This document shows, in pieces, positions 1 through 60,007 of a stretch of 60,007 nucleotides of DNA; positions within the stretch are counted from its first letter, which is position 1, and each line of letters starts with the position of its first letter. The DNA comes from Desulfurococcaceae archaeon (GTDB lineage Archaea > Thermoproteota > Thermoprotei_A > Sulfolobales > NBVN01), in the NCBI GenBank assembly GCA_020833255.1, contig JAJHQR010000002.1:1-60007 (forward strand), written 5' to 3'. The translations under genes and the position numbers were made by a program. The notes under the pieces were generated by a model. The model saw nothing but the letters and a program-made list of their open reading frames with translations. It was not told the origin of the DNA and ran no database searches.

Positions 1-1208
1 AAATCATCGAGAGGAAACACCACGTCATTATTCCTGGCTTGGTAGATTGCCACACGCATACTCAGCAATACTTGCTTAGATCAGCTATAAACGATTTGAT
101 GCTTCAGCTACCTCCTGTCTGGACTAAGGTATTAGTTCCTTTCGAGAAGGTAATGGGTGATGAGCTTGCAAGACTTTCTTCACAAGCCAGCATAGCAAAT
201 ATGCTGAAGAACGGGATTACATACTTCATAGAAGCTGGCGCTCCATACCCGGAAATCCTTGCTCAAGAAGTTGTGAAGTCCGGGATTAAGGGTGTGGTCA
301 CCTACGCGACTTACAACTTATCCGATGGCGATTTTATTGAGTCTGAGAAAGTGTTGAAGAGAGTTAGGGATCTCTATAAGACATACAGTAGTGTGAGTGA
401 TAAATTACGTGTGTGGATGAGCATAAGACAGATCATGATGACTACGGAGGACTTGGTAGATGCTGTTATAGAATTAAGTAGAGAGTACGGCACTGGCCTC
501 ACCATCCATTTAGGTGAGTATCAGGGTGAGGTAGATTACGCGCTCGCTAAATATGGTCAGAGACCTCTAGAGTATGTGCTGGAGAGAGGTCTTAAGCACG
601 TTAAGCCCGTAGTCGTAGCGCACGGTGTATTCTTCTCGCCAAGTGAGGTAGAATTACTTAAGAAATATGAGGTTGGAGTCTGTTGGTGTCCTACGGTAGA
701 TTCATGGCTTATGGGATTACATTGGGCGGGACTCACGAATCTTCAAGATATAAGATTAGGAGTGGGCAGTGACGGCGGGGCTTGGGGTAAGTTAGACCTA
801 CTTCACGAAGCTAAGATAGCTAAAGCCCTTGGTAAAGCAGTAGCTAACGCCATGACCTACTTCAAAGCAGGCTTAGATTCCACTACCTTATTAAATGCGT
901 TGACTGGTTCAAGAGGATCAATAATCAGAGAAAACGTAGGAAGGATAGAGAAGGGCTACTCAGCTGATCTTACAATACTTAACACTAAATCTACTAAGAC
1001 ACTACCACTCAACAACCCATTAGACCTAGTTGTAAACTACCTCGAGGGAGATGACGTCACAGACGTGCTCATCAACGGAAAGCTAGTAGTAGAAAACAGT
1101 AGGGTAATCACAATAAACGAAGAGAAAGTAATAGAAGAACTCTTAAATAGAGAAGAAGAAATAATGGAAAAACTTAAGGAATTAATGAAGCAACTTAAGA
1201 TGTTATAG
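1..1208 (+). CDS. Amidohydrolase-superfamily deaminase/chlorohydrolase-like protein, 5' end outside the window
   Basis: The frame is open from base 3 (IIERKHHVIIPGLVDCHTH...), so the gene starts upstream. It has the PGxVDxHxH metal-binding motif plus later HLGE, AHGV and GSDG blocks typical of amidohydrolases. The TTG at 39 in the ORF track is a window-edge artefact. Confidence 0.8.
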   Translation, partial: IIERKHHVIIPGLVDCHTHTQQYLLRSAINDLMLQLPPVWTKVLVPFEKVMGDELARLSSQASIANMLKNGITYFIEAGAPYPEILAQEVVKSGIKGVVTYATYNLSDGDFIESEKVLKRVRDLYKTYSSVSDKLRVWMSIRQIMMTTEDLVDAVIELSREYGTGLTIHLGEYQGEVDYALAKYGQRPLEYVLERGLKHVKPVVVAHGVFFSPSEVELLKKYEVGVCWCPTVDSWLMGLHWAGLTNLQDIRLGVGSDGGAWGKLDLLHEAKIAKALGKAVANAMTYFKAGLDSTTLLNALTGSRGSIIRENVGRIEKGYSADLTILNTKSTKTLPLNNPLDLVVNYLEGDDVTDVLINGKLVVENSRVITINEEKVIEELLNREEEIMEKLKELMKQLKML

Positions 1209-1483
1209 ATGTTATAATGATAATGTCACACACTGACCTCCTCCCCACCCTGAAGAGCTAGGTTTTCAGTTGTAAAGAGAAGCTAGCCCTTAGAGGTGAT
1301 CCTGCTTTAAACAACTCATCTTCCTTTCCGCGTCTATAAAAAGATATTGCTTTAACTCCTGTTTAAGTGTTTTTTAGTGATCTGTAGGGAAAGAGTAATT
1401 CTTGATTTAAAGAAATTTTTACATTGTCTTCATAAAGATGTTTTTCATTTATTATGAAGTAATTCATAAAAGCTAGCAGAATG

Positions 1484-1517
1484 AAACTTATAATTTTTGA
1501 AAACTTATAATTTTTGA
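1484..1517 (+). promoter_or_regulatory. Tandemly duplicated TATA-containing 17-mer upstream of the permease gene
   Basis: Perfect direct repeat of AAACTTATAATTTTTGA at 1484-1500 and 1501-1517. Each copy carries a CTTATAAT box, and the second sits about 25 nt before the GTG at 1533. Confidence 0.5.
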
Positions 1518-1532
1518 CTAGGAGATTAAGAG

Positions 1533-2786
1533 GTGAGGTACCTGAGTTCAGGCCCTGTTGACAAGGAGTATGTTCTTTCATCAGTGCCTCTCGTGGCTAG
1601 ATTATCGCTTGCTGCAACAGTCATGCTATGGGCTAGCCTTACTTTAGATCCCTCAGCTCCGTACCTAGCTTCTTGGTGGGGTGCGTCATTTCCTTTCGCT
1701 ACCTTTGTAGTAGGCGTCTTATTAGCGAATTTAATCTTAAGTATCTTCTCATCACTTTCTGGCTACATAGCTTCGAGAGAAGGTCTCACGTACGCGTTAA
1801 CTGCTGAAAGAGTCTTTGGTCTGGGCGGAGTTGTGGTTCCTTCTATCTGGGCAGGTATCGTATGCGTTGGATGGCTAGCGTTCTCTATCGGAGTTGTCGC
1901 TGAAGGAATCACCTACATGACCGCATTACCCGACCCAACTTACTATATCCTCGTTATCCTAATGACTTCACTCTTCTCTGTCACGGCGTATCTAGGTGTG
2001 AAACATATGGTTAAGCTTGCTTACATAGGTGTCCCACTACTCGTAATGTTAATTGTCGCTGGAGTATCACTAAGTGTCTCTAGGTGGGGACCTCCTGCCA
2101 TGGGAGGTCTTGACATGTACACACTACCCTTGGTTTTCGGACTGGTTCTAGGCACGTTCGTTAACGGTTCCATAGTCCTCTCCTTTGATTATCAAAGATT
2201 TTGTAAGAAACCTCTAGACGCAGTTTTCACGGCCTTCGTTAACTTTCTTGGATTTTGGAGTTTTATTATAATACTTTCGGGAATACCTGCGGCAACTACA
2301 GGCACGAATCTCTATAGTATGTATGAGATATTAGGACTCTCTCCGCTCGCTTTAATAACGCTTTTCCTCCTTGCATGGACGTCAGCCGATAATCAGCTTT
2401 ACTCAGCCTCCCTTTCCTGGACGCTGAGTTTGAAATCAGTCGGTAAAACTGCTGGCAGAGAGAAGGTAGTCGTAACCGCGGCTATACTCACCGTAATATT
2501 AGCGATCATTAAGCTTCACACCTTCGCTGTACAATGGCTATCCTTACTAACCTCAATCTCGTTACCTGCAGGGATTGTGTTATGGACCGAGTATTATATC
2601 AGGTCGCGAAAGAAGTTAGGCGAGAACATAAAGAACTGGAACATACAAGCCTTCATTTCATGGGTTCTGGGTAGCTCAGTAATCTATTATCTTTATGTGA
2701 TAGAGGGATTGTGGTACGGCTTACTCGTAGGCTTCTTAGTTACATCGCTAACCTACGTCATTCTCCCTAGAGGTAGACCTAGCTAG
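1533..2786 (+). CDS. codB: NCS1-family cytosine/purine permease (CodB-like)
   Basis: 417-aa polytopic membrane protein. The blocks GYIASREGLTYALTAERVFG, GSIVLSFDYQRF and AWTSADNQLYSASLS match conserved CodB blocks as recalled. It is adjacent to an amidohydrolase-type deaminase. Confidence 0.75.
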   Translation: MRYLSSGPVDKEYVLSSVPLVARLSLAATVMLWASLTLDPSAPYLASWWGASFPFATFVVGVLLANLILSIFSSLSGYIASREGLTYALTAERVFGLGGVVVPSIWAGIVCVGWLAFSIGVVAEGITYMTALPDPTYYILVILMTSLFSVTAYLGVKHMVKLAYIGVPLLVMLIVAGVSLSVSRWGPPAMGGLDMYTLPLVFGLVLGTFVNGSIVLSFDYQRFCKKPLDAVFTAFVNFLGFWSFIIILSGIPAATTGTNLYSMYEILGLSPLALITLFLLAWTSADNQLYSASLSWTLSLKSVGKTAGREKVVVTAAILTVILAIIKLHTFAVQWLSLLTSISLPAGIVLWTEYYIRSRKKLGENIKNWNIQAFISWVLGSSVIYYLYVIEGLWYGLLVGFLVTSLTYVILPRGRPS

Positions 2787-2859
2787 AATAAGCTAAGAAA
2801 ACTATCCTATTTTAATGTTAAATGTTAAATAATCATCGAAATTCTTGATGTAACTTTCT

Positions 2860-3666
2860 TTATTCTATCTCATGACAATACCTTCTAGAAATTATCTGTG
2901 CAACCTCTTCCTCTAAGAAGTGCATTTTAGGTGATGTTATTATTAGTGTGTGAGGTCCTTCATGATCAGCTAGTTTCGCGAGGTCTTTTAGCGCCCCGAA
3001 ACATATTCTCTGCTTATCCCAGCCTAGACCTGATACTGCGATAGCTTTCCTTGATTCCTTCACTATTCCCTCACCTCTCCTACCCTCTAGTAACAGGAGT
3101 ATTTCTACGGCTTCCCTGACCTGCATCTTAATCCCTTTCTCGAGATCTATCTCCGTTAAGAGGGGTGTGTGAAGATTCCTTAAGTCGTTATCTTTTATGA
3201 CGTCGTAGGGGTATTCGGATAAGATGCCTGACTTAGGATATGTCAGGGTCACGATCTTACCCATCTTGTATATCATGAGGCCTGACATCGTGAGCGCGTT
3301 AGGTATTATTCCCGGTGCAGGCACTACCTCAAATTCCACCCCCCTCTTGCTAGCCTCACTTAATAGGGCTACGTGCGTCGTCGCGTCCAGAGGGTTTCCG
3401 GGAACTACTAACACTACCTTACGCCCCTCTAAAGCAGGCCTTATCAAAACCTCAAAGTATCTTTCCTCAATATCCTCACGCTTCAATAACAAGACCTCCT
3501 TCCCGGTCTGGGACCTTATGAAACTCCTTAAATCACCTAAGGTAACGCTAGTGTAGGAATCCACGTAAACAACGTCAGCCTCGGAAATCCTCTTAATCCC
3601 TCTCAAGGTAATCAAATCCGTTGAGAGCCCGGCGCCTACGAGAATCAATCCCCCTCCCACGTTCAC
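2860..3666 (-). CDS. dphB: Diphthine synthase (diphthamide biosynthesis methyltransferase)
   Basis: 268 aa. The N-terminus LILVGAGLS..DLITLRGIKRISEADVVYVDSYTS and overall tetrapyrrole-methylase-like layout are typical of Dph5/DphB. Confidence 0.9.
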   Translation of the reverse strand: MNVGGGLILVGAGLSTDLITLRGIKRISEADVVYVDSYTSVTLGDLRSFIRSQTGKEVLLLKREDIEERYFEVLIRPALEGRKVVLVVPGNPLDATTHVALLSEASKRGVEFEVVPAPGIIPNALTMSGLMIYKMGKIVTLTYPKSGILSEYPYDVIKDNDLRNLHTPLLTEIDLEKGIKMQVREAVEILLLLEGRRGEGIVKESRKAIAVSGLGWDKQRICFGALKDLAKLADHEGPHTLIITSPKMHFLEEEVAQIISRRYCHEIE

Positions 3667-3688
3667 ACCTCGTTAATAAAGCGAGGCA

Positions 3689-4225
3689 CTAAGTCCCTGA
3701 GGCCTGGGAAAGCCCACCATCTATTATCGTGTAACCGGAAAACCTTAGCTCACTAACTTCAGTTCCTACTATCTTAGCTACCTCAGACACGTAATCCATC
3801 AGCTTTCTAGTCTCACTCACTAACCTAATTTTGTAGAAGACGGAGATACCGTCACCCCTCACGACTACCTCACCCCCGGACTTAATGAGTTCAGGGTAAT
3901 ACTTAGTGAAAAAACTCAGCGCTTCAACGTCTTTCGAGATCGCGATCTCTACACGAACCCACTCAATCAACCCCACCCCACATAAGTACGAGAAGATAAC
4001 GTTGACGTTAGGTAGTATCCGGGAGTTTGTCACGAAGAACATCATGGCTTCCTTAGAACCGCTGGATTCTAAGTCACTCAATATCCACTCGAAATCCTCT
4101 ACAGGAACTAAACCCCCTACAAAGTCTATCAACTTCTCTAGAGGGAACATGCGGTCACCGCACCACGGACAGGCCCCTATGCCGTGAAGTTTAAAGACGT
4201 GGCACCCGCACACATCCTGAATCAA
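3689..4225 (-). CDS. Hypothetical protein with an N-terminal Cys/His cluster (CGCH..CPWCG)
   Basis: 178-aa ORF overlapping the stop of the upstream rpoP-like gene by 4 nt (translational coupling). No family recognised. Confidence 0.5.
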   Translation of the reverse strand: MIQDVCGCHVFKLHGIGACPWCGDRMFPLEKLIDFVGGLVPVEDFEWILSDLESSGSKEAMMFFVTNSRILPNVNVIFSYLCGVGLIEWVRVEIAISKDVEALSFFTKYYPELIKSGGEVVVRGDGISVFYKIRLVSETRKLMDYVSEVAKIVGTEVSELRFSGYTIIDGGLSQASGT

Positions 4226-4413
4226 ACGCTGCTGACTCTCTTAAGACTTGGTCTGCGCGCCTTAACTATTATCCTAAAACCGCAGTAGGGACATCTGAGA
4301 AACGTGTAGCCCTCCCTCTCCTCAGCCTTAATAAAACTCTCTAAACCCTCCTCGAACGTGAACTCCCTACCACACTTCCAACACTTATAGACAACATTCC
4401 TTAACTCACTCAA
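4222..4413 (-). CDS. rpoP: DNA-directed RNA polymerase subunit P (Rpo12)
   Basis: 63 aa with two CxxC knuckles (CWKCG ... CPYCGFRIIVKARRPSLKRV). The C-terminal CPYCGxRIxxKxR motif is characteristic of archaeal RpoP/eukaryotic Rpb12. Confidence 0.7.
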   Translation of the reverse strand: MSELRNVVYKCWKCGREFTFEEGLESFIKAEEREGYTFLRCPYCGFRIIVKARRPSLKRVSSV

Positions 4414-4491
4414 TACCTGCCCCTCCTTACCTCAACAATCGTAGTTCTTGAGACCTATTTAAGTTTTTCTAGACTCTCGTTTTCTACTCCC

Positions 4492-5478
4492 CTACGCAAA
4501 ATACTCGTCGCTTTCCTCAACTGTCAGGAGCGGCTTCTCTAACTCGGTCAAATACTTTGAGGTGAGTTCCTCCGCTTCCTTAACACTCACCTCAACGAAC
4601 CTGACGCTGCAATTAGGTCTAGCCTGCGCCAGGATATCTAGATCGGGAGGTATCACGTGCAGAGCTACTGCGTAACCGCCCGTCGTCTGAGCGTCGGACA
4701 TGAGCACTATGGGCTTCCCGTCGGGCGGTATCTGAACGTATCCCCTATCCGTCGGTATTGAGGGTAGTCTGCCGAGCTTCGACGCTGACTGAAGTGCGGG
4801 ACCGTCCAGCCTATACCCCATCCTATCACTCTCTAAGGTAATGACGTATTCCGATCTGAGGAGAACCTCTAAATCACTTAATTGATCGGCATGCACGCCT
4901 CTAGTAGCTCTCACAACCACCGCCTCCCCAACCTTAGGAGATCTTACGTCGATGTTTAGAGCAGGTCTTAAGCCGTATATCCTAGACCACAACCCATCCA
5001 CGTCCACCTTACCGACTGAGAGTACGTCACCCGTCTTAAGAGGTCTCCCTAAACACCCGAAGCCCCCTCTCACGTACGTTGACCTACTGCCTAAAACAAC
5101 ATCGCATTCCACGCCCCCCGCCACAGCCACGTAATGCACGTTACCCCTGTCCGAGGGACGCACCGCTAACTCAGCGCCTGACCTCAAGTAGATGGGTTTC
5201 CAGGAAGGAACCTCATACTGCCCTACATACACCTTAGGAAGCCCCCCGGTCACCGCGACAACGAGGTCCTCGTTAGCTCTCAGCTTGAGAGAGCCGACGA
5301 ACTCTATCAAAGCCGCGTTAACTTCGTTCCCTACGAGAGCGTTAGCGTAGGAAGCGGACGTTAGGTCGAGAGCTCCGGAAACAGGGACTCCGAGAGCTCT
5401 GTAGCCTTGCCTACCGAGATCCTGGACCGTGGCAACCCCAACCAAGTAGGTGATCTGGAGGCTAGGCGTTGTAATCAC
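4492..5478 (-). CDS. pxpC: 5-oxoprolinase subunit C (allophanate hydrolase subunit 2 / KipA family)
   Basis: 328 aa with the family-typical N-terminus TVQDLGRQGYRALGVPVSGALD. It is last in a pxpA-pxpB-pxpC order. Confidence 0.85.
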   Translation of the reverse strand: MITTPSLQITYLVGVATVQDLGRQGYRALGVPVSGALDLTSASYANALVGNEVNAALIEFVGSLKLRANEDLVVAVTGGLPKVYVGQYEVPSWKPIYLRSGAELAVRPSDRGNVHYVAVAGGVECDVVLGSRSTYVRGGFGCLGRPLKTGDVLSVGKVDVDGLWSRIYGLRPALNIDVRSPKVGEAVVVRATRGVHADQLSDLEVLLRSEYVITLESDRMGYRLDGPALQSASKLGRLPSIPTDRGYVQIPPDGKPIVLMSDAQTTGGYAVALHVIPPDLDILAQARPNCSVRFVEVSVKEAEELTSKYLTELEKPLLTVEESDEYFA

Positions 5479-6181
5479 CTACGTACACTCCCTTAAGTCT
5501 GTTAAATTCCTCCATAGACACAGACCTGAAGACCACTATATCTCCGGGGGCTATAGGTATTGGCGGGTTCCTCCTGTAATCGAACATTTGGAGGGGTGTC
5601 CTACCTATCAACCTCCACCCGCCGGGACTCTCAAGACCGTACACGCCGGTCATCTTACCCGCTATCCCGACGGAACCGGCGGGGATCTTAACTCTGGGGG
5701 TTTCAAGCCTGGGTGCCGCTATCCTGGGATCAACCTCACCTAAGTAGAGGAAGCCCGGAGTGAAGCCTAGCGTGTAGCACGTGTATTTCCTTGATGTATG
5801 GAGTTCCACAACCTCCTCTTCCCTTAAGCCAGCCCAAGAAGCGACTGACGGGAGGTCAGGACCTAGCTCACCACCGTAGGTTACCGGGATCGTGAAAGAC
5901 CTTGGCTTATGGATCTCGCTCAGATCTATCCGCTGACTCCACGCCCACAACTCCCTGACCTTCTTAACCAGCTCGTCACTAGACACTATCCTCGGGTCGT
6001 AGAAGAGCGCGATCGACGTAACCCCGGTCACCAACTCCTTAACGATTCCTGAAAGCTCCTTTCTGAGCGCGTAGTACAGCTTATGTATAGACCTAACGCA
6101 TTCCGGGGTAATGTCTCTGCACACATCCACGTGTATTAAGTAACCCCCACTACTGAGTATCCTGACCTCATGAGAACTCAC
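5462..6181 (-). CDS. pxpB: 5-oxoprolinase subunit B (allophanate hydrolase subunit 1 / KipI family)
   Basis: 239 aa with the blocks FTPGFLYLG and IPAGSVGIAG..TGVY typical of KipI/PxpB. It overlaps pxpC by 17 nt. Confidence 0.85.
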   Translation of the reverse strand: MSSHEVRILSSGGYLIHVDVCRDITPECVRSIHKLYYALRKELSGIVKELVTGVTSIALFYDPRIVSSDELVKKVRELWAWSQRIDLSEIHKPRSFTIPVTYGGELGPDLPSVASWAGLREEEVVELHTSRKYTCYTLGFTPGFLYLGEVDPRIAAPRLETPRVKIPAGSVGIAGKMTGVYGLESPGGWRLIGRTPLQMFDYRRNPPIPIAPGDIVVFRSVSMEEFNRLKGVYVGDYNA

Positions 6182-6186
6182 GAAGC

Positions 6187-6957
6187 CTAAACAACCTCCG
6201 AAATCGGCTTAATCTCGACACCGAACTCCTTAAGCATTGAGTTAACGGATCTAGCGAACTCCACAGCCTTAGGACTATCACCGTGTATACAGAGGGTGTG
6301 AGCCCTGACCTCAACAAGACTCCCGTCCACCGCCCGAACAACACCCTTATCAATTATGCTCAGAGCCCTCTCCACAGCCTCGCTAACGCTCGATATGAGG
6401 GCGCCCGGAGCCCCTCTCGGCGCCAACCTACCGTCAGGTAAGTAACCCCTGTCTATGAAGGCCTCATAAGCTGTCTTCAAGCCTTGCTCCTCCGCAACCC
6501 TCACCACCTGAGACCCGTAAGGCGCTACGATTATGAGTCCTCTGTCATAGGATGCCACGGCCTCAACGATTGCTCTAGCATAGTCTTCCCTAACCCACGC
6601 CATATTATATAACGCCCCGTGAGGCTTGACGTGCTGCATCCTAACCCCCTCAACCCTCAGGAAAGCTTCCAGAGCTCCTAGCTGGTAGATCACGTAAGCC
6701 TTCAGCTCCACTAAATCAACGATCATCTCCCTCCTACCAAAACCCATTAAGTCCGGGAACCCTGGGTGAGCACCGACAGCAACCCCTAGAGACTTAGCTG
6801 TCCTAACAGAACCCCAGATACTCGCCGGATCACCTGCGTGGAAACCGCAAGCAATGTTAGCGGAAGAAACATACTTGAAGAGCTCGCTCTCATCAACAAG
6901 CCTCCACCTACCGAAAGACTCGCCAGCATCCGTGTTTAAATCAATCTTCCTAACCAA
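6187..6957 (-). CDS. pxpA: 5-oxoprolinase subunit A (LamB/YcsF family)
   Basis: 256 aa with IDLNTDAGESFG and NIACGFHAGDP, the hallmark LamB/YcsF N-terminal motifs. Confidence 0.9.
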   Translation of the reverse strand: MVRKIDLNTDAGESFGRWRLVDESELFKYVSSANIACGFHAGDPASIWGSVRTAKSLGVAVGAHPGFPDLMGFGRREMIVDLVELKAYVIYQLGALEAFLRVEGVRMQHVKPHGALYNMAWVREDYARAIVEAVASYDRGLIIVAPYGSQVVRVAEEQGLKTAYEAFIDRGYLPDGRLAPRGAPGALISSVSEAVERALSIIDKGVVRAVDGSLVEVRAHTLCIHGDSPKAVEFARSVNSMLKEFGVEIKPISEVV

Positions 6958-7009
6958 AGGGAAACACCCACATAATTAGACTTAAAAAGAAAAATAAAAA
7001 TCGTCTTCG

Positions 7010-8557
7010 TTACGCGTACAGTAACTTCCCGTACTCCTCGAAAACCTTCTTCTCATCATCAGAGGTCTTGGTGATCGCGCTGAGCAGTAACGCTAGAACA
7101 GTATTAACTGCCAGTCCCATAAGCCCTGCTATGGCGGCGTGGTAAGTGACTGGCATGCGGAAGTATTTCCCGGTCTGTGAAGTGAAGAGAGCAACTATTA
7201 TGGAGCCCGCGGCGAAGCCTGTTATGGCGCCATACTTATTAATCAACTTCTTCTTAGGTATTATCATCTGCAGAGTGAGGGGGAGTAGCTGCAAGCCTCC
7301 GGCAACAGCTATGGAGGTAACGTCGAATATCAAGCCAGGCTTCAGTATCGCGAAGTACCATCCTATAAGGACCCACACAAACATGAGAATCCTGCTCACC
7401 ATAACGTACTCCCCCTCAGACTTACCCGGCCTCACGTATCTCTGATAAATATCCCTAATCAGGATTAAGGAGGTTGAACCGAGGAAGGAGTCCAGAGTCG
7501 ACATCGCGGCCGCGGCAGCTCCCGCGAGCAGGAACCCAGCTAAGACGGGGTTCAGGAAAGTGTAAATCATGACAGCCATTACCGCGTCAGCACTCCCGTA
7601 CTTAGTGGTTAACGCGGATATGAAGCCCTTCTCAAGGACTCCGGGCATGCCAACGGCGTTTACCACCGCTGCAGCAAGCCCTACCAAAGCTGTCGGTATG
7701 TAGTATGAGGAGAGGTACACAGCCGTACCCACCGCCGACGCCTTCAACGCCTTCTCATCCTTAGCGACGTAGTACTTTATCCAGAGGTGTGGTAGGAGCA
7801 TAAGTCCCGGAGCGTATATCATTATAGCTCCTAACATCATGAGGGGGTCCCAGTTCATCGTTAGCAGAGAAGGCTTCACGGCCCTGAGCTGATCCATTAA
7901 TTCAGGCACCCCTCCCGGCGCAAGTCTCTGCAGTATCATGACGCCCGCGACAAAAACTCCCACGTACATCCACACACCCTGAAGCACGTCGGTCCAGTAC
8001 GCCGCCCTAAGCCCTCCTAAGACTAGGTAGAGCATCGTGACCAGCATGAGTATTAGCGAACCCCACATGTACGGTATGTTGCCGCCGCTACCTATGTCTA
8101 TGATTAGGCCAAGACCGACGGCTTGAACCACTATGTACGCGATAACGAAGAGAGCCATCACAGCCGCTACAAGGACCCTCAGAACCTCACTCCTGTAGAA
8201 ATCTGCTAGAGCGTCAGCAGGCGATATGTGGCCCCTAGCCTTACCCAACCTCATCAACCTAGTTCCAGCAAGATACATGAAGACCGCGGCGCCCGTAGTC
8301 CAAGCTGAGGAAGCAACCCAGAACGTCACTCCAGTGGTCGCGTAGGTAGCCACGCTGGTCAGGAAAGCGAACGCGCTGTGGTAGGTAGCTGCGGTGGCTA
8401 AGAACGTGACCAGAATACCTGCACGCCTACTCAACACGTAGAAGTCCTCAAGAGATTTCTTGAGGACCCTGCCGGATAAGAACCCTACAACAATCATGAG
8501 GATGCAGTACACGAAGATTATTGTTAATGTGATCTGCCAAGCCTCCACCCTAACCAC
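7010..8557 (-). CDS. Sodium:solute symporter (SSS) family transporter
   Basis: 515-aa protein with about 13 hydrophobic segments and an SSS-like block (GGLRAAYWTDVLQG). It heads the oxoprolinase operon. Confidence 0.8.
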   Translation of the reverse strand: MVRVEAWQITLTIIFVYCILMIVVGFLSGRVLKKSLEDFYVLSRRAGILVTFLATAATYHSAFAFLTSVATYATTGVTFWVASSAWTTGAAVFMYLAGTRLMRLGKARGHISPADALADFYRSEVLRVLVAAVMALFVIAYIVVQAVGLGLIIDIGSGGNIPYMWGSLILMLVTMLYLVLGGLRAAYWTDVLQGVWMYVGVFVAGVMILQRLAPGGVPELMDQLRAVKPSLLTMNWDPLMMLGAIMIYAPGLMLLPHLWIKYYVAKDEKALKASAVGTAVYLSSYYIPTALVGLAAAVVNAVGMPGVLEKGFISALTTKYGSADAVMAVMIYTFLNPVLAGFLLAGAAAAAMSTLDSFLGSTSLILIRDIYQRYVRPGKSEGEYVMVSRILMFVWVLIGWYFAILKPGLIFDVTSIAVAGGLQLLPLTLQMIIPKKKLINKYGAITGFAAGSIIVALFTSQTGKYFRMPVTYHAAIAGLMGLAVNTVLALLLSAITKTSDDEKKVFEEYGKLLYA

Positions 8558-8801
8558 CCCTCCTCACGTCGTATATCGCGTAACCGATGAAGATCAGCAA
8601 AGCAGCGATCCACCACAGTAGTGAGTACGTATAGGTGGTGCTGAGCCCTGCCAGGGGGGTCGGGTTAGCACTGTTAACTAGGAAGACTCCGAAGGCTAGC
8701 GCCCATATAATTAACACCAGCACGACAAAGAGAGACTCCTTAGACCTAGCCTTACTTGTTGAAGACATGATAAGATACCACCATAATATACGTATGGGCA
8801 T
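8550..8801 (-). CDS. Small two-TM membrane protein, probable accessory subunit of the downstream symporter
   Basis: 83 aa with two hydrophobic helices. It overlaps the symporter start by 8 nt, and a TATA-like TTAAATTTATAAG lies directly upstream. Confidence 0.55.
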   Translation of the reverse strand: MPIRILWWYLIMSSTSKARSKESLFVVLVLIIWALAFGVFLVNSANPTPLAGLSTTYTYSLLWWIAALLIFIGYAIYDVRRGG

Positions 8802-8972
8802 AACTTATAAATTTAAGTTTCCTTTCCCTGTTTCTACCCCAGCCGAAAGCATGTCCTAGAAGGGCGAGGAAGTCAGCTTAGGTTGGTGGGTTTGTCTCTC
8901 GGGGTGCTCTACCCCGGTCCTAACCTACCTAGAATCGTAATCGAGTTACCCTAACGTGCTTAAAAAGGCCTT

Positions 8973-9311
8973 CTAGTAGGTTACGCGGGTTTGAATCCCT
9001 AACAGCTCCCTAAGCTTGTTTAGTTTTTCTTTGCCTTCAAGTAAGGATTCGTTAGCGACCTCAACTATCTCTCTGGATTCGTCTTCTCTTAATATGGTGT
9101 GTGAACCTACCTTCAGCAGGTGTGTGAGGCGGATGCCTGTCTTAAGTTCTACTATGATTCCCTTCTCTTTATTTATTGATAAGATCCCTGAGTGCTTCAT
9201 GCCTGACTCCCTAGCCAACGTAAGTATTCTTCGAGCCGACTTCATGTTTAGTGCTGAGACATGTATTATGGGACCTGTCACCACGAGCCATAACTTCCTG
9301 AGCGTAGGCAT
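8973..9311 (-). CDS. taw3: tRNA wybutosine-synthesizing protein 3 (Taw3/TYW3 methyltransferase). This is the C-terminal part as delimited by the first ATG; the true gene very likely extends to about 9581-9593.
   Basis: The GPIIHVSA..ARRILTLARESGMKHSGI block is typical of TYW3. The family SSCSGRI motif and N-terminal helices are encoded in the same frame upstream (9312-9593), with no in-frame ATG/GTG/TTG. Confidence 0.8.
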   Translation of the reverse strand: MPTLRKLWLVVTGPIIHVSALNMKSARRILTLARESGMKHSGILSINKEKGIIVELKTGIRLTHLLKVGSHTILREDESREIVEVANESLLEGKEKLNKLRELLGIQTRVTY

Positions 9312-9636
9312 CCTTAGAACTTCGAGGAATTCGTCCGTGGTTATTGGTCGGTGTTTCTTGAAGACTATGGTTGAGCCCCTCCTCTCCCAAGGGAGTCTCC
9401 CATCTATGAACGTGATCCTACCACTACATGAACTTATGGTGTAGAGATCCTCGAACTCGAAGAGTTTCTTAAGGATGTCCAGTATGTCCTCGTCTAAGTA
9501 ACCTATCTCAAGATCCTCTGCTAGCCTCCTCCACAGCTTTTCCTTACGTAATCTCCACTTCTCAGGATCTACGAAAGGCAGCTTAAGCGCACCCTAAATA
9601 AAAATTATTTAAGAGTCTAAATATGAGTTAGTTCTG

Positions 9637-10812
9637 GTGTGGAAAATGTTGGATAGGATAGAGGCCATGACTCCCGGTCAGGAAAAGCTTAAGGAAGCTC
9701 TCAAAGAAGACATATTCTCTATCGTAGGGATTTTCGGCCCTACAGGTGTTGGTAAGTCTTTATTCGCTCTAGCTTACGGGATCGGCTCGGTTAGTGAGGG
9801 GAAGTATAAGAGGCTGATCGTGATCAGACCGGTCATAGACGTTACGACAGGTAAGGAACTCACGGTAGCTGAGTCAGGACCCTTATTCATGGAACTCTCT
9901 AAACAGTACGTGACAGACGTCTTAAGCGGTTTAATGTCTTGGGAAGAGGTGGAGAAGTTAATAAGGGAGGGTAAGATAACCTTCGCCGACAGCCACTACC
10001 TCAAGGGGAGGACTTTCGATGACTCAATAGTTTTCATCGATGACGCTCAATCCATGAAGCTAGAATCACTCATTGAAGCCATAGTTAGGGTAGGCAAGAA
10101 CAGTAAGTTGATAGTTGCTGCCGACCCGATATTCCAGGCTTTGAGGAGCAAGCATCAAGACCCCACATCAGTTATACGGGAGATTTTAGCGGGTGAGGCT
10201 AGGGCGGCCGTGATCGACTTAGGGATAAAAGACATCGTTAGGGAGGGCGCTAGGATGGGCCTCAGATTACTCATGGAGTACATGCTTAGAACGAGGAAGT
10301 TGACGGATACGGAGCAGAAAGTTCTTGAAGTTGTTAAGCTGAAATCGCCTGACGCAGACGTCATAACAGTCTTAGATGTTGGTAAGCTGGCAACCAACTA
10401 CGGGATTTCCTTAGAGCACGTACCTAACTACCTAGTAGTCGTCAAGAAAGAGCATTTAGGGAGGCTGGTCGGCAAGGGTGGTGAGAGAATCACCTCAATA
10501 GAGAAGGAACTAAACGCTAGGGTGAGAGGCGTTGAGCTAGACACGGATATCTCAGAACTGATAAGAGCGGTACACCCAGTATCCTGGGTTTGGAAGAGGG
10601 TGGTGGACGTGGACTTCAAGGGCGCCTACATATTCGTTGAGGTAGAGGAGGGGGTTCTCGGAGCTTTCGTAGGTCAGAGAGGATCCTACGTGAGATTCCT
10701 AGACGCCATAACTAGAGAATTATTCGGTATAGGGGTTAAAGTCACTACCTCAAGCAAAGAGTCGAAGCCCGCGTCCGAGAAGAAACCTAAGAAATCCAAG
10801 AAGAGTTCTTGA
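9637..10812 (+). CDS. PhoH-like ATPase with C-terminal KH domain
   Basis: Walker A GPTGVGKS, Walker B VFIDDAQ, C-terminal GKGGERITSIEKEL (the KH GXXG loop) and a Lys-rich tail. The start may be the ATG at 9646. Confidence 0.75.
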   Translation: MWKMLDRIEAMTPGQEKLKEALKEDIFSIVGIFGPTGVGKSLFALAYGIGSVSEGKYKRLIVIRPVIDVTTGKELTVAESGPLFMELSKQYVTDVLSGLMSWEEVEKLIREGKITFADSHYLKGRTFDDSIVFIDDAQSMKLESLIEAIVRVGKNSKLIVAADPIFQALRSKHQDPTSVIREILAGEARAAVIDLGIKDIVREGARMGLRLLMEYMLRTRKLTDTEQKVLEVVKLKSPDADVITVLDVGKLATNYGISLEHVPNYLVVVKKEHLGRLVGKGGERITSIEKELNARVRGVELDTDISELIRAVHPVSWVWKRVVDVDFKGAYIFVEVEEGVLGAFVGQRGSYVRFLDAITRELFGIGVKVTTSSKESKPASEKKPKKSKKSS

Positions 10813-10844
10813 AAGCATTGGAAACCCTCACACGAAGTTACCTC

Positions 10845-11711
10845 TCAACCACGACACACCCTTATGTCGTAGACTACCTGGTAATACCTGGGCCCAACAC
10901 TCCTTACCACTCTGCCGTACAGGAACTCGTAACGAACGCCGCTTCCGGCTAACTCCTCGCTAAACACCTCCTTCCCCTTAAGCAGGGCCTCATCCCTCTC
11001 CTCAGCACTCACGAAGTCGTAGACGTGAATCACGCCGCAATCCCTTAACGCTGAGATAGCGTCCCGTAAGTAAATACGTGAGTATTCCGGCAGGGGCATC
11101 AACACCCTGTCAGACATCCCGGTAAACTCCTTCACTACTTGCGCCGCGTCCCCTAACCTAGCCTCCACGACGTCCTCAACACCGTTCAGCGCTATGTTCT
11201 CACGCATTAACTCGTACGCGCGTGGATTTATGTCTATGGATATGACTTTCCTCGGCTTCGCTTTCTTAGCTATTATTATTGAGAAGAGACCGGCTCCGGC
11301 AAACATGTTTATTATGAACTCACCCGGTCTCACTAAATCCGCTATCCTCCTATGCTCGTAGTTTAGGGCCGGGGAGACGTACACGGAGTTTATGTCTACC
11401 TTGAAAACACACCCGTGCTCCCGGTAAGTAGTAACACTCCTGTTCTCACCTGCTAGTAAGACGTGCTCCCTAATCCTGTGCTGAGTCTTCACGGAAGTCA
11501 CCGCTAGCCACACAGACTTAACGTAAGGTAGCTTCCTAAGAATCTCCTCACCTAAAGGTACGAAAGCCTCGACCGGGAGGTCAGGGGGCTTCCTGATCAC
11601 CGCTATATCACCTATTATCTCCACCCTCCCCCAAATCTTCCTAGCGTTCTCAACCCCCAAGATCTCCTCAGCTATCTTCCTCAGCAACTTACCCCTACTC
11701 ATCTCGACCAC
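10845..11711 (-). CDS. tRNA (guanine37-N1)-methyltransferase Trm5 / Taw2-type Met-10+ class I methyltransferase
   Basis: 288 aa. The blocks FKVDINSVYVSPALNYEHRRIADLV and NMFAGAGLFSIIIAK (SAM-binding) are typical of the Trm5/TYW2 family. Confidence 0.85.
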   Translation of the reverse strand: MVEMSRGKLLRKIAEEILGVENARKIWGRVEIIGDIAVIRKPPDLPVEAFVPLGEEILRKLPYVKSVWLAVTSVKTQHRIREHVLLAGENRSVTTYREHGCVFKVDINSVYVSPALNYEHRRIADLVRPGEFIINMFAGAGLFSIIIAKKAKPRKVISIDINPRAYELMRENIALNGVEDVVEARLGDAAQVVKEFTGMSDRVLMPLPEYSRIYLRDAISALRDCGVIHVYDFVSAEERDEALLKGKEVFSEELAGSGVRYEFLYGRVVRSVGPRYYQVVYDIRVCRG

Positions 11712-11783
11712 TAATCGATTACCTTAACTCACCGACCTGAAATCCCTTAAGACTGTTTTTATAGTTTCGAAAAACTAATATAA

Positions 11784-12491
11784 TTGGTGGTATTTATGCC
11801 TACTATGAGGACCGGGTTAGTTATTGCAGGGGGGTACGCTACTAAAGTTAGGAGAGTGATCTTCGCTCAGCTATCCGAAGACATTAAAGAGAAAAGAATA
11901 GATAGTAAGACCGTGGCTTTCCACGTAGCGCAACTCAACAGGTTCTTGTTCACGGTACTGGTAGACAAGCTTAAAGTCGATAAGAGAGACGCCGTAAGGT
12001 TAAGCATCGATTACGAAGTAAGTGAAGGCAAGATACTCTGGAAATTTGATACGTTGAGGGTGGAGGTCTTTAGGAGAGTGCCGGACGAGGAGGTAACCGC
12101 CGTACTAACCGCGTTAGTGCCTGAAGCTGAGAAAATAATGGCTGCGCCAGTAGAGTATACCGTTGAGTATGCTGGGGAAACCAGCGACGGAGACAAGATC
12201 TACGTGCTGAAAGTCGGTGAGCGTGAGGGAGGTATCGTGGAGGTCATCCCGATAAACGAGGAATTCTTGTTCGTTAAGGTCGGCGTCTTGCTGGTGCCGG
12301 AACCTACTAAAATAGAGAAAGTAAGGGTAGCTCTCGAGGGCAGAACGCATGAGGAAGCTCTGAAAGCTTCTATCAACGACTTACTAGGTAGGGGCAAGCC
12401 CGTAGCGCCTGAGGAAGCAGACTCAATAATAAGTTACGTGAGGAGCAGACTAGGCGAGGTAAGGCCTGAAGCGAAGATAGAGTACGAGTAA
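11784..12491 (+). CDS. Conserved archaeal hypothetical protein
   Basis: 235-aa ORF in a clean intergenic context. The probable start is the ATG at 11796 (MPTMRTG...). No domain recognised with confidence. Confidence 0.5.
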   Translation: MVVFMPTMRTGLVIAGGYATKVRRVIFAQLSEDIKEKRIDSKTVAFHVAQLNRFLFTVLVDKLKVDKRDAVRLSIDYEVSEGKILWKFDTLRVEVFRRVPDEEVTAVLTALVPEAEKIMAAPVEYTVEYAGETSDGDKIYVLKVGEREGGIVEVIPINEEFLFVKVGVLLVPEPTKIEKVRVALEGRTHEEALKASINDLLGRGKPVAPEEADSIISYVRSRLGEVRPEAKIEYE

Positions 12492-12496
12492 CGCAC

Positions 12497-13510
12497 TCAC
12501 CAAGGGAAAACATAAGGCTCAAAAACTTTTTTCAACGCCATAAAAGCCTCACCAGGCGTTAAAACAGGTTTTTCATAGTCGTGGAAATCCTCTATAGGTA
12601 GTCTAGGGCACGAGGTAATGACTATAGCGTCTAGCGTGCTTGAATCTACATCAATTAAAAGATCTCTCGTAAGGTATGAAGTCACGGCTACGTAGTACTT
12701 ACCCCCAGAACTGGTTATCAGCTTCGCGAGCTCGTTAATTATCCAGGGCCTGTATTGCCCTCCGCTACCAGCTATTATCAACCAAGACACGGCGTCCAGA
12801 GACTTCATTATCTTAGCAAACCTAGTCTTAAGAACCCTTGAAACGTACTCACCCAGGAAGCAGTATGCGTTCTCGTAAGGATCTAGCGAAATCACTTCCT
12901 TACTACCGCCGACCCTTAAACCAACACCTAACGCGTGGAACCTCCCGCCAGCCACCACCAAGAAAGCATCGACAGAATCCTTCACAGCATCCAAGCTAGA
13001 AAACCAGCACCCGAACACCACCTCAACACCCTTATTCACTACCTCAAACCCGTTACTACGGAGTTGTTTGACGATGTCCTTAGTCAGGTCCACGTGCTGA
13101 GCCGTCGTGTACACGGCTAACCTCACATACCCGTGTTTCCTTAAATCATTGATTAAGGAAGTCAAGACTTCGTGATCCGGCCTAGTCCTCGACTGCAAAT
13201 CAACGTAAACTACGTTACTTGGCGGACTCCAGTAAGGGTACTTCCTATGACCTAAGTGAATCACTAAATCATACCTACCCGCAACCCCTACGTCTATGAG
13301 GCATGAACCAAACGAGGGGCTTGCGTCTATGTGTATCTCCGCACCCCCCAGTATCTCCCTCAAGTAGTCTATTATCTCGTAAGACCTGTTCTTGAACCCC
13401 TCAGGGACTTGAAGGAGTATTTTAGAGGGTTTCCTCTCCTTAACCACCCTAGAAAGCTCGCTAACGTCAATATAGTAGTAGTCGAGAAACGAGTTCTTAG
13501 GTAAGCTCAT
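12497..13510 (-). CDS. dph2: 2-(3-amino-3-carboxypropyl)histidine synthase (diphthamide synthesis Dph2)
   Basis: 337 aa. The SKILLQVPEGFK N-terminal block and three-domain length are typical of archaeal Dph2. It overlaps L10e by 4 nt. Confidence 0.85.
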   Translation of the reverse strand: MSLPKNSFLDYYYIDVSELSRVVKERKPSKILLQVPEGFKNRSYEIIDYLREILGGAEIHIDASPSFGSCLIDVGVAGRYDLVIHLGHRKYPYWSPPSNVVYVDLQSRTRPDHEVLTSLINDLRKHGYVRLAVYTTAQHVDLTKDIVKQLRSNGFEVVNKGVEVVFGCWFSSLDAVKDSVDAFLVVAGGRFHALGVGLRVGGSKEVISLDPYENAYCFLGEYVSRVLKTRFAKIMKSLDAVSWLIIAGSGGQYRPWIINELAKLITSSGGKYYVAVTSYLTRDLLIDVDSSTLDAIVITSCPRLPIEDFHDYEKPVLTPGEAFMALKKVFEPYVFPW

Positions 13511-14058
13511 TTCTGCGTTTCCGCCGCGTTAGTGGGGGTGGCTGAGCTACCGGGTTTTAACTCCCTTACCCGCAACATGGTTCTAATACCTATCTTATCT
13601 CTGAATCGCCTTAAAGCCTCCTTAGCTTGAGGCAGGTTCTTAGCGGAGATCCTCACCTCCGCTATCACACTACCGTAGAAAACTCTTGCGCCAACACCAA
13701 CGGGTTTTCCGAAGGCCTTACGCATGCCGTCCTGAAGTCTGTCAGCTCCTGCGAAAGCCATCATCTTATTCTCTCTGAGTACGTGATGAGGGTATTGCCT
13801 GACCATGAAGAAGTACTTGTCCTCCCCGACGTACTTGCTTAAGTATTTATGAGCCATGACTCTAGCGGCTTCAAGCCCGTTATGCCTCAGTATAGCGTTC
13901 TCTAAAGAAATCAGCTCAACGACTAGTTCGTAATCCCCGCGAGGGTTGCCCATGACGAACTTACTTATCTTAGGTTGCGGTATGCCGTCTATGTATTCCT
14001 TCCTCGTGTACGGGGGCTTGTGCATGTCTTTATAGCATCTAGCAGGTCTTAACGGCAC
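13507..14058 (-). CDS. rpl10e: 50S ribosomal protein L10e (uL16)
   Basis: MPLRPARCYKDMHKPPYTRKEYI.. is the canonical L10e N-terminus. Confidence 0.95.
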   Translation of the reverse strand: MPLRPARCYKDMHKPPYTRKEYIDGIPQPKISKFVMGNPRGDYELVVELISLENAILRHNGLEAARVMAHKYLSKYVGEDKYFFMVRQYPHHVLRENKMMAFAGADRLQDGMRKAFGKPVGVGARVFYGSVIAEVRISAKNLPQAKEALRRFRDKIGIRTMLRVRELKPGSSATPTNAAETQK

Positions 14059-14092
14059 TCTCTACCACCAAAGATTACTGAGTTGAAGGTTT

Positions 14093-14866
14093 TTAAGTAT
14101 GTGTGTCTCTCGACCTCAGCTGAAACACTATCTTCTTCAACACCCTGTATAAAGCCCCGCACTCAGGGTTTCTAGGGTTGGCTCTAAACAAGATGTTCCT
14201 GAATGCCCTAACACCTTTATCGTCGTCGAGTAACTTACTCAACTCCTCCAACTCCTTCCTCAAAGCCTTCAACACGTTCTCCTCACACTCACTAACCTCG
14301 TAAGACTCCCTCATCGAAGCTCTGAGGACCTCGTACATGTAGATAGCTACCGCGTGCGATAAGTTAAGCACGTTGTAGTCGGTCCCTGTGTCCAGAGTGG
14401 ACACTAAGTCACACTTATCTAATTCCTCTCTTTTAAGACCCACGCTCTCCCTACCGAAGACTAGAGCCACCTTACCGGATTTAGGTAAGACATAGCTTAA
14501 TAGGTAGGGAGGTAGTGACTGTCTTAACACGTCCGACTCTAAATCAGCTATTGAGGTAGTGCATATAGATAACCTAACGCCTGAAAGACATTCCTCAACA
14601 CTAGACTTAACGGCCACGCTACTCAGTAACTCAGCACCTCTCGCGGCAAACTCCCTAACTTCAGGATCGCTTAAATCAAACTGCGGGCTAACCACACATA
14701 AGTCGTTAATACCGAAGTTTCTAGCAAGCCTTAATATGAAGCCCATGTTAATTCTTCCTTCAGGACCAACCACCACTAACCTGACGTCAGGCTTAGCCAA
14801 CGCGCTACCCATAAAATCAAGTACTCGACACTTAAAATACGTATCACGCGCCACCCATACCCTCAA
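14093..14866 (-). CDS. SpoU/TrmH-family RNA 2'-O-methyltransferase (TrmJ-like)
   Basis: Contains VRLVVVGPEGRINMGFILRLARNFG, VALVFGRESVGL and NVLNLSHAVAIYMYE (SPOUT knot motifs). The start is more likely the ATG at 14812. Confidence 0.85.
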   Translation of the reverse strand: MRVWVARDTYFKCRVLDFMGSALAKPDVRLVVVGPEGRINMGFILRLARNFGINDLCVVSPQFDLSDPEVREFAARGAELLSSVAVKSSVEECLSGVRLSICTTSIADLESDVLRQSLPPYLLSYVLPKSGKVALVFGRESVGLKREELDKCDLVSTLDTGTDYNVLNLSHAVAIYMYEVLRASMRESYEVSECEENVLKALRKELEELSKLLDDDKGVRAFRNILFRANPRNPECGALYRVLKKIVFQLRSRDTHT

Positions 14867-14893
14867 GGAACTTCTTCAGCCTGAACAGTGGCG

Positions 14894-15604
14894 TTACCGC
14901 GTGCGAGGAACCTCAGCTCTCACAGTAGTTTCCTCGCCCGGCTTAAGCACTATGAGCTCTGCCGCGACACCGAACTCTATCAAGTAACGTCTGAATTCTT
15001 CTGGCGTGCCTCTCAACATGGGGAAGGTGCCGTAATGCATTGGGATAACGTACTTGGGGTTCAGGAGATGCGCGGCGTACGCGGCTTCCCTAGGCCCCAT
15101 AGTGAAGTGCCCTCCGATCGGTAAGAGCGCTACTAACGGCTTATATAGTTCGCCGACGAGCTTCATCTCGTAAGTTAATCCTGTGTCGCCGGCATGGTAT
15201 ACCGTATTCCCTAACTTACTTATTAAGACCCCTGTCGGCGCCCCCTTACCGCTAGAGTGGAGCGCCGGGGTTAACACTACCTCAAATCCTTCCCCTAAGT
15301 CTATAGGTCCCCCTATATTACCCCCGATAGCTCTCTGCTCACTACCTAGTTCTTCAGCTATGTATGAAGCTAGCTCATATATAGCTACTGCCTTAGAGCT
15401 AGGGCAGTTCCTCAATATTTCAAGAGCGTTACCTACGTGATCCCCGTGATCGTGCGTCACCACTATGAAGTCCCCGCATACTTGATTCAACTTCTTCTCA
15501 GGGGATACAGGGTTTAATATCCAGGGATCTATCAAGAAGACCTTACCAAACATCTCTATCTTGAAAGCCGCATGACCAAACCACTTAATCTTTATATCAT
15601 ACAT
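14894..15604 (-). CDS. Metallo-beta-lactamase-fold hydrolase (UPF0173 family)
   Basis: The N-terminus IKWFGHAAFKIE and the VTHDHGDH metal motif are typical of the archaeal UPF0173 family. Confidence 0.85.
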   Translation of the reverse strand: MYDIKIKWFGHAAFKIEMFGKVFLIDPWILNPVSPEKKLNQVCGDFIVVTHDHGDHVGNALEILRNCPSSKAVAIYELASYIAEELGSEQRAIGGNIGGPIDLGEGFEVVLTPALHSSGKGAPTGVLISKLGNTVYHAGDTGLTYEMKLVGELYKPLVALLPIGGHFTMGPREAAYAAHLLNPKYVIPMHYGTFPMLRGTPEEFRRYLIEFGVAAELIVLKPGEETTVRAEVPRTR

Positions 15605-15743
15605 TTAACACACCTTAAATAATATTACTTACGAGATCTAAAATATCTTCACTAAGTGAAGAACGACGCGCTAGATTAGTTCGCGATTCGTTGAGGGTCG
15701 TGGATTACTAATATTATTTTATGGTCACCTTAACATATTTAGA

Positions 15744-16682
15744 GTGGTGTTGAACACGAGTGACGCGGAGTTCGTGGAAGCGTATCTGAGGGCTGGCGAG
15801 ATAGCTTACAGGGTTAAGAAATCCGTTGTCTCGTTAGTTAAGCCTTCCACCAGATTACTTGATTTAGCTGAGAGGGTGGAGGAGTTGATAAGGTCTTTCG
15901 GTGGTGAGCCTGCTTTCCCAACCAACATATCGGTTAATGAGATAGCTGCTCATGACACCCCCTACGTAGGTGATTCTAGAGTGATTACTGAGGACTCGCT
16001 AGTTAAGATTGATTTAGGGGTTCACGTGAACGGGTTCATAGCTGACACAGCGATCACGGTAACCCTCTCAGATAAGGCGGTTAAGCTGGTTGAAGCTACT
16101 GAGGAAGCTTTACGTAAAGCGTTGACTTCCTTAAGCCCCGGAACACCTATAAACGCTGTGGGGAGGGCTGTGGAGGCAGTCGCTAAGAAATACGGGTTTA
16201 ACGTGATCAAGAACCTGACGGGCCACTCTCTAGGCAGGTACTTAATACATGCCGGTGAGGTTATCCCCAACCACTTCACCAGGCTAGCTCTAGGTAAGTT
16301 ATCTAACGGCAGAGCATACGCTATAGAGCCTTTCCTAACCCCGGGTAAGGGCTACGTGGAGGAAGTAAGGACCTCTACCTACATATACGCGTTAAACACA
16401 GGCTTCAAAAACAAGCAGGTCACGGAGGAAGAATCTCTCCTAATAAAAACCATATACGAGAAGTTTAGGACCCTCCCACTATGTGAGAGATGGCTTACAA
16501 GAGAATTCAGTGATTTAAGTAGGTTGCGGGCACTGCTCCAGAGCTTGGTAAGGAAATCAGTTCTTACAGCATACCCCGTCTTAAGGGAAGTGAGCGGTAA
16601 TCTAGTAGCTCAGTTCGAGGAAACAATCCTGGTAAGTGGTGGCAGGATCATAATCACGACTAACCCGGAGCTAAACAAATGA
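15744..16682 (+). CDS. map: Methionine aminopeptidase, type II
   Basis: 312 aa with an AAHDTP..DLGVHVNGFIADTA pita-bread core and the type-II insertion. GTG start. Confidence 0.9.
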   Translation: MVLNTSDAEFVEAYLRAGEIAYRVKKSVVSLVKPSTRLLDLAERVEELIRSFGGEPAFPTNISVNEIAAHDTPYVGDSRVITEDSLVKIDLGVHVNGFIADTAITVTLSDKAVKLVEATEEALRKALTSLSPGTPINAVGRAVEAVAKKYGFNVIKNLTGHSLGRYLIHAGEVIPNHFTRLALGKLSNGRAYAIEPFLTPGKGYVEEVRTSTYIYALNTGFKNKQVTEEESLLIKTIYEKFRTLPLCERWLTREFSDLSRLRALLQSLVRKSVLTAYPVLREVSGNLVAQFEETILVSGGRIIITTNPELNK

Positions 16683-16799
16683 GTTGCTTCCGTGTTGAGC
16701 AGCCCCCCATATAGAAGAACGACTTAGTCATAGATTGCTAAACGAAAAATATAAATGTTTTAAGACTTAGGTTAGTGTGGTAAGTCGGGGTGTGAGTGA

Positions 16800-17897
16800 G
16801 TGGACGGGGTTCAGGACTGGACTTCTATGCTGATAGCAATCCTAATACTATCTTCCTTCATACTTAACTTCACGGATATACCGCAGAAGATTCAGTTCAC
16901 GCGGTACTCCTCTGTTGTGAGGAGAAAGCTTATGGAGTTAATAGAGTTTGAGGAAGAGGGTAGGAGGAAGTCGATAAAGTATTTGAAGGACATGAACTTA
17001 CCTAACCCGAAAACCCTCATAGACGACTACGTTGATAATTTCTTCATGATATTCCCTGTCGAGAGGGAACCTATTGACGTGATAAAGAGGTTGAAGCATT
17101 TGCTGAGAACACGTGATGAAGCTGTTAAGAGGTATGTTCTAGATAAAGTCCCTAACGTCTCAGAAATTGATAGGCAGAGGATTGAGGTGTTGCTAGAGCT
17201 TAACTCTGTACTTACCTACATAAACAAAGTAGTGAAGCATTACTATAACCTAGGCGTTAAGTTTAATGACTGGATCATGATGATGCAGTTAGCTCTCCAG
17301 ATAAACCAGATAGTCAGGCTAGCTAAAGCGTATAGAGACGCCATAGACTCATTCGGGGTGGGCGCGCCGATAGGGGATGGTGCCGGCGCCTTAGTCGCTA
17401 GAATGCTCTTAGGCAACGTTTCCGGAGCCTCGGAGATAGCTCCGGAGACCGTCTTGTACGAGACCTCGTTTGAGGGTAGGAAACTCTACGTGATAAAAGC
17501 TAAGGGCCCGGGACCCACGGTAGGATGGCCTGGTGAGGCGTTGGAGAAACTCGTTGACAGTCTTGAATGCAGGATCTCTAGAATAATAACTGTTGACGCA
17601 GCCTTAAAACTCGAGAGCGAGAAGAGCGGTGAGGTAGCCTACGGTGTTGGTGCGGCCATAGGTGATTTAGGGCCTGAGAAGATAGCTATGGAGAGAATAG
17701 CTTCTAGGTGCTCGGTACCGCTAGACGCGGTAGTGATTAAGATGAGTAACGAGGAAGCTATAAACACCATGACTAAGCAAGTCTACGAGGGTGTTGTGAG
17801 AGCAGCCGACATAGTCAAGAACACGATACTTAGTAAGACGAGGGAAGGCGACGCAGTAGTGGTTGTAGGGGTGGGCAACACCCTAGGCATAGAGTGA
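16800..17897 (+). CDS. Membrane-anchored conserved archaeal protein (DUF1512-like)
   Basis: 365 aa with a single N-terminal TM helix (MLIAILILSSFILNF; likely start is the ATG at 16827). Length and layout resemble archaeal DUF1512 proteins. The assignment is from memory only. Confidence 0.5.
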   Translation: MDGVQDWTSMLIAILILSSFILNFTDIPQKIQFTRYSSVVRRKLMELIEFEEEGRRKSIKYLKDMNLPNPKTLIDDYVDNFFMIFPVEREPIDVIKRLKHLLRTRDEAVKRYVLDKVPNVSEIDRQRIEVLLELNSVLTYINKVVKHYYNLGVKFNDWIMMMQLALQINQIVRLAKAYRDAIDSFGVGAPIGDGAGALVARMLLGNVSGASEIAPETVLYETSFEGRKLYVIKAKGPGPTVGWPGEALEKLVDSLECRISRIITVDAALKLESEKSGEVAYGVGAAIGDLGPEKIAMERIASRCSVPLDAVVIKMSNEEAINTMTKQVYEGVVRAADIVKNTILSKTREGDAVVVVGVGNTLGIE

Positions 17898-17898
17898 G

Positions 17899-18201
17899 GT
17901 GATGTCTGTGTTACTGGAATTAGACCCTCTCTACATACTCCTCATAGCCATAATCGTTTTCCTATCATCTTACCTGCTAATCTCTTACTTGAGAGAATCC
18001 TCAACACAGAAGAAGGAGGAGAAAGGCAAGATAGTCACTGTAAAGAAGTGCCTCAGCTGCAATTACGTGTTAAATAAGCCGTACGACAAGGGGGAGTACG
18101 TAGGTAGGGTAGGGGAGAAATGCCCTAAATGTGGCGGGGAGATGATGGTCACTGCAATATATCTTGAGACTCCGCCGCAACCCCAAGAAGCAATCTCATG
18201 A
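17899..18201 (+). CDS. Small membrane protein with a C-terminal zinc ribbon
   Basis: 100 aa with an N-terminal TM helix, then CLSCN..17 aa..CPKCG. It is coupled to the upstream gene (TGAggtgATG). Confidence 0.5.
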   Translation: MMSVLLELDPLYILLIAIIVFLSSYLLISYLRESSTQKKEEKGKIVTVKKCLSCNYVLNKPYDKGEYVGRVGEKCPKCGGEMMVTAIYLETPPQPQEAIS

Positions 18202-18543
18202 ACTACTCCCCCCAGAACATTCTTTAAGTATGTGGTCACGCACCACGTAGTAGATATCTCCTGAAACCTCCTCGCATTTAATCCCTTTGATATGGAATGA
18301 TATTGCTTTAAGAATGCCTTCTACTGTAGAGCCTTCAACACGAAGTGAGAAATCCCCCAGCCGAAGCCACTCAGACCAACATACTTCTACATTACCTACG
18401 TGAAGACACTCACTCTTAGGGAAGCAGTAAGGCAGGGCAGGCAAATCACCCACTAAATCGGCAGTGCCGTCGTCACCGCATACCGCAACAATCTTAACAA
18501 ACTCCTCCACCACGTACTCAGTAACCCGAACCATCCACACCAC
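18196..18543 (-). CDS. Hypothetical protein
   Basis: 115-aa ORF converging on the previous gene with a 6-nt overlap. No family recognised. Confidence 0.35.
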   Translation of the reverse strand: MVWMVRVTEYVVEEFVKIVAVCGDDGTADLVGDLPALPYCFPKSECLHVGNVEVCWSEWLRLGDFSLRVEGSTVEGILKAISFHIKGIKCEEVSGDIYYVVRDHILKECSGGSSS

Positions 18544-18680
18544 CGCTAAACATACATAGCTTAAAACTGAAAAATCCCTATTAAACGACGAAAATCAAGT
18601 ATTTCACAGAAACCTCGAAGTAATGGAAAGGATTTAAAACATGTCGCTATATTATTTATGGTCCGTGAGTGGCGGGACTT

Positions 18681-18740
18681 GATTAGATGATGAAGGTTGA
18701 AAGCGATGATTTAATGATTTGAGGCTGGGGGCTGATCCAA
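18681..18740 (+). ncRNA. Candidate C/D-box sRNA (2'-O-methylation guide)
   Basis: The layout is C box ATGATGA (18687-18693), a 12-nt guide, D' ATGA (18706-18709), 4 nt, C' ATGATTT (18714-18720), an 11-nt guide, then D box CTGA (18732-18735). A TATA-like CTATATTATTTAT lies about 30 nt upstream. Confidence 0.5.
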
Positions 18741-18813
18741 AACGTCTCGGCATATTCCCGCAACTCTTCCTCAACCCTAATTTAAGGATCCGGAAATTAT
18801 CTTAGGGGGGTGC

Positions 18814-19395
18814 TTGATGGGTAAAGCTATAGTTATTTCCGGGACTCCCGGGGTTGGTAAGACGTTGGTTGCGACCCGGCTTGCGTCTAGGTTAGGTCTT
18901 AGCTACTTAAACTTATCGGATCTGGTTGTGAGGGAATCCCTGTATGTTGGCGTAGACGAGGTTAGGGGTTCTCTTATAATAGATGAGGAACGCTTAGTAA
19001 GCAGGCTCACCGAGTTATTGAGCGGGAGTGAATCCGACGTTATCGTAGACAGTCACTACGGTGAGGTAATCCCTGACGAGTTCGTTAAGACGGTATTCGT
19101 GCTTAGGCTAAACCCGGCCGTATTGTACGAGAGGCTTGCTTCGAGAGGGTGGGGTAAAGAGAAAGTTAGGGAGAATGTGGAAGCTGAAATACTGGGTATA
19201 TGCACTTACAACGCTTTAAACGAACACCCGGAAACTAAGGTGTGTGAGGTAGACGTAACTAATAAGGAAGTCGATGAGGTGGTGGAGGAAATCGTGAACG
19301 TACTCAATAACGTTAAGGAGTGTGAGGTGTGGGTTGACTGGCTATCTAACGAAGCACTGAAAGACTTCATCACCGAGCTCCTCAATACTTCCTAA
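18814..19395 (+). CDS. Fap7/AK6-type nucleoside-triphosphatase (putative adenylate kinase)
   Basis: The P-loop VISGTPGVGKT and the ~190-aa length are typical of archaeal Fap7-like kinases. The ATG at 18817 is the likely start. Confidence 0.8.
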   Translation: MMGKAIVISGTPGVGKTLVATRLASRLGLSYLNLSDLVVRESLYVGVDEVRGSLIIDEERLVSRLTELLSGSESDVIVDSHYGEVIPDEFVKTVFVLRLNPAVLYERLASRGWGKEKVRENVEAEILGICTYNALNEHPETKVCEVDVTNKEVDEVVEEIVNVLNNVKECEVWVDWLSNEALKDFITELLNTS

Positions 19396-19450
19396 CACTA
19401 ACTTAATGAAATCTATTAAGGTCTATTTTTAAAGACTGACCAAATAATAT

Positions 19451-19846
19451 TTGTCGGTGCTTCGAGTGGAGTTACGTGAGGGCTTGCTACGCGATGAGTG
19501 CACGGTGACAAGCATACGTAAGTCGTTAATACCTGGGATCGTAATAGTTTCTTTAGACTGCCAAGGAAGTAAGGTCGAGTTTGACGTGCTGAAGGAATTG
19601 CTAGTCGTTTCAGAGGGTAGTAAGACGGAGTATACCCTAAGTAGGGAGAAACCAGAATACGACGAGAAAAAAGACTTCGTCGCATGGGGTTACGTAATAA
19701 GCAAGAAAAACGTGGAGGCAACCCCGCCTAAGCAAAAACTGATTGTGTCGTTATGGGGCTACATGGTGATGATAGAATCTAGCGAAAACATCAATAGCTG
19801 CTTCAACCTAATGGATAAGGTCTACTTCAAACTAAAGCATTCATGA
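19451..19846 (+). CDS. rpoG: Probable DNA-directed RNA polymerase subunit G (Rpo8)
   Basis: 131 aa. The C-terminal LIVSLWGYMVMIES..NLMDKVYFKLKHS resembles the Sulfolobus RpoG C-terminus as recalled (..ISLFGLLVKI..NIMDHVYFCVKK). The comparison is memory-based. Confidence 0.5.
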   Translation: MSVLRVELREGLLRDECTVTSIRKSLIPGIVIVSLDCQGSKVEFDVLKELLVVSEGSKTEYTLSREKPEYDEKKDFVAWGYVISKKNVEATPPKQKLIVSLWGYMVMIESSENINSCFNLMDKVYFKLKHS

Positions 19847-19936
19847 CTCGCGTTCTGCTAGCAGGCAAAAGAGTTAAGGCATCGACTCAAGAAGGTATTC
19901 AGTCTGGATTAAGAAGTCCTCGATTACTGAGACTTC

Positions 19937-20125
19937 TTAAGCCCTACCCATTACCTTCACTCTATCCAGCCTAGGCTTCGAGAATGCTTTGCCACACCCA
20001 GGACACCTACTACCTATCTTACTAAAGAGCTCGTCCGGTGTCGGCACCCCAAAACTATCTTGCCCGACAGACCTGAACACGAAGAGAGTCTTACCGCAGG
20101 AACCGCACCTGTATATGACCGGCAT
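19937..20125 (-). CDS. Small zinc-ribbon protein
   Basis: 62 aa with CGSCG ... CPGCG pairs. Confidence 0.5.
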   Translation of the reverse strand: MPVIYRCGSCGKTLFVFRSVGQDSFGVPTPDELFSKIGSRCPGCGKAFSKPRLDRVKVMGRA

Positions 20126-20426
20126 AAGAGTCCCTATTAGACACTATATCACTCAAGCAAATAACAACATATGCACTAAATACGGGTAAGTATTACTCAC
20201 ACTAAGTAACTGGCATCAATAATACGTGGAGGAAAGAATTAAATCAGGGCATGAGGGTATTACTTCAACTCTAGACACGTTCCCCCGAACACCTACGGAG
20301 CTTTGCTAACCAAAACGTGGTTCGCGGCAAGACTGATTCTTAAGACTTTCACGACTCAAAAACAACGCTCTTTACGACGCGGGGGATTTATTAGTTTTCA
20401 TTGACTCGTTTCAAGCTTAATCTCAC

Positions 20427-21296
20427 TTACTTGGATGGAGTTAGATAGAGCTTCATGTATTTCTCCGCTACGTACGTATTCTTGAATACCTTCCTAGCTT
20501 CATTCAGTAAGTTATCGGTGTTCTTATACCTGGGTGATATGTGGTAAAGTATGAGTGTTTCAGCACCGCATCTTAGAGCTGTTTCGGACGCTTGAATAGC
20601 TGTTGAGTGCTTATATTCACGGGCTTTGTCGCTCATATCGCTACCGAAAGTTGAGTCATGGATTAGTACCTTCACGTTTTTACATGCCTTAATAACGTTA
20701 TCTGATGCCGTAGTATCTGAAACGTAGCATAAGCTGATGGTATCGGAAATATCTATCCTGTAAGCTAGCGTAGGTATTGAGTGCTCAACCCAGAAAGCCC
20801 TTATTTTGAAAGGTCCTTCGATAACGGTCTTACAGCAATCTGTTCTCACAACACTTACCTTGCTTTCTTGGTTGCGGGCCAATTCCTTGAGTGGTTCTAT
20901 GAAATCACCGCACCCCTCACACACCTTACTCTCCTCACTAACCTCGTTGACCACTAACACGTACTCTGGGTAGAAGTAGAGGTACTCAAACGACTTGATT
21001 AAGTATGTTCCCAGCCCTGCAGGACCGATTATTAAGAGTGGTGTGGTGATATTCGCTAAAGACCTTGATTGAAGGAATGGTATCAAGCCCAGGACATGGT
21101 CCCCGTGCATGTGGGTTACTAAGATTGGGTTTACGGACGCAACGCTCTTACCAACTTCTAGGAGTCTGTGCTGCGTCCCCTCACTAACGTCTAGAAGCAA
21201 GTTCTTCCCGCCGTAACTAATTAAGACGGAAGGCATTTCGTCACTACCTGGGTAAGGCCCTCTAGAACCTAAGAACGTCACTATCACCGGGTTCAT
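20427..21296 (-). CDS. rnz: Ribonuclease Z (tRNA 3' endonuclease)
   Basis: Metallo-beta-lactamase motif THMHGDHVLGLIPFLQS, the N-terminus VTFLGSRG and the ~290-aa length. Confidence 0.85.
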   Translation of the reverse strand: MNPVIVTFLGSRGPYPGSDEMPSVLISYGGKNLLLDVSEGTQHRLLEVGKSVASVNPILVTHMHGDHVLGLIPFLQSRSLANITTPLLIIGPAGLGTYLIKSFEYLYFYPEYVLVVNEVSEESKVCEGCGDFIEPLKELARNQESKVSVVRTDCCKTVIEGPFKIRAFWVEHSIPTLAYRIDISDTISLCYVSDTTASDNVIKACKNVKVLIHDSTFGSDMSDKAREYKHSTAIQASETALRCGAETLILYHISPRYKNTDNLLNEARKVFKNTYVAEKYMKLYLTPSK

Positions 21297-22303
21297 TCCT
21301 TCCTCACCACGAAAATATCTCTGGTTAGGGATCCGTGAACCCAGTTAGGGATTCTCTCAACGATCGTGAATCCCGCGTCAACAATCATTTCCTCGAGAGG
21401 CATATCTATCCTCTGAGCGAAAACCATGTAGCCGCCCTTCCTCAACACCCTGTAACTCTCCCCTAGAAAGCACTTCATTAAGTTGATTAAGTCCATGTCC
21501 GCGGGCTTGCTCATGCGACCGTACGGGGGGTCAGTAGCTATGGCGTCAACCCTATCTAACGGGATATGGCAAGCATCACCGCCCACTACCTCAGGAACAC
21601 ACCCGTAGTGAACCAGGTTTCTGGCAGCGCCCTCAGCTAGCTTAGGATCCACCTCCACACCCACATATCTTAAGCCTACGGAGCAAGCTTCCAGTAAGAA
21701 GCCTCCAGCACCACAAAAAGAATCTAAGATAACGTGTCCCTCCCTCACACTAGCCCTACTCAAGTTCACGAAGACTCTAGCCATGTACGGGGTCATAGTG
21801 CCTGGCGAGTAAAAAGGTCTCTCAGCAGGTTCACGCGCTCTGTAAGGCCTTAAATCCCTCTCATAAGTTCTTAAACCCACCACAACACACCCCTCCGAAA
21901 CTATGATGTCCAACCTCTTACTCCCCCCTCTACATAAACTCCCGGACAACTCGTTCACAACTCTTAACACGTCTTCATAACTTACTTGATTCCCGTACTG
22001 CTTCACCCTCCTGAAGTTCACGTAGTCGTAACCCCCGTAGAAGCATACGTCAGAATCTCTTAGAACTCTCTTAATGCCTTGAACCCCGTCAACGGCCTCA
22101 GAAACCCCTAGCAGGACGCCGGCATACTTACTTAAGACAGTCCTCCTCAGGACTTCCTCCAAGGGCTCAGAACTATCAACGATAACGACCTGATCCAGGT
22201 GAGCCACGAGCTTATACCCTACTCTCTCAGCCTCCATCACGGCCCTCAACTCAAGCAACGGCAGCTCCCTGTGCTCACCGGAAAGATAAACGTAGTAAAG
22301 CAT
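21293..22303 (-). CDS. THUMP-domain tRNA (guanine10-N2)-methyltransferase (Trm11/Trm-G10 type)
   Basis: N-terminal THUMP-like region, the SAM motif LDSFCGAGGF and the catalytic TDPPYGR motif. Confidence 0.85.
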   Translation of the reverse strand: MLYYVYLSGEHRELPLLELRAVMEAERVGYKLVAHLDQVVIVDSSEPLEEVLRRTVLSKYAGVLLGVSEAVDGVQGIKRVLRDSDVCFYGGYDYVNFRRVKQYGNQVSYEDVLRVVNELSGSLCRGGSKRLDIIVSEGCVVVGLRTYERDLRPYRAREPAERPFYSPGTMTPYMARVFVNLSRASVREGHVILDSFCGAGGFLLEACSVGLRYVGVEVDPKLAEGAARNLVHYGCVPEVVGGDACHIPLDRVDAIATDPPYGRMSKPADMDLINLMKCFLGESYRVLRKGGYMVFAQRIDMPLEEMIVDAGFTIVERIPNWVHGSLTRDIFVVRKE

Positions 22304-22373
22304 TTCCTCTCTAGAGTTTCATTATCGTGAAGTTTATTAAACCTTAGACTATCTATTAGATCAGCGAATCCTC

Positions 22374-23273
22374 CTAAAGCAAGCTCCCCTTAATAGACTC
22401 AGCAAGCTCCCCCGACACGTCAAGATACTCTACTAAGTCACTCGTTAATCGGTGTCCCACGGTATTCAACACCACCACCTTATTAACTCCTGAAAGCCTC
22501 AGCTTATTTAGCGCGTCACCCACGAAAAGCCCGTGCGATGCTAGAACATAGATCTTGCGAGCACCCTTACTAGCCAAGTACTTAGCTATACTAGCTATTG
22601 TGCCGCCAGTACTTATTATGTCATCAATTATGACGGCGTTAACCCCGGTTACGTCCAGATCCTCCGGTAGTTGATGAGTGACTTCCCCCGTCACCCTATC
22701 CCTGACCTTCTTAATCGTCACGTAATCCTTACCGAGGAACTCAGCTATCAGCCTAACCCTCTTCGAGGCACCAACGTCTGGAGCTACAAGTATGTAGGGC
22801 TCTCCGACGTTGTTCTTTATGTACTGCCCGAACGTCTTAACGGGTAATACGTTAACGATTAAATCGCTGAATTCCTCTAAGAGTTTCTCACTATGTATGT
22901 CCACGACCAACAGTTTCTTGAGACCCACACACCTCATTATCTTAAGAACCGCTCTCCCACTAACTACCTCCCAACTCAAGAACTCTTTATCTTGCCTGCC
23001 GTAAGCCAGGTACAGCATCACCGCGTACACTTTGCTGAGACCCTTCGAGGATAGCAGTTCTACTGAAAGGAATAACTCAAGCAAGGAACGATTCTGGTCA
23101 GGATAGGAAGTAAGCACCAGCAATACCCCATCCTCCCCAGAAATCTCCGGAAACCTCAAGTAAGACTCCCCGTCAGGGAAGACCTTATAGACAACCTCAG
23201 AATACCTGAACCCGAGGAGGTTCGCAAGTCCACGCCCTAAACCCGGGTCTGAAGGCAGTGAAATCACTAACAC
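22374..23273 (-). CDS. prs: Ribose-phosphate pyrophosphokinase
   Basis: The PRPP-binding loop VIIDDIISTGGTI and the overall Prs layout. Confidence 0.9.
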   Translation of the reverse strand: MLVISLPSDPGLGRGLANLLGFRYSEVVYKVFPDGESYLRFPEISGEDGVLLVLTSYPDQNRSLLELFLSVELLSSKGLSKVYAVMLYLAYGRQDKEFLSWEVVSGRAVLKIMRCVGLKKLLVVDIHSEKLLEEFSDLIVNVLPVKTFGQYIKNNVGEPYILVAPDVGASKRVRLIAEFLGKDYVTIKKVRDRVTGEVTHQLPEDLDVTGVNAVIIDDIISTGGTIASIAKYLASKGARKIYVLASHGLFVGDALNKLRLSGVNKVVVLNTVGHRLTSDLVEYLDVSGELAESIKGSLL

Positions 23274-23439
23274 CTAACCCACCACCACATAACATATCGA
23301 GGAAGAACTTCTAAAGCTTTTAGACCTCCTTAAATAGGTTCAATCGTTCTAGGTCGTGCGTCCCTCCCGCGAAGCAAGGGAAGATAACTTATTAGATGTG
23401 AAAACATGTTTAACGACGAGTGAGTGATCAGGTGATTCT

Positions 23440-24516
23440 GTGTTGGGGAGGCCTGACCTAAGCAAGCCTTGGGTTAGAACAGCTAAGTATTGGAGGAGGT
23501 TAGGCGATAATAAAGTGGTTTGTGATCTATGCTATAAGAGGTGCCCCATAAGTGACGGGGGTTACGGTGCTTGCGGTGTTAGGTATAATTCCGGCGGGAC
23601 CCTCTACACCTTAGTGTACGGTCTCCTCACGGCAGCTAACCTAGACCCCATAGAGAAGAAACCCCTATCTCACTTCCATCCAGGCTCTCTAGTCTTCTCC
23701 ATATCCACCGCTGGATGCAACTTCATGTGCATGTTCTGCCAGAACTGGACATTAAGTCAGTCTAGGAGGAACGGGATTTTCGGCGACTTCATGACGCCTG
23801 AGGAAGTGGTTAGGGAAGCTGTCAGGGAGGGGGCTGACGGGATTAGCTACACCTACAACGAACCAACGATCTTCTACGAGTTCATGATCGACACCGCCGC
23901 GCTGGCTAAGAAAGAAAATCTTTTCAATACTATGGTAACTAACGGGTACATCACCACCGAGGCTCTAGAAGAACTCACCAAGTTCCTCGACGCCGCCACA
24001 GTAGATTTCAAGGCTAACGCTAACAAAGAATTCTACAGGAAGTTCATGGGGGTGCCTGACCCGGAACCTATCTACGAAACTATTAACTACATGAAGAAGA
24101 GAGGAGTTTTCGTTGAAGTAACCGATCTCGTGGTGCCTAAGTACGGCGACAGCGTCGAAGATCTCAGGAAGCTGGTTAGGAAACTCGTTGAGGTAGTGGG
24201 TGATGACGTGCCCTTCCACCTACTCAGATTCTACCCACACTACAAAATGAGTTACCTGCCTGAAACACCTATCAAGACTCTCGAGAAGCTTGCTGAGGTA
24301 GCTAAGAGTGAGGGCTTGAAGTACGTGTATTTAGGTAACGTGCCAGGACATCACATGGAGAACACGTACTGCCCTAACTGCGGGGAGCTCTTAATACGTA
24401 GGTACGGCTTCTACGTAACTGAATGGAGGCTGACAGAGTCTAACAAGTGCCCTAAGTGTGGCTACGCGGTAAACGTGGTCGGCACACTGAAACGTAAGAG
24501 TATTCCGTGGTTTTAA
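23440..24516 (+). CDS. AmmeMemoRadiSam-system radical SAM enzyme (PFL-activase-like)
   Basis: The CNFMCMFCQNW radical-SAM cluster motif, an N-terminal Cys-rich segment (CDLCYKRC...C) and a C-terminal CPNCG..CPKCG ribbon. Confidence 0.85.
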   Translation: MLGRPDLSKPWVRTAKYWRRLGDNKVVCDLCYKRCPISDGGYGACGVRYNSGGTLYTLVYGLLTAANLDPIEKKPLSHFHPGSLVFSISTAGCNFMCMFCQNWTLSQSRRNGIFGDFMTPEEVVREAVREGADGISYTYNEPTIFYEFMIDTAALAKKENLFNTMVTNGYITTEALEELTKFLDAATVDFKANANKEFYRKFMGVPDPEPIYETINYMKKRGVFVEVTDLVVPKYGDSVEDLRKLVRKLVEVVGDDVPFHLLRFYPHYKMSYLPETPIKTLEKLAEVAKSEGLKYVYLGNVPGHHMENTYCPNCGELLIRRYGFYVTEWRLTESNKCPKCGYAVNVVGTLKRKSIPWF

Positions 24517-24556
24517 AATTTGTTAGCTGTTGCTTAAATATTAATCTGAGTCTTGA

Positions 24557-25390
24557 GTGCGGGGTGTGTTAATGTATTTTGTGATCGTCGCAGGACCTGC
24601 TGGTTCAGGCAAGTCCACGTTTGTCTCAGCACTAGCTCAGTGGATGGAGCTCAACGGTCTAGACGTAGTTAGAGTTAACTTAGACCCGGCATCCGAGGTC
24701 TTGCCTTACGTTCCTGACGTGGACGTGAGGAATTACGTCACGACACGTGATTTCATGGTGAAGTACGGTCTCGGACCTAACGGCGCTCTAGTACTGAGCG
24801 TTGATTACCTAGTTAATTACGTCAGCGATTTAAGGAAGGAGATAGATGAGTTAGGCGGTAATTACGCGATCATAGATCTCCCCGGGCAGTTAGAGATAGT
24901 TGCTTTCAGGAGGTTAGGACCTATAGTTCTGAGGGAGTTAGTTAAGAATAGCAGGTCGGCGACAGCCTTCATACTAGACTCACACATGGCTTCCAACCCA
25001 CACTCAAGCTACTCAGCACTCCTACTAGCTCTCTCAACGATGTACAGGTTAAGACTCCCCCTAGTCTTAATACTGAACAAGATAGACTTAATAACAACCC
25101 AGCAAAAATTCAGAGACTTAGAGGGTCTGAGTTCTAGACTCTACCTCCTGCGCTTACTGAGCGAAGACTACAGCTGTATCTCGGCAAGCAACGACGCGTT
25201 CTTCATAAGCCTTGAGGTCGGTGAGTCGCTCTGTAACATATTCAAGGAAATCTTTAAGGAAGTAGTCTCAGTCTCTTCTAAGGAGATGTGGGGTGTTGAG
25301 GACGCTTACGCCTCACTCCAGAGAGTCTTAATAGGCGGTGAAGACTTCGCAACCGAGGAATACAGTGAGGGGCCCTCACACAGCGATTAA
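24557..25390 (+). CDS. GPN-loop GTPase
   Basis: The P-loop GPAGSGKST, GLGPNGAL (the GPN motif) and DLPGQLE. The likely start is the ATG at 24572. Confidence 0.9.
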   Translation: MRGVLMYFVIVAGPAGSGKSTFVSALAQWMELNGLDVVRVNLDPASEVLPYVPDVDVRNYVTTRDFMVKYGLGPNGALVLSVDYLVNYVSDLRKEIDELGGNYAIIDLPGQLEIVAFRRLGPIVLRELVKNSRSATAFILDSHMASNPHSSYSALLLALSTMYRLRLPLVLILNKIDLITTQQKFRDLEGLSSRLYLLRLLSEDYSCISASNDAFFISLEVGESLCNIFKEIFKEVVSVSSKEMWGVEDAYASLQRVLIGGEDFATEEYSEGPSHSD

Positions 25391-25528
25391 GCAACAACAA
25401 ATCGCTAGAAGCTAAACAAGATAGGACGCACAGCTTAAGCAACGAAATCTCCAGTTATTTAATCAAATAGTGGGTGAGCACAGCTTTTAAATCTGTGTTT
25501 TAGACTAATATCTGGGGGTTAATTAGGA

Positions 25529-26242
25529 ATGAGTAACGTGAGGGAATATGTGGAGGAAGTAATTAACAAGGCTAGGAGTGAGGGGAGGACTAAATTACTT
25601 GAGCATGAAGCCTACGACGTTCTAGTAAAGTACGGTTTCCCGGCACCGAAGTTCGGATTAGCTAATTCTGCTGAGGAGGCTGTCAGACTATCTGAGGAGA
25701 TAGGTTATCCCGTCGTGTTAAAGATCGTCAGCCCTGACATAGTTCATAAATCTGACGTAGGCGGCGTTAAGCTTAACTTAAACTCTAGTGATGAGGTCCG
25801 CAAGAGTTTTGACGACATATTACGTAACGTGAGAGCAAGAGCTCCTGAAGCCAGGATAACCGGTATCTTAATTCAGGAAATGATTCCTCAAAGTCTTGAA
25901 GTCATCGTGGGAGCTACCAGGGACCCCACCTTCGGCCCGGTAATCTTGTTCGGTCTCGGCGGCATATTCGTTGAGGTTTTGAAGGACGTGAGCTTCAGGA
26001 TAACGCCTCTAACAAGGTATGACGCGGAGACCATGCTCACCGAAATTAAAGCTGCTAAGATATTAGACGGCTACAGAGGGACGCCGCCGAGGGATAAGGA
26101 AGCCATAATAGACATAGTGATGAAGCTTGCTAAGTTCATGGAGGAACATGAGTCGGTTACTGACGTGGACCTCAACCCGATAATGGTCTTCGAGGTAGGT
26201 AAGGGAGCTAAGATAGCTGACGCTAGAATACTGATAAGGTAA
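25529..26242 (+). CDS. acdB: ADP-forming acetyl-CoA synthetase, beta (ATP-grasp) subunit
   Basis: LLEHEAYDVLVKYGFPAP...GYPVVLKIVSPDIVHKSDVGGVKLNL is the typical ACD beta/ATP-grasp signature. No alpha subunit lies adjacent. Confidence 0.85.
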   Translation: MSNVREYVEEVINKARSEGRTKLLEHEAYDVLVKYGFPAPKFGLANSAEEAVRLSEEIGYPVVLKIVSPDIVHKSDVGGVKLNLNSSDEVRKSFDDILRNVRARAPEARITGILIQEMIPQSLEVIVGATRDPTFGPVILFGLGGIFVEVLKDVSFRITPLTRYDAETMLTEIKAAKILDGYRGTPPRDKEAIIDIVMKLAKFMEEHESVTDVDLNPIMVFEVGKGAKIADARILIR

Positions 26243-26248
26243 TCTTGG

Positions 26249-27118
26249 TTGAGTACCGAAGAATTAATCAAGAGAATAGACGACTTAAGAGAAGAAATAA
26301 AGACTCTAAAAAATCAGAGACTTGACTTAGTAAACAAGATTAGGGAGATAAACGCGGAGAGAGGCAAGGTAAGAGAAGAGTTAACCGGCATCAAAAACAG
26401 GCTGGGGAATGTCTGGGAAGTAAAGAATAAGCTGAGGGAGGAAAGAGATAGGTTAATAGCGCAGAGGAGGGAGATCTTAAGTAGGTTAAGGGACGTTAGG
26501 AATAGGCTGATAAGCATTAGAGAAAACGTGAATAATTTCAAGAACAACACCCCTTACTCTATAAACAGGATCAAGCAGGAGATAGAAAGGCTTGAGTGGA
26601 GGATAATAACCGAGTCCCTGCCCATAGAGGTTGAGAGCAGGATAGTTAGGGAGATAGCTAGGTTAGAGGAAGAGTTGATGAAGGTGGTTGAGGGGAGAAA
26701 ACTTCTAGAAGAGTACAAGGAGGTTAGGGCGGAGTACCAGAGCTTGAGGATAATGCTGGACGACCTAAGTAACAGGATAGGCGAGATTACGGAGAAGATA
26801 ACGTCTCTGAGGGAGAAAGAGCGTAAGCTCAAGGAAGAGCGTGATTCTTTGAGGAAGAAACTCGATGAATTAACGAAGGAGTTGGCGAGCGTTAAGGCTA
26901 GCATAGACCAGCTAAACACGTCCATCAACTCTAAAGTTGAGGAACTGAGAGCTCTTCAAGAAGAGTTAAGGAATCTTAAGACTAGCTTAGCTAAGAGTAG
27001 GGAGAAGGAAATCCTGGACAAAAAGAAAAACGAGGTAGAGAAGAAGATGAAGGAAACTAAGAGATTGACTTTAGAGGACCTGAAAATATATTACGGAGAG
27101 ATAGAGGAGAATCCCTAA
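26249..27118 (+). CDS. Archaeal coiled-coil protein (COG1340-like)
   Basis: 289 aa, almost entirely heptad-like and rich in E/K/R/L. No enzymatic motif. Confidence 0.6.
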   Translation: MSTEELIKRIDDLREEIKTLKNQRLDLVNKIREINAERGKVREELTGIKNRLGNVWEVKNKLREERDRLIAQRREILSRLRDVRNRLISIRENVNNFKNNTPYSINRIKQEIERLEWRIITESLPIEVESRIVREIARLEEELMKVVEGRKLLEEYKEVRAEYQSLRIMLDDLSNRIGEITEKITSLREKERKLKEERDSLRKKLDELTKELASVKASIDQLNTSINSKVEELRALQEELRNLKTSLAKSREKEILDKKKNEVEKKMKETKRLTLEDLKIYYGEIEENP

Positions 27119-27225
27119 AAGAGCTCACCCGTTAGAAGCTTCGCTCTTTAGGGCGGGGAGCGTCAGACCCCACATACTTAACCTTTTTAAGGATAAACCT
27201 AACAATAAAAACTAGGTGTGATTGG

Positions 27226-27525
27226 ATGGTTAAGGCATCAAGCGGGTACAGGCACAGGACGAGGAAATTGCTAAAGAAGAGCGTCAGAGAGCGGGGCTCC
27301 GTACCTCCCTTAAGCACCGTCATGAGAGAGTATAAGGAAGGCGATAAGGTATGCATAGTGCCTAACCCAGCCGTACAAGACGCCTTACCGCACAGGAGGT
27401 ATGTGGGTAAGGTAGGGGTTGTAGTAGGTAAGAGGGGGAGGGCTTACATAGTTGAGGTCTACATAGGTGATAAGAAGAAGACTTTAATTACGTACCCCGA
27501 GCATTTAAGGCCTGTTAGTGCGTGA
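27226..27525 (+). CDS. rpl21e: 50S ribosomal protein L21e
   Basis: The MVKASSGYRHRTRKLLKK N-terminus. It is first in the conserved L21e-RpoF-DUF655 archaeal cluster. Confidence 0.95.
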   Translation: MVKASSGYRHRTRKLLKKSVRERGSVPPLSTVMREYKEGDKVCIVPNPAVQDALPHRRYVGKVGVVVGKRGRAYIVEVYIGDKKKTLITYPEHLRPVSA

Positions 27526-27530
27526 GATAG

Positions 27531-27857
27531 ATGAAGATAGTGTCTTCTCGCAACATCACTTACGCTGAAATACAGAAAATGATTGAGGAGTTAGCTGAGA
27601 GAGGAGTAGAGCTTGAGAGCATAGAACTACGTGTACTAGACTACCTCAGGAGATTCAATAAATGTAGGAAGGCCGGCGAGTTAGTTGAGGAACTTGGGAA
27701 GCGAGGCTTCAGCGAGATAACCTCGGTTATGATAGCTAACATAGTCCCGAAAGACTTGGAAACCCTTAAGATACTCCTAAATTTCGAGAATAAGAACTAC
27801 GAGGAAGAATTCCTGAACGATGTTCTTAAGACGATCAGCGAGTACTGTAGCGAGTAG
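27531..27857 (+). CDS. rpoF: DNA-directed RNA polymerase subunit F (Rpo4)
   Basis: 108-aa helical protein immediately after L21e, with an Rpb4/RpoF-like pattern (..VLDYLRRFNK.. ..IANIVPKDLETLK..). Confidence 0.8.
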   Translation: MKIVSSRNITYAEIQKMIEELAERGVELESIELRVLDYLRRFNKCRKAGELVEELGKRGFSEITSVMIANIVPKDLETLKILLNFENKNYEEEFLNDVLKTISEYCSE

Positions 27858-27876
27858 ATCCTTGGAGGTATTATTG

Positions 27877-28542
27877 ATGGGGTTTAAAGGACCTGCCAGC
27901 GGGGATAGGAAGGTTTCCCGTGAAGACTTCGCAATAGTTCTTGATTTCATGCCGGGCGGTAACCCGCTAGACCAGCACCACCCATCACATAAGAATAAAC
28001 CTCTCGCACAAGCACTAGGAACCACCTACTTCACTTTACTAGAGTTTCACCCCAAACCAGGGGTTACGGTAGCTCAGGGCGAGAAGGTGTGTGTTAGCTT
28101 CAGGTTTCGTGAATTGAGGGATAAGGTAGGGTATGTGTGGGGGGAGCCGATACGTTACGATGACTTAACGGCGGTAGCTAAGTCTTACCTTCCGGAAGCG
28201 GTCAGGGCCGCAGTGCTTGACCTAGAGAAAGTGTTCGTGACATTCTTTAATATAGCCGCGCCAGTAACTATAAAACTACATTCACTTGAGCTAATACCCG
28301 GCATAGGCAAGAAGACCATGTGGGTAATACTTGAAGAAAGAAAGAAGCCTTTCGAATCCTTCAAAGACCTCCAGAACAGAGTTAAGATACCGGATCCCGT
28401 GGGCTTAATATCTGAGAGGATCTTAAAGGAGATTAAAGGGGAGGAGAAAATGTATTTGTTTCTTGAGCCACCCCCCGGGGTTAAGGACGCTATAGTTCTC
28501 GGCTACCTCCACAGGATATATTCCATGCTGGGCTACGAGTAG
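27877..28542 (+). CDS. DUF655/COG1491 putative RNA-binding protein
   Basis: Third member of the conserved cluster. The ATG at 27877 is preceded by GGAGG. The ORF-track start at 27820 overlaps the rpoF end and is probably an over-extension. An HhH-like LELIPGIGKKT block is present. Confidence 0.8.
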   Translation: MGFKGPASGDRKVSREDFAIVLDFMPGGNPLDQHHPSHKNKPLAQALGTTYFTLLEFHPKPGVTVAQGEKVCVSFRFRELRDKVGYVWGEPIRYDDLTAVAKSYLPEAVRAAVLDLEKVFVTFFNIAAPVTIKLHSLELIPGIGKKTMWVILEERKKPFESFKDLQNRVKIPDPVGLISERILKEIKGEEKMYLFLEPPPGVKDAIVLGYLHRIYSMLGYE

Positions 28543-28549
28543 TGGAGAA

Positions 28550-28607
28550 TTCCTCAGTCCTGCGCGGGCAAATCACCCATCATACCTTTCGAGCTTCATC
28601 ATCTTTG
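28550..28607 (-). ncRNA. Candidate C/D-box sRNA (2'-O-methylation guide)
   Basis: On the minus strand the layout is C box ATGATGA (28602-28596), 12 nt, D' ATGA (28583-28580), 3 nt, C' GTGATTT (28576-28570), 12 nt, then D box CTGA (28557-28554). The box variants and spacing match the 18681-18740 candidate. Confidence 0.5.
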
Positions 28608-28710
28608 CCGTTAATCGCCCCGCCAAGACCGATAGTTTTGCGGCACCTAAACTTATAAGTTTTTAAAGACTTCTTCATCACGTATATAAGTAAGTCTGCT
28701 GTTTTAAATC

Positions 28711-29352
28711 ATGAGATGGTGTTCTAGCTTGGGCAGGTTCGTTGTGGGTATCACGGGGAGTAGCGGGGTTGTTTACGGGTTAAGACTTACGGAAGTTTTA
28801 AGCTCTTCAGGACACGAGGTTCACGTGGTTTTAAGTAGGGAAGCTAAGCTAGTGTCCGCTGACGAATGCCTTAGCGAGGATGTGTTGATGAGCTTATTAG
28901 GGAAAATCGCGTCACGTGTTTACGATGAGTACGACTTCACCGCACCTATAGCTTCGTCATCATACCTTGTTGACGGGACTGTAGTGATTCCCTGCACACT
29001 CAAGACGCTTGGCGAGATAGCTAATTCAATACAATCAACGCTGATTAGTAGAGCAGCTCTTAATTCGCTTAGGCTGAAACGCCCGTTAATAGTTGTGGTG
29101 CGTGAGACCCCGCTATCCACCCTAGACTTAATCAACATGCTTAAGATCTCCCTAAGTGGCGGGGTGGTTATGCCTGCCTCACCAGCTTTCTACGGAAAAC
29201 CACAAACTATTCAAGACTTGATAGACTTCATAGTAGGTAAGGTTCTCGACGTGCTAGGCTTGAAAAACGACCTCTATAAAAGGTGGGAAGGTCTTAAATC
29301 TACTCAAGGAACAAGTCTTTGCGCCCGCTTTTACGAGCTAGCAAGTTCTTGA
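28711..29352 (+). CDS. ubiX: UbiX-family flavin prenyltransferase
   Basis: VVGITGSSGVVYGLRLTEVL, the VVIPCTLKTLGEIANS flavoprotein motifs and a C-terminal KRW. Confidence 0.9.
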   Translation: MRWCSSLGRFVVGITGSSGVVYGLRLTEVLSSSGHEVHVVLSREAKLVSADECLSEDVLMSLLGKIASRVYDEYDFTAPIASSSYLVDGTVVIPCTLKTLGEIANSIQSTLISRAALNSLRLKRPLIVVVRETPLSTLDLINMLKISLSGGVVMPASPAFYGKPQTIQDLIDFIVGKVLDVLGLKNDLYKRWEGLKSTQGTSLCARFYELASS

Positions 29353-29752
29353 GTTTCTCATCTATCTTCGCTTCATCTAATTCCTTAATGAATTCCCTCT
29401 CATCCTCCCTGAACTTAACAGCGAACGCGCACTTACCGTCAGGCAATAACGCTTTCCTCTCACAGTACGCGAATTGACACTTATATCCTAGGCACGTATC
29501 ACCTATCCACCTACACATAGCTACCTTCTGCACGTGACCCTTAACAACCTTATTCACTATCACCAATGAATTCTTAGAACACTTGAAGAAAGGACAGAGA
29601 GTGTTGCACTTATCTCCTAGAGGGAGTGGCTTTAACTCCTCCCTCATTAATCTCTGCTCCTCACCACCGTAGGGTCTCTCAGGCTTTCTAGCCCAGCCAC
29701 GTCTCTCATCATACGATGATCGATGCTTGTCCGGGTAACTCAACAGGCTCAC
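29300..29752 (-). CDS. Cysteine-rich conserved hypothetical protein
   Basis: 150 aa with 8 Cys in a central ~57-aa stretch (CNTLCPFFKC ... CRWIGDTCLGYKCQFAYC ... C). It converges on ubiX with a 53-nt overlap. Confidence 0.5.
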   Translation of the reverse strand: MSLLSYPDKHRSSYDERRGWARKPERPYGGEEQRLMREELKPLPLGDKCNTLCPFFKCSKNSLVIVNKVVKGHVQKVAMCRWIGDTCLGYKCQFAYCERKALLPDGKCAFAVKFREDEREFIKELDEAKIDEKLKNLLARKSGRKDLFLE

Positions 29753-29780
29753 CGGTTATTCTCGCTAACCCCTATATAAT

Positions 29781-30281
29781 CTATGGTTTAAACCATTTTA
29801 AAGCTACATAGGTAATGAGCCCTGACTGGTGGGTTACGGCTAGTATTAAGTCTTTCCTCACGCTGTGTGAGAGCCTACCCCAGCTAATTAAGTCACCGGG
29901 CTCTATGACCTGACCGTACTTAAGCACCTTCACTAAGTAGGGTGCGTGTTCCAGCCCGGGCCTCGTCTTATATAGAGCGAAGTCAGTCCCGTACTTAAGC
30001 GCTGACCTAATAGTGAAGCCGAAGTCCTTGAATTCCTTGTAATTCTTGTATAAATCCTCGAACTCAGGTAGGTGGGTCTCGCACACAGCCTTAAACTCCT
30101 CAAGACTCAATGCCTTACCGTCCTTGAAGATCTTCAGTATTCCTTTCTCCATGAGATAATAAGCTTCTATAAGTGACAGCTCTAGAGGCCTGTTAACCTC
30201 TTCCTCAGTTCCTCTAGGCTTCTTCACGCCGACGGGTTTCCCGATGAAGCTCGCGTCAAAAATACACCTAGCTAAATCCAC
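29781..30281 (-). CDS. endA: tRNA-splicing endonuclease, catalytic subunit. The coordinates run from the first GTG; the true start is probably upstream, up to 30353-30422.
   Basis: LELSLIEAYYL, RSALKYGTDFALY and HAPYLVKV..SHSVRK match the catalytic-domain motifs. The in-frame upstream sequence GDAYLIGSKVIVFD matches the family N-terminal strand. Confidence 0.85.
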   Translation of the reverse strand: MDLARCIFDASFIGKPVGVKKPRGTEEEVNRPLELSLIEAYYLMEKGILKIFKDGKALSLEEFKAVCETHLPEFEDLYKNYKEFKDFGFTIRSALKYGTDFALYKTRPGLEHAPYLVKVLKYGQVIEPGDLISWGRLSHSVRKDLILAVTHQSGLITYVALKWFKP

Positions 30282-30345
30282 GTCGAAAACTATTACCTTA
30301 GACCCTATTAGGTAAGCGTCCCCACTACCGCAATTCTTGAGCTTC

Positions 30346-31116
30346 CTATCTATGGAGTGAGATGAGCCTGAGATCAGACCCCACCTTCTTGAGGATGTCT
30401 GCGGAGTCTTCGAGCTTATCCGTCAACTCCTTAAGCAGGAGGAGAGCGCCGACATCGTTAGAGTAATTCCTTATTATCTCTGAGCCTAACTCCCTGTATA
30501 TCTCGTCAACGTTATTCTCTAAAGTCACTTCCTTCTGGTAAAGCTCCTTAACGACTTTAGAGTTGCTTAACTTGTTTAACATATCTATCACGATGCTCAT
30601 CATCTCCGTGAGCTTCCTCATAACCGAGTCTAGATATATATACATGTTATCAGGCATCTTCTCAAACCCCTTCGTAACTAAGAGTAAGGCCCTGTTCGCG
30701 GCCGCCTCCCCGTGCTCAACCAACCTTATGATATTCTGTATTATGCCGACGTACAGGTTCTCCATAGGCAGAGCAGGTGAAACCCTGACAACATACTCGA
30801 ACAGGTTTGTACCCCCCTCCTCCACCTCATCCTTCATTAAGCGTATCCTACCGTATATCTTCTCAACCCCTGTCTTATTCAGATCATCTAATTCTTTGAG
30901 GAGGTTTTGAAGCTCTTTGAAGAGATCCGTAGACCTCCTCACCAAAGCTACTAACTGTTCCGCGATAGCTGACTCAGCTATGCTCTCCCTCTCGCCACGT
31001 TCAGGTATCTCGTCAAGTCTTATACTCTCTTCAGTCAAGCTCCCACCGTTTACACTTCTAGTAATAATTCGCAGGTTATAATAAATACTTCGATGCGGTG
31101 GGGGACGCTCAAACAC
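30346..31116 (-). CDS. PhoU/DUF47-like helical protein
   Basis: 256-aa all-helical protein. Repeated patterns (..MKDEVEEGGTNLFEYV.., ..ENNVDEIYRELGSEII.., ..LTDKLEDSADIL..) resemble PhoU/DUF47 helical-bundle repeats. Confidence 0.4.
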   Translation of the reverse strand: MFERPPPHRSIYYNLRIITRSVNGGSLTEESIRLDEIPERGERESIAESAIAEQLVALVRRSTDLFKELQNLLKELDDLNKTGVEKIYGRIRLMKDEVEEGGTNLFEYVVRVSPALPMENLYVGIIQNIIRLVEHGEAAANRALLLVTKGFEKMPDNMYIYLDSVMRKLTEMMSIVIDMLNKLSNSKVVKELYQKEVTLENNVDEIYRELGSEIIRNYSNDVGALLLLKELTDKLEDSADILKKVGSDLRLISLHR

Positions 31117-31522
31117 TGGGCAGAATCTTCAAGACCCTTGAAGCCACGTCGCTTAAGTCTTTAAGCTTAGTTAACTCATCGTCTATGAAGCTAGCTTCAT
31201 CCCGCATGCCCTTCTCAATAAGGTGTGTTCTAAGATCCGTTAATATGTCTTCCTCGTCATTCACGGACACTAAAACAACGAAAGTGATTAAGGTTCTCAC
31301 GTAGTCCGCGAATTCCCTACGTATTTCCGAAGACTCACACAACTCAATACTCTTCTTCAGGCTACTCCTAGTCTTACTAACCTTGACTACGTAACTCTTC
31401 ACCACATCGTAGGAAGTCCTCCCGTTAAGGAAATCCTCGGCTAACTCTCTTAACCTAGCTAACTCCTTATTCCTTCTTAACGTATAATCCTCTAACTTCT
31501 TGAATATGAGTGAGTCCTCCAT
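31109..31522 (-). CDS. Hypothetical helical protein
   Basis: 137 aa. It overlaps its neighbours by 8 nt and 1 nt (operon coupling). No family recognised. Confidence 0.45.
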   Translation of the reverse strand: MEDSLIFKKLEDYTLRRNKELARLRELAEDFLNGRTSYDVVKSYVVKVSKTRSSLKKSIELCESSEIRREFADYVRTLITFVVLVSVNDEEDILTDLRTHLIEKGMRDEASFIDDELTKLKDLSDVASRVLKILPSV

Positions 31523-31824
31523 TAAGCAGACCTCAGAGTAACCATGGAGTTATCGGAGATACCGTTCTTCCGCATGAAATCCGCGTTAGCCCAGACCTCA
31601 CCCTCCGGAAGGTCTTCAGAAATTAAAACTCTTAACGTGAGCTTCTTCCCTGAAACAGATACCTGAGCCGCATCCTTAATACCTAACTCACCCGCCAACT
31701 TACTAGAAACGTAGATAGTGTTCTCCGGAACACCCTCCCTCAACCTAATCCTAACCCTCCTCTCAGGGATTTTCTTCGCTCCCTTACCCAGCACCTCACT
31801 AGCTGGAGGTATCACAGCAACCAA
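31522..31824 (-). CDS. Stand-alone small beta-barrel protein (CDC48-N / AbrB-SpoVT-like)
   Basis: 100 aa. RVRIRLREG..IYVSSKLAGELGIKDAAQVSVSGKKLTLRV..ADFMRKNGISDNSMVTLR follows the pattern of VAT-N/CDC48_N double-psi barrels and the related AbrB folds. TTG start. Confidence 0.4.
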   Translation of the reverse strand: MVAVIPPASEVLGKGAKKIPERRVRIRLREGVPENTIYVSSKLAGELGIKDAAQVSVSGKKLTLRVLISEDLPEGEVWANADFMRKNGISDNSMVTLRSA

Positions 31825-32108
31825 TTGCTTAACGTCTCTCTTCTGGGGTTGCTGCGGGCCGCCACTCTCACTACTCAGTATACACCACCATAAGAATTAG
31901 TAATGATCAACGAAAATAAATACTGTGAAGCACTCCAAACCCAATGATTGGTGAGGTTAAACTACGAAGGTTGGGCCCCGGATCTGCCACCTTAAATACC
32001 CCGCAACCCACACCGCAGAGGTAGTTACGGCATCAACGGAGGAAATCAGTGAGGAAGACTTTAAACACCACGGGGACGACGCGTGGGGAGTAGACGGGTT
32101 CTGGATAA

Positions 32109-33812
32109 TCACAAATTATTCAAGACCCACTTAATCACTTCGTCAGATTTAATCCTTATCTGCTCTCTTGAATCCCTGAATCTCACGGTTACTGTATTGT
32201 CTTCTAGCGATTGATAATCTACCGTCACAGCGAAGGGAACCCCTATCTCATCGACTCTCGCGTACCTCCTCCCTATACTCCCGTCCTCGTCGTAGATTAC
32301 CGTGAGACCTGCCTTAACGGCGTCATGATAGATCCTCCTAGCAAGCGTTCTCAAAGACTCCTCCTTAGGTATTAGTGGGAAGACAGCTAGCTTGTAAGGA
32401 GCTAGCTTAGGCGGTAATTTAAGGACTACCCTACCCCCCTCCTCATAGTAAGCTTTATCTAGAACGACCAGTAATAATCTCTCCGCTCCAAACGAGGGCT
32501 CCACCACGTGCGGTATGAACCTACGACCCCTCACAACCTCCTTAACTTCCTCAATGCGGAATACTCTTGCAGGAACCTTAAACCCATCAACAATTACCTC
32601 CCCCTCACTAAGTATCTTCTCAACCTCTTCCACGCTCAGTCTCCTCAACGCTTGCAGTACTCTAGGCGTGTCCGAACCGAAGTATTCTTTCAGGAGTTCT
32701 TGATCTATGACAACACTCTTCTTAGTAACCTCCTTAGGTTTCTTAAGCTCTCTGTAGACCGTCATGTCCTCGCCTGAGAACTGCATGTGCCTAGATAAGT
32801 CGTAGTCAGTCCTGTAAGCATGACCTGATATCTCGACCCATCCCCACCTAGATATAGAGACTAGCTGATCGAACGTCTGCTTAGAGTAGTGAGCTCTCTC
32901 CTCCGGGAGTTTTTCTTCAAACAATATCTCGTCTTCCCTTAAACCAAGTTCCTTAGCGAATGCTTGAGCTACAGACATCCAGTACGCGAGCCACTTATTA
33001 AGCACTATACCCTCAGCAACAGCCTCCTCAGGCCTCACAACAACTACCTCATCCAACCCCTTACTCCTAGCATCAGCGGTCAATATCCTCAGTTTCTCAG
33101 GGAACCTGCTGAAGTCAGGTTCTTCAGCGTCTTCCGGGTCGAAAAAGAACTCAACCTCCATTATGGTGAACTCCCTCAGCCTAACCATCCCCTGCCTAGG
33201 GGATATCTCGTTCCTAGCCACCCTACCTACCTGAGCTATACCTAGCGGGAGTGAGTACCTCATAGCGTTGAAGACCCTCTTAAAAGACGTGAACATTCCT
33301 TGAGCGGCTTCAGGCCTTAAGTAAGCCACGTCATGCTTGTAAGGACCTACGTTAGTCTGGAATAAGAGGTTGAAAGTCCTCACGTCCTCTAACTCACCAC
33401 CACATGAAGGACACTTAACCCCCTTCTCCCTAATAATCGAGGTAAGTTCTTCAGGACGTAAGCCCTCGACCTTGATTCCGAGAATATCTTCTAAGAGATG
33501 ATCAGCTCTGTAAATCTTCCCGCACTTACTGCAGGTAACTATCGGATCCGTGAAGCTCTCCACATGCCCTGAAGCTTTAAACACTATCTCAGGCGCTATT
33601 ACCGGAGTCTCTATGAGAACAACCATATCTTGATGTCTGAAGACGAAGTAATCTAGCCAGAGCTTCCTTATGTTTTCTTTCAAGAGAGACCCTAGAGGAC
33701 CTAAGTCGTAGAACCCCGCTAAACCACCGTAGATTTCATAGGAAGGCCAGAAAAAACCTCTACGCGCCGCTAAATCAACGATTTTCTCATACTTATCGCT
33801 GCTCACGTCCAC
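32109..33812 (-). CDS. glyS: Glycine--tRNA ligase (archaeal/eukaryotic alpha2 type)
   Basis: The N-terminus IVDLAARRGFFWPSYEIYGGLAGFYDLGPLG and the 567-aa length. GTG start. Confidence 0.95.
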   Translation of the reverse strand: MDVSSDKYEKIVDLAARRGFFWPSYEIYGGLAGFYDLGPLGSLLKENIRKLWLDYFVFRHQDMVVLIETPVIAPEIVFKASGHVESFTDPIVTCSKCGKIYRADHLLEDILGIKVEGLRPEELTSIIREKGVKCPSCGGELEDVRTFNLLFQTNVGPYKHDVAYLRPEAAQGMFTSFKRVFNAMRYSLPLGIAQVGRVARNEISPRQGMVRLREFTIMEVEFFFDPEDAEEPDFSRFPEKLRILTADARSKGLDEVVVVRPEEAVAEGIVLNKWLAYWMSVAQAFAKELGLREDEILFEEKLPEERAHYSKQTFDQLVSISRWGWVEISGHAYRTDYDLSRHMQFSGEDMTVYRELKKPKEVTKKSVVIDQELLKEYFGSDTPRVLQALRRLSVEEVEKILSEGEVIVDGFKVPARVFRIEEVKEVVRGRRFIPHVVEPSFGAERLLLVVLDKAYYEEGGRVVLKLPPKLAPYKLAVFPLIPKEESLRTLARRIYHDAVKAGLTVIYDEDGSIGRRYARVDEIGVPFAVTVDYQSLEDNTVTVRFRDSREQIRIKSDEVIKWVLNNL

Positions 33813-33840
33813 GTAACACCTACAGAAAATAAGGAAATCC

Positions 33841-33854
33841 GGTTTTATAAAACC
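33841..33854. promoter_or_regulatory. Perfectly palindromic TATA element between divergent glyS and speB
   Basis: GGTTTTATAAAACC is its own reverse complement. It lies 29 nt from the glyS GTG (33812) and 31 nt from the speB ATG (33885). Confidence 0.5.
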
Positions 33855-33884
33855 TTATCGTCATACATCAAGGAGTGGGTAAGC

Positions 33885-34787
33885 ATGCTTGAACTCTACT
33901 TAATCAACAACCCGTACGTATTTCTCGGGGTTAACGGGGATAGGGGGAGAAACCCCTTAAGCCTAGTAGGGATTCCCTTCGACTCAACCAATAGCTTCAG
34001 GAGTGGTTCCAGGCTCGCGCCGATGCGTATACGACACGCCTCCCAATCCCTAGAAACCTACTCGTTCAGGAACGGCATCGCCCTGGAAGAGAACCCTCCA
34101 GTAGATGAGGGTGATATAGCGGTAGTGCACGGCAGTGCTGAAGCAACGCTGAGAAACATCTCGGTAGTCGCTAAGGAATTATTCAAGACCAGGAAAACAA
34201 TCTTCGTCGGAGGAGATCACATAGTGACTTACGGAATCATTGAAGGACTCTTCAACGCGGTAAAGAAAAACCCCTGCGTGCTAATTCTCGACGCTCACCT
34301 AGATTTCAGGTCGGATTACCTAGGCTTCAAGTATAGCCACGCGTGCGTGACCAGGAGGATCAGCGAGGTGGTGGGGGCGAGGAACGTGATGGTGTTAGGC
34401 TTCAGAGCCGTCGACATTAAGGAACTGAGGGAAGCTAGGGAAGCAGGCCTAAACATGATTAACTCATACGAACTCAACAAAATAACCCTGAGAGAAGCAG
34501 TCAATAAGGTGAGGGATTTCTTGAGCGCCTGCGAGCACACCTACGTATCTTTAGATATGGACGTAATAGACCCAGCATACGCGCCGGGAGTATCCACCCC
34601 CGAACCCGAAGGACTTCAACCAACACTAGTGATAGATCTGATAACGAACGTGATAGACGGGAAAACAGCTGGACTAGATTTAGTTGAGGTAAACCCTCTC
34701 GTAGACGTGGGGGACATCACATCATTCCTAGCAGCTAAAATACTCATAGAGGTCTCCACGAAATTCCTAAGCGTTGTAAGAGCGTGA
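33885..34787 (+). CDS. speB: Agmatinase / ureohydrolase family
   Basis: Mn-binding blocks GGDHIVTYG, LDAHLDFR and SLDMDVIDPAYAPGVSTPEP. Confidence 0.9.
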   Translation: MLELYLINNPYVFLGVNGDRGRNPLSLVGIPFDSTNSFRSGSRLAPMRIRHASQSLETYSFRNGIALEENPPVDEGDIAVVHGSAEATLRNISVVAKELFKTRKTIFVGGDHIVTYGIIEGLFNAVKKNPCVLILDAHLDFRSDYLGFKYSHACVTRRISEVVGARNVMVLGFRAVDIKELREAREAGLNMINSYELNKITLREAVNKVRDFLSACEHTYVSLDMDVIDPAYAPGVSTPEPEGLQPTLVIDLITNVIDGKTAGLDLVEVNPLVDVGDITSFLAAKILIEVSTKFLSVVRA

Positions 34788-34887
34788 GGTTCAGCGCACC
34801 TATACTTCTCTAAGACATGGTTTCCCTCAGCAAGTTTAATCATGTTTTCTTTTTAAGTAAAGCGATGTTAGAGAGTGTGGTGAGAAC

Positions 34888-35802
34888 ATGATTTCGATTA
34901 TAGGAGCTGGCAGGGTAGGAACGTCAACCGCTCTCATGAGTGTCTTGAGAGGTCTTGACAGCAAGATAGTGTTGGTGGACGTGGTTCCGGGCTTAGCGCG
35001 TGGGGAAGCTCTCGACCTATCACACGCTGCCGCGGTCCTCGGTATCGACGTGGATATACAGGGCTCGGAAGACTTCAGCATAATTAGAGGTAGTGACATA
35101 GTCTTAGTGACGGCCGGTAAGCCTAGGAAGGCCGGCATGACTAGGGAGCAGTTGGTCGCGGATAACGCGTCAATAATTAACGACATAGCCCCTAAGATTA
35201 GGGAGTACGCACCTGATTCTATAGTGATAATCACCACGAACCCGTTAGAGGTAATGACATACCTAATGTATAAGAAGCTGGGTTTCCCTAGGGAGAGAGT
35301 GATAGGTTTTAGCGGGGTTCTAGACTCTGCTAGACTAGCTTACTACGCGTCCAAAAAACTCAACATAAGCTACTCCTCGATAGTTCCGGTAGTGATAGGG
35401 ATGCACGGCGAGAACATGCTTCCACTACCCAGACTCTCCACTATCTGCGGCATCCCCCTAACCCAGTTATTACCTGAAAACGAAATCGAGTCATTAAAGA
35501 AAGAAACGATTGAGGCGGGGGCGACAATAACCAAGCTTAAGGGATACAGCAGTTCTTACGGGCCAGCAGCCGGATTAACTCTCATGGTAGAAGCTATAAG
35601 GAAAGACTCGAACAAGTTACTGATCGCTAGCGTGTTCCTTGACGGTGAGTACGGACAGCATGACGTAGTAGCGGAAGTCCCTGTCATCCTAGGAAGGACC
35701 GGCGTGAAGAAGGTGATTGAGTTACCTCTAAACGAAAACGAGAGGAAGAAATTCTTAGAGAGTGTTGAGTCTGTTAAGTCGTTAATCAAGTTACTTACTT
35801 AA
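34888..35802 (+). CDS. mdh: Malate dehydrogenase (LDH-like family)
   Basis: ISIIGAGRVGTSTA Rossmann motif, ITTNPLEVMTY and the GMHGE catalytic His block. Confidence 0.9.
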   Translation: MISIIGAGRVGTSTALMSVLRGLDSKIVLVDVVPGLARGEALDLSHAAAVLGIDVDIQGSEDFSIIRGSDIVLVTAGKPRKAGMTREQLVADNASIINDIAPKIREYAPDSIVIITTNPLEVMTYLMYKKLGFPRERVIGFSGVLDSARLAYYASKKLNISYSSIVPVVIGMHGENMLPLPRLSTICGIPLTQLLPENEIESLKKETIEAGATITKLKGYSSSYGPAAGLTLMVEAIRKDSNKLLIASVFLDGEYGQHDVVAEVPVILGRTGVKKVIELPLNENERKKFLESVESVKSLIKLLT

Positions 35803-36179
35803 AAACCTCACGTCATTTAATTTCTTTAAATTAAGTTAACCATTTTTCCCGCGCCGCCCTAGCTAATGAGATGGTTTTTCTCGTTGACGTCCATGTATTC
35901 TAAAGCGTTGAAGGGGCACCACTTATCAGGGAAGTACTCGTCACCTAAGAATCTCTCAATAACTTTAGAGCCTAGTGCGTATTCAGCTTGTTTTTCCTCA
36001 CCCATAACGCTGTACACCAACAAGATAATATCTTATGACTAGGGTCTTTAAGCTTTAACGAGGCTCAATATAGTATACTATAAACGTGATTCGTGATTAT
36101 ACTTAATTATACTTTTATACTTTTTAGATGGAAAGCTTAAAAACAGTACCTAACAAATTACTTGTGAGGCGAGGGCGTA

Positions 36180-36470
36180 ATGAGTTCTACGGTCTTGGTT
36201 GAGGAAGACTTCCTAGCACTTAACTACATGTACTTAGTTGAGTGCACAACGCTCGAATTATTAACTCACTTCATGAAGGGAGATAACGCGAAAGCACTCG
36301 AGGTCCTCAAGAGGTTCAAGGATAGAGGCTACGTGATAACGTCAGATGATTTCATAATGTTGAGTGATGAAGCTAAGAGAAACGTGGGGGAACTCCGCAA
36401 GAACATGGTTAAGAGACTTGAGGGTAACGTGAACGTAGTCATGGGTGATGATAAAGAATGTTGTTCATGA
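36180..36470 (+). CDS. Small hypothetical protein, possibly a winged-helix regulator
   Basis: 96-aa ORF directly upstream of AOR and downstream of a repeat-rich AT-rich region. The ..ALEVLKRFKDRGYVITSDD.. segment looks wHTH-like, but the assignment is weak. Confidence 0.35.
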   Translation: MSSTVLVEEDFLALNYMYLVECTTLELLTHFMKGDNAKALEVLKRFKDRGYVITSDDFIMLSDEAKRNVGELRKNMVKRLEGNVNVVMGDDKECCS

Positions 36471-36502
36471 AGATTGGCTAAGGCTTTTCGGGCTTAAGAG
36501 GG

Positions 36503-38365
36503 TTGAGTGGGGTGTGTTCCGTGGTCTTCGGGTTTAGCGGGAAATTACTGGATGTGGACTTGAGTAAGGGGGAGGTAAAGACTATCGGGTTAAGAGAGGA
36601 TTGGAGTAGACTCTACGTTGGGGGTTCAGGCTACGCTACCAGACTCCTCTATGACCTGATAAGTAAGGAGACCGAGCCCTTATCACCAGATAACGTCCTC
36701 GTGATAATGACCGGGCCTTTCGTCGACACGTTCCCCATAAGTCCTAAGACAGCTTTCGTCACTAAATCCCCACTTACAGGATACTTAGGTAAGTCTATGG
36801 TCGGCGGCTCGTTCGGCGCGATGCTTAAGAGGGCAGGGTTTGACGGAATCGTCTTGAGAGGGGCTTCAAGAAAGCCTGTATACCTGGCAGTGATAGATGG
36901 TCAGGCCGAGATTAGGGACGCCTCACACCTGTGGGGTAAGGACGTTCTAGAGACTTCTAAGATAATCAAGGAAGAACTGAATAATCAGAAAGCTAAGGTA
37001 GCGGCGATAGGTCCTGCAGGGGAGAACTTAGTTAGGATTGCTGCCGTGATAACGGATGAGAGGAGAGCTGCCGGGAGAACCGGTGTCGGGGCTGTTATGG
37101 GTTCTAAGAAACTGAAGGCTATAGCCGCTTACGGTAGTAGGAAGGTTAATGTCTACGATAGGGAGAGGTTAGTGCACTTAATGAGGGAACACTTAGCCGC
37201 ACCTCTCAAATCTCCTAGAGGTATTGGGTTAAGGTCTTACGGGACTTCAGGAGGCTTAATCAGTTACGCCATGGACGGCAACGTACCGATAAAGAACTGG
37301 ACTAAAGGGGTTTTCGACAAGGTAGATAACATAACTGGGCAAACCCTGCAGAAAGTCTATAAGTCGAGAGGCGTTGCCTGCGGTACTGAGGTAGTGTGCT
37401 CTATTCAGTGCCATAAAGAACTCCAGGTAAGCGGGGTTAGCGAGGAGTGGGAGAAGTGTCCTGAGTTTGAGACTCTAGCTCTCATAGGAACTAACTTAAT
37501 GATAGGTAACGGCGAGAGTCTCGTAAAGATAAATAGGCTCTGCGACAGGCTAGGTTTAGACACCATATCTACTGGAGGGGTCATAGCTTGGGCTATGGAA
37601 GCTTACGAGAAAGGACTTATCAGAGCTGAGGACCTAGGTTTTGAGCTTAAGTGGGGTGACGGGGAAGCCGTTCTGAGACTAGTGGAGATGATCGCGTATA
37701 GGAGAGGCCTAGGTGACGTACTAGCTGAGGGCGTTAAGAGAGCCTCGCAAAGGATTGGTCCGGAAGCTGAGAAGTTCGCTATACACGTTAAGGGTCTTGA
37801 GCTACCGGCACACCACCCGAGACGGTATCACTCTATAGGATTAGCTTACGCTACCTCAAACATCGGGGCAAGCCATCTCCAAGGCATGACCATGCTGGTA
37901 GAGAGAGGGATACTGCTACCGGAGTACGGTATCTCCGAAATACCTAAAGACATTGAGTCTAAGGTTAGGGTCACGATAATCCATCAAAACCTGTGCGCTT
38001 TCCTAGACTCAGCAGGTCTCTGCAAATTCGGTGTTTTCGGTATCGTAGACTTCAATAAGATAGCTGAGGAATATAAGGCTATAACAGGTATTGAAGCGTC
38101 TAAGGAAGACATACTGATGGCTGGTGAGAGAATATGGTATCTTGAAAGACTCTTAAACCTGAAGCTAGGTCTTAGGGTTGAGGAGGACACGCTGCCTAAG
38201 AGGTTCGTAGAAGAACCTCTTGAAGAAGGACCTATAAAAGGAGTGACCTGCCCGATAAACCAACTACTAGAGCTCTTCTACCGCTACAGGGAGTTAGACC
38301 CTCGGAACGGTTACCCAAGTGAGGAGAGGATAAGGAAGCTGGGGCTGGATATATCAGTTAGTTGA
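36503..38365 (+). CDS. aor: Aldehyde:ferredoxin oxidoreductase family tungsto/molybdopterin enzyme
   Basis: About 615 aa. The N-terminus GFSGKLLDVDLSKGEV, GGSGYATRLLY, the ITDERRAAGRTGVGAVMGSKKLKAI block and the C-terminal DSAGLCKF motif match the family. The likely start is the GTG at 36521. Confidence 0.9.
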   Translation: MSGVCSVVFGFSGKLLDVDLSKGEVKTIGLREDWSRLYVGGSGYATRLLYDLISKETEPLSPDNVLVIMTGPFVDTFPISPKTAFVTKSPLTGYLGKSMVGGSFGAMLKRAGFDGIVLRGASRKPVYLAVIDGQAEIRDASHLWGKDVLETSKIIKEELNNQKAKVAAIGPAGENLVRIAAVITDERRAAGRTGVGAVMGSKKLKAIAAYGSRKVNVYDRERLVHLMREHLAAPLKSPRGIGLRSYGTSGGLISYAMDGNVPIKNWTKGVFDKVDNITGQTLQKVYKSRGVACGTEVVCSIQCHKELQVSGVSEEWEKCPEFETLALIGTNLMIGNGESLVKINRLCDRLGLDTISTGGVIAWAMEAYEKGLIRAEDLGFELKWGDGEAVLRLVEMIAYRRGLGDVLAEGVKRASQRIGPEAEKFAIHVKGLELPAHHPRRYHSIGLAYATSNIGASHLQGMTMLVERGILLPEYGISEIPKDIESKVRVTIIHQNLCAFLDSAGLCKFGVFGIVDFNKIAEEYKAITGIEASKEDILMAGERIWYLERLLNLKLGLRVEEDTLPKRFVEEPLEEGPIKGVTCPINQLLELFYRYRELDPRNGYPSEERIRKLGLDISVS

Positions 38366-38374
38366 GGTTCGCGT

Positions 38375-38593
38375 ATGCCCACTATCAAGGTAAGGGTATA
38401 CCCAGATCTCGAGAATGTCGTGACCGTGGAGGTTAACACTTTAGTAGTTAAGGAAGTTCTGGAAGTCCTTAAAGATTTGCTGAGGCTTCAAGGACAGTAC
38501 GCCATAGTGAAGAACGGCAGGATCTTAAGTAATGACGAATATATAAGCGACGACGATGATATAACATTGATTCAAGTAGTGGAAGGAGGTTAG
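38375..38593 (+). CDS. MoaD/ThiS-family ubiquitin-like small protein
   Basis: 72 aa ending in the diagnostic C-terminal Gly-Gly (..VVEGG). Confidence 0.8.
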   Translation: MPTIKVRVYPDLENVVTVEVNTLVVKEVLEVLKDLLRLQGQYAIVKNGRILSNDEYISDDDDITLIQVVEGG

Positions 38594-38603
38594 GTAGTGT
38601 AAG

Positions 38604-38915
38604 ATGCTCGTGATTAACGCGAAGGAAATAACAGACTATCTAGTACCTAAGCCTGCTGAAAGAGAGCTGAAGGTGGTCCTAGCGCCTCAATTAGGTAATT
38701 ACGATAAGGCAACAATATTGTTATCTCTCATCCCGCCGGAGAGTAGTACAGGACTGCATCAACACGGCTCAGACGAGATAATGTATGTTGTGAGCGGTGA
38801 GGGTGAAGCAATAGAGATAATTGGAGGTAAGCAAACAATAACTAAGGTTAAGCCAGGCTACGTAACACAGACCACGTCCGGAATACAGCACAAGATCAGG
38901 AACACACCGGATTAA
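38604..38915 (+). CDS. Cupin-domain protein, apparently frameshifted near its 3' end
   Basis: Cupin motif 1 is GLHQHGSDEIMYVVSGEG and motif 2 is ..GIQHKIRN. The ORF stops right after motif 2. A +1 frame continues with a cupin-like tail (GLTALKLFCYAFSP..) to 38965. Confidence 0.7.
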   Translation: MLVINAKEITDYLVPKPAERELKVVLAPQLGNYDKATILLSLIPPESSTGLHQHGSDEIMYVVSGEGEAIEIIGGKQTITKVKPGYVTQTTSGIQHKIRNTPD

Positions 38916-38941
38916 CAGCCCTAAAGTTATTCTGTTATGCG

Positions 38942-39125
38942 TTCTCACCGTTTCTCGGTAGGTAGTGGTTCGTTTTAAGACTCCCCACCACCTACTTCCC
39001 AACGGTCTCTCCGAGCCCCCTCACCGCAGTAGCTCACCCCTGTCGCCAGAGGCTTCAAAGCCCTATGGATCTCGGAAGCCCGAAGACACCAATTAAACAC
39101 AAGCTTCTGAGCATATAAATCTGAA
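38942..39125 (-). repeat. Copy A of the ~150-nt structured end module plus adjacent promoter-like stretch (solo or miniature derivative of the TnpB-like element)
   Basis: The reverse complement aligns by hand with 41768-41949. TTTAATTGGTG (11/11) and CTACCGAGAAACGG (14/14) are identical, and roughly four-fifths of positions match in between. The terminal hairpin arms are 38958-38968 and 38985-38995. Confidence 0.75.
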
Positions 39126-39286
39126 ATCATGAAGAGACGTAGTCTAGACAAACACACAACATCAACGCACCTCACAACATTAAGAAGTCTTAGACATCAA
39201 TAAATACGAGCACTGTAAATGAATGTAGAGCTGAAACAGCCCATACTTAAATTTCACTCTTCAGTTTAAGATATTTGGTGTGACTC

Positions 39287-39472
39287 GTGAGTAAGCCGGC
39301 GCTGGAAGTTGTTGAGGAAGTCTTAGTTGAGGGCGGTAAGAGGTATAGGGTAAGGCTAGTTAACACGAACATAACGTTCAATGTCTCGGCAAACAATCCT
39401 GAAGAAGCTGTTGAGAAGGCCGCTGAGCTAGCTCTGAAGTTAGGGCTTGTCTCTCCTCAGAAAACTCAGTGA
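39287..39472 (+). CDS. Small hypothetical protein
   Basis: 61-aa ORF with a GTG start preceded by GGTG. The composition looks protein-like (MSKPALEVVEEVLVEGGKRYRVRLVN..). No family recognised. Confidence 0.4.
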   Translation: MSKPALEVVEEVLVEGGKRYRVRLVNTNITFNVSANNPEEAVEKAAELALKLGLVSPQKTQ

Positions 39473-39500
39473 TTACGGGGAACGGGTCTTCAGCCGTGGC

Positions 39501-40256
39501 CTACCTCGGAGCTATCCAGGAAGTTATGTTCACGCCTTCCTCGCTTGAAAGACTTATTTTCAGCGGTAGTGAGGGACCGAATTCTATAGTTGCTACGTCG
39601 AAGATCGTTAAAACAGGTAGGACCGCCTTAAGCAAGTCTACGTCGTACGTGCTGGTAGCGGTTCCCGGAGTATTAGAGGTTAGTTCGAGGAGGTGTTTAC
39701 CTCTCTCGAGAACTATCCTGTATTCCCTCCCCTCACTTAAGGAAGTGAATTCCACAGCGTCTTTAGAATACTTTATGGTTAGCTCCTCACCAACCAGCTT
39801 AACATCCTTTATTATTCTCTGAAGTATTGAGGTCTCAACCCTGATTATTACCGGCAACTCTACCTGTATGGGGTCTACAGGACCTTCCAACCCGGCGATC
39901 CTTATATCGTAACTCCTCTCAACACCTGACTTACTATTTATTAACTTAGCTTTAACGACCCCGCCCCCCTCCTCATACCCTAGCTGTATGACGTCATTCC
40001 TACCAACCTTCTTAAGAACCTTACCAACCTCATCCCTCTCTAAGGTAAGATCATTAACACCGCTCACACCATACTCCGCGAAAGAACTGCTAGGAATACT
40101 TACCTCTACCAAAACACTCTTATCCGGACTCAAACCCCTTATCAAAAAACCCTCGTCAGAAACCCTGAGAGGGACGTCACTAAGAGGCTTAGTAGAACTC
40201 AACACGTACTTCCTGAAAAGCAAACCTTCTGAATACTTAATATTGAACACGCACAT
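39501..40256 (-). CDS. pcn: DNA polymerase sliding clamp (PCNA)
   Basis: About 250 aa from the ATG at 40256 (MCVFNIKYSEG..), ending in the typical ..WIAPR. A TATA-like TTATAATTATATTTT lies about 30 nt upstream. The ORF-track extension to 40343 is hydrophobic and probably not translated. Confidence 0.9.
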   Translation of the reverse strand: MCVFNIKYSEGLLFRKYVLSSTKPLSDVPLRVSDEGFLIRGLSPDKSVLVEVSIPSSSFAEYGVSGVNDLTLERDEVGKVLKKVGRNDVIQLGYEEGGGVVKAKLINSKSGVERSYDIRIAGLEGPVDPIQVELPVIIRVETSILQRIIKDVKLVGEELTIKYSKDAVEFTSLSEGREYRIVLERGKHLLELTSNTPGTATSTYDVDLLKAVLPVLTIFDVATIEFGPSLPLKISLSSEEGVNITSWIAPR

Positions 40257-40353
40257 CACCAGCCAAAGACTCAGACCCAAAATATAATTATAACCTAGAC
40301 TTAAAAACAGCGAACGCGTAGAAACCAAAAACACTGAAACCATGAGAGAATAG

Positions 40354-40428
40354 TGGGCCCGCGGGGACTCGAACCCCGGACCTCCGCCGCGTCAGGGCGG
40401 CGTCCTAACCAGGCTAGACGACGGGCCC
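40354..40428 (-). tRNA. tRNA-Val (anticodon GAC)
   Basis: The minus strand reads GGGCCCG TC GTCT..AGGAC G CCGCC CTGACGC GGCGG AGGTC CGGGG TTCGAGT CCCCG CGGGCCC A. This folds as a full cloverleaf of 75 nt with no encoded CCA. A TTTAAAAG box lies about 27 nt upstream. Confidence 0.9.
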
Positions 40429-40665
40429 TAAATAAATATTGATATAACTTTTAAAGTTTTTGTTACGTGGTGAGGTCTTGATCTCACACGCTACTCATTC
40501 CGGAAGCTATGGCTTATAAGCTTAACGTGATTATGTGGTGCGGCGGTTTGATGAGGAGCGATTCGGTTAGGGAATTGCTGGTGCGTGGCTTCAGCGACTT
40601 CAGATCCGTGCTTAGAGGTAACGTTGGGCTGTTTCGGTCTTCATAATCATTTGTAGTACTCATAT

Positions 40666-41757
40666 TCATTGATTTCTGAGACCTCTTAACGCTATTAGAT
40701 ATGCTGATGCTGTGTGTCTGTCTATTCCATATCTCTTCATAGCTTCATCATGTTCTTCAGAATTTGTTGTTCCTTTTGGGTCTACATATTTAGCTTCTAT
40801 GCCATATAGCGGTGCTTTCAACGCTATCATCTCGATGACAGAGCTCCTGAAGACTGAGACCTTGTAGTTGTAGTTCTCATGTTTTCTATCGCCGTCTCTA
40901 ACCCATAGAAGCTTTAGCTTGCTGAAAACCTCTGGATTCTCTAAAAACAATATTTTAACGTTGTGATGATAGGCGTAGCTAAGCATTTCACGAATCTTCG
41001 CACCTATAATGCTTCTAGCGTTCCTCCTTGAAAACCCTCTAGCCACTGCCTCTGAGAACCAGAAGGTTTTGCAGTCCCGCAGGTTCCCTTTCTCATCAAT
41101 TATTGCTAGGTTTAGCCTGTCTACATTTACATCTATACCGCCTATGAGACTACCTTTAGATTCTCTGTATCTTGTCATGTGATTGTAGTAGAAGTCTGTA
41201 GGTATTGTTATCTGAATTTCTCCACGAACCCATAGATTATATTTTCTAATGCCATAGCTCTTCACAGCTACTCTACCTGTGTACTTTTGTCTCTCCTCTA
41301 ACATTTTGTCTAGGAGAGGCTCGTAGCTTTTTGGTATGATGGGCTCCACCACGTCTCTGTAGGTGTTTTTGTTGTAGTCTACTGTTGTTATGTGAAACTC
41401 AAGACCTGATTTGAGAGTGATGTTTCTTGCTGGATACTCTAACTCGCTCTGCTGAAACAGCAGCCAGTTAGAAAGCTCAACACTTTTTAAATCTATCCTA
41501 AATTGTCTGCATGACTCATAGATACTTCTAACAAGTGTTACAACACTGTCAGCATACCTCCTATTAGGTATGATCTCGTAGGCTATCTCTCTAAAAGTGT
41601 TCTTCCAGCCAATATCAGTAGCTGGAAGAACAGGAAAGTGTTTAACAACATTAAGCAATCTATGCGTAGCGATCTTAAATAGCCAAGCAGTAGACAAAAG
41701 CCTCTCCGCAACATCACAACAGACATTAAATGGAAACACGAGCGTTATATAGGTCAT
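40666..41757 (-). CDS. tnpB: TnpB/IS605-OrfB-like RuvC-fold protein lacking the zinc ribbon
   Basis: 363 aa. It has RuvC-I GGIDVNVDRLNLAIID (D209), RuvC-II KILFLENP (E273) and the block NYKVSVFRSSVIEMIALKAPLYGIEAKYVDPKGTTNS. RuvC-III is GIDRHTASAYLIALRG (D346). No CxxC pairs lie between E273 and D346. Confidence 0.6.
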   Translation of the reverse strand: MTYITLVFPFNVCCDVAERLLSTAWLFKIATHRLLNVVKHFPVLPATDIGWKNTFREIAYEIIPNRRYADSVVTLVRSIYESCRQFRIDLKSVELSNWLLFQQSELEYPARNITLKSGLEFHITTVDYNKNTYRDVVEPIIPKSYEPLLDKMLEERQKYTGRVAVKSYGIRKYNLWVRGEIQITIPTDFYYNHMTRYRESKGSLIGGIDVNVDRLNLAIIDEKGNLRDCKTFWFSEAVARGFSRRNARSIIGAKIREMLSYAYHHNVKILFLENPEVFSKLKLLWVRDGDRKHENYNYKVSVFRSSVIEMIALKAPLYGIEAKYVDPKGTTNSEEHDEAMKRYGIDRHTASAYLIALRGLRNQ

Positions 41758-41800
41758 CTGGGGAATCCCCGGTAAGGTTTATAAGCTCTCAAAGCTTACA

Positions 41801-41949
41801 TTTTAATTGGTGACTCCGGGTTTCCGAGACCCGTAGGGCTGTGAACCCTAGGCGACTAGCGGTGAGCCACTGCGGTGAGGGGGCTCGGGGAGACCGTTGA
41901 GAAGCAGATGGTGGATGAACCACCATCTACCGAGAAACGGCGGTGATAA
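41801..41949 (+). ncRNA. Copy B of the structured end module; candidate scaffold RNA transcribed outward and divergently from the tnpB-like gene
   Basis: A TTTAATT box sits at 41802-41808. Stems are 41864-41868/41882-41886 and 41906-41914/41920-41928. Substitutions relative to copy A keep pairing only on this strand (G:U wobbles). There are no conserved ORFs, and indels separate the copies. Confidence 0.4.
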
Positions 41950-42431
41950 GAGGTCTTGAGTTCAACGGGTTGAGGTTCAGCGAGTACCTAGTCAACTCTT
42001 CAGCTCTAGGTTATTTAGGGATTCCAGTAATTTTCCTGGCCGGTGACGAGAACCTAAGGACTGAAGTAGAGAGGTATACGCCCTGGGTAGTTTTCACTTC
42101 GATGAAAGAATCGTTGAGCAGGTATTCAGCTAAGAGTCCAGCGCTAAGCAAGGTCTTGAGGGATCTAGAGTCGGGAATTAAGGAAGGGTTGAGAAGATAT
42201 TCCGAAGGCTTAACGAGACCTCTAACGATAGAAACCCCCGTCACCGTCAGGGTGAGCTTTCACGAGAGCGGGTTCGCCGACATCGCGGAACTCTTGCCGA
42301 TCGTGAGGAGGGTTGATGGCGTGACCGTGGAGTACAGAGCGCAGAACCCTCTAGAAGCCTACAAAATACTGGAAGTCTTGATAATGGCTTCCCATGGCAT
42401 AAGACTAATAACTGAGGTTCAGTTGAGGTAG
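41943..42431 (+). pseudogene. 5'-truncated D-aminopeptidase DppA-like (peptidase M55) fragment
   Basis: 162 aa align to roughly the C-terminal 60 percent of M55 proteins (GLEFNG..LGYLGIPVIFLAGDENL..). The N-terminal ~110 aa are missing, the frame is closed by a TGA at 41916, and homology starts exactly at the element boundary. Confidence 0.55.
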
Positions 42432-42490
42432 GTGTTGCGAGGACTCCATATCAACAACCCCCTACGAGAGCTGGACGTGAAGGTCCTGCC

Positions 42491-43432
42491 ATGATCAAGT
42501 CACTCATCAAATTCGTTGAGGACCCTGAATTCAACTTAGCCAAGCTCTTCCACCCTTCGTTCTTGCTACCGCTGATTTCGATATCTAGCAACGGTTTCAG
42601 AGCTGTTAAAGAACACGGATACTGCAGAGGGACTGAGTTAGTGATTGATGGAAACAAGCTCTACGCTTTAAGTGATTCGATTGAGTGTATTCAGTACTCA
42701 CGATACTTGTCTGGTTCATGGTATGACGCAAGGGATTACCTAGAAGAGGTCCACGAGGACTTCAAAGACTTAGTAAGCGAGATGATTCCTTTATACACCG
42801 ACGTAAGCATCGCTACATCCCCGTTAGACGACCTAGAACTCTTCACGTCCATAATCCTCTCACGTAATACCGACTACCACAGGAACACTGTGAGATGGGT
42901 TAAGAAAATCCTTGAGTCCTTCCTCTCAATAGAATCATTGATCAACGCTGAACCGCTCTCCCTAGCTACTGGAATCAGCGGCAGCTACCAGGTACTTGAG
43001 TTGCCGAAGACCTTGCGTTGCTATTTAAGGATAAGGAATTCCTTGAGTGGGTCTCCGGAGAGTTCGCGAGCCCTCCTAACGTGCCCTGGCGTAGGTCCTA
43101 AGACTTTATATGCTTACATGCTCTTCGTGAAGCTAAACCCCAGCTACGCCCCGATAGACACCAACATGTTAAAATTCCTTAATAGGTTGAAGGGTTTAAG
43201 AGAGGTCGCCAAAAAGCTAACACCTCCAGCCAAAAACTATTGTCTTAGGTATGTCTGCGACGAGTGCCCGGTGAGGAAGACGTGCGTTGAAGCGTTCTTA
43301 AGAAGTAGGCTGGGACGTTTAAGCGGTTGGTTCCAGACCGTTGTTTTCCTACATAGCAAGACCTTCTGCTTGAGTAGAGGGTGTGGTAAGTGCCCGTTGT
43401 CTAGGGAGTGTTTGATTGGTATGAGAGCTTAA
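42491..43432 (+). CDS. HhH-GPD superfamily DNA glycosylase with a duplicated C-terminal Cys motif
   Basis: Helix-hairpin-helix LTCPGVGPKTLYAYML followed by the catalytic Asp in APIDTN. Two C-x4-C-x2-C-x5-C motifs are present (C251-C265 and C293-C307). Confidence 0.7.
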   Translation: MIKSLIKFVEDPEFNLAKLFHPSFLLPLISISSNGFRAVKEHGYCRGTELVIDGNKLYALSDSIECIQYSRYLSGSWYDARDYLEEVHEDFKDLVSEMIPLYTDVSIATSPLDDLELFTSIILSRNTDYHRNTVRWVKKILESFLSIESLINAEPLSLATGISGSYQVLELPKTLRCYLRIRNSLSGSPESSRALLTCPGVGPKTLYAYMLFVKLNPSYAPIDTNMLKFLNRLKGLREVAKKLTPPAKNYCLRYVCDECPVRKTCVEAFLRSRLGRLSGWFQTVVFLHSKTFCLSRGCGKCPLSRECLIGMRA

Positions 43433-43469
43433 TAGCGTGCTTAACAGAATTATGTAAAGGGTTAGGTAG

Positions 43470-44024
43470 TTGAGTAGCGACATAACTTACTGTGAGATGT
43501 GCGGCAAGCCTATGAGGAAGAGGGAAGCTAAGGTAGTCTACGTTGAGGGAACTAGGCTAGTCCTGTGTTCTTCTTGTTATTCCAAGGTTTCTAAGAGGGC
43601 TGTGAGCGCTGAGTTGAGGGAGTCCGCACAGAAGAATGAGTTAGCTCGCCCAAGCCCGGGCAAACCCGGCTTAACCACGCAAAAAGCTATCAAGACGTCC
43701 CTGAAAACCGGTAAGGCGGTAGACGAGTACGAGGTGGTTCCGGATTATCATGAGAGGGTAAGAAAAGCTAGGGAGAAGCTGGGGTGGTCGCAGAAAGTAC
43801 TCGCTAACGCCGTTAAGGAGAGCGAGAACGTCATTAAGAGGATAGAGGCAGGGCGTCTCGTACCCTCAATAGACTTAGCTCGCAAGCTAGAGAATGTGCT
43901 TAAGATACAGCTACTAGAACCCGTAGTTGACACAGAAGTTAGTACTTCGAAGAACTTAGGTAAGGGTAGTACGGGGCTCACGATAGGTGACGTAATGGTT
44001 TTAAGAAAAGAGGAGAAGAAATAA
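43470..44024 (+). CDS. mbf1: Archaeal multiprotein-bridging factor 1 (zinc ribbon plus Cro/C1-type HTH)
   Basis: N-terminal CEMCGK..CSSC ribbon and a C-terminal HTH (REKLGWSQKVLANAVKESENVIKRIEAGRLVP). Confidence 0.85.
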   Translation: MSSDITYCEMCGKPMRKREAKVVYVEGTRLVLCSSCYSKVSKRAVSAELRESAQKNELARPSPGKPGLTTQKAIKTSLKTGKAVDEYEVVPDYHERVRKAREKLGWSQKVLANAVKESENVIKRIEAGRLVPSIDLARKLENVLKIQLLEPVVDTEVSTSKNLGKGSTGLTIGDVMVLRKEEKK

Positions 44025-45173
44025 TTGATGAGCTCGAAGACTATACTGGTGAGTAAGGAAAGAGACTTGAGTGAGGCACTCTCCCTAGCCGACACCATAC
44101 ATCTAAACGTGATCAAGAAGCTCATACTACGAAACGACTATAGACCTGACAGGAACTACTTCCTCAACATGAGGTTACTGAACGAGGTTAAGGAATTCCT
44201 CGAATCCCTCAACTCAGGCAAGACAACGGTAGACTCTATCTATATTTACGAGGTCCTACACCCACGCCAAGTAGTTAACCTAGTGAAAGAGTTGAAAGTA
44301 AGCGTCAGAGACAAGATATTGATGGTTCTCGAGATATTCGCTAACCACGCAGGATCTAAGGAAGCTAAGCTGCAGATAGAGATGGCTGAAATAACTTATC
44401 AGCTCCCCATCATTAAGGAATGGATACGGAAAGCTAAGCTTGGCGAGCTACCGGGCTTCATGGGTCCGGGAGAGTACGCTACGGAGACGTACTACAACCA
44501 CATGAGGAGGAGACTCACGAGGATAAGGAGAGACCTGAACGAGCTGAGGGTTAGGAGGAGGAGGGAGAGGGAGTTTAGGGTTTCTAAGGGATTCCCCCAC
44601 GTAGCGATCTCAGGCTACGCTAACGCGGGGAAGACGACTTTATTTAACTCCTTAACTAAGCTAAGTAAGCCCACAGGCCCCGAGATGTTCACGACCATCT
44701 CCCCTAAGGCAGCGCTAGCTCCGATAGATTGCTCGGAAGTAGTGTTCGTCGATACCGTGGGATTCATAAGAGACTTACCCCCGGAAGTCATAGAAGCTTT
44801 CTACGCTACGCTGGAGGAGATCTCACTATCTGATTTATCTGTTTTAGTCTTAGATTCCTCTGAACCCTTAAGCGTTATCGAGTCGAAGTTGAGGGCTTCC
44901 TTAAACATATTATCTAAGATAGGGTACTTCGGCAAACCACTCGTCGTGGCTCTAAACAAGATAGATTTAAGTAATGACCTAGAAGATGTGGAGGAGCTAG
45001 TAAAGAAATACATGTCCTCCAACTACTTATGGAGTTGGCGTTTAGTGAGGGTTTCCGCTCTAAGAGGAGATGGCTTGACAGAGCTTAAGAAGACCTTGTG
45101 CGAGCTCCTACCACCTAAAAGCGCTGAAAACGTGAAGACTAGGGCGAAGATAGATTTTAAAGCACCTCTCTGA
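44025..45173 (+). CDS. hflX: GTPase HflX
   Basis: HflX N-domain followed by G1 GYANAGKTTLFNSLT, G3 DTVGF and G4 NKID. Confidence 0.9.
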   Translation: MMSSKTILVSKERDLSEALSLADTIHLNVIKKLILRNDYRPDRNYFLNMRLLNEVKEFLESLNSGKTTVDSIYIYEVLHPRQVVNLVKELKVSVRDKILMVLEIFANHAGSKEAKLQIEMAEITYQLPIIKEWIRKAKLGELPGFMGPGEYATETYYNHMRRRLTRIRRDLNELRVRRRREREFRVSKGFPHVAISGYANAGKTTLFNSLTKLSKPTGPEMFTTISPKAALAPIDCSEVVFVDTVGFIRDLPPEVIEAFYATLEEISLSDLSVLVLDSSEPLSVIESKLRASLNILSKIGYFGKPLVVALNKIDLSNDLEDVEELVKKYMSSNYLWSWRLVRVSALRGDGLTELKKTLCELLPPKSAENVKTRAKIDFKAPL

Positions 45174-45245
45174 TACGGAAAGCGTAAAAGTATTTAAGCA
45201 CTTATCACCAAAACATTTAGGATCATAGATGGTCGGGTGTGACTG

Positions 45246-46265
45246 ATGGCTAGGAGGAAGTGGAGTGCTCCGCGCAGGGGTTCTTTAGGCGTTAGGCCTA
45301 GGAAGAGAGCCGCTGAGTTCGTGCCTTCCGTGAGGTCGTGGCCTGAGGTATCGTTAGAGAGTCCTAGACCCCTCGCTTTCTTAGGTTATAAGGTCGGCAT
45401 GACTCACGTAATATTAGTTGATGATCGTCCTGGGAGACCGACTTACGGGCAGGAAATCTTCGTTCCTGTAACAGTTATCGAGACTCCCCCGATGATACCC
45501 CTAGCTGCCAGGTTTTATGAAGCCACCGTATCAGGCCTTAAGACCTTGACTGAGGTCTGGACAAGACCTCCTGAGGAGTTAGAGATTCACAGGAGGATCA
45601 AGACTCTCTCAGTTTCTACGGACGCGCTCGAGGAAACTATTAAGAAACTCGACGGAATGAAAGACAGCATCGCTAGGGTATCCCTCATAATGGCCTCACA
45701 ACCTAAGCTAACCGGAGGTCTCAGTAAGAAAGTCCCTGACGTAATTGAGGTTAGGCTTGGCGGCGGGGATGTGGGAGCTCAGGTAGAGTACGCTGTAGGG
45801 GTTCTCGGCAAGCCCCTGAGAATTTTCGACGTCTTCAGCGCCGGGCAATTCGTGGACGTTATAGGGGTTACTAAGGGTAAGGGCTTTCAAGGAGTGATAA
45901 AGAGGTTTGGGGTTAGGGAATTACCTAAGTGGCATAAGCATAGGAAGGGTCATAGGAGGATAGGTGCTAGGAGCCCTGCGTTCGGCGCTATAAGCCCGGT
46001 CCCGCAACCAGGTCAGATGGGGTTCCATAGGAGGACCGAGTACAATAAGAGGATACTCATCATGGGTGATGACGGGAGTAAGATAACCCCCGTGAGCAGC
46101 TTCCCGCACTACGGTCAGGTAAGGACCGATTACGTAGTCCTCGCAGGTTCTGTGCAGGGAACCCCTAAGAGACCGCTAGTCCTTAGATGGCCTATCAGAC
46201 CCCCGAGCTGGGCGCCGGACAAAGCTCCTAAGATTGTTTATATAAGTCTTGAAAGCAAGATTTGA
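45246..46265 (+). CDS. rpl3: 50S ribosomal protein L3 (uL3)
   Basis: MARRKWSAPRRGSLGVRPRKRA... and FLGYKVGMTHV are canonical. Confidence 0.95.
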   Translation: MARRKWSAPRRGSLGVRPRKRAAEFVPSVRSWPEVSLESPRPLAFLGYKVGMTHVILVDDRPGRPTYGQEIFVPVTVIETPPMIPLAARFYEATVSGLKTLTEVWTRPPEELEIHRRIKTLSVSTDALEETIKKLDGMKDSIARVSLIMASQPKLTGGLSKKVPDVIEVRLGGGDVGAQVEYAVGVLGKPLRIFDVFSAGQFVDVIGVTKGKGFQGVIKRFGVRELPKWHKHRKGHRRIGARSPAFGAISPVPQPGQMGFHRRTEYNKRILIMGDDGSKITPVSSFPHYGQVRTDYVVLAGSVQGTPKRPLVLRWPIRPPSWAPDKAPKIVYISLESKI

Positions 46266-46281
46266 GTCAAGGTGTTGAGCG

Positions 46282-47094
46282 ATGGCTGAGAAGCTACTCA
46301 TTAGCGAGAAAATCGTTGAGAAGAGAGTTCCAGTGTATGACGCAACCGGTAACGTGGTCGGTGATGTTGTACTCCCAAGCGTTTTTTCCTTTCCTGTGAG
46401 GAAGGACTTGATTAGGAGAGCTTTCTTATCCTCCTTTACTGCTAGACTACAACCTAAGGGGAGGGACCCCTTAGCCGGTAAGAGAAGAGTTGGTGAGTCG
46501 TGGGGTATAGGGCATAGCGTTGCCAGAGTACCTAGACTCGATAACGGCCGCGCTGTCTTCGCCCCTATGACTAGGGGCGGCAGATTAGCTCACCCGCCGA
46601 AAGTAGATAAAGTTATTGTGGAGGAGATTAACCAGAAGGAGAGGGTCAGAGCTATCGCTTCAGCCATAGCCGCGACCAGCCACCCAGAATTAGTTAGGTT
46701 GAGGGGGCATACATTCGAGAAGGAGGTCCTGCCAGTCGTAGTTGAGGATCAGGCTCTAAACGTTGCTAGGACTAGCGACGCCAGGAAGCTACTCAAGAAT
46801 TTAGGGGTTTTCACGGATGTTGAGAGGGTGCGTGAGAAGACCAGGATCAGGGCTGGTAAGGGGAAGATGAGGGGTAGGAGGTACGTGGAGCCTAAGTCCC
46901 TCTTAATCGTAGTACATGATGAGAAGCTCGACTCTTATAAAGCTTTCAGAAACTTGCCCGGGGTGGACGTAGTTCCCGTTAGTATGTTAAGCGTCATACA
47001 CCTAGCTCCGGGAGGTGTTCCCGGCAGGCTAACCATATACACTAAGTCCGCTCTAGAAATGCTTGGGAAGAGGTTTGAGGTGATGGGTATTTGA
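46282..47094 (+). CDS. rpl4: 50S ribosomal protein L4 (uL4)
   Basis: Position after L3, plus the [15 protein letters not shown] and [12 protein letters not shown] blocks. Confidence 0.95.
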
Positions 47095-47354
47095 AGGATC
47101 CCGCGTCCATAATTAAGAGATCTTTAGCTACTGAGAAGTCTCTATCATTAATAGAGAAGAACAACACACTGGTTTTCATAGTCGACTTAAGAGCTAGTAA
47201 GAGTGATATAAGGGAGGCTGTAGAGAAGCTCTTCAACGTTAAGGTAGAGAAGGTGAACACGTTGATAACTATGAAGGGGGAGAAGAAAGCTTACGTTAAG
47301 CTTAAGCCGGAGTATAAGGCTAGTGAAATCGCGACTAGGTTAGGTCTTATTTAG
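47091..47354 (+). CDS. rpl23: 50S ribosomal protein L23 (uL23)
   Basis: 87 aa with [30 protein letters not shown]. It overlaps L4 by 4 nt. Confidence 0.95.
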
Positions 47355-47368
47355 TTAGGTGGTGCCAG

Positions 47369-48085
47369 GTGGGTAAGAAGACGCTTCAGCAGAGAGCGGG
47401 GCGCGGCGGACAAAACTTCAGGAGTCCTTCACACACCAGAGTTGCTGAGAGTAAGTATCCCCCACCCACTGATAGCACGTATAGGGGGGTGGTTGCTGAA
47501 CTACTGCACGACCCTGGCAGGTGGGTCCCCCTAGCTAGGATAGTTCTAGAGAATGGTAACGAGTATTACATACCGGCGTCTGAGGGTATGTACGTAGGGC
47601 AGGAAGTCTTCATAGGTCCTGAAGCACCCGTAAGCGTGGGATGCACCCTCCCGCTAGGCAAGATACCTGAGGGCACTAAGATCTACAACATAGAGTTAAG
47701 ACCTGGTGACGGCGGTAAGCTGGCTCGGCAAGCTGGGAGTTACGCTATAGTTCTCGGCAGATCTGATAAGTACACGATAGTTCTCCTACCTAGTAAGAGG
47801 CAGAAGAGTATTTTGAGCACCGCTAGAGCTACTATAGGGGTTCCTGCAGGTGCTGGGAGGCCTGAGAAACCGTTACTCAAGGCTGGCGCCGCCTACCATA
47901 AGTGGAAGGTGAAAGCTCATAAATGGCCTAGGGTTAGGGGAGTAGCCATGAACGCTGTCAGCCACAAGTTCGGCGGCGGGCATCACCAAAGAAAGTCACA
48001 CCCGTCCACAGTATCCAGAAACGCGCCGCCGGGTAGGAAGGTAGGGCACATAGCCGCTAGGAGGACAGGTCTTAGGAAGAGGTAG
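47369..48085 (+). CDS. rpl2: 50S ribosomal protein L2 (uL2)
   Basis: GKLARQAGSYA, RGVAMNAVSHKFGGGHHQ and the basic tail are canonical. Confidence 0.95.
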   Translation: MGKKTLQQRAGRGGQNFRSPSHTRVAESKYPPPTDSTYRGVVAELLHDPGRWVPLARIVLENGNEYYIPASEGMYVGQEVFIGPEAPVSVGCTLPLGKIPEGTKIYNIELRPGDGGKLARQAGSYAIVLGRSDKYTIVLLPSKRQKSILSTARATIGVPAGAGRPEKPLLKAGAAYHKWKVKAHKWPRVRGVAMNAVSHKFGGGHHQRKSHPSTVSRNAPPGRKVGHIAARRTGLRKR

Positions 48086-48137
48086 GCTAGCTTTCTTTGA
48101 TAATCACGTCCGGCAAATGAAGCGGACCCACCCTCAT

Positions 48138-48881
48138 TTATTTTTCGTTCGCGGATTTATTCACGCAATACTTGCGGAGGACTTCCTTTATTACGTCTGT
48201 TGTCGACATTAAGTGACCCCCCACTCTCTCACCCAATCTTTCCACGGTCAGGTTCAGACCTAGTCTCTCACTATTTCGTATTAGGGTATGCTCGTCTATG
48301 GGTTGGTCAGGACCTAACAATATGATGTCCGGTCTTACCTTAATCACGGGCTTCATGAAGTCTTCCTCGTCACCCAGTATCGCCTCGTACACGTACTTGA
48401 GTGAGGAAACCAGGGTGAGTCTCGATCTCTCGTCTAGCACGGGCTCCCTCCCCTTTATCCTCTTTACTACAGAGTCTCTAGCCACCACCGCGTACACTAA
48501 GCCTTTCTCATGAGCTTTCTTCACGTAATGTATGTGTCCTGGATGCAGCAAGTCGAAGGTTCCTCCCACAAGGACCTTCCTAGGTTTCTCTCTCACCCAC
48601 TCGAATTCGACACTACCCGTCAACCTTAAAGCGTCTAGTAATCCCTCGCTGTAAGCCACGCACGATAGCGACGTCACGTAATCGCCGAGACTAAAGTAGT
48701 GCTTAGCGTCACTTAAGTAGAGGGCCGCAAGCCTTATCACCTCGCTCACCTCCCTACCACTACTCACCACTCTCAAAGTCTTCAATGCTTTCTCAACCAT
48801 GTCTATGTACGTTCTAAGCCTTACTTGCGTGCTCTCTGAAGTCATCGTACAGCCCCGAAAAATAAACTTCGCGTGCAACAT
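48138..48881 (-). CDS. Cytidylyltransferase-family protein, probably FAD synthase (RibL-type), with an N-terminal helical extension (DUF357-like)
   Basis: GGTFDLLHPGHIHYVKKAHE (HxGH), ARDSVVKRIKGREPV, EAILGDEED and RPDIILLGPDQ follow the archaeal RibL pattern. The likely start is the ATG at 48845. Confidence 0.65.
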   Translation of the reverse strand: MLHAKFIFRGCTMTSESTQVRLRTYIDMVEKALKTLRVVSSGREVSEVIRLAALYLSDAKHYFSLGDYVTSLSCVAYSEGLLDALRLTGSVEFEWVREKPRKVLVGGTFDLLHPGHIHYVKKAHEKGLVYAVVARDSVVKRIKGREPVLDERSRLTLVSSLKYVYEAILGDEEDFMKPVIKVRPDIILLGPDQPIDEHTLIRNSERLGLNLTVERLGERVGGHLMSTTDVIKEVLRKYCVNKSANEK

Positions 48882-48970
48882 ATTATAAATATCTTAACCC
48901 TACTCCACCGTCTTGGTCGCGGACGCGAGATCTAATATTTTAAGGTGTTCAATAATACTTGGTGGTTTAA

Positions 48971-49690
48971 GTGGTTACTGAGTTGCTGTTCCAGAAAGAC
49001 AGCTATTTAAGGAGGTTTGAAGCAGTTGTGGTAGGGTTGACTAGTGACGGCGTAATCTTAGATAAGACCGCTTTCCACCCCACTTCCGGAGGGGTAGCTA
49101 ACGATACTGGCTGGCTATACTCTGGTGAGAGGAGGTATGAGGTCAGGGACGTAATAATCGATAAGAGTTCAGGCGAGGTCATTCACGTACTCGACAGCCT
49201 TGAAGGTTTGAAACCCGGCTCCTCAGTCATAGGCGAGTTAAACTGGGAGAGGAGGTATAGGCTCATGAGGCTGCACACAGCTGCACACATACTTTCCGCG
49301 GTTATGTACTCTAAGTACAGCTCCCTAGTCACTGGAGGTAGTGTCGAGCCGGATAAAGCTAAGGAAGACTATGACATACAAGGAGATGAGAAAGAGGTTT
49401 TCAGTAAGGCTGCGGAGGAGGTCAACGAGATAATAAAGAGGGGTATAGAAGTAAAGATTTACTGGCTCAATAGAGAGGAAGCCATGAAAATACCTGGTAT
49501 AGTGAAACTGGCTGCTAGGATGCCGCCAAACATAGAGACCTTAAGGATAGTGGAGATACCGGGGGTCGACATACAGGCTGACGGAGGACCCCACGTCAAG
49601 AACACGATCGAGATAGGTAAGTTCGTTCTCTTAAAAACGGAGAACAGAGGTAAGAAAAGAAAGAGGATATACTACACGGTAGAACCTTAA
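48971..49690 (+). CDS. alaX: Alanyl-tRNA editing protein AlaX
   Basis: FHPTSGGVANDTG and the MRLHTAAHIL (HxxxH) zinc motif of the AlaX/ThrRS second additional domain. Confidence 0.85.
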   Translation: MVTELLFQKDSYLRRFEAVVVGLTSDGVILDKTAFHPTSGGVANDTGWLYSGERRYEVRDVIIDKSSGEVIHVLDSLEGLKPGSSVIGELNWERRYRLMRLHTAAHILSAVMYSKYSSLVTGGSVEPDKAKEDYDIQGDEKEVFSKAAEEVNEIIKRGIEVKIYWLNREEAMKIPGIVKLAARMPPNIETLRIVEIPGVDIQADGGPHVKNTIEIGKFVLLKTENRGKKRKRIYYTVEP

Positions 49691-49866
49691 TTAATAAACT
49701 CAAAACACCTACAGACCCCTCAAACAATCACGCCAGGTTAGTTAATTCTAGGAGCCTCAAAGACTTGCTTACGAGTCTATCCGTTTGAAAAATTAAGAGA
49801 ATGTTGCGGTTTTTTAATGGAAAGATTTAAATATCCCTATACTTATATATTATTTGGTGAACAAAA

Positions 49867-50568
49867 ATGCCAGGTTTAATACCCTTGATCGGCGAGCCCT
49901 TCCCGAGACTCGAGGTAGTCACTAACTACGGTAAGAAGACTTTACCAGACGACTATAAGGGTAAGTGGTTCATTCTCTTTAGCCACCCCGCAGATTTCAC
50001 ACCGGTATGCACTACCGAGTTCGTGGCTTTCGCTATCAGGTACGAAGACTTCAAGAAACTCAACACCGAGCTCATAGGATTGAGTGTGGACAGTAACTAT
50101 AGCCATATTAAGTGGGTTGAGTGGATAAAAGAGAAACTAGGTTACGAGATACCGTTCCCCATAATAGCGGATCCCAGGGGTCAGGTAGCTGAGAAGCTCG
50201 GATTACTTCACGCTGAATCAACAACGGCTACCGTCAGAGCTGTATTCGTGGTGGATCCTGAAGGTATTATAAGAGTAATATTATACTATCCTCTAGAGCT
50301 AGGCAGGAATATCGACGAGATACTCAGGATACTGAAAGCGCTGCAAGTACATGAAGAACACGGCGTAGCCATACCCGCCAACTGGCCTAACAACGAGTTA
50401 ATAGGTGAGAGAGCTATTATACCGCCCCCGTCAACCATGGATGAAGCTTCTGAGAGACTGAGGAAGTACACGTGCTTTGACTGGTGGTTCTGCCATAAGG
50501 AAGTTCCATCAAAGGATGCGGCTGAGGCAAGAGCCTACCTAAAGAGAGTGGCTGAAGCTCGTAAGTAG
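49867..50568 (+). CDS. Peroxiredoxin (archaeal Prx6-like type)
   Basis: [17 protein letters not shown] peroxidatic-Cys motif and the C-terminal extension typical of archaeal Prx. Confidence 0.9.
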
Positions 50569-50670
50569 TTCGTGTACCTCAAACATAGAAAACATTTTAT
50601 TTTTATTTGAGGAAAGCCCCCACTAACGCTTAGGTTTTAAGGATTTCCTAACTATATTATAGGGGTTCAC

Positions 50671-51894
50671 ATGAAAACAGTTGAGGTTAGGGAGGTTCTG
50701 AAAGACTTAATAGTCTTAAGAGCTGTTGACAGAGACATAAAGTATTTTGAATCACTTTGGGAGATACCTGAGGGCGTTACCTACAACTCATACGTCTTAA
50801 GAACTAGTGAGGGGTCAATCCTCTTCGATACCGTGAAACACGGTTTCTCGGAAGAATACGTTGACGCTCTTAGGAGAGTCACTGATTTAAGGGATATTAA
50901 GTACGTGGTTATCCAGCACATGGAACCCGATCACAGCAGCTCTCTGAAAGCATTAAGTAACTTAAGCGATTTTAGAGCTGAAGTCTTAGGACACCCGCTA
51001 ACAGCTAAGCTGATAAAATCCCTTCTAGGCATAGACGTTAAGTTCAGGCCTGTGAGGGACGGCGAGGTATTAAGGCTAGATGACATAACGTTGAAGTTCC
51101 TGCATACACCTTGGTTACATTGGCCGGAGACTATCTTCACCCACATAGAAGAACTCAGTGCTTTAATGACTTGCGACGCTTTCGGCGCCTACTCCGTACC
51201 TCCATACTCGATAAGCGATTTAACCCTTCTGAGGACAGACTACGTCAAATACATGAGGAAATACTTCGTCAACATAATAGGGCATTACAGAGATAATGTC
51301 GTTAAAGCTTTAGATAAGCTCTCCACACTTAACTTAAAGATCGAGTTAATAGCTCCATCCCACGGCGCCGTCTTATCAGGAGCTGACGTCATTAAGGAAG
51401 TGCTTAACCTCTACCGTTCATGGGCTGAGGCCGTGCCGAAAGATAAGAAGGTAGTCATCCTCTACACGTCTATGTACGGCTACAACGAAGAAATAATTAG
51501 AAAACTCTTGAGCGCTGTAAGCAAAGATAACGTGGACGTTAAAGTATTCAGGTTCACGTCGTATCATAGAGACAACGTCTCGGACTTCCTAGGGGAAGTA
51601 ATTGACGCTAAGGTAATCGTCATAGCTACTTCAACATACGATAACTCCGTTTTCCCCATAACTAAATACTTGCTGGAGGTATTGCTGAGTAAATCAAACG
51701 CTGAGAAACCCGTATACCTCATAACTACGTACGGCTGGAACGACGCGGCATCAAGAGAGTTGAAGAATATCCTAATGAAGTCTAAATTCAAGCTCTCCAG
51801 GGAGTTATCTGTTAATAGCTTGCTCACGGAAGCAGACCTTCAAAAACTAAACGATATTAGTAAGGAGATCCTGACGTATTTAGATATTTCTTGA
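50671..51894 (+). CDS. fprA: Flavodiiron protein (FprA-type A flavoprotein)
   Basis: Metallo-beta-lactamase-like diiron motif QHMEPDHSS plus a C-terminal flavodoxin-like domain (VVILYTSMYGYNE). Confidence 0.85.
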   Translation: MKTVEVREVLKDLIVLRAVDRDIKYFESLWEIPEGVTYNSYVLRTSEGSILFDTVKHGFSEEYVDALRRVTDLRDIKYVVIQHMEPDHSSSLKALSNLSDFRAEVLGHPLTAKLIKSLLGIDVKFRPVRDGEVLRLDDITLKFLHTPWLHWPETIFTHIEELSALMTCDAFGAYSVPPYSISDLTLLRTDYVKYMRKYFVNIIGHYRDNVVKALDKLSTLNLKIELIAPSHGAVLSGADVIKEVLNLYRSWAEAVPKDKKVVILYTSMYGYNEEIIRKLLSAVSKDNVDVKVFRFTSYHRDNVSDFLGEVIDAKVIVIATSTYDNSVFPITKYLLEVLLSKSNAEKPVYLITTYGWNDAASRELKNILMKSKFKLSRELSVNSLLTEADLQKLNDISKEILTYLDIS

Positions 51895-52013
51895 CAATGC
51901 TTCACTACCAAGTTGTTAGAATATAGTGAGTCGAGCACGATCAGAGTATTTATAACTTACTTTATTGAGAAAATAGCTAACGTTTTTTAGGTATTGAATT
52001 TGAAATAATAAAT

Positions 52014-52388
52014 TTACTCGACTTTAATTTCTTTCCTAGCTTCCCATAAGCCGTGTAGGTTGCAATACTCTACAGCGTATATGACTCCGCTCTTCTTCAG
52101 CTTCACCTTAAATCTTACTTCCGGCTCACTATAAACAGGTTCTAGTTCCGTGGTCGCTAATCTTATCGGGTTAAACGACCTACCTTCCTCGTAGAAGTAG
52201 AGCTCTATTCTCCTGATAGAGTGCTCCACGGTGTTTGGATGAGGTCCTACGAAAACCTTAACTTCGAATGCTTCGTTAGCTTTCACGGTATCAGGCGCCT
52301 CTATCTTCGGGGTATGCGTCTCAACCTTCGTTATCGCTTCGCCAGGAGCTCTTTCCTGACTATATATTAACTCACTAAAGCTCTTCAT
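52014..52388 (-). CDS. sor: Superoxide reductase (1Fe-SOR / neelaredoxin type)
   Basis: 124 aa with ETHTPKIEAP, HPNTVEHSIRRIELY and CNLHGLWE ligand motifs. Confidence 0.9.
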   Translation of the reverse strand: MKSFSELIYSQERAPGEAITKVETHTPKIEAPDTVKANEAFEVKVFVGPHPNTVEHSIRRIELYFYEEGRSFNPIRLATTELEPVYSEPEVRFKVKLKKSGVIYAVEYCNLHGLWEARKEIKVE

Positions 52389-52542
52389 TTAAGACTCACC
52401 GTTAACAAATCGTTCTTGAGGTTAATAAAGATTAACACACTTAACCAAACATGACGTTATATTAATTGATCTGCTTGAATATTTTCATGCATGACTTTAA
52501 ATCGATCAATCAATTAAAGCAATTCTTTAAAGGGAGGACTGA

Positions 52543-53112
52543 CTACTTAAATCTTTCCTCTCTCCAAACGTTCCCTCTGCTGTGGTAACCTAGGGCCTCC
52601 CAATACCCGTCCTTATACTCTTTAGTGAATATGATTTCAGCCACCCATTTAGCGCTTTTCCAGCCGTAGAGATGCGGTATGAAAATCCTGGCTGGGAAAC
52701 CCTGCTCAAGACTTAGGGGTCTCCCATTAATTCTTAACGCAAGGATCCCCCTCTCATCAAGGAAATCCTCGTACGGTATCACCGTGGTGTATTTATCTAA
52801 GCTCCTAACGTAAACCCATTCAACACCTTTCAAGGGCTGTGCCTCCATTACGAGCTTACGTAACGAGACACCCTCCCAAACAACACCCCTCACAGACCAT
52901 CCAGTAACGCAGTGAAAGTCTGAGACGTAAGACGTATCAACGATCTTCAGTAAGTCTTCGTAAGCGTATGTTAGAGGCTTGCTCACATCACCTAATACCC
53001 TGAGTCTCCAAGAATTGATATCTACCTCCGGCTGACCGAGGATCCTATAGATTATGAAGTTCGGAACAGCCCTCTGCCCGGGAGGTAAGGAATCAGGACC
53101 TCTCAAAAACAA
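52543..53112 (-). CDS. Sulfite-oxidase-fold molybdopterin oxidoreductase (YedY/MsrP-like catalytic domain)
   Basis: LPPGQ near the N-terminus, FHCVTGWS (Mo-ligand Cys) and GYWE near the C-terminus. Confidence 0.8.
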   Translation of the reverse strand: MFLRGPDSLPPGQRAVPNFIIYRILGQPEVDINSWRLRVLGDVSKPLTYAYEDLLKIVDTSYVSDFHCVTGWSVRGVVWEGVSLRKLVMEAQPLKGVEWVYVRSLDKYTTVIPYEDFLDERGILALRINGRPLSLEQGFPARIFIPHLYGWKSAKWVAEIIFTKEYKDGYWEALGYHSRGNVWREERFK

Positions 53113-53428
53113 TCCCCGAACTAATAGTGCATAAAGACTTAATTAATTTATTGCAGTAAGCCACAAACCTGCAAGTACCAACGTAATCTCCCCCGTGAAA
53201 AACCTTGTAAGAGTATAAAATATAATCAGAACCTATGACCTCATTATCGCTAAACACCACCTTAAGATCCCCAACGCCTAGAGTTCTACTCATGAACTCG
53301 CTAATTAGGGAAGCGTGCTCGTGTAAATCCTCAATAAAGAAGATATCCTTAGGTTCATGACTACATAGGAAAACAAACTTAATTCCCTTAGGAGCGAGTG
53401 CTTCAGGACTGGACAGCCAGCACTCCAC
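53093..53428 (-). CDS. Hypothetical protein
   Basis: 111-aa ORF overlapping the downstream oxidoreductase start by 20 nt. No family recognised. Confidence 0.35.
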   Translation of the reverse strand: MECWLSSPEALAPKGIKFVFLCSHEPKDIFFIEDLHEHASLISEFMSRTLGVGDLKVVFSDNEVIGSDYILYSYKVFHGGDYVGTCRFVAYCNKLIKSLCTISSGIVFERS

Positions 53429-53480
53429 GAATTATCCCACCTCATTATAGGATAATGAAGTTAAATAAGGGGTTGTTTGG

Positions 53481-53568
53481 TAGCCGGGCGGGGATTCGAA
53501 CCCCGGTCACGGGGGTTCTTCCCACGTGGTCCAAAGCCCCGCATCCTTGGCCGCTAGACGACCCGGCT
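53481..53568 (-). tRNA. tRNA-Gln (anticodon TTG) with a ~15-nt intron; CCA is encoded just downstream (53478-53480)
   Basis: The minus strand reads AGCCGGG TC GTCT AGCGGCCAA GGAT G CGGGG CTTTGG[ACCACGTGGGAAGAA]C CCCCG TGAC CGGGG TTCGAAT CCCCG CCCGGCT A CCA. The acceptor stem AGCCGGG/CCCGGCT is typical of archaeal tRNA-Gln. Confidence 0.85.
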
Positions 53569-53594
53569 CCACGATTTTCTTATTGTAACACGGC

Positions 53595-54122
53595 TTAAAT
53601 GTTTTTCCACGTGAGTTTCTTCGCGATTACGTAGAGCGTTATAGCGAGTGCTGCTTGAGGAGGTGTGGAGGGGTCGAGCTCGCCTACCATTACGTGATCT
53701 CCTAAACTAAGCTCTGTTTTAGAGGGCGGTGTGTCACCGCCGTTAACTACTAGAGCTACCTTACCTCTCAAGCCGCTCGCTACCTCCTCTATATCCTTAG
53801 AAACCTCCGTCTTAGCCAACACTAAGACCTTATCAGGTTTTAACAAATCGATGACGTCCTGAGGAGTTGGTAGGATAAGCAACGGCTTACCTAACCTAAA
53901 CAAGTACCTACCAACCTCGGGAATTCCTGTCTGAGCCGCCATACCGGAAACTCTGGTGAAGACTAAGCTGCTTCTTAAATTAGTTAAACCATAAACTAAC
54001 TTAGCGAAATCAATTAATCTCTGAGGGGACGAGACGTTATTGACTACCACCACCAATTCTAGACTGCCTTCAACACCTCCAGTAACCCCTACACCCTCAC
54101 GATCTCGACCCATCACTCCCAC
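53595..54122 (-). CDS. Conserved hypothetical alpha/beta protein (possibly SPOUT-like)
   Basis: 175 aa. It sits between the C5-methyltransferase gene and tRNA-Gln on the same strand. The pattern ..VALVVNGGD.. ..LGDHVMVGEL..PPQAALAITLYVI.. is reminiscent of SPOUT knots; the call is weak. Confidence 0.35.
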   Translation of the reverse strand: MGVMGRDREGVGVTGGVEGSLELVVVVNNVSSPQRLIDFAKLVYGLTNLRSSLVFTRVSGMAAQTGIPEVGRYLFRLGKPLLILPTPQDVIDLLKPDKVLVLAKTEVSKDIEEVASGLRGKVALVVNGGDTPPSKTELSLGDHVMVGELDPSTPPQAALAITLYVIAKKLTWKNI

Positions 54123-54203
54123 CCTTCACACGCTTTAAAATCGCTCGATACCAGGTCTCACAAAATATCTTGCGATCATGTTTTAATAAAACAGTTGATT
54201 TCC

Positions 54204-55172
54204 TCAAGCATCTAAACGCTTAAGCAATTCGAGAGCTATCGCCTTAGCTAGCGGTGGCGGGACCGCCTCACCCACTTGATTATATTGCTGATCCCTCCCC
54301 CCTAAAAACGCGTGGTTATCGGGGAATCCCATCAACCTAGCTTGCTCCCTCACGGTCAACAACCTGTTCTCGAAGGGGTGTATGAATCTTGAGGAACCTA
54401 AAACCGTCGGCGCGACTCTGTAAGGATGTAGCTTTATTAGGTTAGGTAGTAAACGCCCCTCAGCACCTTCATACGTGACCGCCGAACCACCCCATTTAAG
54501 CCTAAGAGCTTTCTTAAGCTTAGACTTACTAAGACTGGGTGGCGGTTCATGATTAGGTATCTGAGGGTCTGCCGAAGGTTCAGGCAGGCCTGAGAGCGCT
54601 TCCGCCACAGTGACTGACTTACTCACCCTAGGCGGGTTTATGATGATGTTGGAAGCGAATACCCTGAGTCTTCTTGAAGGGGTTCCGTAATCCTCCGCTC
54701 TAAGAAGATTGAAGTAAACTTCATAACCAGCCCTACCGAATTCTTCCTTGAGCGCCGAACCCAAATCCCCGTCTAGTATCGCGGGCACGTTCTCCATCAC
54801 GAAGTAGCTTGGTTCCAAGCATTCAAGAATCCTTATGAATTCCAGAACTAACCTACCCATGTCGTCCTTATACAGCCTGTCCAAGGGATCCTTCATCCTC
54901 CTAGGGTTAGAGCCTGTGAAGGGTTCGCAGGGTGGGGAACCTATCAGCACGTCTACCTTCAAGTTATTGATGAGGTTACGTAGTCTCCAACACTCAAGCC
55001 CGCGCACGTCCTCCGATATAACTAGTGATCTAGGGAAGTTAGACACGTAAGTCTTGACGGAAGCTTCATCAATATCTACGGCTAAGACAGGCTCAAAACC
55101 TGCTTCGTAAAACCCCCTTGCAAACCCTCCCCCGCCAGCGAATAAATCAACTAGTGAGTTCCTTCTCCTCAT
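54204..55172 (-). CDS. dcm: DNA (cytosine-5)-methyltransferase family protein
   Basis: Ordered motifs: [56 protein letters not shown] and X QVGEAVPPPLA. Confidence 0.85.
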   Translation of the reverse strand: MRRRNSLVDLFAGGGGFARGFYEAGFEPVLAVDIDEASVKTYVSNFPRSLVISEDVRGLECWRLRNLINNLKVDVLIGSPPCEPFTGSNPRRMKDPLDRLYKDDMGRLVLEFIRILECLEPSYFVMENVPAILDGDLGSALKEEFGRAGYEVYFNLLRAEDYGTPSRRLRVFASNIIINPPRVSKSVTVAEALSGLPEPSADPQIPNHEPPPSLSKSKLKKALRLKWGGSAVTYEGAEGRLLPNLIKLHPYRVAPTVLGSSRFIHPFENRLLTVREQARLMGFPDNHAFLGGRDQQYNQVGEAVPPPLAKAIALELLKRLDA

Positions 55173-55680
55173 TAGATATTTCCTCTTCGAGTTTAGCGAT
55201 CATGCCCTTCAGGAATTCCTTCGCCGCCGTATTGTCTTCCGGTCTTAAATCAGCCCCGCATTTAGGGCACTTGAAATCGTTCTCGTAAGCTTCGTCGAAG
55301 GTTAGCCTAACGCCGTCAACGTCGCACACGAAGAACGTATTATTGGATTCGAAGCTTAGCCTAGCTTTAAGCTTATTTAAGACTTCCTTCTTCCTCTGAA
55401 GGAGTACTTGATTGAGTCTACCCCCATCTATAAACCAGGTATAGATAAACCTCCCGTCCTCAGGGCTTTGCCTCCTCTTATAAGCGACGATGCCCAGCGA
55501 GTGCAACTCGTATAAAGCCCTCCTAACCTCCTGCTCGTTAATACCTGTTTCTGAAACAATCTCTGAATCCGTCAATTCCTTATTATGCTTGACTAAGGTC
55601 TCGAAAACAGCCTTGCCTGAATCCCCTACGTATTCCTCGATAAACTTAGATAACTCGTCTAACTTCCTGAGCTTACTCAA
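55147..55680 (-). CDS. tfe: Transcription factor E (TFE alpha, TFIIE-alpha homologue)
   Basis: N-terminal winged helix (..[34 protein letters not shown]..) plus the zinc ribbon FVCDVDG..CPKCG. Confidence 0.9.
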
Positions 55681-56221
55681 CCCTAACCACCTTCTTCCCC
55701 TTAACCGACGGCTCTATATAATACTTCGCATCAGAGAAAATAAGGTGTAGTTCCCTACCCTCAAAAAGCCTATCCAAGAAAATCGCTAAGGCAGCAACCT
55801 CCGAGTGTGGTTGGTGACCTATAGCGACGTTGAAGTCCGCTAACTCGTAGAAAATCCTCGGAACCTTAGAAGCACCAACTATCACCAGCAAGTCCTTAGA
55901 GGACGATTTTATGGTGTTGATTACGTCATCCAAGTGCAAGCCGTACATCGTGAGATGCACCACGGAGCCGCCGAGACTCTTCCACTTATTAACGAACTCA
56001 ACGCTAGAAACACCTGAAACATACTCGAAGCCGCCGCAACCCCACCTCTCACAAACCTTTCTCAAGCTCTCCGAAACACTCCTGTCTTCTACGTCACCTA
56101 ACACAAAGCATGAAGCGCCGAAAGCTCTTGCAGTAAGAGCTACGTGAGTGGTAACCCTCTTATCTCTTTCAGGCCTATGACCTATCCTCAAAACACAAAC
56201 CTTGATCCCCCTATCAATCAA
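55673..56221 (-). CDS. tRNA (cytidine56-2'-O)-methyltransferase aTrm56
   Basis: [29 protein letters not shown] is the hallmark aTrm56 N-terminus. It overlaps tfe by 8 nt. Confidence 0.9.
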
Positions 56222-56351
56222 GGGGCATCACCTCATGCAGGACCTCCACCACACATAAATCTTCCCATCACAAGTTTTAGATATTGAGGGTGTATGCATA
56301 GTAAACGACGGGCCCGCCGCCTCACGAGCTTGTGGGCAAGCGCTTAGCAGG

Positions 56352-59156
56352 TCAATCCCTCCAGTACTTCCTAGTCCTCACGTAATTCTTCTCGAGCTCG
56401 TAGAGCGATAAGTAGAATTCTTCCTCACTACCGGAACTTAAGGCTTTTACGGCATTATGAGGGCCCACACCCCTCGCGGCTAGAGCGATGATTGCTTTCT
56501 TACCGTAAGTTAACACGAGTCTCGCGGACGCTACTAACTCATCATACTTTCTTTTCTCCTCCTCACTAACCAGGAACTCATACCTAGCACCGTACTTGAT
56601 GACCCTCCTCACCAAATTGCTTAAGTCCTCGTTACCGAAGTAAACACCTACCACGGAATAACCACACCTACCGCAACTCACTCTCTCCGGTAAATTCTTA
56701 ATTACATCACGCCAGCTCTCACCGCAGTTGAGGCAGTAAAGCTTCACTTCCTTCTCTAACAACCTCTTCTTAAGCAACTCAACTACCACGTTCTTAGGGA
56801 GCTTCTCAACCTCAACCCTGCCATAACCACCGGCTACTTTAAGCCCCTCCAAAGCTATCGGGGATAACTCGTTGACTATCATAACCTTCTTAGTTAAGCG
56901 ACCTAGCTTAACGTCGCTGAAGAAACTCTTGAGAACGTCTAGGTCAACGTAACGTGTTAAGATCTCGTTAAGCACTTCTTTCTTAACAACATCGTGACTC
57001 ACGTACTTGCTAATAAGCGTCCTAACGACTTGGAGGGGGGCTTCCTCAGGCATGATACCAAGTCTTACGAGAACCCTCCTAGCCACGTACTCAGCCAGGC
57101 TCGACTTAAGCAACGACTCACTCAAGTATTCGAGTACTCTGTCATCAAGCAATAAGCTCTCCACGAGCGCCGCCACGCGAGACTCACTAACATCCTCCGG
57201 GAGTAATACGTAGACCCTGTAAGGATCGTGCTTTGTGACGGGTTTCACGCCAAGTAACTTACTTAGGTAATATGAGGTCACGTGAGCAAGACCTAAATTA
57301 CCTCTGCTACCCAGGCAGGAATGAATAACTACTAAGACATTATTGCCTCGACTAACCTCAACAAGAACATCCTTCTCGGTAGGTAGCGGGTAGCCCTTAC
57401 TCACGTGCTCCCTGAGCACCCTGCCCAGATAATCTAAAACACCGGCGTGTTCAGCAAACCTCAGGTAATTACTCACGTTACCTCCTGAAACCAGCATCCG
57501 CCTGAGAGCACAGACCTCCCTAGCTACCTTAAAATCTACTGGTATGTTCTCGCCGGACCAAGTAGGGATTAACGCACTCTCATCCCCGCTTAACTCCACT
57601 AATATCTTCTTAGCCTCCTCATCCACGCCGAGAATCCTCCAAACCCTACCCGATAAGACCACGTCAGCGTTTTCCTCTGCAGACAACATCACGAATTCCT
57701 CGTCTAACCTCCCTATATGACCGCCCGTCACCACGTCCACCACGTCGTATTGCGAAGACTCAACAATCATTGTTGTTTTCAAGTAGTAAATCCTGCCCTT
57801 ACTGGTCGCTACGTAGGAGCCTTCAGGCAACCTCCTCAAATACCTCAACTCAATTAGTAAGTCTATTACCTTCTGGAGGTCTTCCTCAGTTAATTCCGCG
57901 TAGGGGTAACTCTTCCTCAAAATCTTTAACGCCTCGCCCGTGGTGAAGCTCCCTTCAAGACCTAGACCTACCAGTAAGTGAGCTAAGACGTCGAGAGACT
58001 CTTTAAAAGTATTCGGTTTTTCTAAGTCGTAACTAGAAGTCCTCCTAGCGATAACTAAAGACTCCGCTACGTCATCTAAGTTCCCGCTAGCTACCACGTA
58101 CCCTACAGCCCTCAACCACGCCTTATGAGACGACCTACCGACCCTCTGAAGCAGCTTCACCGCCTGCCTAGGGGACGACACCTGAATAACTGCATCCACG
58201 TACCCCACGTCAATACCTAGTTCTAAGCTAGAGGTAGAAACCACCGCCTTCAGCAAGCCTTCCTTAAGCTTCCTCTCCACCTCCTCCCTAATCTTCTTTG
58301 AGAGAGACCCGTGATGCACCTCAACAGAGAGTCCACGCTTATTAAGCACGTTCCCGAGCCACTCAGCCTCATCCCTAGTATTAGTGAATATTATGACACT
58401 CCTAAACCTAGTTAGAAGCCGCGCGACCTCCTCGACTAAGGAGTTCCTAGACCCACCACTGGGAAGATCTTGCTGAGCTACAACCACCTTAATCTCTGAT
58501 TCCCTAGACATAGGTACCGAAACATCTACTACTAGCCTGCCCGGAGCTAAGATGTTCTTAACCTTATTTAAATCACCCACACTAGCTGAGAGAGCTACGC
58601 GTTGATACCTCCCTGCAATCCTCTCAAGCCTCTCTAAATCAACAAGTAGGTGAACCCCTCTCTTACTACTAATCAACTCGTGAAACTCGTCTATCACCAC
58701 CCACCTAACGTTCCTTAAATACTTCCTCAAACCCTCGTTAACTAAAACATAGGCCAGAGTCTCTGGAGTTGTTATCAGGATGTGAGGGGGTGAGACACTC
58801 ATTAACTTCCTAGCGGTACTCGGCGTGTCACCGTGTCTGACAGCTACTTTAAACCCTAGCATCCCGCTCAAATCACTCAACCTACGCAACATATCTCTGT
58901 TAAGAGCCCTTAGAGGAGTCACGTAAATGACCGCTATAGGCAAGACCTCACTCCTTCTCTCACACATCATGCTGAGTATCGGCAACATCGCGGCCTCAGT
59001 CTTACCGCTACCTGTCGGCGCCACTATCAGTACGTGCTGACCCGACAAAACCGCTGGAATAGCTTTTTCTTGAATAGGGGTTAGCCTCACTATACCTACT
59101 CTCCTAGCTATGTCAGCGACCTCAGCACTCAGCGACTTCATCGCACTTTCGGACAT
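56352..59156 (-). CDS. lhr: Lhr-like large ATP-dependent DEAD/DEAH-box helicase
   Basis: 934 aa. Motif I APTGSGKT, motif II VIDEFH, helicase C motifs, then a long C-terminal Lhr-type extension with a CLNCG..CGRCG ribbon. Confidence 0.85.
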   Translation of the reverse strand: MSESAMKSLSAEVADIARRVGIVRLTPIQEKAIPAVLSGQHVLIVAPTGSGKTEAAMLPILSMMCERRSEVLPIAVIYVTPLRALNRDMLRRLSDLSGMLGFKVAVRHGDTPSTARKLMSVSPPHILITTPETLAYVLVNEGLRKYLRNVRWVVIDEFHELISSKRGVHLLVDLERLERIAGRYQRVALSASVGDLNKVKNILAPGRLVVDVSVPMSRESEIKVVVAQQDLPSGGSRNSLVEEVARLLTRFRSVIIFTNTRDEAEWLGNVLNKRGLSVEVHHGSLSKKIREEVERKLKEGLLKAVVSTSSLELGIDVGYVDAVIQVSSPRQAVKLLQRVGRSSHKAWLRAVGYVVASGNLDDVAESLVIARRTSSYDLEKPNTFKESLDVLAHLLVGLGLEGSFTTGEALKILRKSYPYAELTEEDLQKVIDLLIELRYLRRLPEGSYVATSKGRIYYLKTTMIVESSQYDVVDVVTGGHIGRLDEEFVMLSAEENADVVLSGRVWRILGVDEEAKKILVELSGDESALIPTWSGENIPVDFKVAREVCALRRMLVSGGNVSNYLRFAEHAGVLDYLGRVLREHVSKGYPLPTEKDVLVEVSRGNNVLVVIHSCLGSRGNLGLAHVTSYYLSKLLGVKPVTKHDPYRVYVLLPEDVSESRVAALVESLLLDDRVLEYLSESLLKSSLAEYVARRVLVRLGIMPEEAPLQVVRTLISKYVSHDVVKKEVLNEILTRYVDLDVLKSFFSDVKLGRLTKKVMIVNELSPIALEGLKVAGGYGRVEVEKLPKNVVVELLKKRLLEKEVKLYCLNCGESWRDVIKNLPERVSCGRCGYSVVGVYFGNEDLSNLVRRVIKYGARYEFLVSEEEKRKYDELVASARLVLTYGKKAIIALAARGVGPHNAVKALSSGSEEEFYLSLYELEKNYVRTRKYWRD

Positions 59157-59264
59157 CCTAGCTCACTAGTCCTAATATACATAAGGACTACTCCATAGAT
59201 AAGCAATAGAGACCTCGTATCAATCTTTATAAATATTCACAAGTAACTCTTCTAAGGTGTTAGA

Positions 59265-59618
59265 ATGTCAGAAGAGGGAAAAGAGAGGGAGGAGGAAGAG
59301 GAGACGGAGGAAGAGAGTTTCGAGAAAATACTGAGCTTAGAGACTGCTGCCGAGGAAGAAGTTAGTTTAAGCAGTGAGGAAGTAGAGGTGCCTAAAGTCT
59401 CGTTCAGCATAAGCTCTCTAGAGACTATGCTGAGCATCGAGGAATTACTTCTTGAAGCGCTTAAGAACCCGGATACTGTGAGCCAGGTAGTAGAGAATAT
59501 AAGGAAGTTGAGAGAGTCTTTCTCGTTAAGGCAGAAGAAAACAGTGCAGAAAGCGAAATCAGTTAAGAAACCTAAGAAAAAGAAAATGACTAAGGGCAAG
59601 AGTAAAAAGGTTGAGTAA
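59265..59618 (+). CDS. Hypothetical protein with an acidic N-terminus and a Lys-rich C-terminus
   Basis: 117-aa ORF. It is preferred over the antisense ORF 59252-59599, whose product is low-complexity and Ser/Leu/Phe-rich. Confidence 0.4.
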   Translation: MSEEGKEREEEEETEEESFEKILSLETAAEEEVSLSSEEVEVPKVSFSISSLETMLSIEELLLEALKNPDTVSQVVENIRKLRESFSLRQKKTVQKAKSVKKPKKKKMTKGKSKKVE

Positions 59619-59663
59619 CTCCTGCATTAGCTGAGTCTTCTAGTTGATGATCGCGGGTATTCA

Positions 59664-59987
59664 CTAACTCACCAACCTTAGTATGGATTCCTCGTTCACT
59701 CTCTTATCAAACACTATCGACACTATTTTCTGGTTCTTCTCCACTCTTAACCTGATCTTATCTATTATCACTCTCCCTAAGAGGAGGTCTCTCTCATTTT
59801 TACGCGGTGTTATGTATTCCTTAAACTTTTTTCTCAGCGTATCGTAGTAAGCATCGAAATTGTTTAAAATCCTTAAAGCGTCCTCTACGTCCTCAGTCAA
59901 GCCTAACTCCCTAACCACCCTCTCTAAGAAAGCGTAAACCTCTGCAAGAGTCCCCTCAACTACTAGATACCCTAACTCCCTAAACAC
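59664..59987 (-). CDS. Hypothetical protein (may extend beyond the window edge)
   Basis: 107-aa ORF from a GTG at 59987. The frame stays open to base 60007. No family recognised. Confidence 0.4.
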   Translation of the reverse strand: MFRELGYLVVEGTLAEVYAFLERVVRELGLTEDVEDALRILNNFDAYYDTLRKKFKEYITPRKNERDLLLGRVIIDKIRLRVEKNQKIVSIVFDKRVNEESILRLVS

Positions 59988-60007
59988 CTTAATTACTAAC
60001 CCACACC

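Follow-up and report, generated by a model that had tools for sequence, protein, structure and literature searches.

A homing and retention mechanism has been established for the TnpB proteins of IS605 and IS607 transposons. The RNAs of IS200/IS605 TnpB proteins, such as those of ISDra2 and AmaTnpB, consist of a 5′ scaffold and a 3′ guide derived from the flank, with a sharp boundary between the two at the right end of the element; a 3′ stem-loop at most 10 nt from the guide is reported as the one omega-RNA feature that is consistently conserved (PMC10278001). In IS607 elements such as CboIStron, RNA and tnpB share one orientation, and the RNA, which overlaps the 3′ end of the gene or lies behind it, is excised from the tnpB transcript; the TAM is TGGG and the scaffold ends in UCGG (10.1101/2023.11.20.567912; PMC6188088). 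A further group, comprising RIIIr-4 and the RHH/MazE-TnpB proteins (Altae-Tran et al. 2023, PMC10691335), lacks the C4 zinc finger and carries a His in place of the RuvC-III Asp. For this group the guide is expected in a long 3′ untranslated region and the MazE-linked genes are treated as non-mobile toxin–antitoxin-like modules (PMC10691335); in the part of PMC10278001 available, no member of the RIIIr-4 clade is reported as active. Two other systems resemble in part the locus described here. In IscB/IsrB elements the omega-RNA gene likewise precedes the nuclease gene and marks the end of the element, but the IscB RNA runs in the direction of the gene, has a 5′ guide and serves a Cas9-like protein family. 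Cas12f systems with tracrRNA/crRNA yield the best structural matches to our protein and likewise transcribe the RNA apart from the protein gene, whereas the present locus has no CRISPR array and no repeat/anti-repeat, and its guide would be fixed by the insertion site.

The window analyzed here, 60,007 nucleotides of contig JAJHQR010000002.1 from a Desulfurococcaceae archaeon (GCA_020833255.1), contains a complete non-autonomous transposable element of ~1,317 bp at positions 40625-41941, which is the homology unit among the full-length copies. The preliminary description had placed the element at 40465-41949; comparison of the copies moves the start to 40625 and the end to 41940/41941. Alignments to two full-length copies (L014 and L037), at 91-92%, cover 40625-41915 and 41914-41941 and extend no further, and the five copies in Caldivirga MU80 span exactly 40625-41941. 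The presence of several diverged copies per genome with identical limits is evidence of mobility; counted against this reading is the 76-80% identity of the copies within a genome, which does not imply recent transposition of full-length copies. The 363-aa ORF is indeed richer in AT than its neighbours, if modestly so (39-42% GC vs 44-52% in the surroundings). The element holds two genes arranged back to back, one for a TnpB-family protein and one for a structured RNA, with one TATA box between them. A neighbouring gene encodes a cupin protein, the look-up of which matched the same genome only.

Many loci contain gene-less MITE derivatives in which the left-end segment 40625-40711 (plus strand; 41 nt past the stop codon and the last 15 codons) is joined directly to 41777-41941, such that only both ends, the promoter and the RNA gene remain. 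The left-end segment includes a direct repeat (TCATAATCATT/TCATATTCATT), and RNAalifold analysis of 34 sequences detected no conserved secondary structure in it on either strand. One such derivative, copy A, is located in the window itself (38948-39243, minus strand, 296 bp). It had been noticed as a second copy of the RNA module at 38942-39097; an inverted repeat with 82% identity is present at ~38948-39100, yet it is not a lone module but the right end and scaffold (38948-39100) of a complete MITE with its own TATA box and its own, degenerate left end (GGG at 39240-39242, T at 39243). Because the MITEs have no protein genes, both proteins would have to be borrowed in trans. Non-autonomous tnpB-only copies and miniature derivatives are also features of IS200/IS605 elements (PMC10278001).

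The protein gene occupies 40666-41757 on the minus strand, as originally described, and encodes 363 amino acids matching the Pfam family SSO2105_N (PF27229). The RuvC-I residue D209 (GGIDVNxDR) and the RuvC-II residue E273 are invariant in all 34 homologs; among the distant homologs (n=32), E273 again never varies and D209 is retained in at least 90%. Of the catalytic triad proposed initially (D209, E273 and D346), these two residues stand, whereas D346 corresponds to the first, non-catalytic Asp of DRDxN. The RuvC-III motif reads D346-R-H348-T-A-S-A, so that the nearly invariant H348 takes the catalytic position and the canonical Asp of DRDxN or NADxN is absent; this match to DRDxNAA, aligned by eye, fits the RIIIr-4 description in PMC10691335. 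The replacement of Asp by His makes DNA cleavage uncertain and counts against the explanation that we favor below. The C4 zinc finger between RuvC-II and RuvC-III is absent as well, there being only ~15 residues without Cys pairs from ...DPKGTTNS to GIDRH. Judged by these two features, taken from PMC10691335, the protein would fall with the published RIIIr-4 clade, with which it also shares archaeal (crenarchaeal and euryarchaeal) hosts.

Sequence profiles for TnpB match below threshold only, which is another point against that explanation. The scores against the Pfam profile Cas12f1-like_TNB (12.6 bits), TIGR01766 (16.4 bits) and guided_TnpB (12.9 bits) are below the respective cut-offs of 26.3, 32 and 100 bits; PADLOC gives weak Cas12f matches; no sequence-level match was found in the PDB and none among the PHROGs, and the phage collection contained no relatives. 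A Foldseek search of the PDB yielded complexes of Cas12f with guide RNA as the best matches (9n9c_A, E 8e-8; 7l48_A, E 5.5e-6); the query was an AlphaFold model (pLDDT 72, residues 273-331 below 50), the moderate quality of which we also count against the explanation. Furthermore, hhalign aligned the protein with an annotated TnpB-related protein at 99.6% probability (E 8.6e-25, 328 columns). The latter, the nearest annotated relative, adjoins an IS607 transposase and likewise has no zinc finger and a His at the RuvC-III position. By fold class and profile-profile homology, the 363-aa protein is TnpB/Cas12f-like.

The second gene specifies, on the plus strand, an omega-RNA-like scaffold at ~41806-41940 that ends ...AACGG and measures ~135 nt rather than the ~120 nt initially proposed. 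It folds into stems P2 (41814-25/41879-90), P3 (41831-39/41866-75), P4 (41845-51/41856-63), P6 (41894-98/41936-40) and P5 (41904-14/41920-30), all on the plus strand, with a K-turn-like GA/GA motif on the same strand at 41843-44/41864-65. The folds of the two window copies have z-scores of -4.6 and -6.3. In an alignment of 34 copies, 95.9% of the cells were paired, vs 41-53% in slid controls, and 14 pairs were changed on both sides; in 45 independent, protein-anchored copies, 94.1% were paired and 35 of the 44 pairs showed compensatory change, including, across the family, all 11 pairs of P5. The two window copies differ at 12 pairs. The claim that these differences only preserve pairing holds for most of them (three double changes, six wobble-compatible ones and one repaired mismatch), the exceptions being two breaks. 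As had been pointed out, the G·U pairs (a U·G run in P2 and U37·G75) fit only the plus strand of the full-length copy, and this strand specificity indicates an RNA, read outward. An alternative helix between the 5′ leader and 41893-41902 was rejected in favor of P6, which covaries, since at two positions only 7-11 of the 34 sequences were paired. No Rfam family matched the module at the gathering threshold or at E values up to 10.

A single TATA box, TTTATAAG (41778-41785), separated from the ATG by 20 nt and from GGTGAC by 23 nt, is a candidate bidirectional promoter. In 40 of the 41 copies, MITEs included, this box starts 29-37 nt upstream of P2, the first stem, and its geometry in locus L104 is identical. 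The preliminary description had regarded TTTAATT (41803-41809) as the promoter element; this sequence instead lies at the predicted 5′ end of the RNA. The transcription start given there, 41825-41835, would remove the 5′ strand of P2 (41814-41825), which is supported by covariation. Both features had been misplaced by ~25 nt. Here the RNA start was deduced from the spacing of the TATA box and the RNA end was set by the drop in conservation. This drop is sharp: conservation ends after AACGG(Y) in 90 copies, the last two scaffold bases being G in 87 and 76 of these, followed by a pyrimidine at +1 in 83 and by random sequence from +2. The terminal hairpin, previously delimited as 41906-41914/41920-41928 and placed ~20 nt from the end, is P5; it stops at 41930, 10 nt before the scaffold end at 41940. 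The IS200/IS605 omega-RNAs (PMC10278001) have in common with it a scaffold at the 5′ side of flank-derived sequence, the sharp right-end limit between the two and a stem-loop at most 10 nt away, with the difference that the RNA gene is here inverted relative to tnpB and separately promoted. Read-through would append the flank as a predicted guide segment (41941-41960, plus strand), for which we assume a length of ~16-20 nt, as in TnpB systems.

The divergent arrangement is a property of the family rather than of one locus. The RNA module is found directly upstream of the gene, in divergent orientation, in ~55 of the 78 homologous loci, down to ~40% protein identity and including a Thermococcus MAG, and also in six loci of a clade with 31% identity. 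Carriers in culture include Caldivirga, Vulcanisaeta, Ignisphaera, Desulfurococcus and Saccharolobus with SSO2105. A profile from a diverse protein alignment was too divergent to retrieve loci. At the 3′ end of the gene, the site of canonical co-oriented omega-RNAs, RNAalifold analysis of 34 sequences showed no conserved structure on either strand; this region is 12-41 nt long and unstructured, unlike the long 3′ region envisaged in PMC10691335. The prediction of a scaffold RNA that reads out of the element, upstream of the gene and on the opposite strand, unlike described omega/reRNAs, is supported by covariation, by outward-strand G·U pairs and by conserved linkage; the computational checks proposed with it were all favorable, and none of the sequence-based observations named as refuting it was made. 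IS607 TnpB differs, too, in that the RNA here would be transcribed from a separate promoter, ahead of the gene and away from it. A literature search for this divergent arrangement of TnpB and RNA found no description of it.

The ends of the element look IS607-type, not IS605-type, judging from their sequences. The element begins with GGGCTGTTTC... and ends with ...GAGAAACGG, without a consistent inverted repeat; GTTTC occurs in inverted orientation at both ends and was considered as a terminal inverted repeat, but it does not covary between subfamilies. The left junction, 5′-TGGG-3′ (40625-40628, plus strand), opposite the RNA end, is a candidate TAM/target motif and contains the GG crossover dinucleotide. 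A run of at least three G residues is present at this junction in 63 of the 66 copies, preceded by T (32), A (27) or C (7). This motif is short and degenerate (W-GGG), which we count against the proposal. Comparison of a filled MITE site (L032) with an empty-site homolog carrying ...GAAGGGTCC... (L045) places the insertion at GGG, without target duplication; L045, the sole empty site, belongs to another species (78% identity) and leaves a 1-nt ambiguity, which likewise weighs against the proposal. Exact-pattern searches of metagenome contigs for empty sites of the two window copies found none. Joining the flanks of the window element creates an in-frame ORF; however, the right flank encodes only the C-terminal half of Peptidase_M55 (Pfam profile positions 122-263) and the left flank supplies no N-terminal half, which indicates that the fusion is fortuitous and does not define an empty site.

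Absence of inverted repeats and of target duplication, GG at both termini, (T)GGG at the left junction, where it would serve as insertion site and TAM, a scaffold ending ...CGG at the right end and a predicted right-flank guide are the features in common with IS607 elements (10.1101/2023.11.20.567912), and the ends match those described for IS607 transposition (PMC6188088). The marks of IS200/IS605 elements are absent: the left end forms no hairpin on either strand, an adjacent Y1 gene or other sign of Y1 logic is missing, and the junction is WGGG instead of the 4-5-nt targets of the TTAC/TTGAT type (PMC10278001). As noted initially, no transposase is adjacent; there is none within ~4 kb. Neither the window nor any of the copies yielded a serine recombinase, which counts against the proposal, and the ~60 full-length copies have no room for a second gene. 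With no tnpA in any copy, mobilization would have to occur in trans. Lack of a cis tnpA, of an intron and of a zinc finger, together with the His in place of the RuvC-III Asp, distinguishes the element from CboIStron.

Collectively, these observations make it probable, in our view, that the element is a non-autonomous IS607-type transposon and that the divergent RNA is the omega-RNA of its TnpB-family protein, a guide function that we infer from the layout of the locus. Leftward from the TATA box, a leaderless mRNA for the zinc-finger-less protein would be produced; rightward, transcription would yield a stand-alone RNA of ~135 nt, with its last helix and 3′ stem-loop abutting the right end, and would continue into the flank, which would give the omega-RNA layout of a 5′ scaffold and a 3′ guide taken from the flank. 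Excision at the GG termini would be the work of a trans-acting serine-recombinase TnpA, and the donor site would be resealed as (T/A)GGG followed by the sequence matching the guide. The RNP would then recognize the TAM and target and, provided that the protein with the active-site His is a nuclease, cut the site, and repair from a sister copy would restore the element, in line with the homing and retention established for IS605 and IS607 TnpB.

An unlikely alternative is that the RNA regulates the element and guides nothing, for example as a competing divergent transcript at the shared TATA box, or by sequestering the protein or binding L7Ae through a K-turn and thereby controlling expression of the nuclease gene. 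The single TATA box between the genes would suit such control, as would a conserved palindrome, GGGGAATCCCC (41760-41770), between this box and the ATG, which is a possible operator or mRNA 5′ end; most clade-1 loci have a GGGG-N3-7-CCCC palindrome there. Two loci (L105 and L111) carry a second scaffold copy that is co-oriented with the gene and, 10 nt ahead of the ATG, resembles a 5′ leader. Of 60 modules, about a third fit a strict K-turn pattern at either of the two sites considered, so the motif is not universal and provides a lead only; its Kt-7-like form reads GGC-UGU-GA-ACC/GGU-GA-GCC. A small AbrB/MazE-like ORF in the related clade and the toxin–antitoxin role proposed in PMC10691335 could be read in the same way. 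However, the RNA does not overlap the mRNA, its gene is kept in MITEs that have no protein gene to regulate, and the coincidence of the scaffold 3′ end with the element boundary in 90 copies would be unneeded for a regulator.

The preliminary description offered as an alternative that the terminal hairpin is recognized by an IS200/IS605 TnpA; because the ends are IS607-like and point to a serine recombinase, we restate it as a module that is mainly the DNA-level right end, bound by a trans-acting transposase, with hairpin and repeats serving transposition and an incidental transcript. This reading, too, seems improbable. Such elements need ~40-60 bp at each end (10.1101/2023.11.20.567912), the module is retained by the MITEs, the P5 loop contains short repeats of the ATGAA type that the left end has in inverted form, and the hairpin is positioned like the right-end hairpins of IS200/IS605. 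A multi-helix structure of ~135 nt with compensatory changes, however, goes far beyond the need of an end, the strand-specific G·U pairs point to RNA, and a TATA box is conserved at promoter distance. Moreover, hairpins are of no use to serine recombinases, whose substrate is double-stranded DNA, and nothing comparable is formed by the left end. By analogy with known TnpB elements, the DNA end and the RNA may both make use of the terminal hairpin.

The least probable reading is that of a domesticated, defense-type or toxin-like RNA-guided system, as suggested for the RHH/MazE-TnpB clade, in which the flank-reading RNA would direct binding or repression instead of homing: it accords with the RuvC-III His, with the old, diverged copies, with the non-mobile classification of the MazE-linked relatives (PMC10691335) and with the small AbrB/MazE-like ORF that six loci of the 31%-identity sister clade (L133-L138) have upstream, as in RHH/MazE-TnpB, but the window copy has no small ORF in its 48-nt intergenic space, and the MITEs, the many insertion contexts and the IS607-type junctions of its clade are transposon behavior.

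Returning to the omega-RNA interpretation, we give an even chance to its extension to a whole branch of TnpB, without a zinc finger, with an active-site His, resident in hyperthermophilic archaea and without earlier characterization. Members of this branch would take their guide RNA from a separate head-to-head gene with its own promoter that reads outward, the gene-less MITEs would be free-riding ‘guide-only’ elements, and the K-turn-like motifs in part of the family would hint at L7Ae as a host co-factor of the RNP. As the RNA gene lies upstream and points outward, earlier searches at the 3′ end of the gene would have missed the guide. If this is correct, the missing RNA partner of a major TnpB clade has been found and the clade becomes directly testable, with a thermostable, zinc-finger-less protein of 363 aa as the candidate nuclease. 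Annotation pipelines that restrict the guide search to the region downstream of tnpB would overlook such systems and could mislabel their genes as guide-less or immobile. Omega-RNA genes would then be separable from the tnpB transcript and invertible, which could plausibly have led toward type V CRISPR systems, where the RNAs are transcribed separately.

The element at 40625-41941 combines a TnpB-family ORF on the minus strand with a structured RNA module on the plus strand. On an alignment of 34 copies, the fold of the module was mapped as five helices, namely P2 (41814-25/41879-90), P3 (41831-39/41866-75), P4 (41845-51/41856-63), P6 (41894-98/41936-40) and P5 (41904-14/41920-30). In this alignment, 95.9% of the cells are paired, compared to 41-53% after a shift of the 3′ partners by 1-3 columns, and both-sided changes occur at 14 pairs. 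A covariance model derived from the alignment was applied to 78 loci retrieved via the protein, not the RNA; among the 45 best hits, the alignment of which is fitted to the model and hence somewhat biased toward structure, 94.1% of the cells pair, with a compensatory change in 35 of the 44 pairs. Folding relative to shuffled sequence yielded z-scores of -4.6 and -6.3, but the common ancestry of related copies makes such controls overstate significance. Better evidence for the fold comes from the shifted-partner controls and from the large number of different pair types. An Rfam search with the module produced no match. With 41798 counted as 1, the pairs U24-26·G84-86, G22·U88 and U37·G75 are standard if the plus strand is read, and reading the minus strand would turn them into A·C mismatches; the RNA strand is therefore the plus strand, as the preliminary description had argued from wobble-compatible pairs in this copy. 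Within the fold, 41837-41847 and 41861-41868 (GGC-UGU-GA-ACC/GGU-GA-GCC) closely resemble the Kt-7 kink-turn, and in many relatives the C/D box-like CCGU-GAU-GA-ACC...GGU-GA-ACGG closes the last helix at the 3′ junction of the scaffold. The strict kink-turn pattern is satisfied at each of the two sites in about one-third of 60 modules; that these motifs bind L7Ae is speculation.

The last bases of the scaffold, AACGG, are conserved across 90 copies; they are followed by a pyrimidine in 83 of these, and all four bases occur with roughly equal frequency at +2 and beyond. The distance from the end of P5 to this boundary is 10 nt. Nety et al. (PMC10278001) describe a 3′ stem-loop at most 10 nt from the guide as the sole feature conserved consistently among the scaffolds of TnpB omega-RNAs and place the scaffold/guide boundary by a drop in conservation; the module is like the omega-RNAs described there in both respects.

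The module is preceded by a TATA box (TTTATAAG, 41778-41785), which starts 29-37 nt ahead of P2 in 40 of 41 copies, among them MITEs, and this spacing puts the RNA start near 41805-41810. The TTTAATT previously taken for the promoter box lies at the predicted RNA 5′ end and thus is not the promoter, and a start at 41825-41835, as originally proposed, would leave a covarying helix without one of its strands. This single TATA box is separated from the ATG by 20 nt and from GGTGAC by 23 nt, a spacing that suggests that it could fire in both directions; the geometry is the same in L104, one of the homologous archaeal loci (L-numbers, with coordinates within each locus) retrieved for comparison. 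Between the ATG and the TATA box, there is a palindrome, GGGGAATCCCC (41760-41770), and other family members carry GGGG-N3-7-CCCC at the same position (e.g., GGGGATTCCCC, GGGGCTTAAGCCCC and GGGGTATATATCCCC); the palindrome may serve as an operator or form a 5′ hairpin.

The canonical location of omega-RNA is the 3′ end of the tnpB gene. In this family, the region past the stop codon is merely 12-41 nt long and A-rich, and no conserved structure was found at the 3′ end of the gene on either strand. When the loci are oriented with the gene at ~4001 of the plus strand, the module occupies ~3785-3959 of the minus strand in about 55 of the 78. This divergent linkage persists at protein identities as low as about 40% and spans several orders, including a Thermococcus MAG, and it recurs in six loci of a second clade, 31% identical. 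Therefore, given the conserved layout and the unstructured 3′ end, the arrangement is a rule of the family and not a quirk of the window copy; most of the compared loci are MAG contigs. In the 31%-identity sister clade (L133, 2371-2517; also L128 and L134-L138), a 48-aa ORF overlaps the nuclease gene start, between this gene and the divergent RNA gene. The ORF is AbrB/MazE-like by eye only (YIPKELSEK...VVIRVTV), with no hit in Pfam, and the clade is probably the published 'MazE-TnpB' group. In two related loci, the native divergent module is still there, and the GGG of the palindrome next to the promoter has received an additional scaffold (L105, 3828-3982, +; L111, 3154-3294, +) that belongs to another subfamily and points the same way as the nuclease gene. 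It ends in AACGG about 10 nt before the ATG, such that its '3′ guide' would consist of the first part of the gene that the element itself carries; one element may have inserted into another and then undergone a deletion, or the copy may be a self-directed or leader variant.

The extent of the element was delineated by BLAST comparison with 44 archaeal loci retrieved by a 19-mer from the module. The repeated unit runs from 40625 to 41941: L014 and L037 contain full copies, 91-92% identical across exactly this interval, and in about 20 other loci 40625-40711 is fused directly to 41777-41941, making up miniature gene-less derivatives (MITEs). The closest copies come from Desulfurococcales MAGs, and the window itself derives from this order or a near relation of it; over the 501 nt compared, an ENA contig matches the window without a difference. 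The stretch 40465-40624, formerly included in the element, is common to no other copy; the supposed second copy at 38942-39097 does contain a module repeat but is part of a MITE (38948-39243, minus strand) with its own, degenerate left end. About 140 nt left of the element, GGTGAGGTCTTGA (40467-40485) is similar to GGTGATAAGAGGTCTTGA (within 41942-41965), the opening bases of the right flank and the predicted guide; this likeness may account for the earlier start at 40465 and could be due to chance. Weaker module copies 0.3-3 kb from full-length elements (L204, 3891-4025, +; L136, 1394-1573, +; L071, 959-1087, -) suggest that insertions are clustered. A tRNA-Val(GAC) gene is found 0.2-3.5 kb from element copies, at varying distance and orientation, in six loci (window, 40353-40428; L038, 3066-3141; L044, 1718-1810; L083, 6174-6251; L054, 3184-3258; L082, 2427-2504), with ~0.5 expected by chance on a rough estimate. 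Of a Peptidase_M55 (D-aminopeptidase) gene, the ORF adjoining the right end (41943-42431) represents just the C-terminal half, matching positions 122-263 of the 264-position profile. Near the element, the window lacks the N-terminal half, which may have been deleted together with the insertion, or the gene may already have been a remnant.

Neither consistent inverted repeats nor a target duplication was detected at the element ends. Along the direction of the RNA, 63 of 66 copies have W|GGG as their left junction; the G-run follows T in 32 copies, A in 27 copies and C in 7 copies. The right end is ...CGG. For a MITE in L032 (...GAGAAA|GGGCTG...AAACGG|CCTGGG...), the homologous site of another species, L045 (...GAGAAGGGTCCTGG...), is empty, and this comparison, at 78% identity and with a 1-nt ambiguity, shows insertion at GGG without duplication; the insertion point of a nested MITE in L004 is GGGGG|CTCGG within a degenerate module. 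IS607 elements likewise have no inverted repeats or duplication, GG termini and a (G)GG target (PMC6188088). The TGGG at 40625-40628 and the scaffold end AACGG at 41936-41940 are also like those of CboIStron, an IS607-family element in which 5′-TGGG-3′ is both the transposase target and the TnpB TAM and the scaffold ends in ...UCGG (10.1101/2023.11.20.567912). A short direct repeat, TCATAATCATT/TCATATTCATT, is present at the left end (40641-40651 and 40660-40670), and many copies with a long-form module (e.g., L037, L047) have inverted ATGAA-type repeats in an enlarged P5 loop; these could be transposase binding sites because IS607 ends carry short direct repeats.

The 363-aa ORF (40666-41757, minus strand) is intact and, as noticed from the outset, AT-rich, albeit modestly (39-42% GC vs 44-52% in the surroundings). 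TnpB/Cas12f profiles gave sub-threshold hits only, a phmmer search over 1.84 billion cluster representatives recovered just 211 relatives, and the precomputed Pfam assignment of the family is PF27229 (SSO2105_N). The best PDB matches of the AlphaFold model (pLDDT 72, weak at residues 273-331) are Cas12f-gRNA complexes (E 8e-8 and 5.5e-6). The RuvC-I D209 and RuvC-II E273 of the preliminary description are both invariant in 34 homologues, and the zinc finger is absent. Aligned by eye, the RuvC-III motif, D346-R-H348-T-A-S-A, matches D-R-D-x-N-A-A such that D346, previously considered the third catalytic residue, corresponds to the first, non-catalytic Asp, which puts His (H348) at the catalytic position; an enzyme with this residue might cut, nick or merely bind. 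The nearest annotated relative, a 516-aa "TnpB-related" protein encoded directly downstream of an IS607-family transposase on a Peptoclostridium plasmid (hhalign, 99.6% probability, E 8.6e-25), likewise lacks the zinc finger and has the RuvC-III His. Zinc-finger loss and RuvC-III His define RIIIr-4, a major clade of Altae-Tran et al. that includes archaeal RHH/MazE-linked TnpBs (PMC10691335), and these shared features suggest that the family belongs to it. For those RHH/MazE-linked TnpBs, a guide was expected in the 3′ untranslated region (PMC10691335), whereas here the module is upstream and divergent.

The clade of the protein, the junction logic of IS607 and the hallmarks of omega-RNAs are already known. 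Our literature search found no description of the layout, in which the candidate guide RNA is a separate gene that has its own promoter and is located upstream of and opposite to tnpB. Recombinational restoration via TnpB cleavage has been demonstrated for IS605 and IS607 TnpB. We propose that, in this family, the TATA box would fire leftward to produce a leaderless mRNA and rightward to produce the scaffold RNA, which would extend past 41940 into the flank. A serine recombinase supplied in trans would excise the element, with resealing of the donor site, and the protein-bound RNA would recognise the resealed site (WGGG plus flank), the cleavage of which would lead to recombinational restoration of the element.
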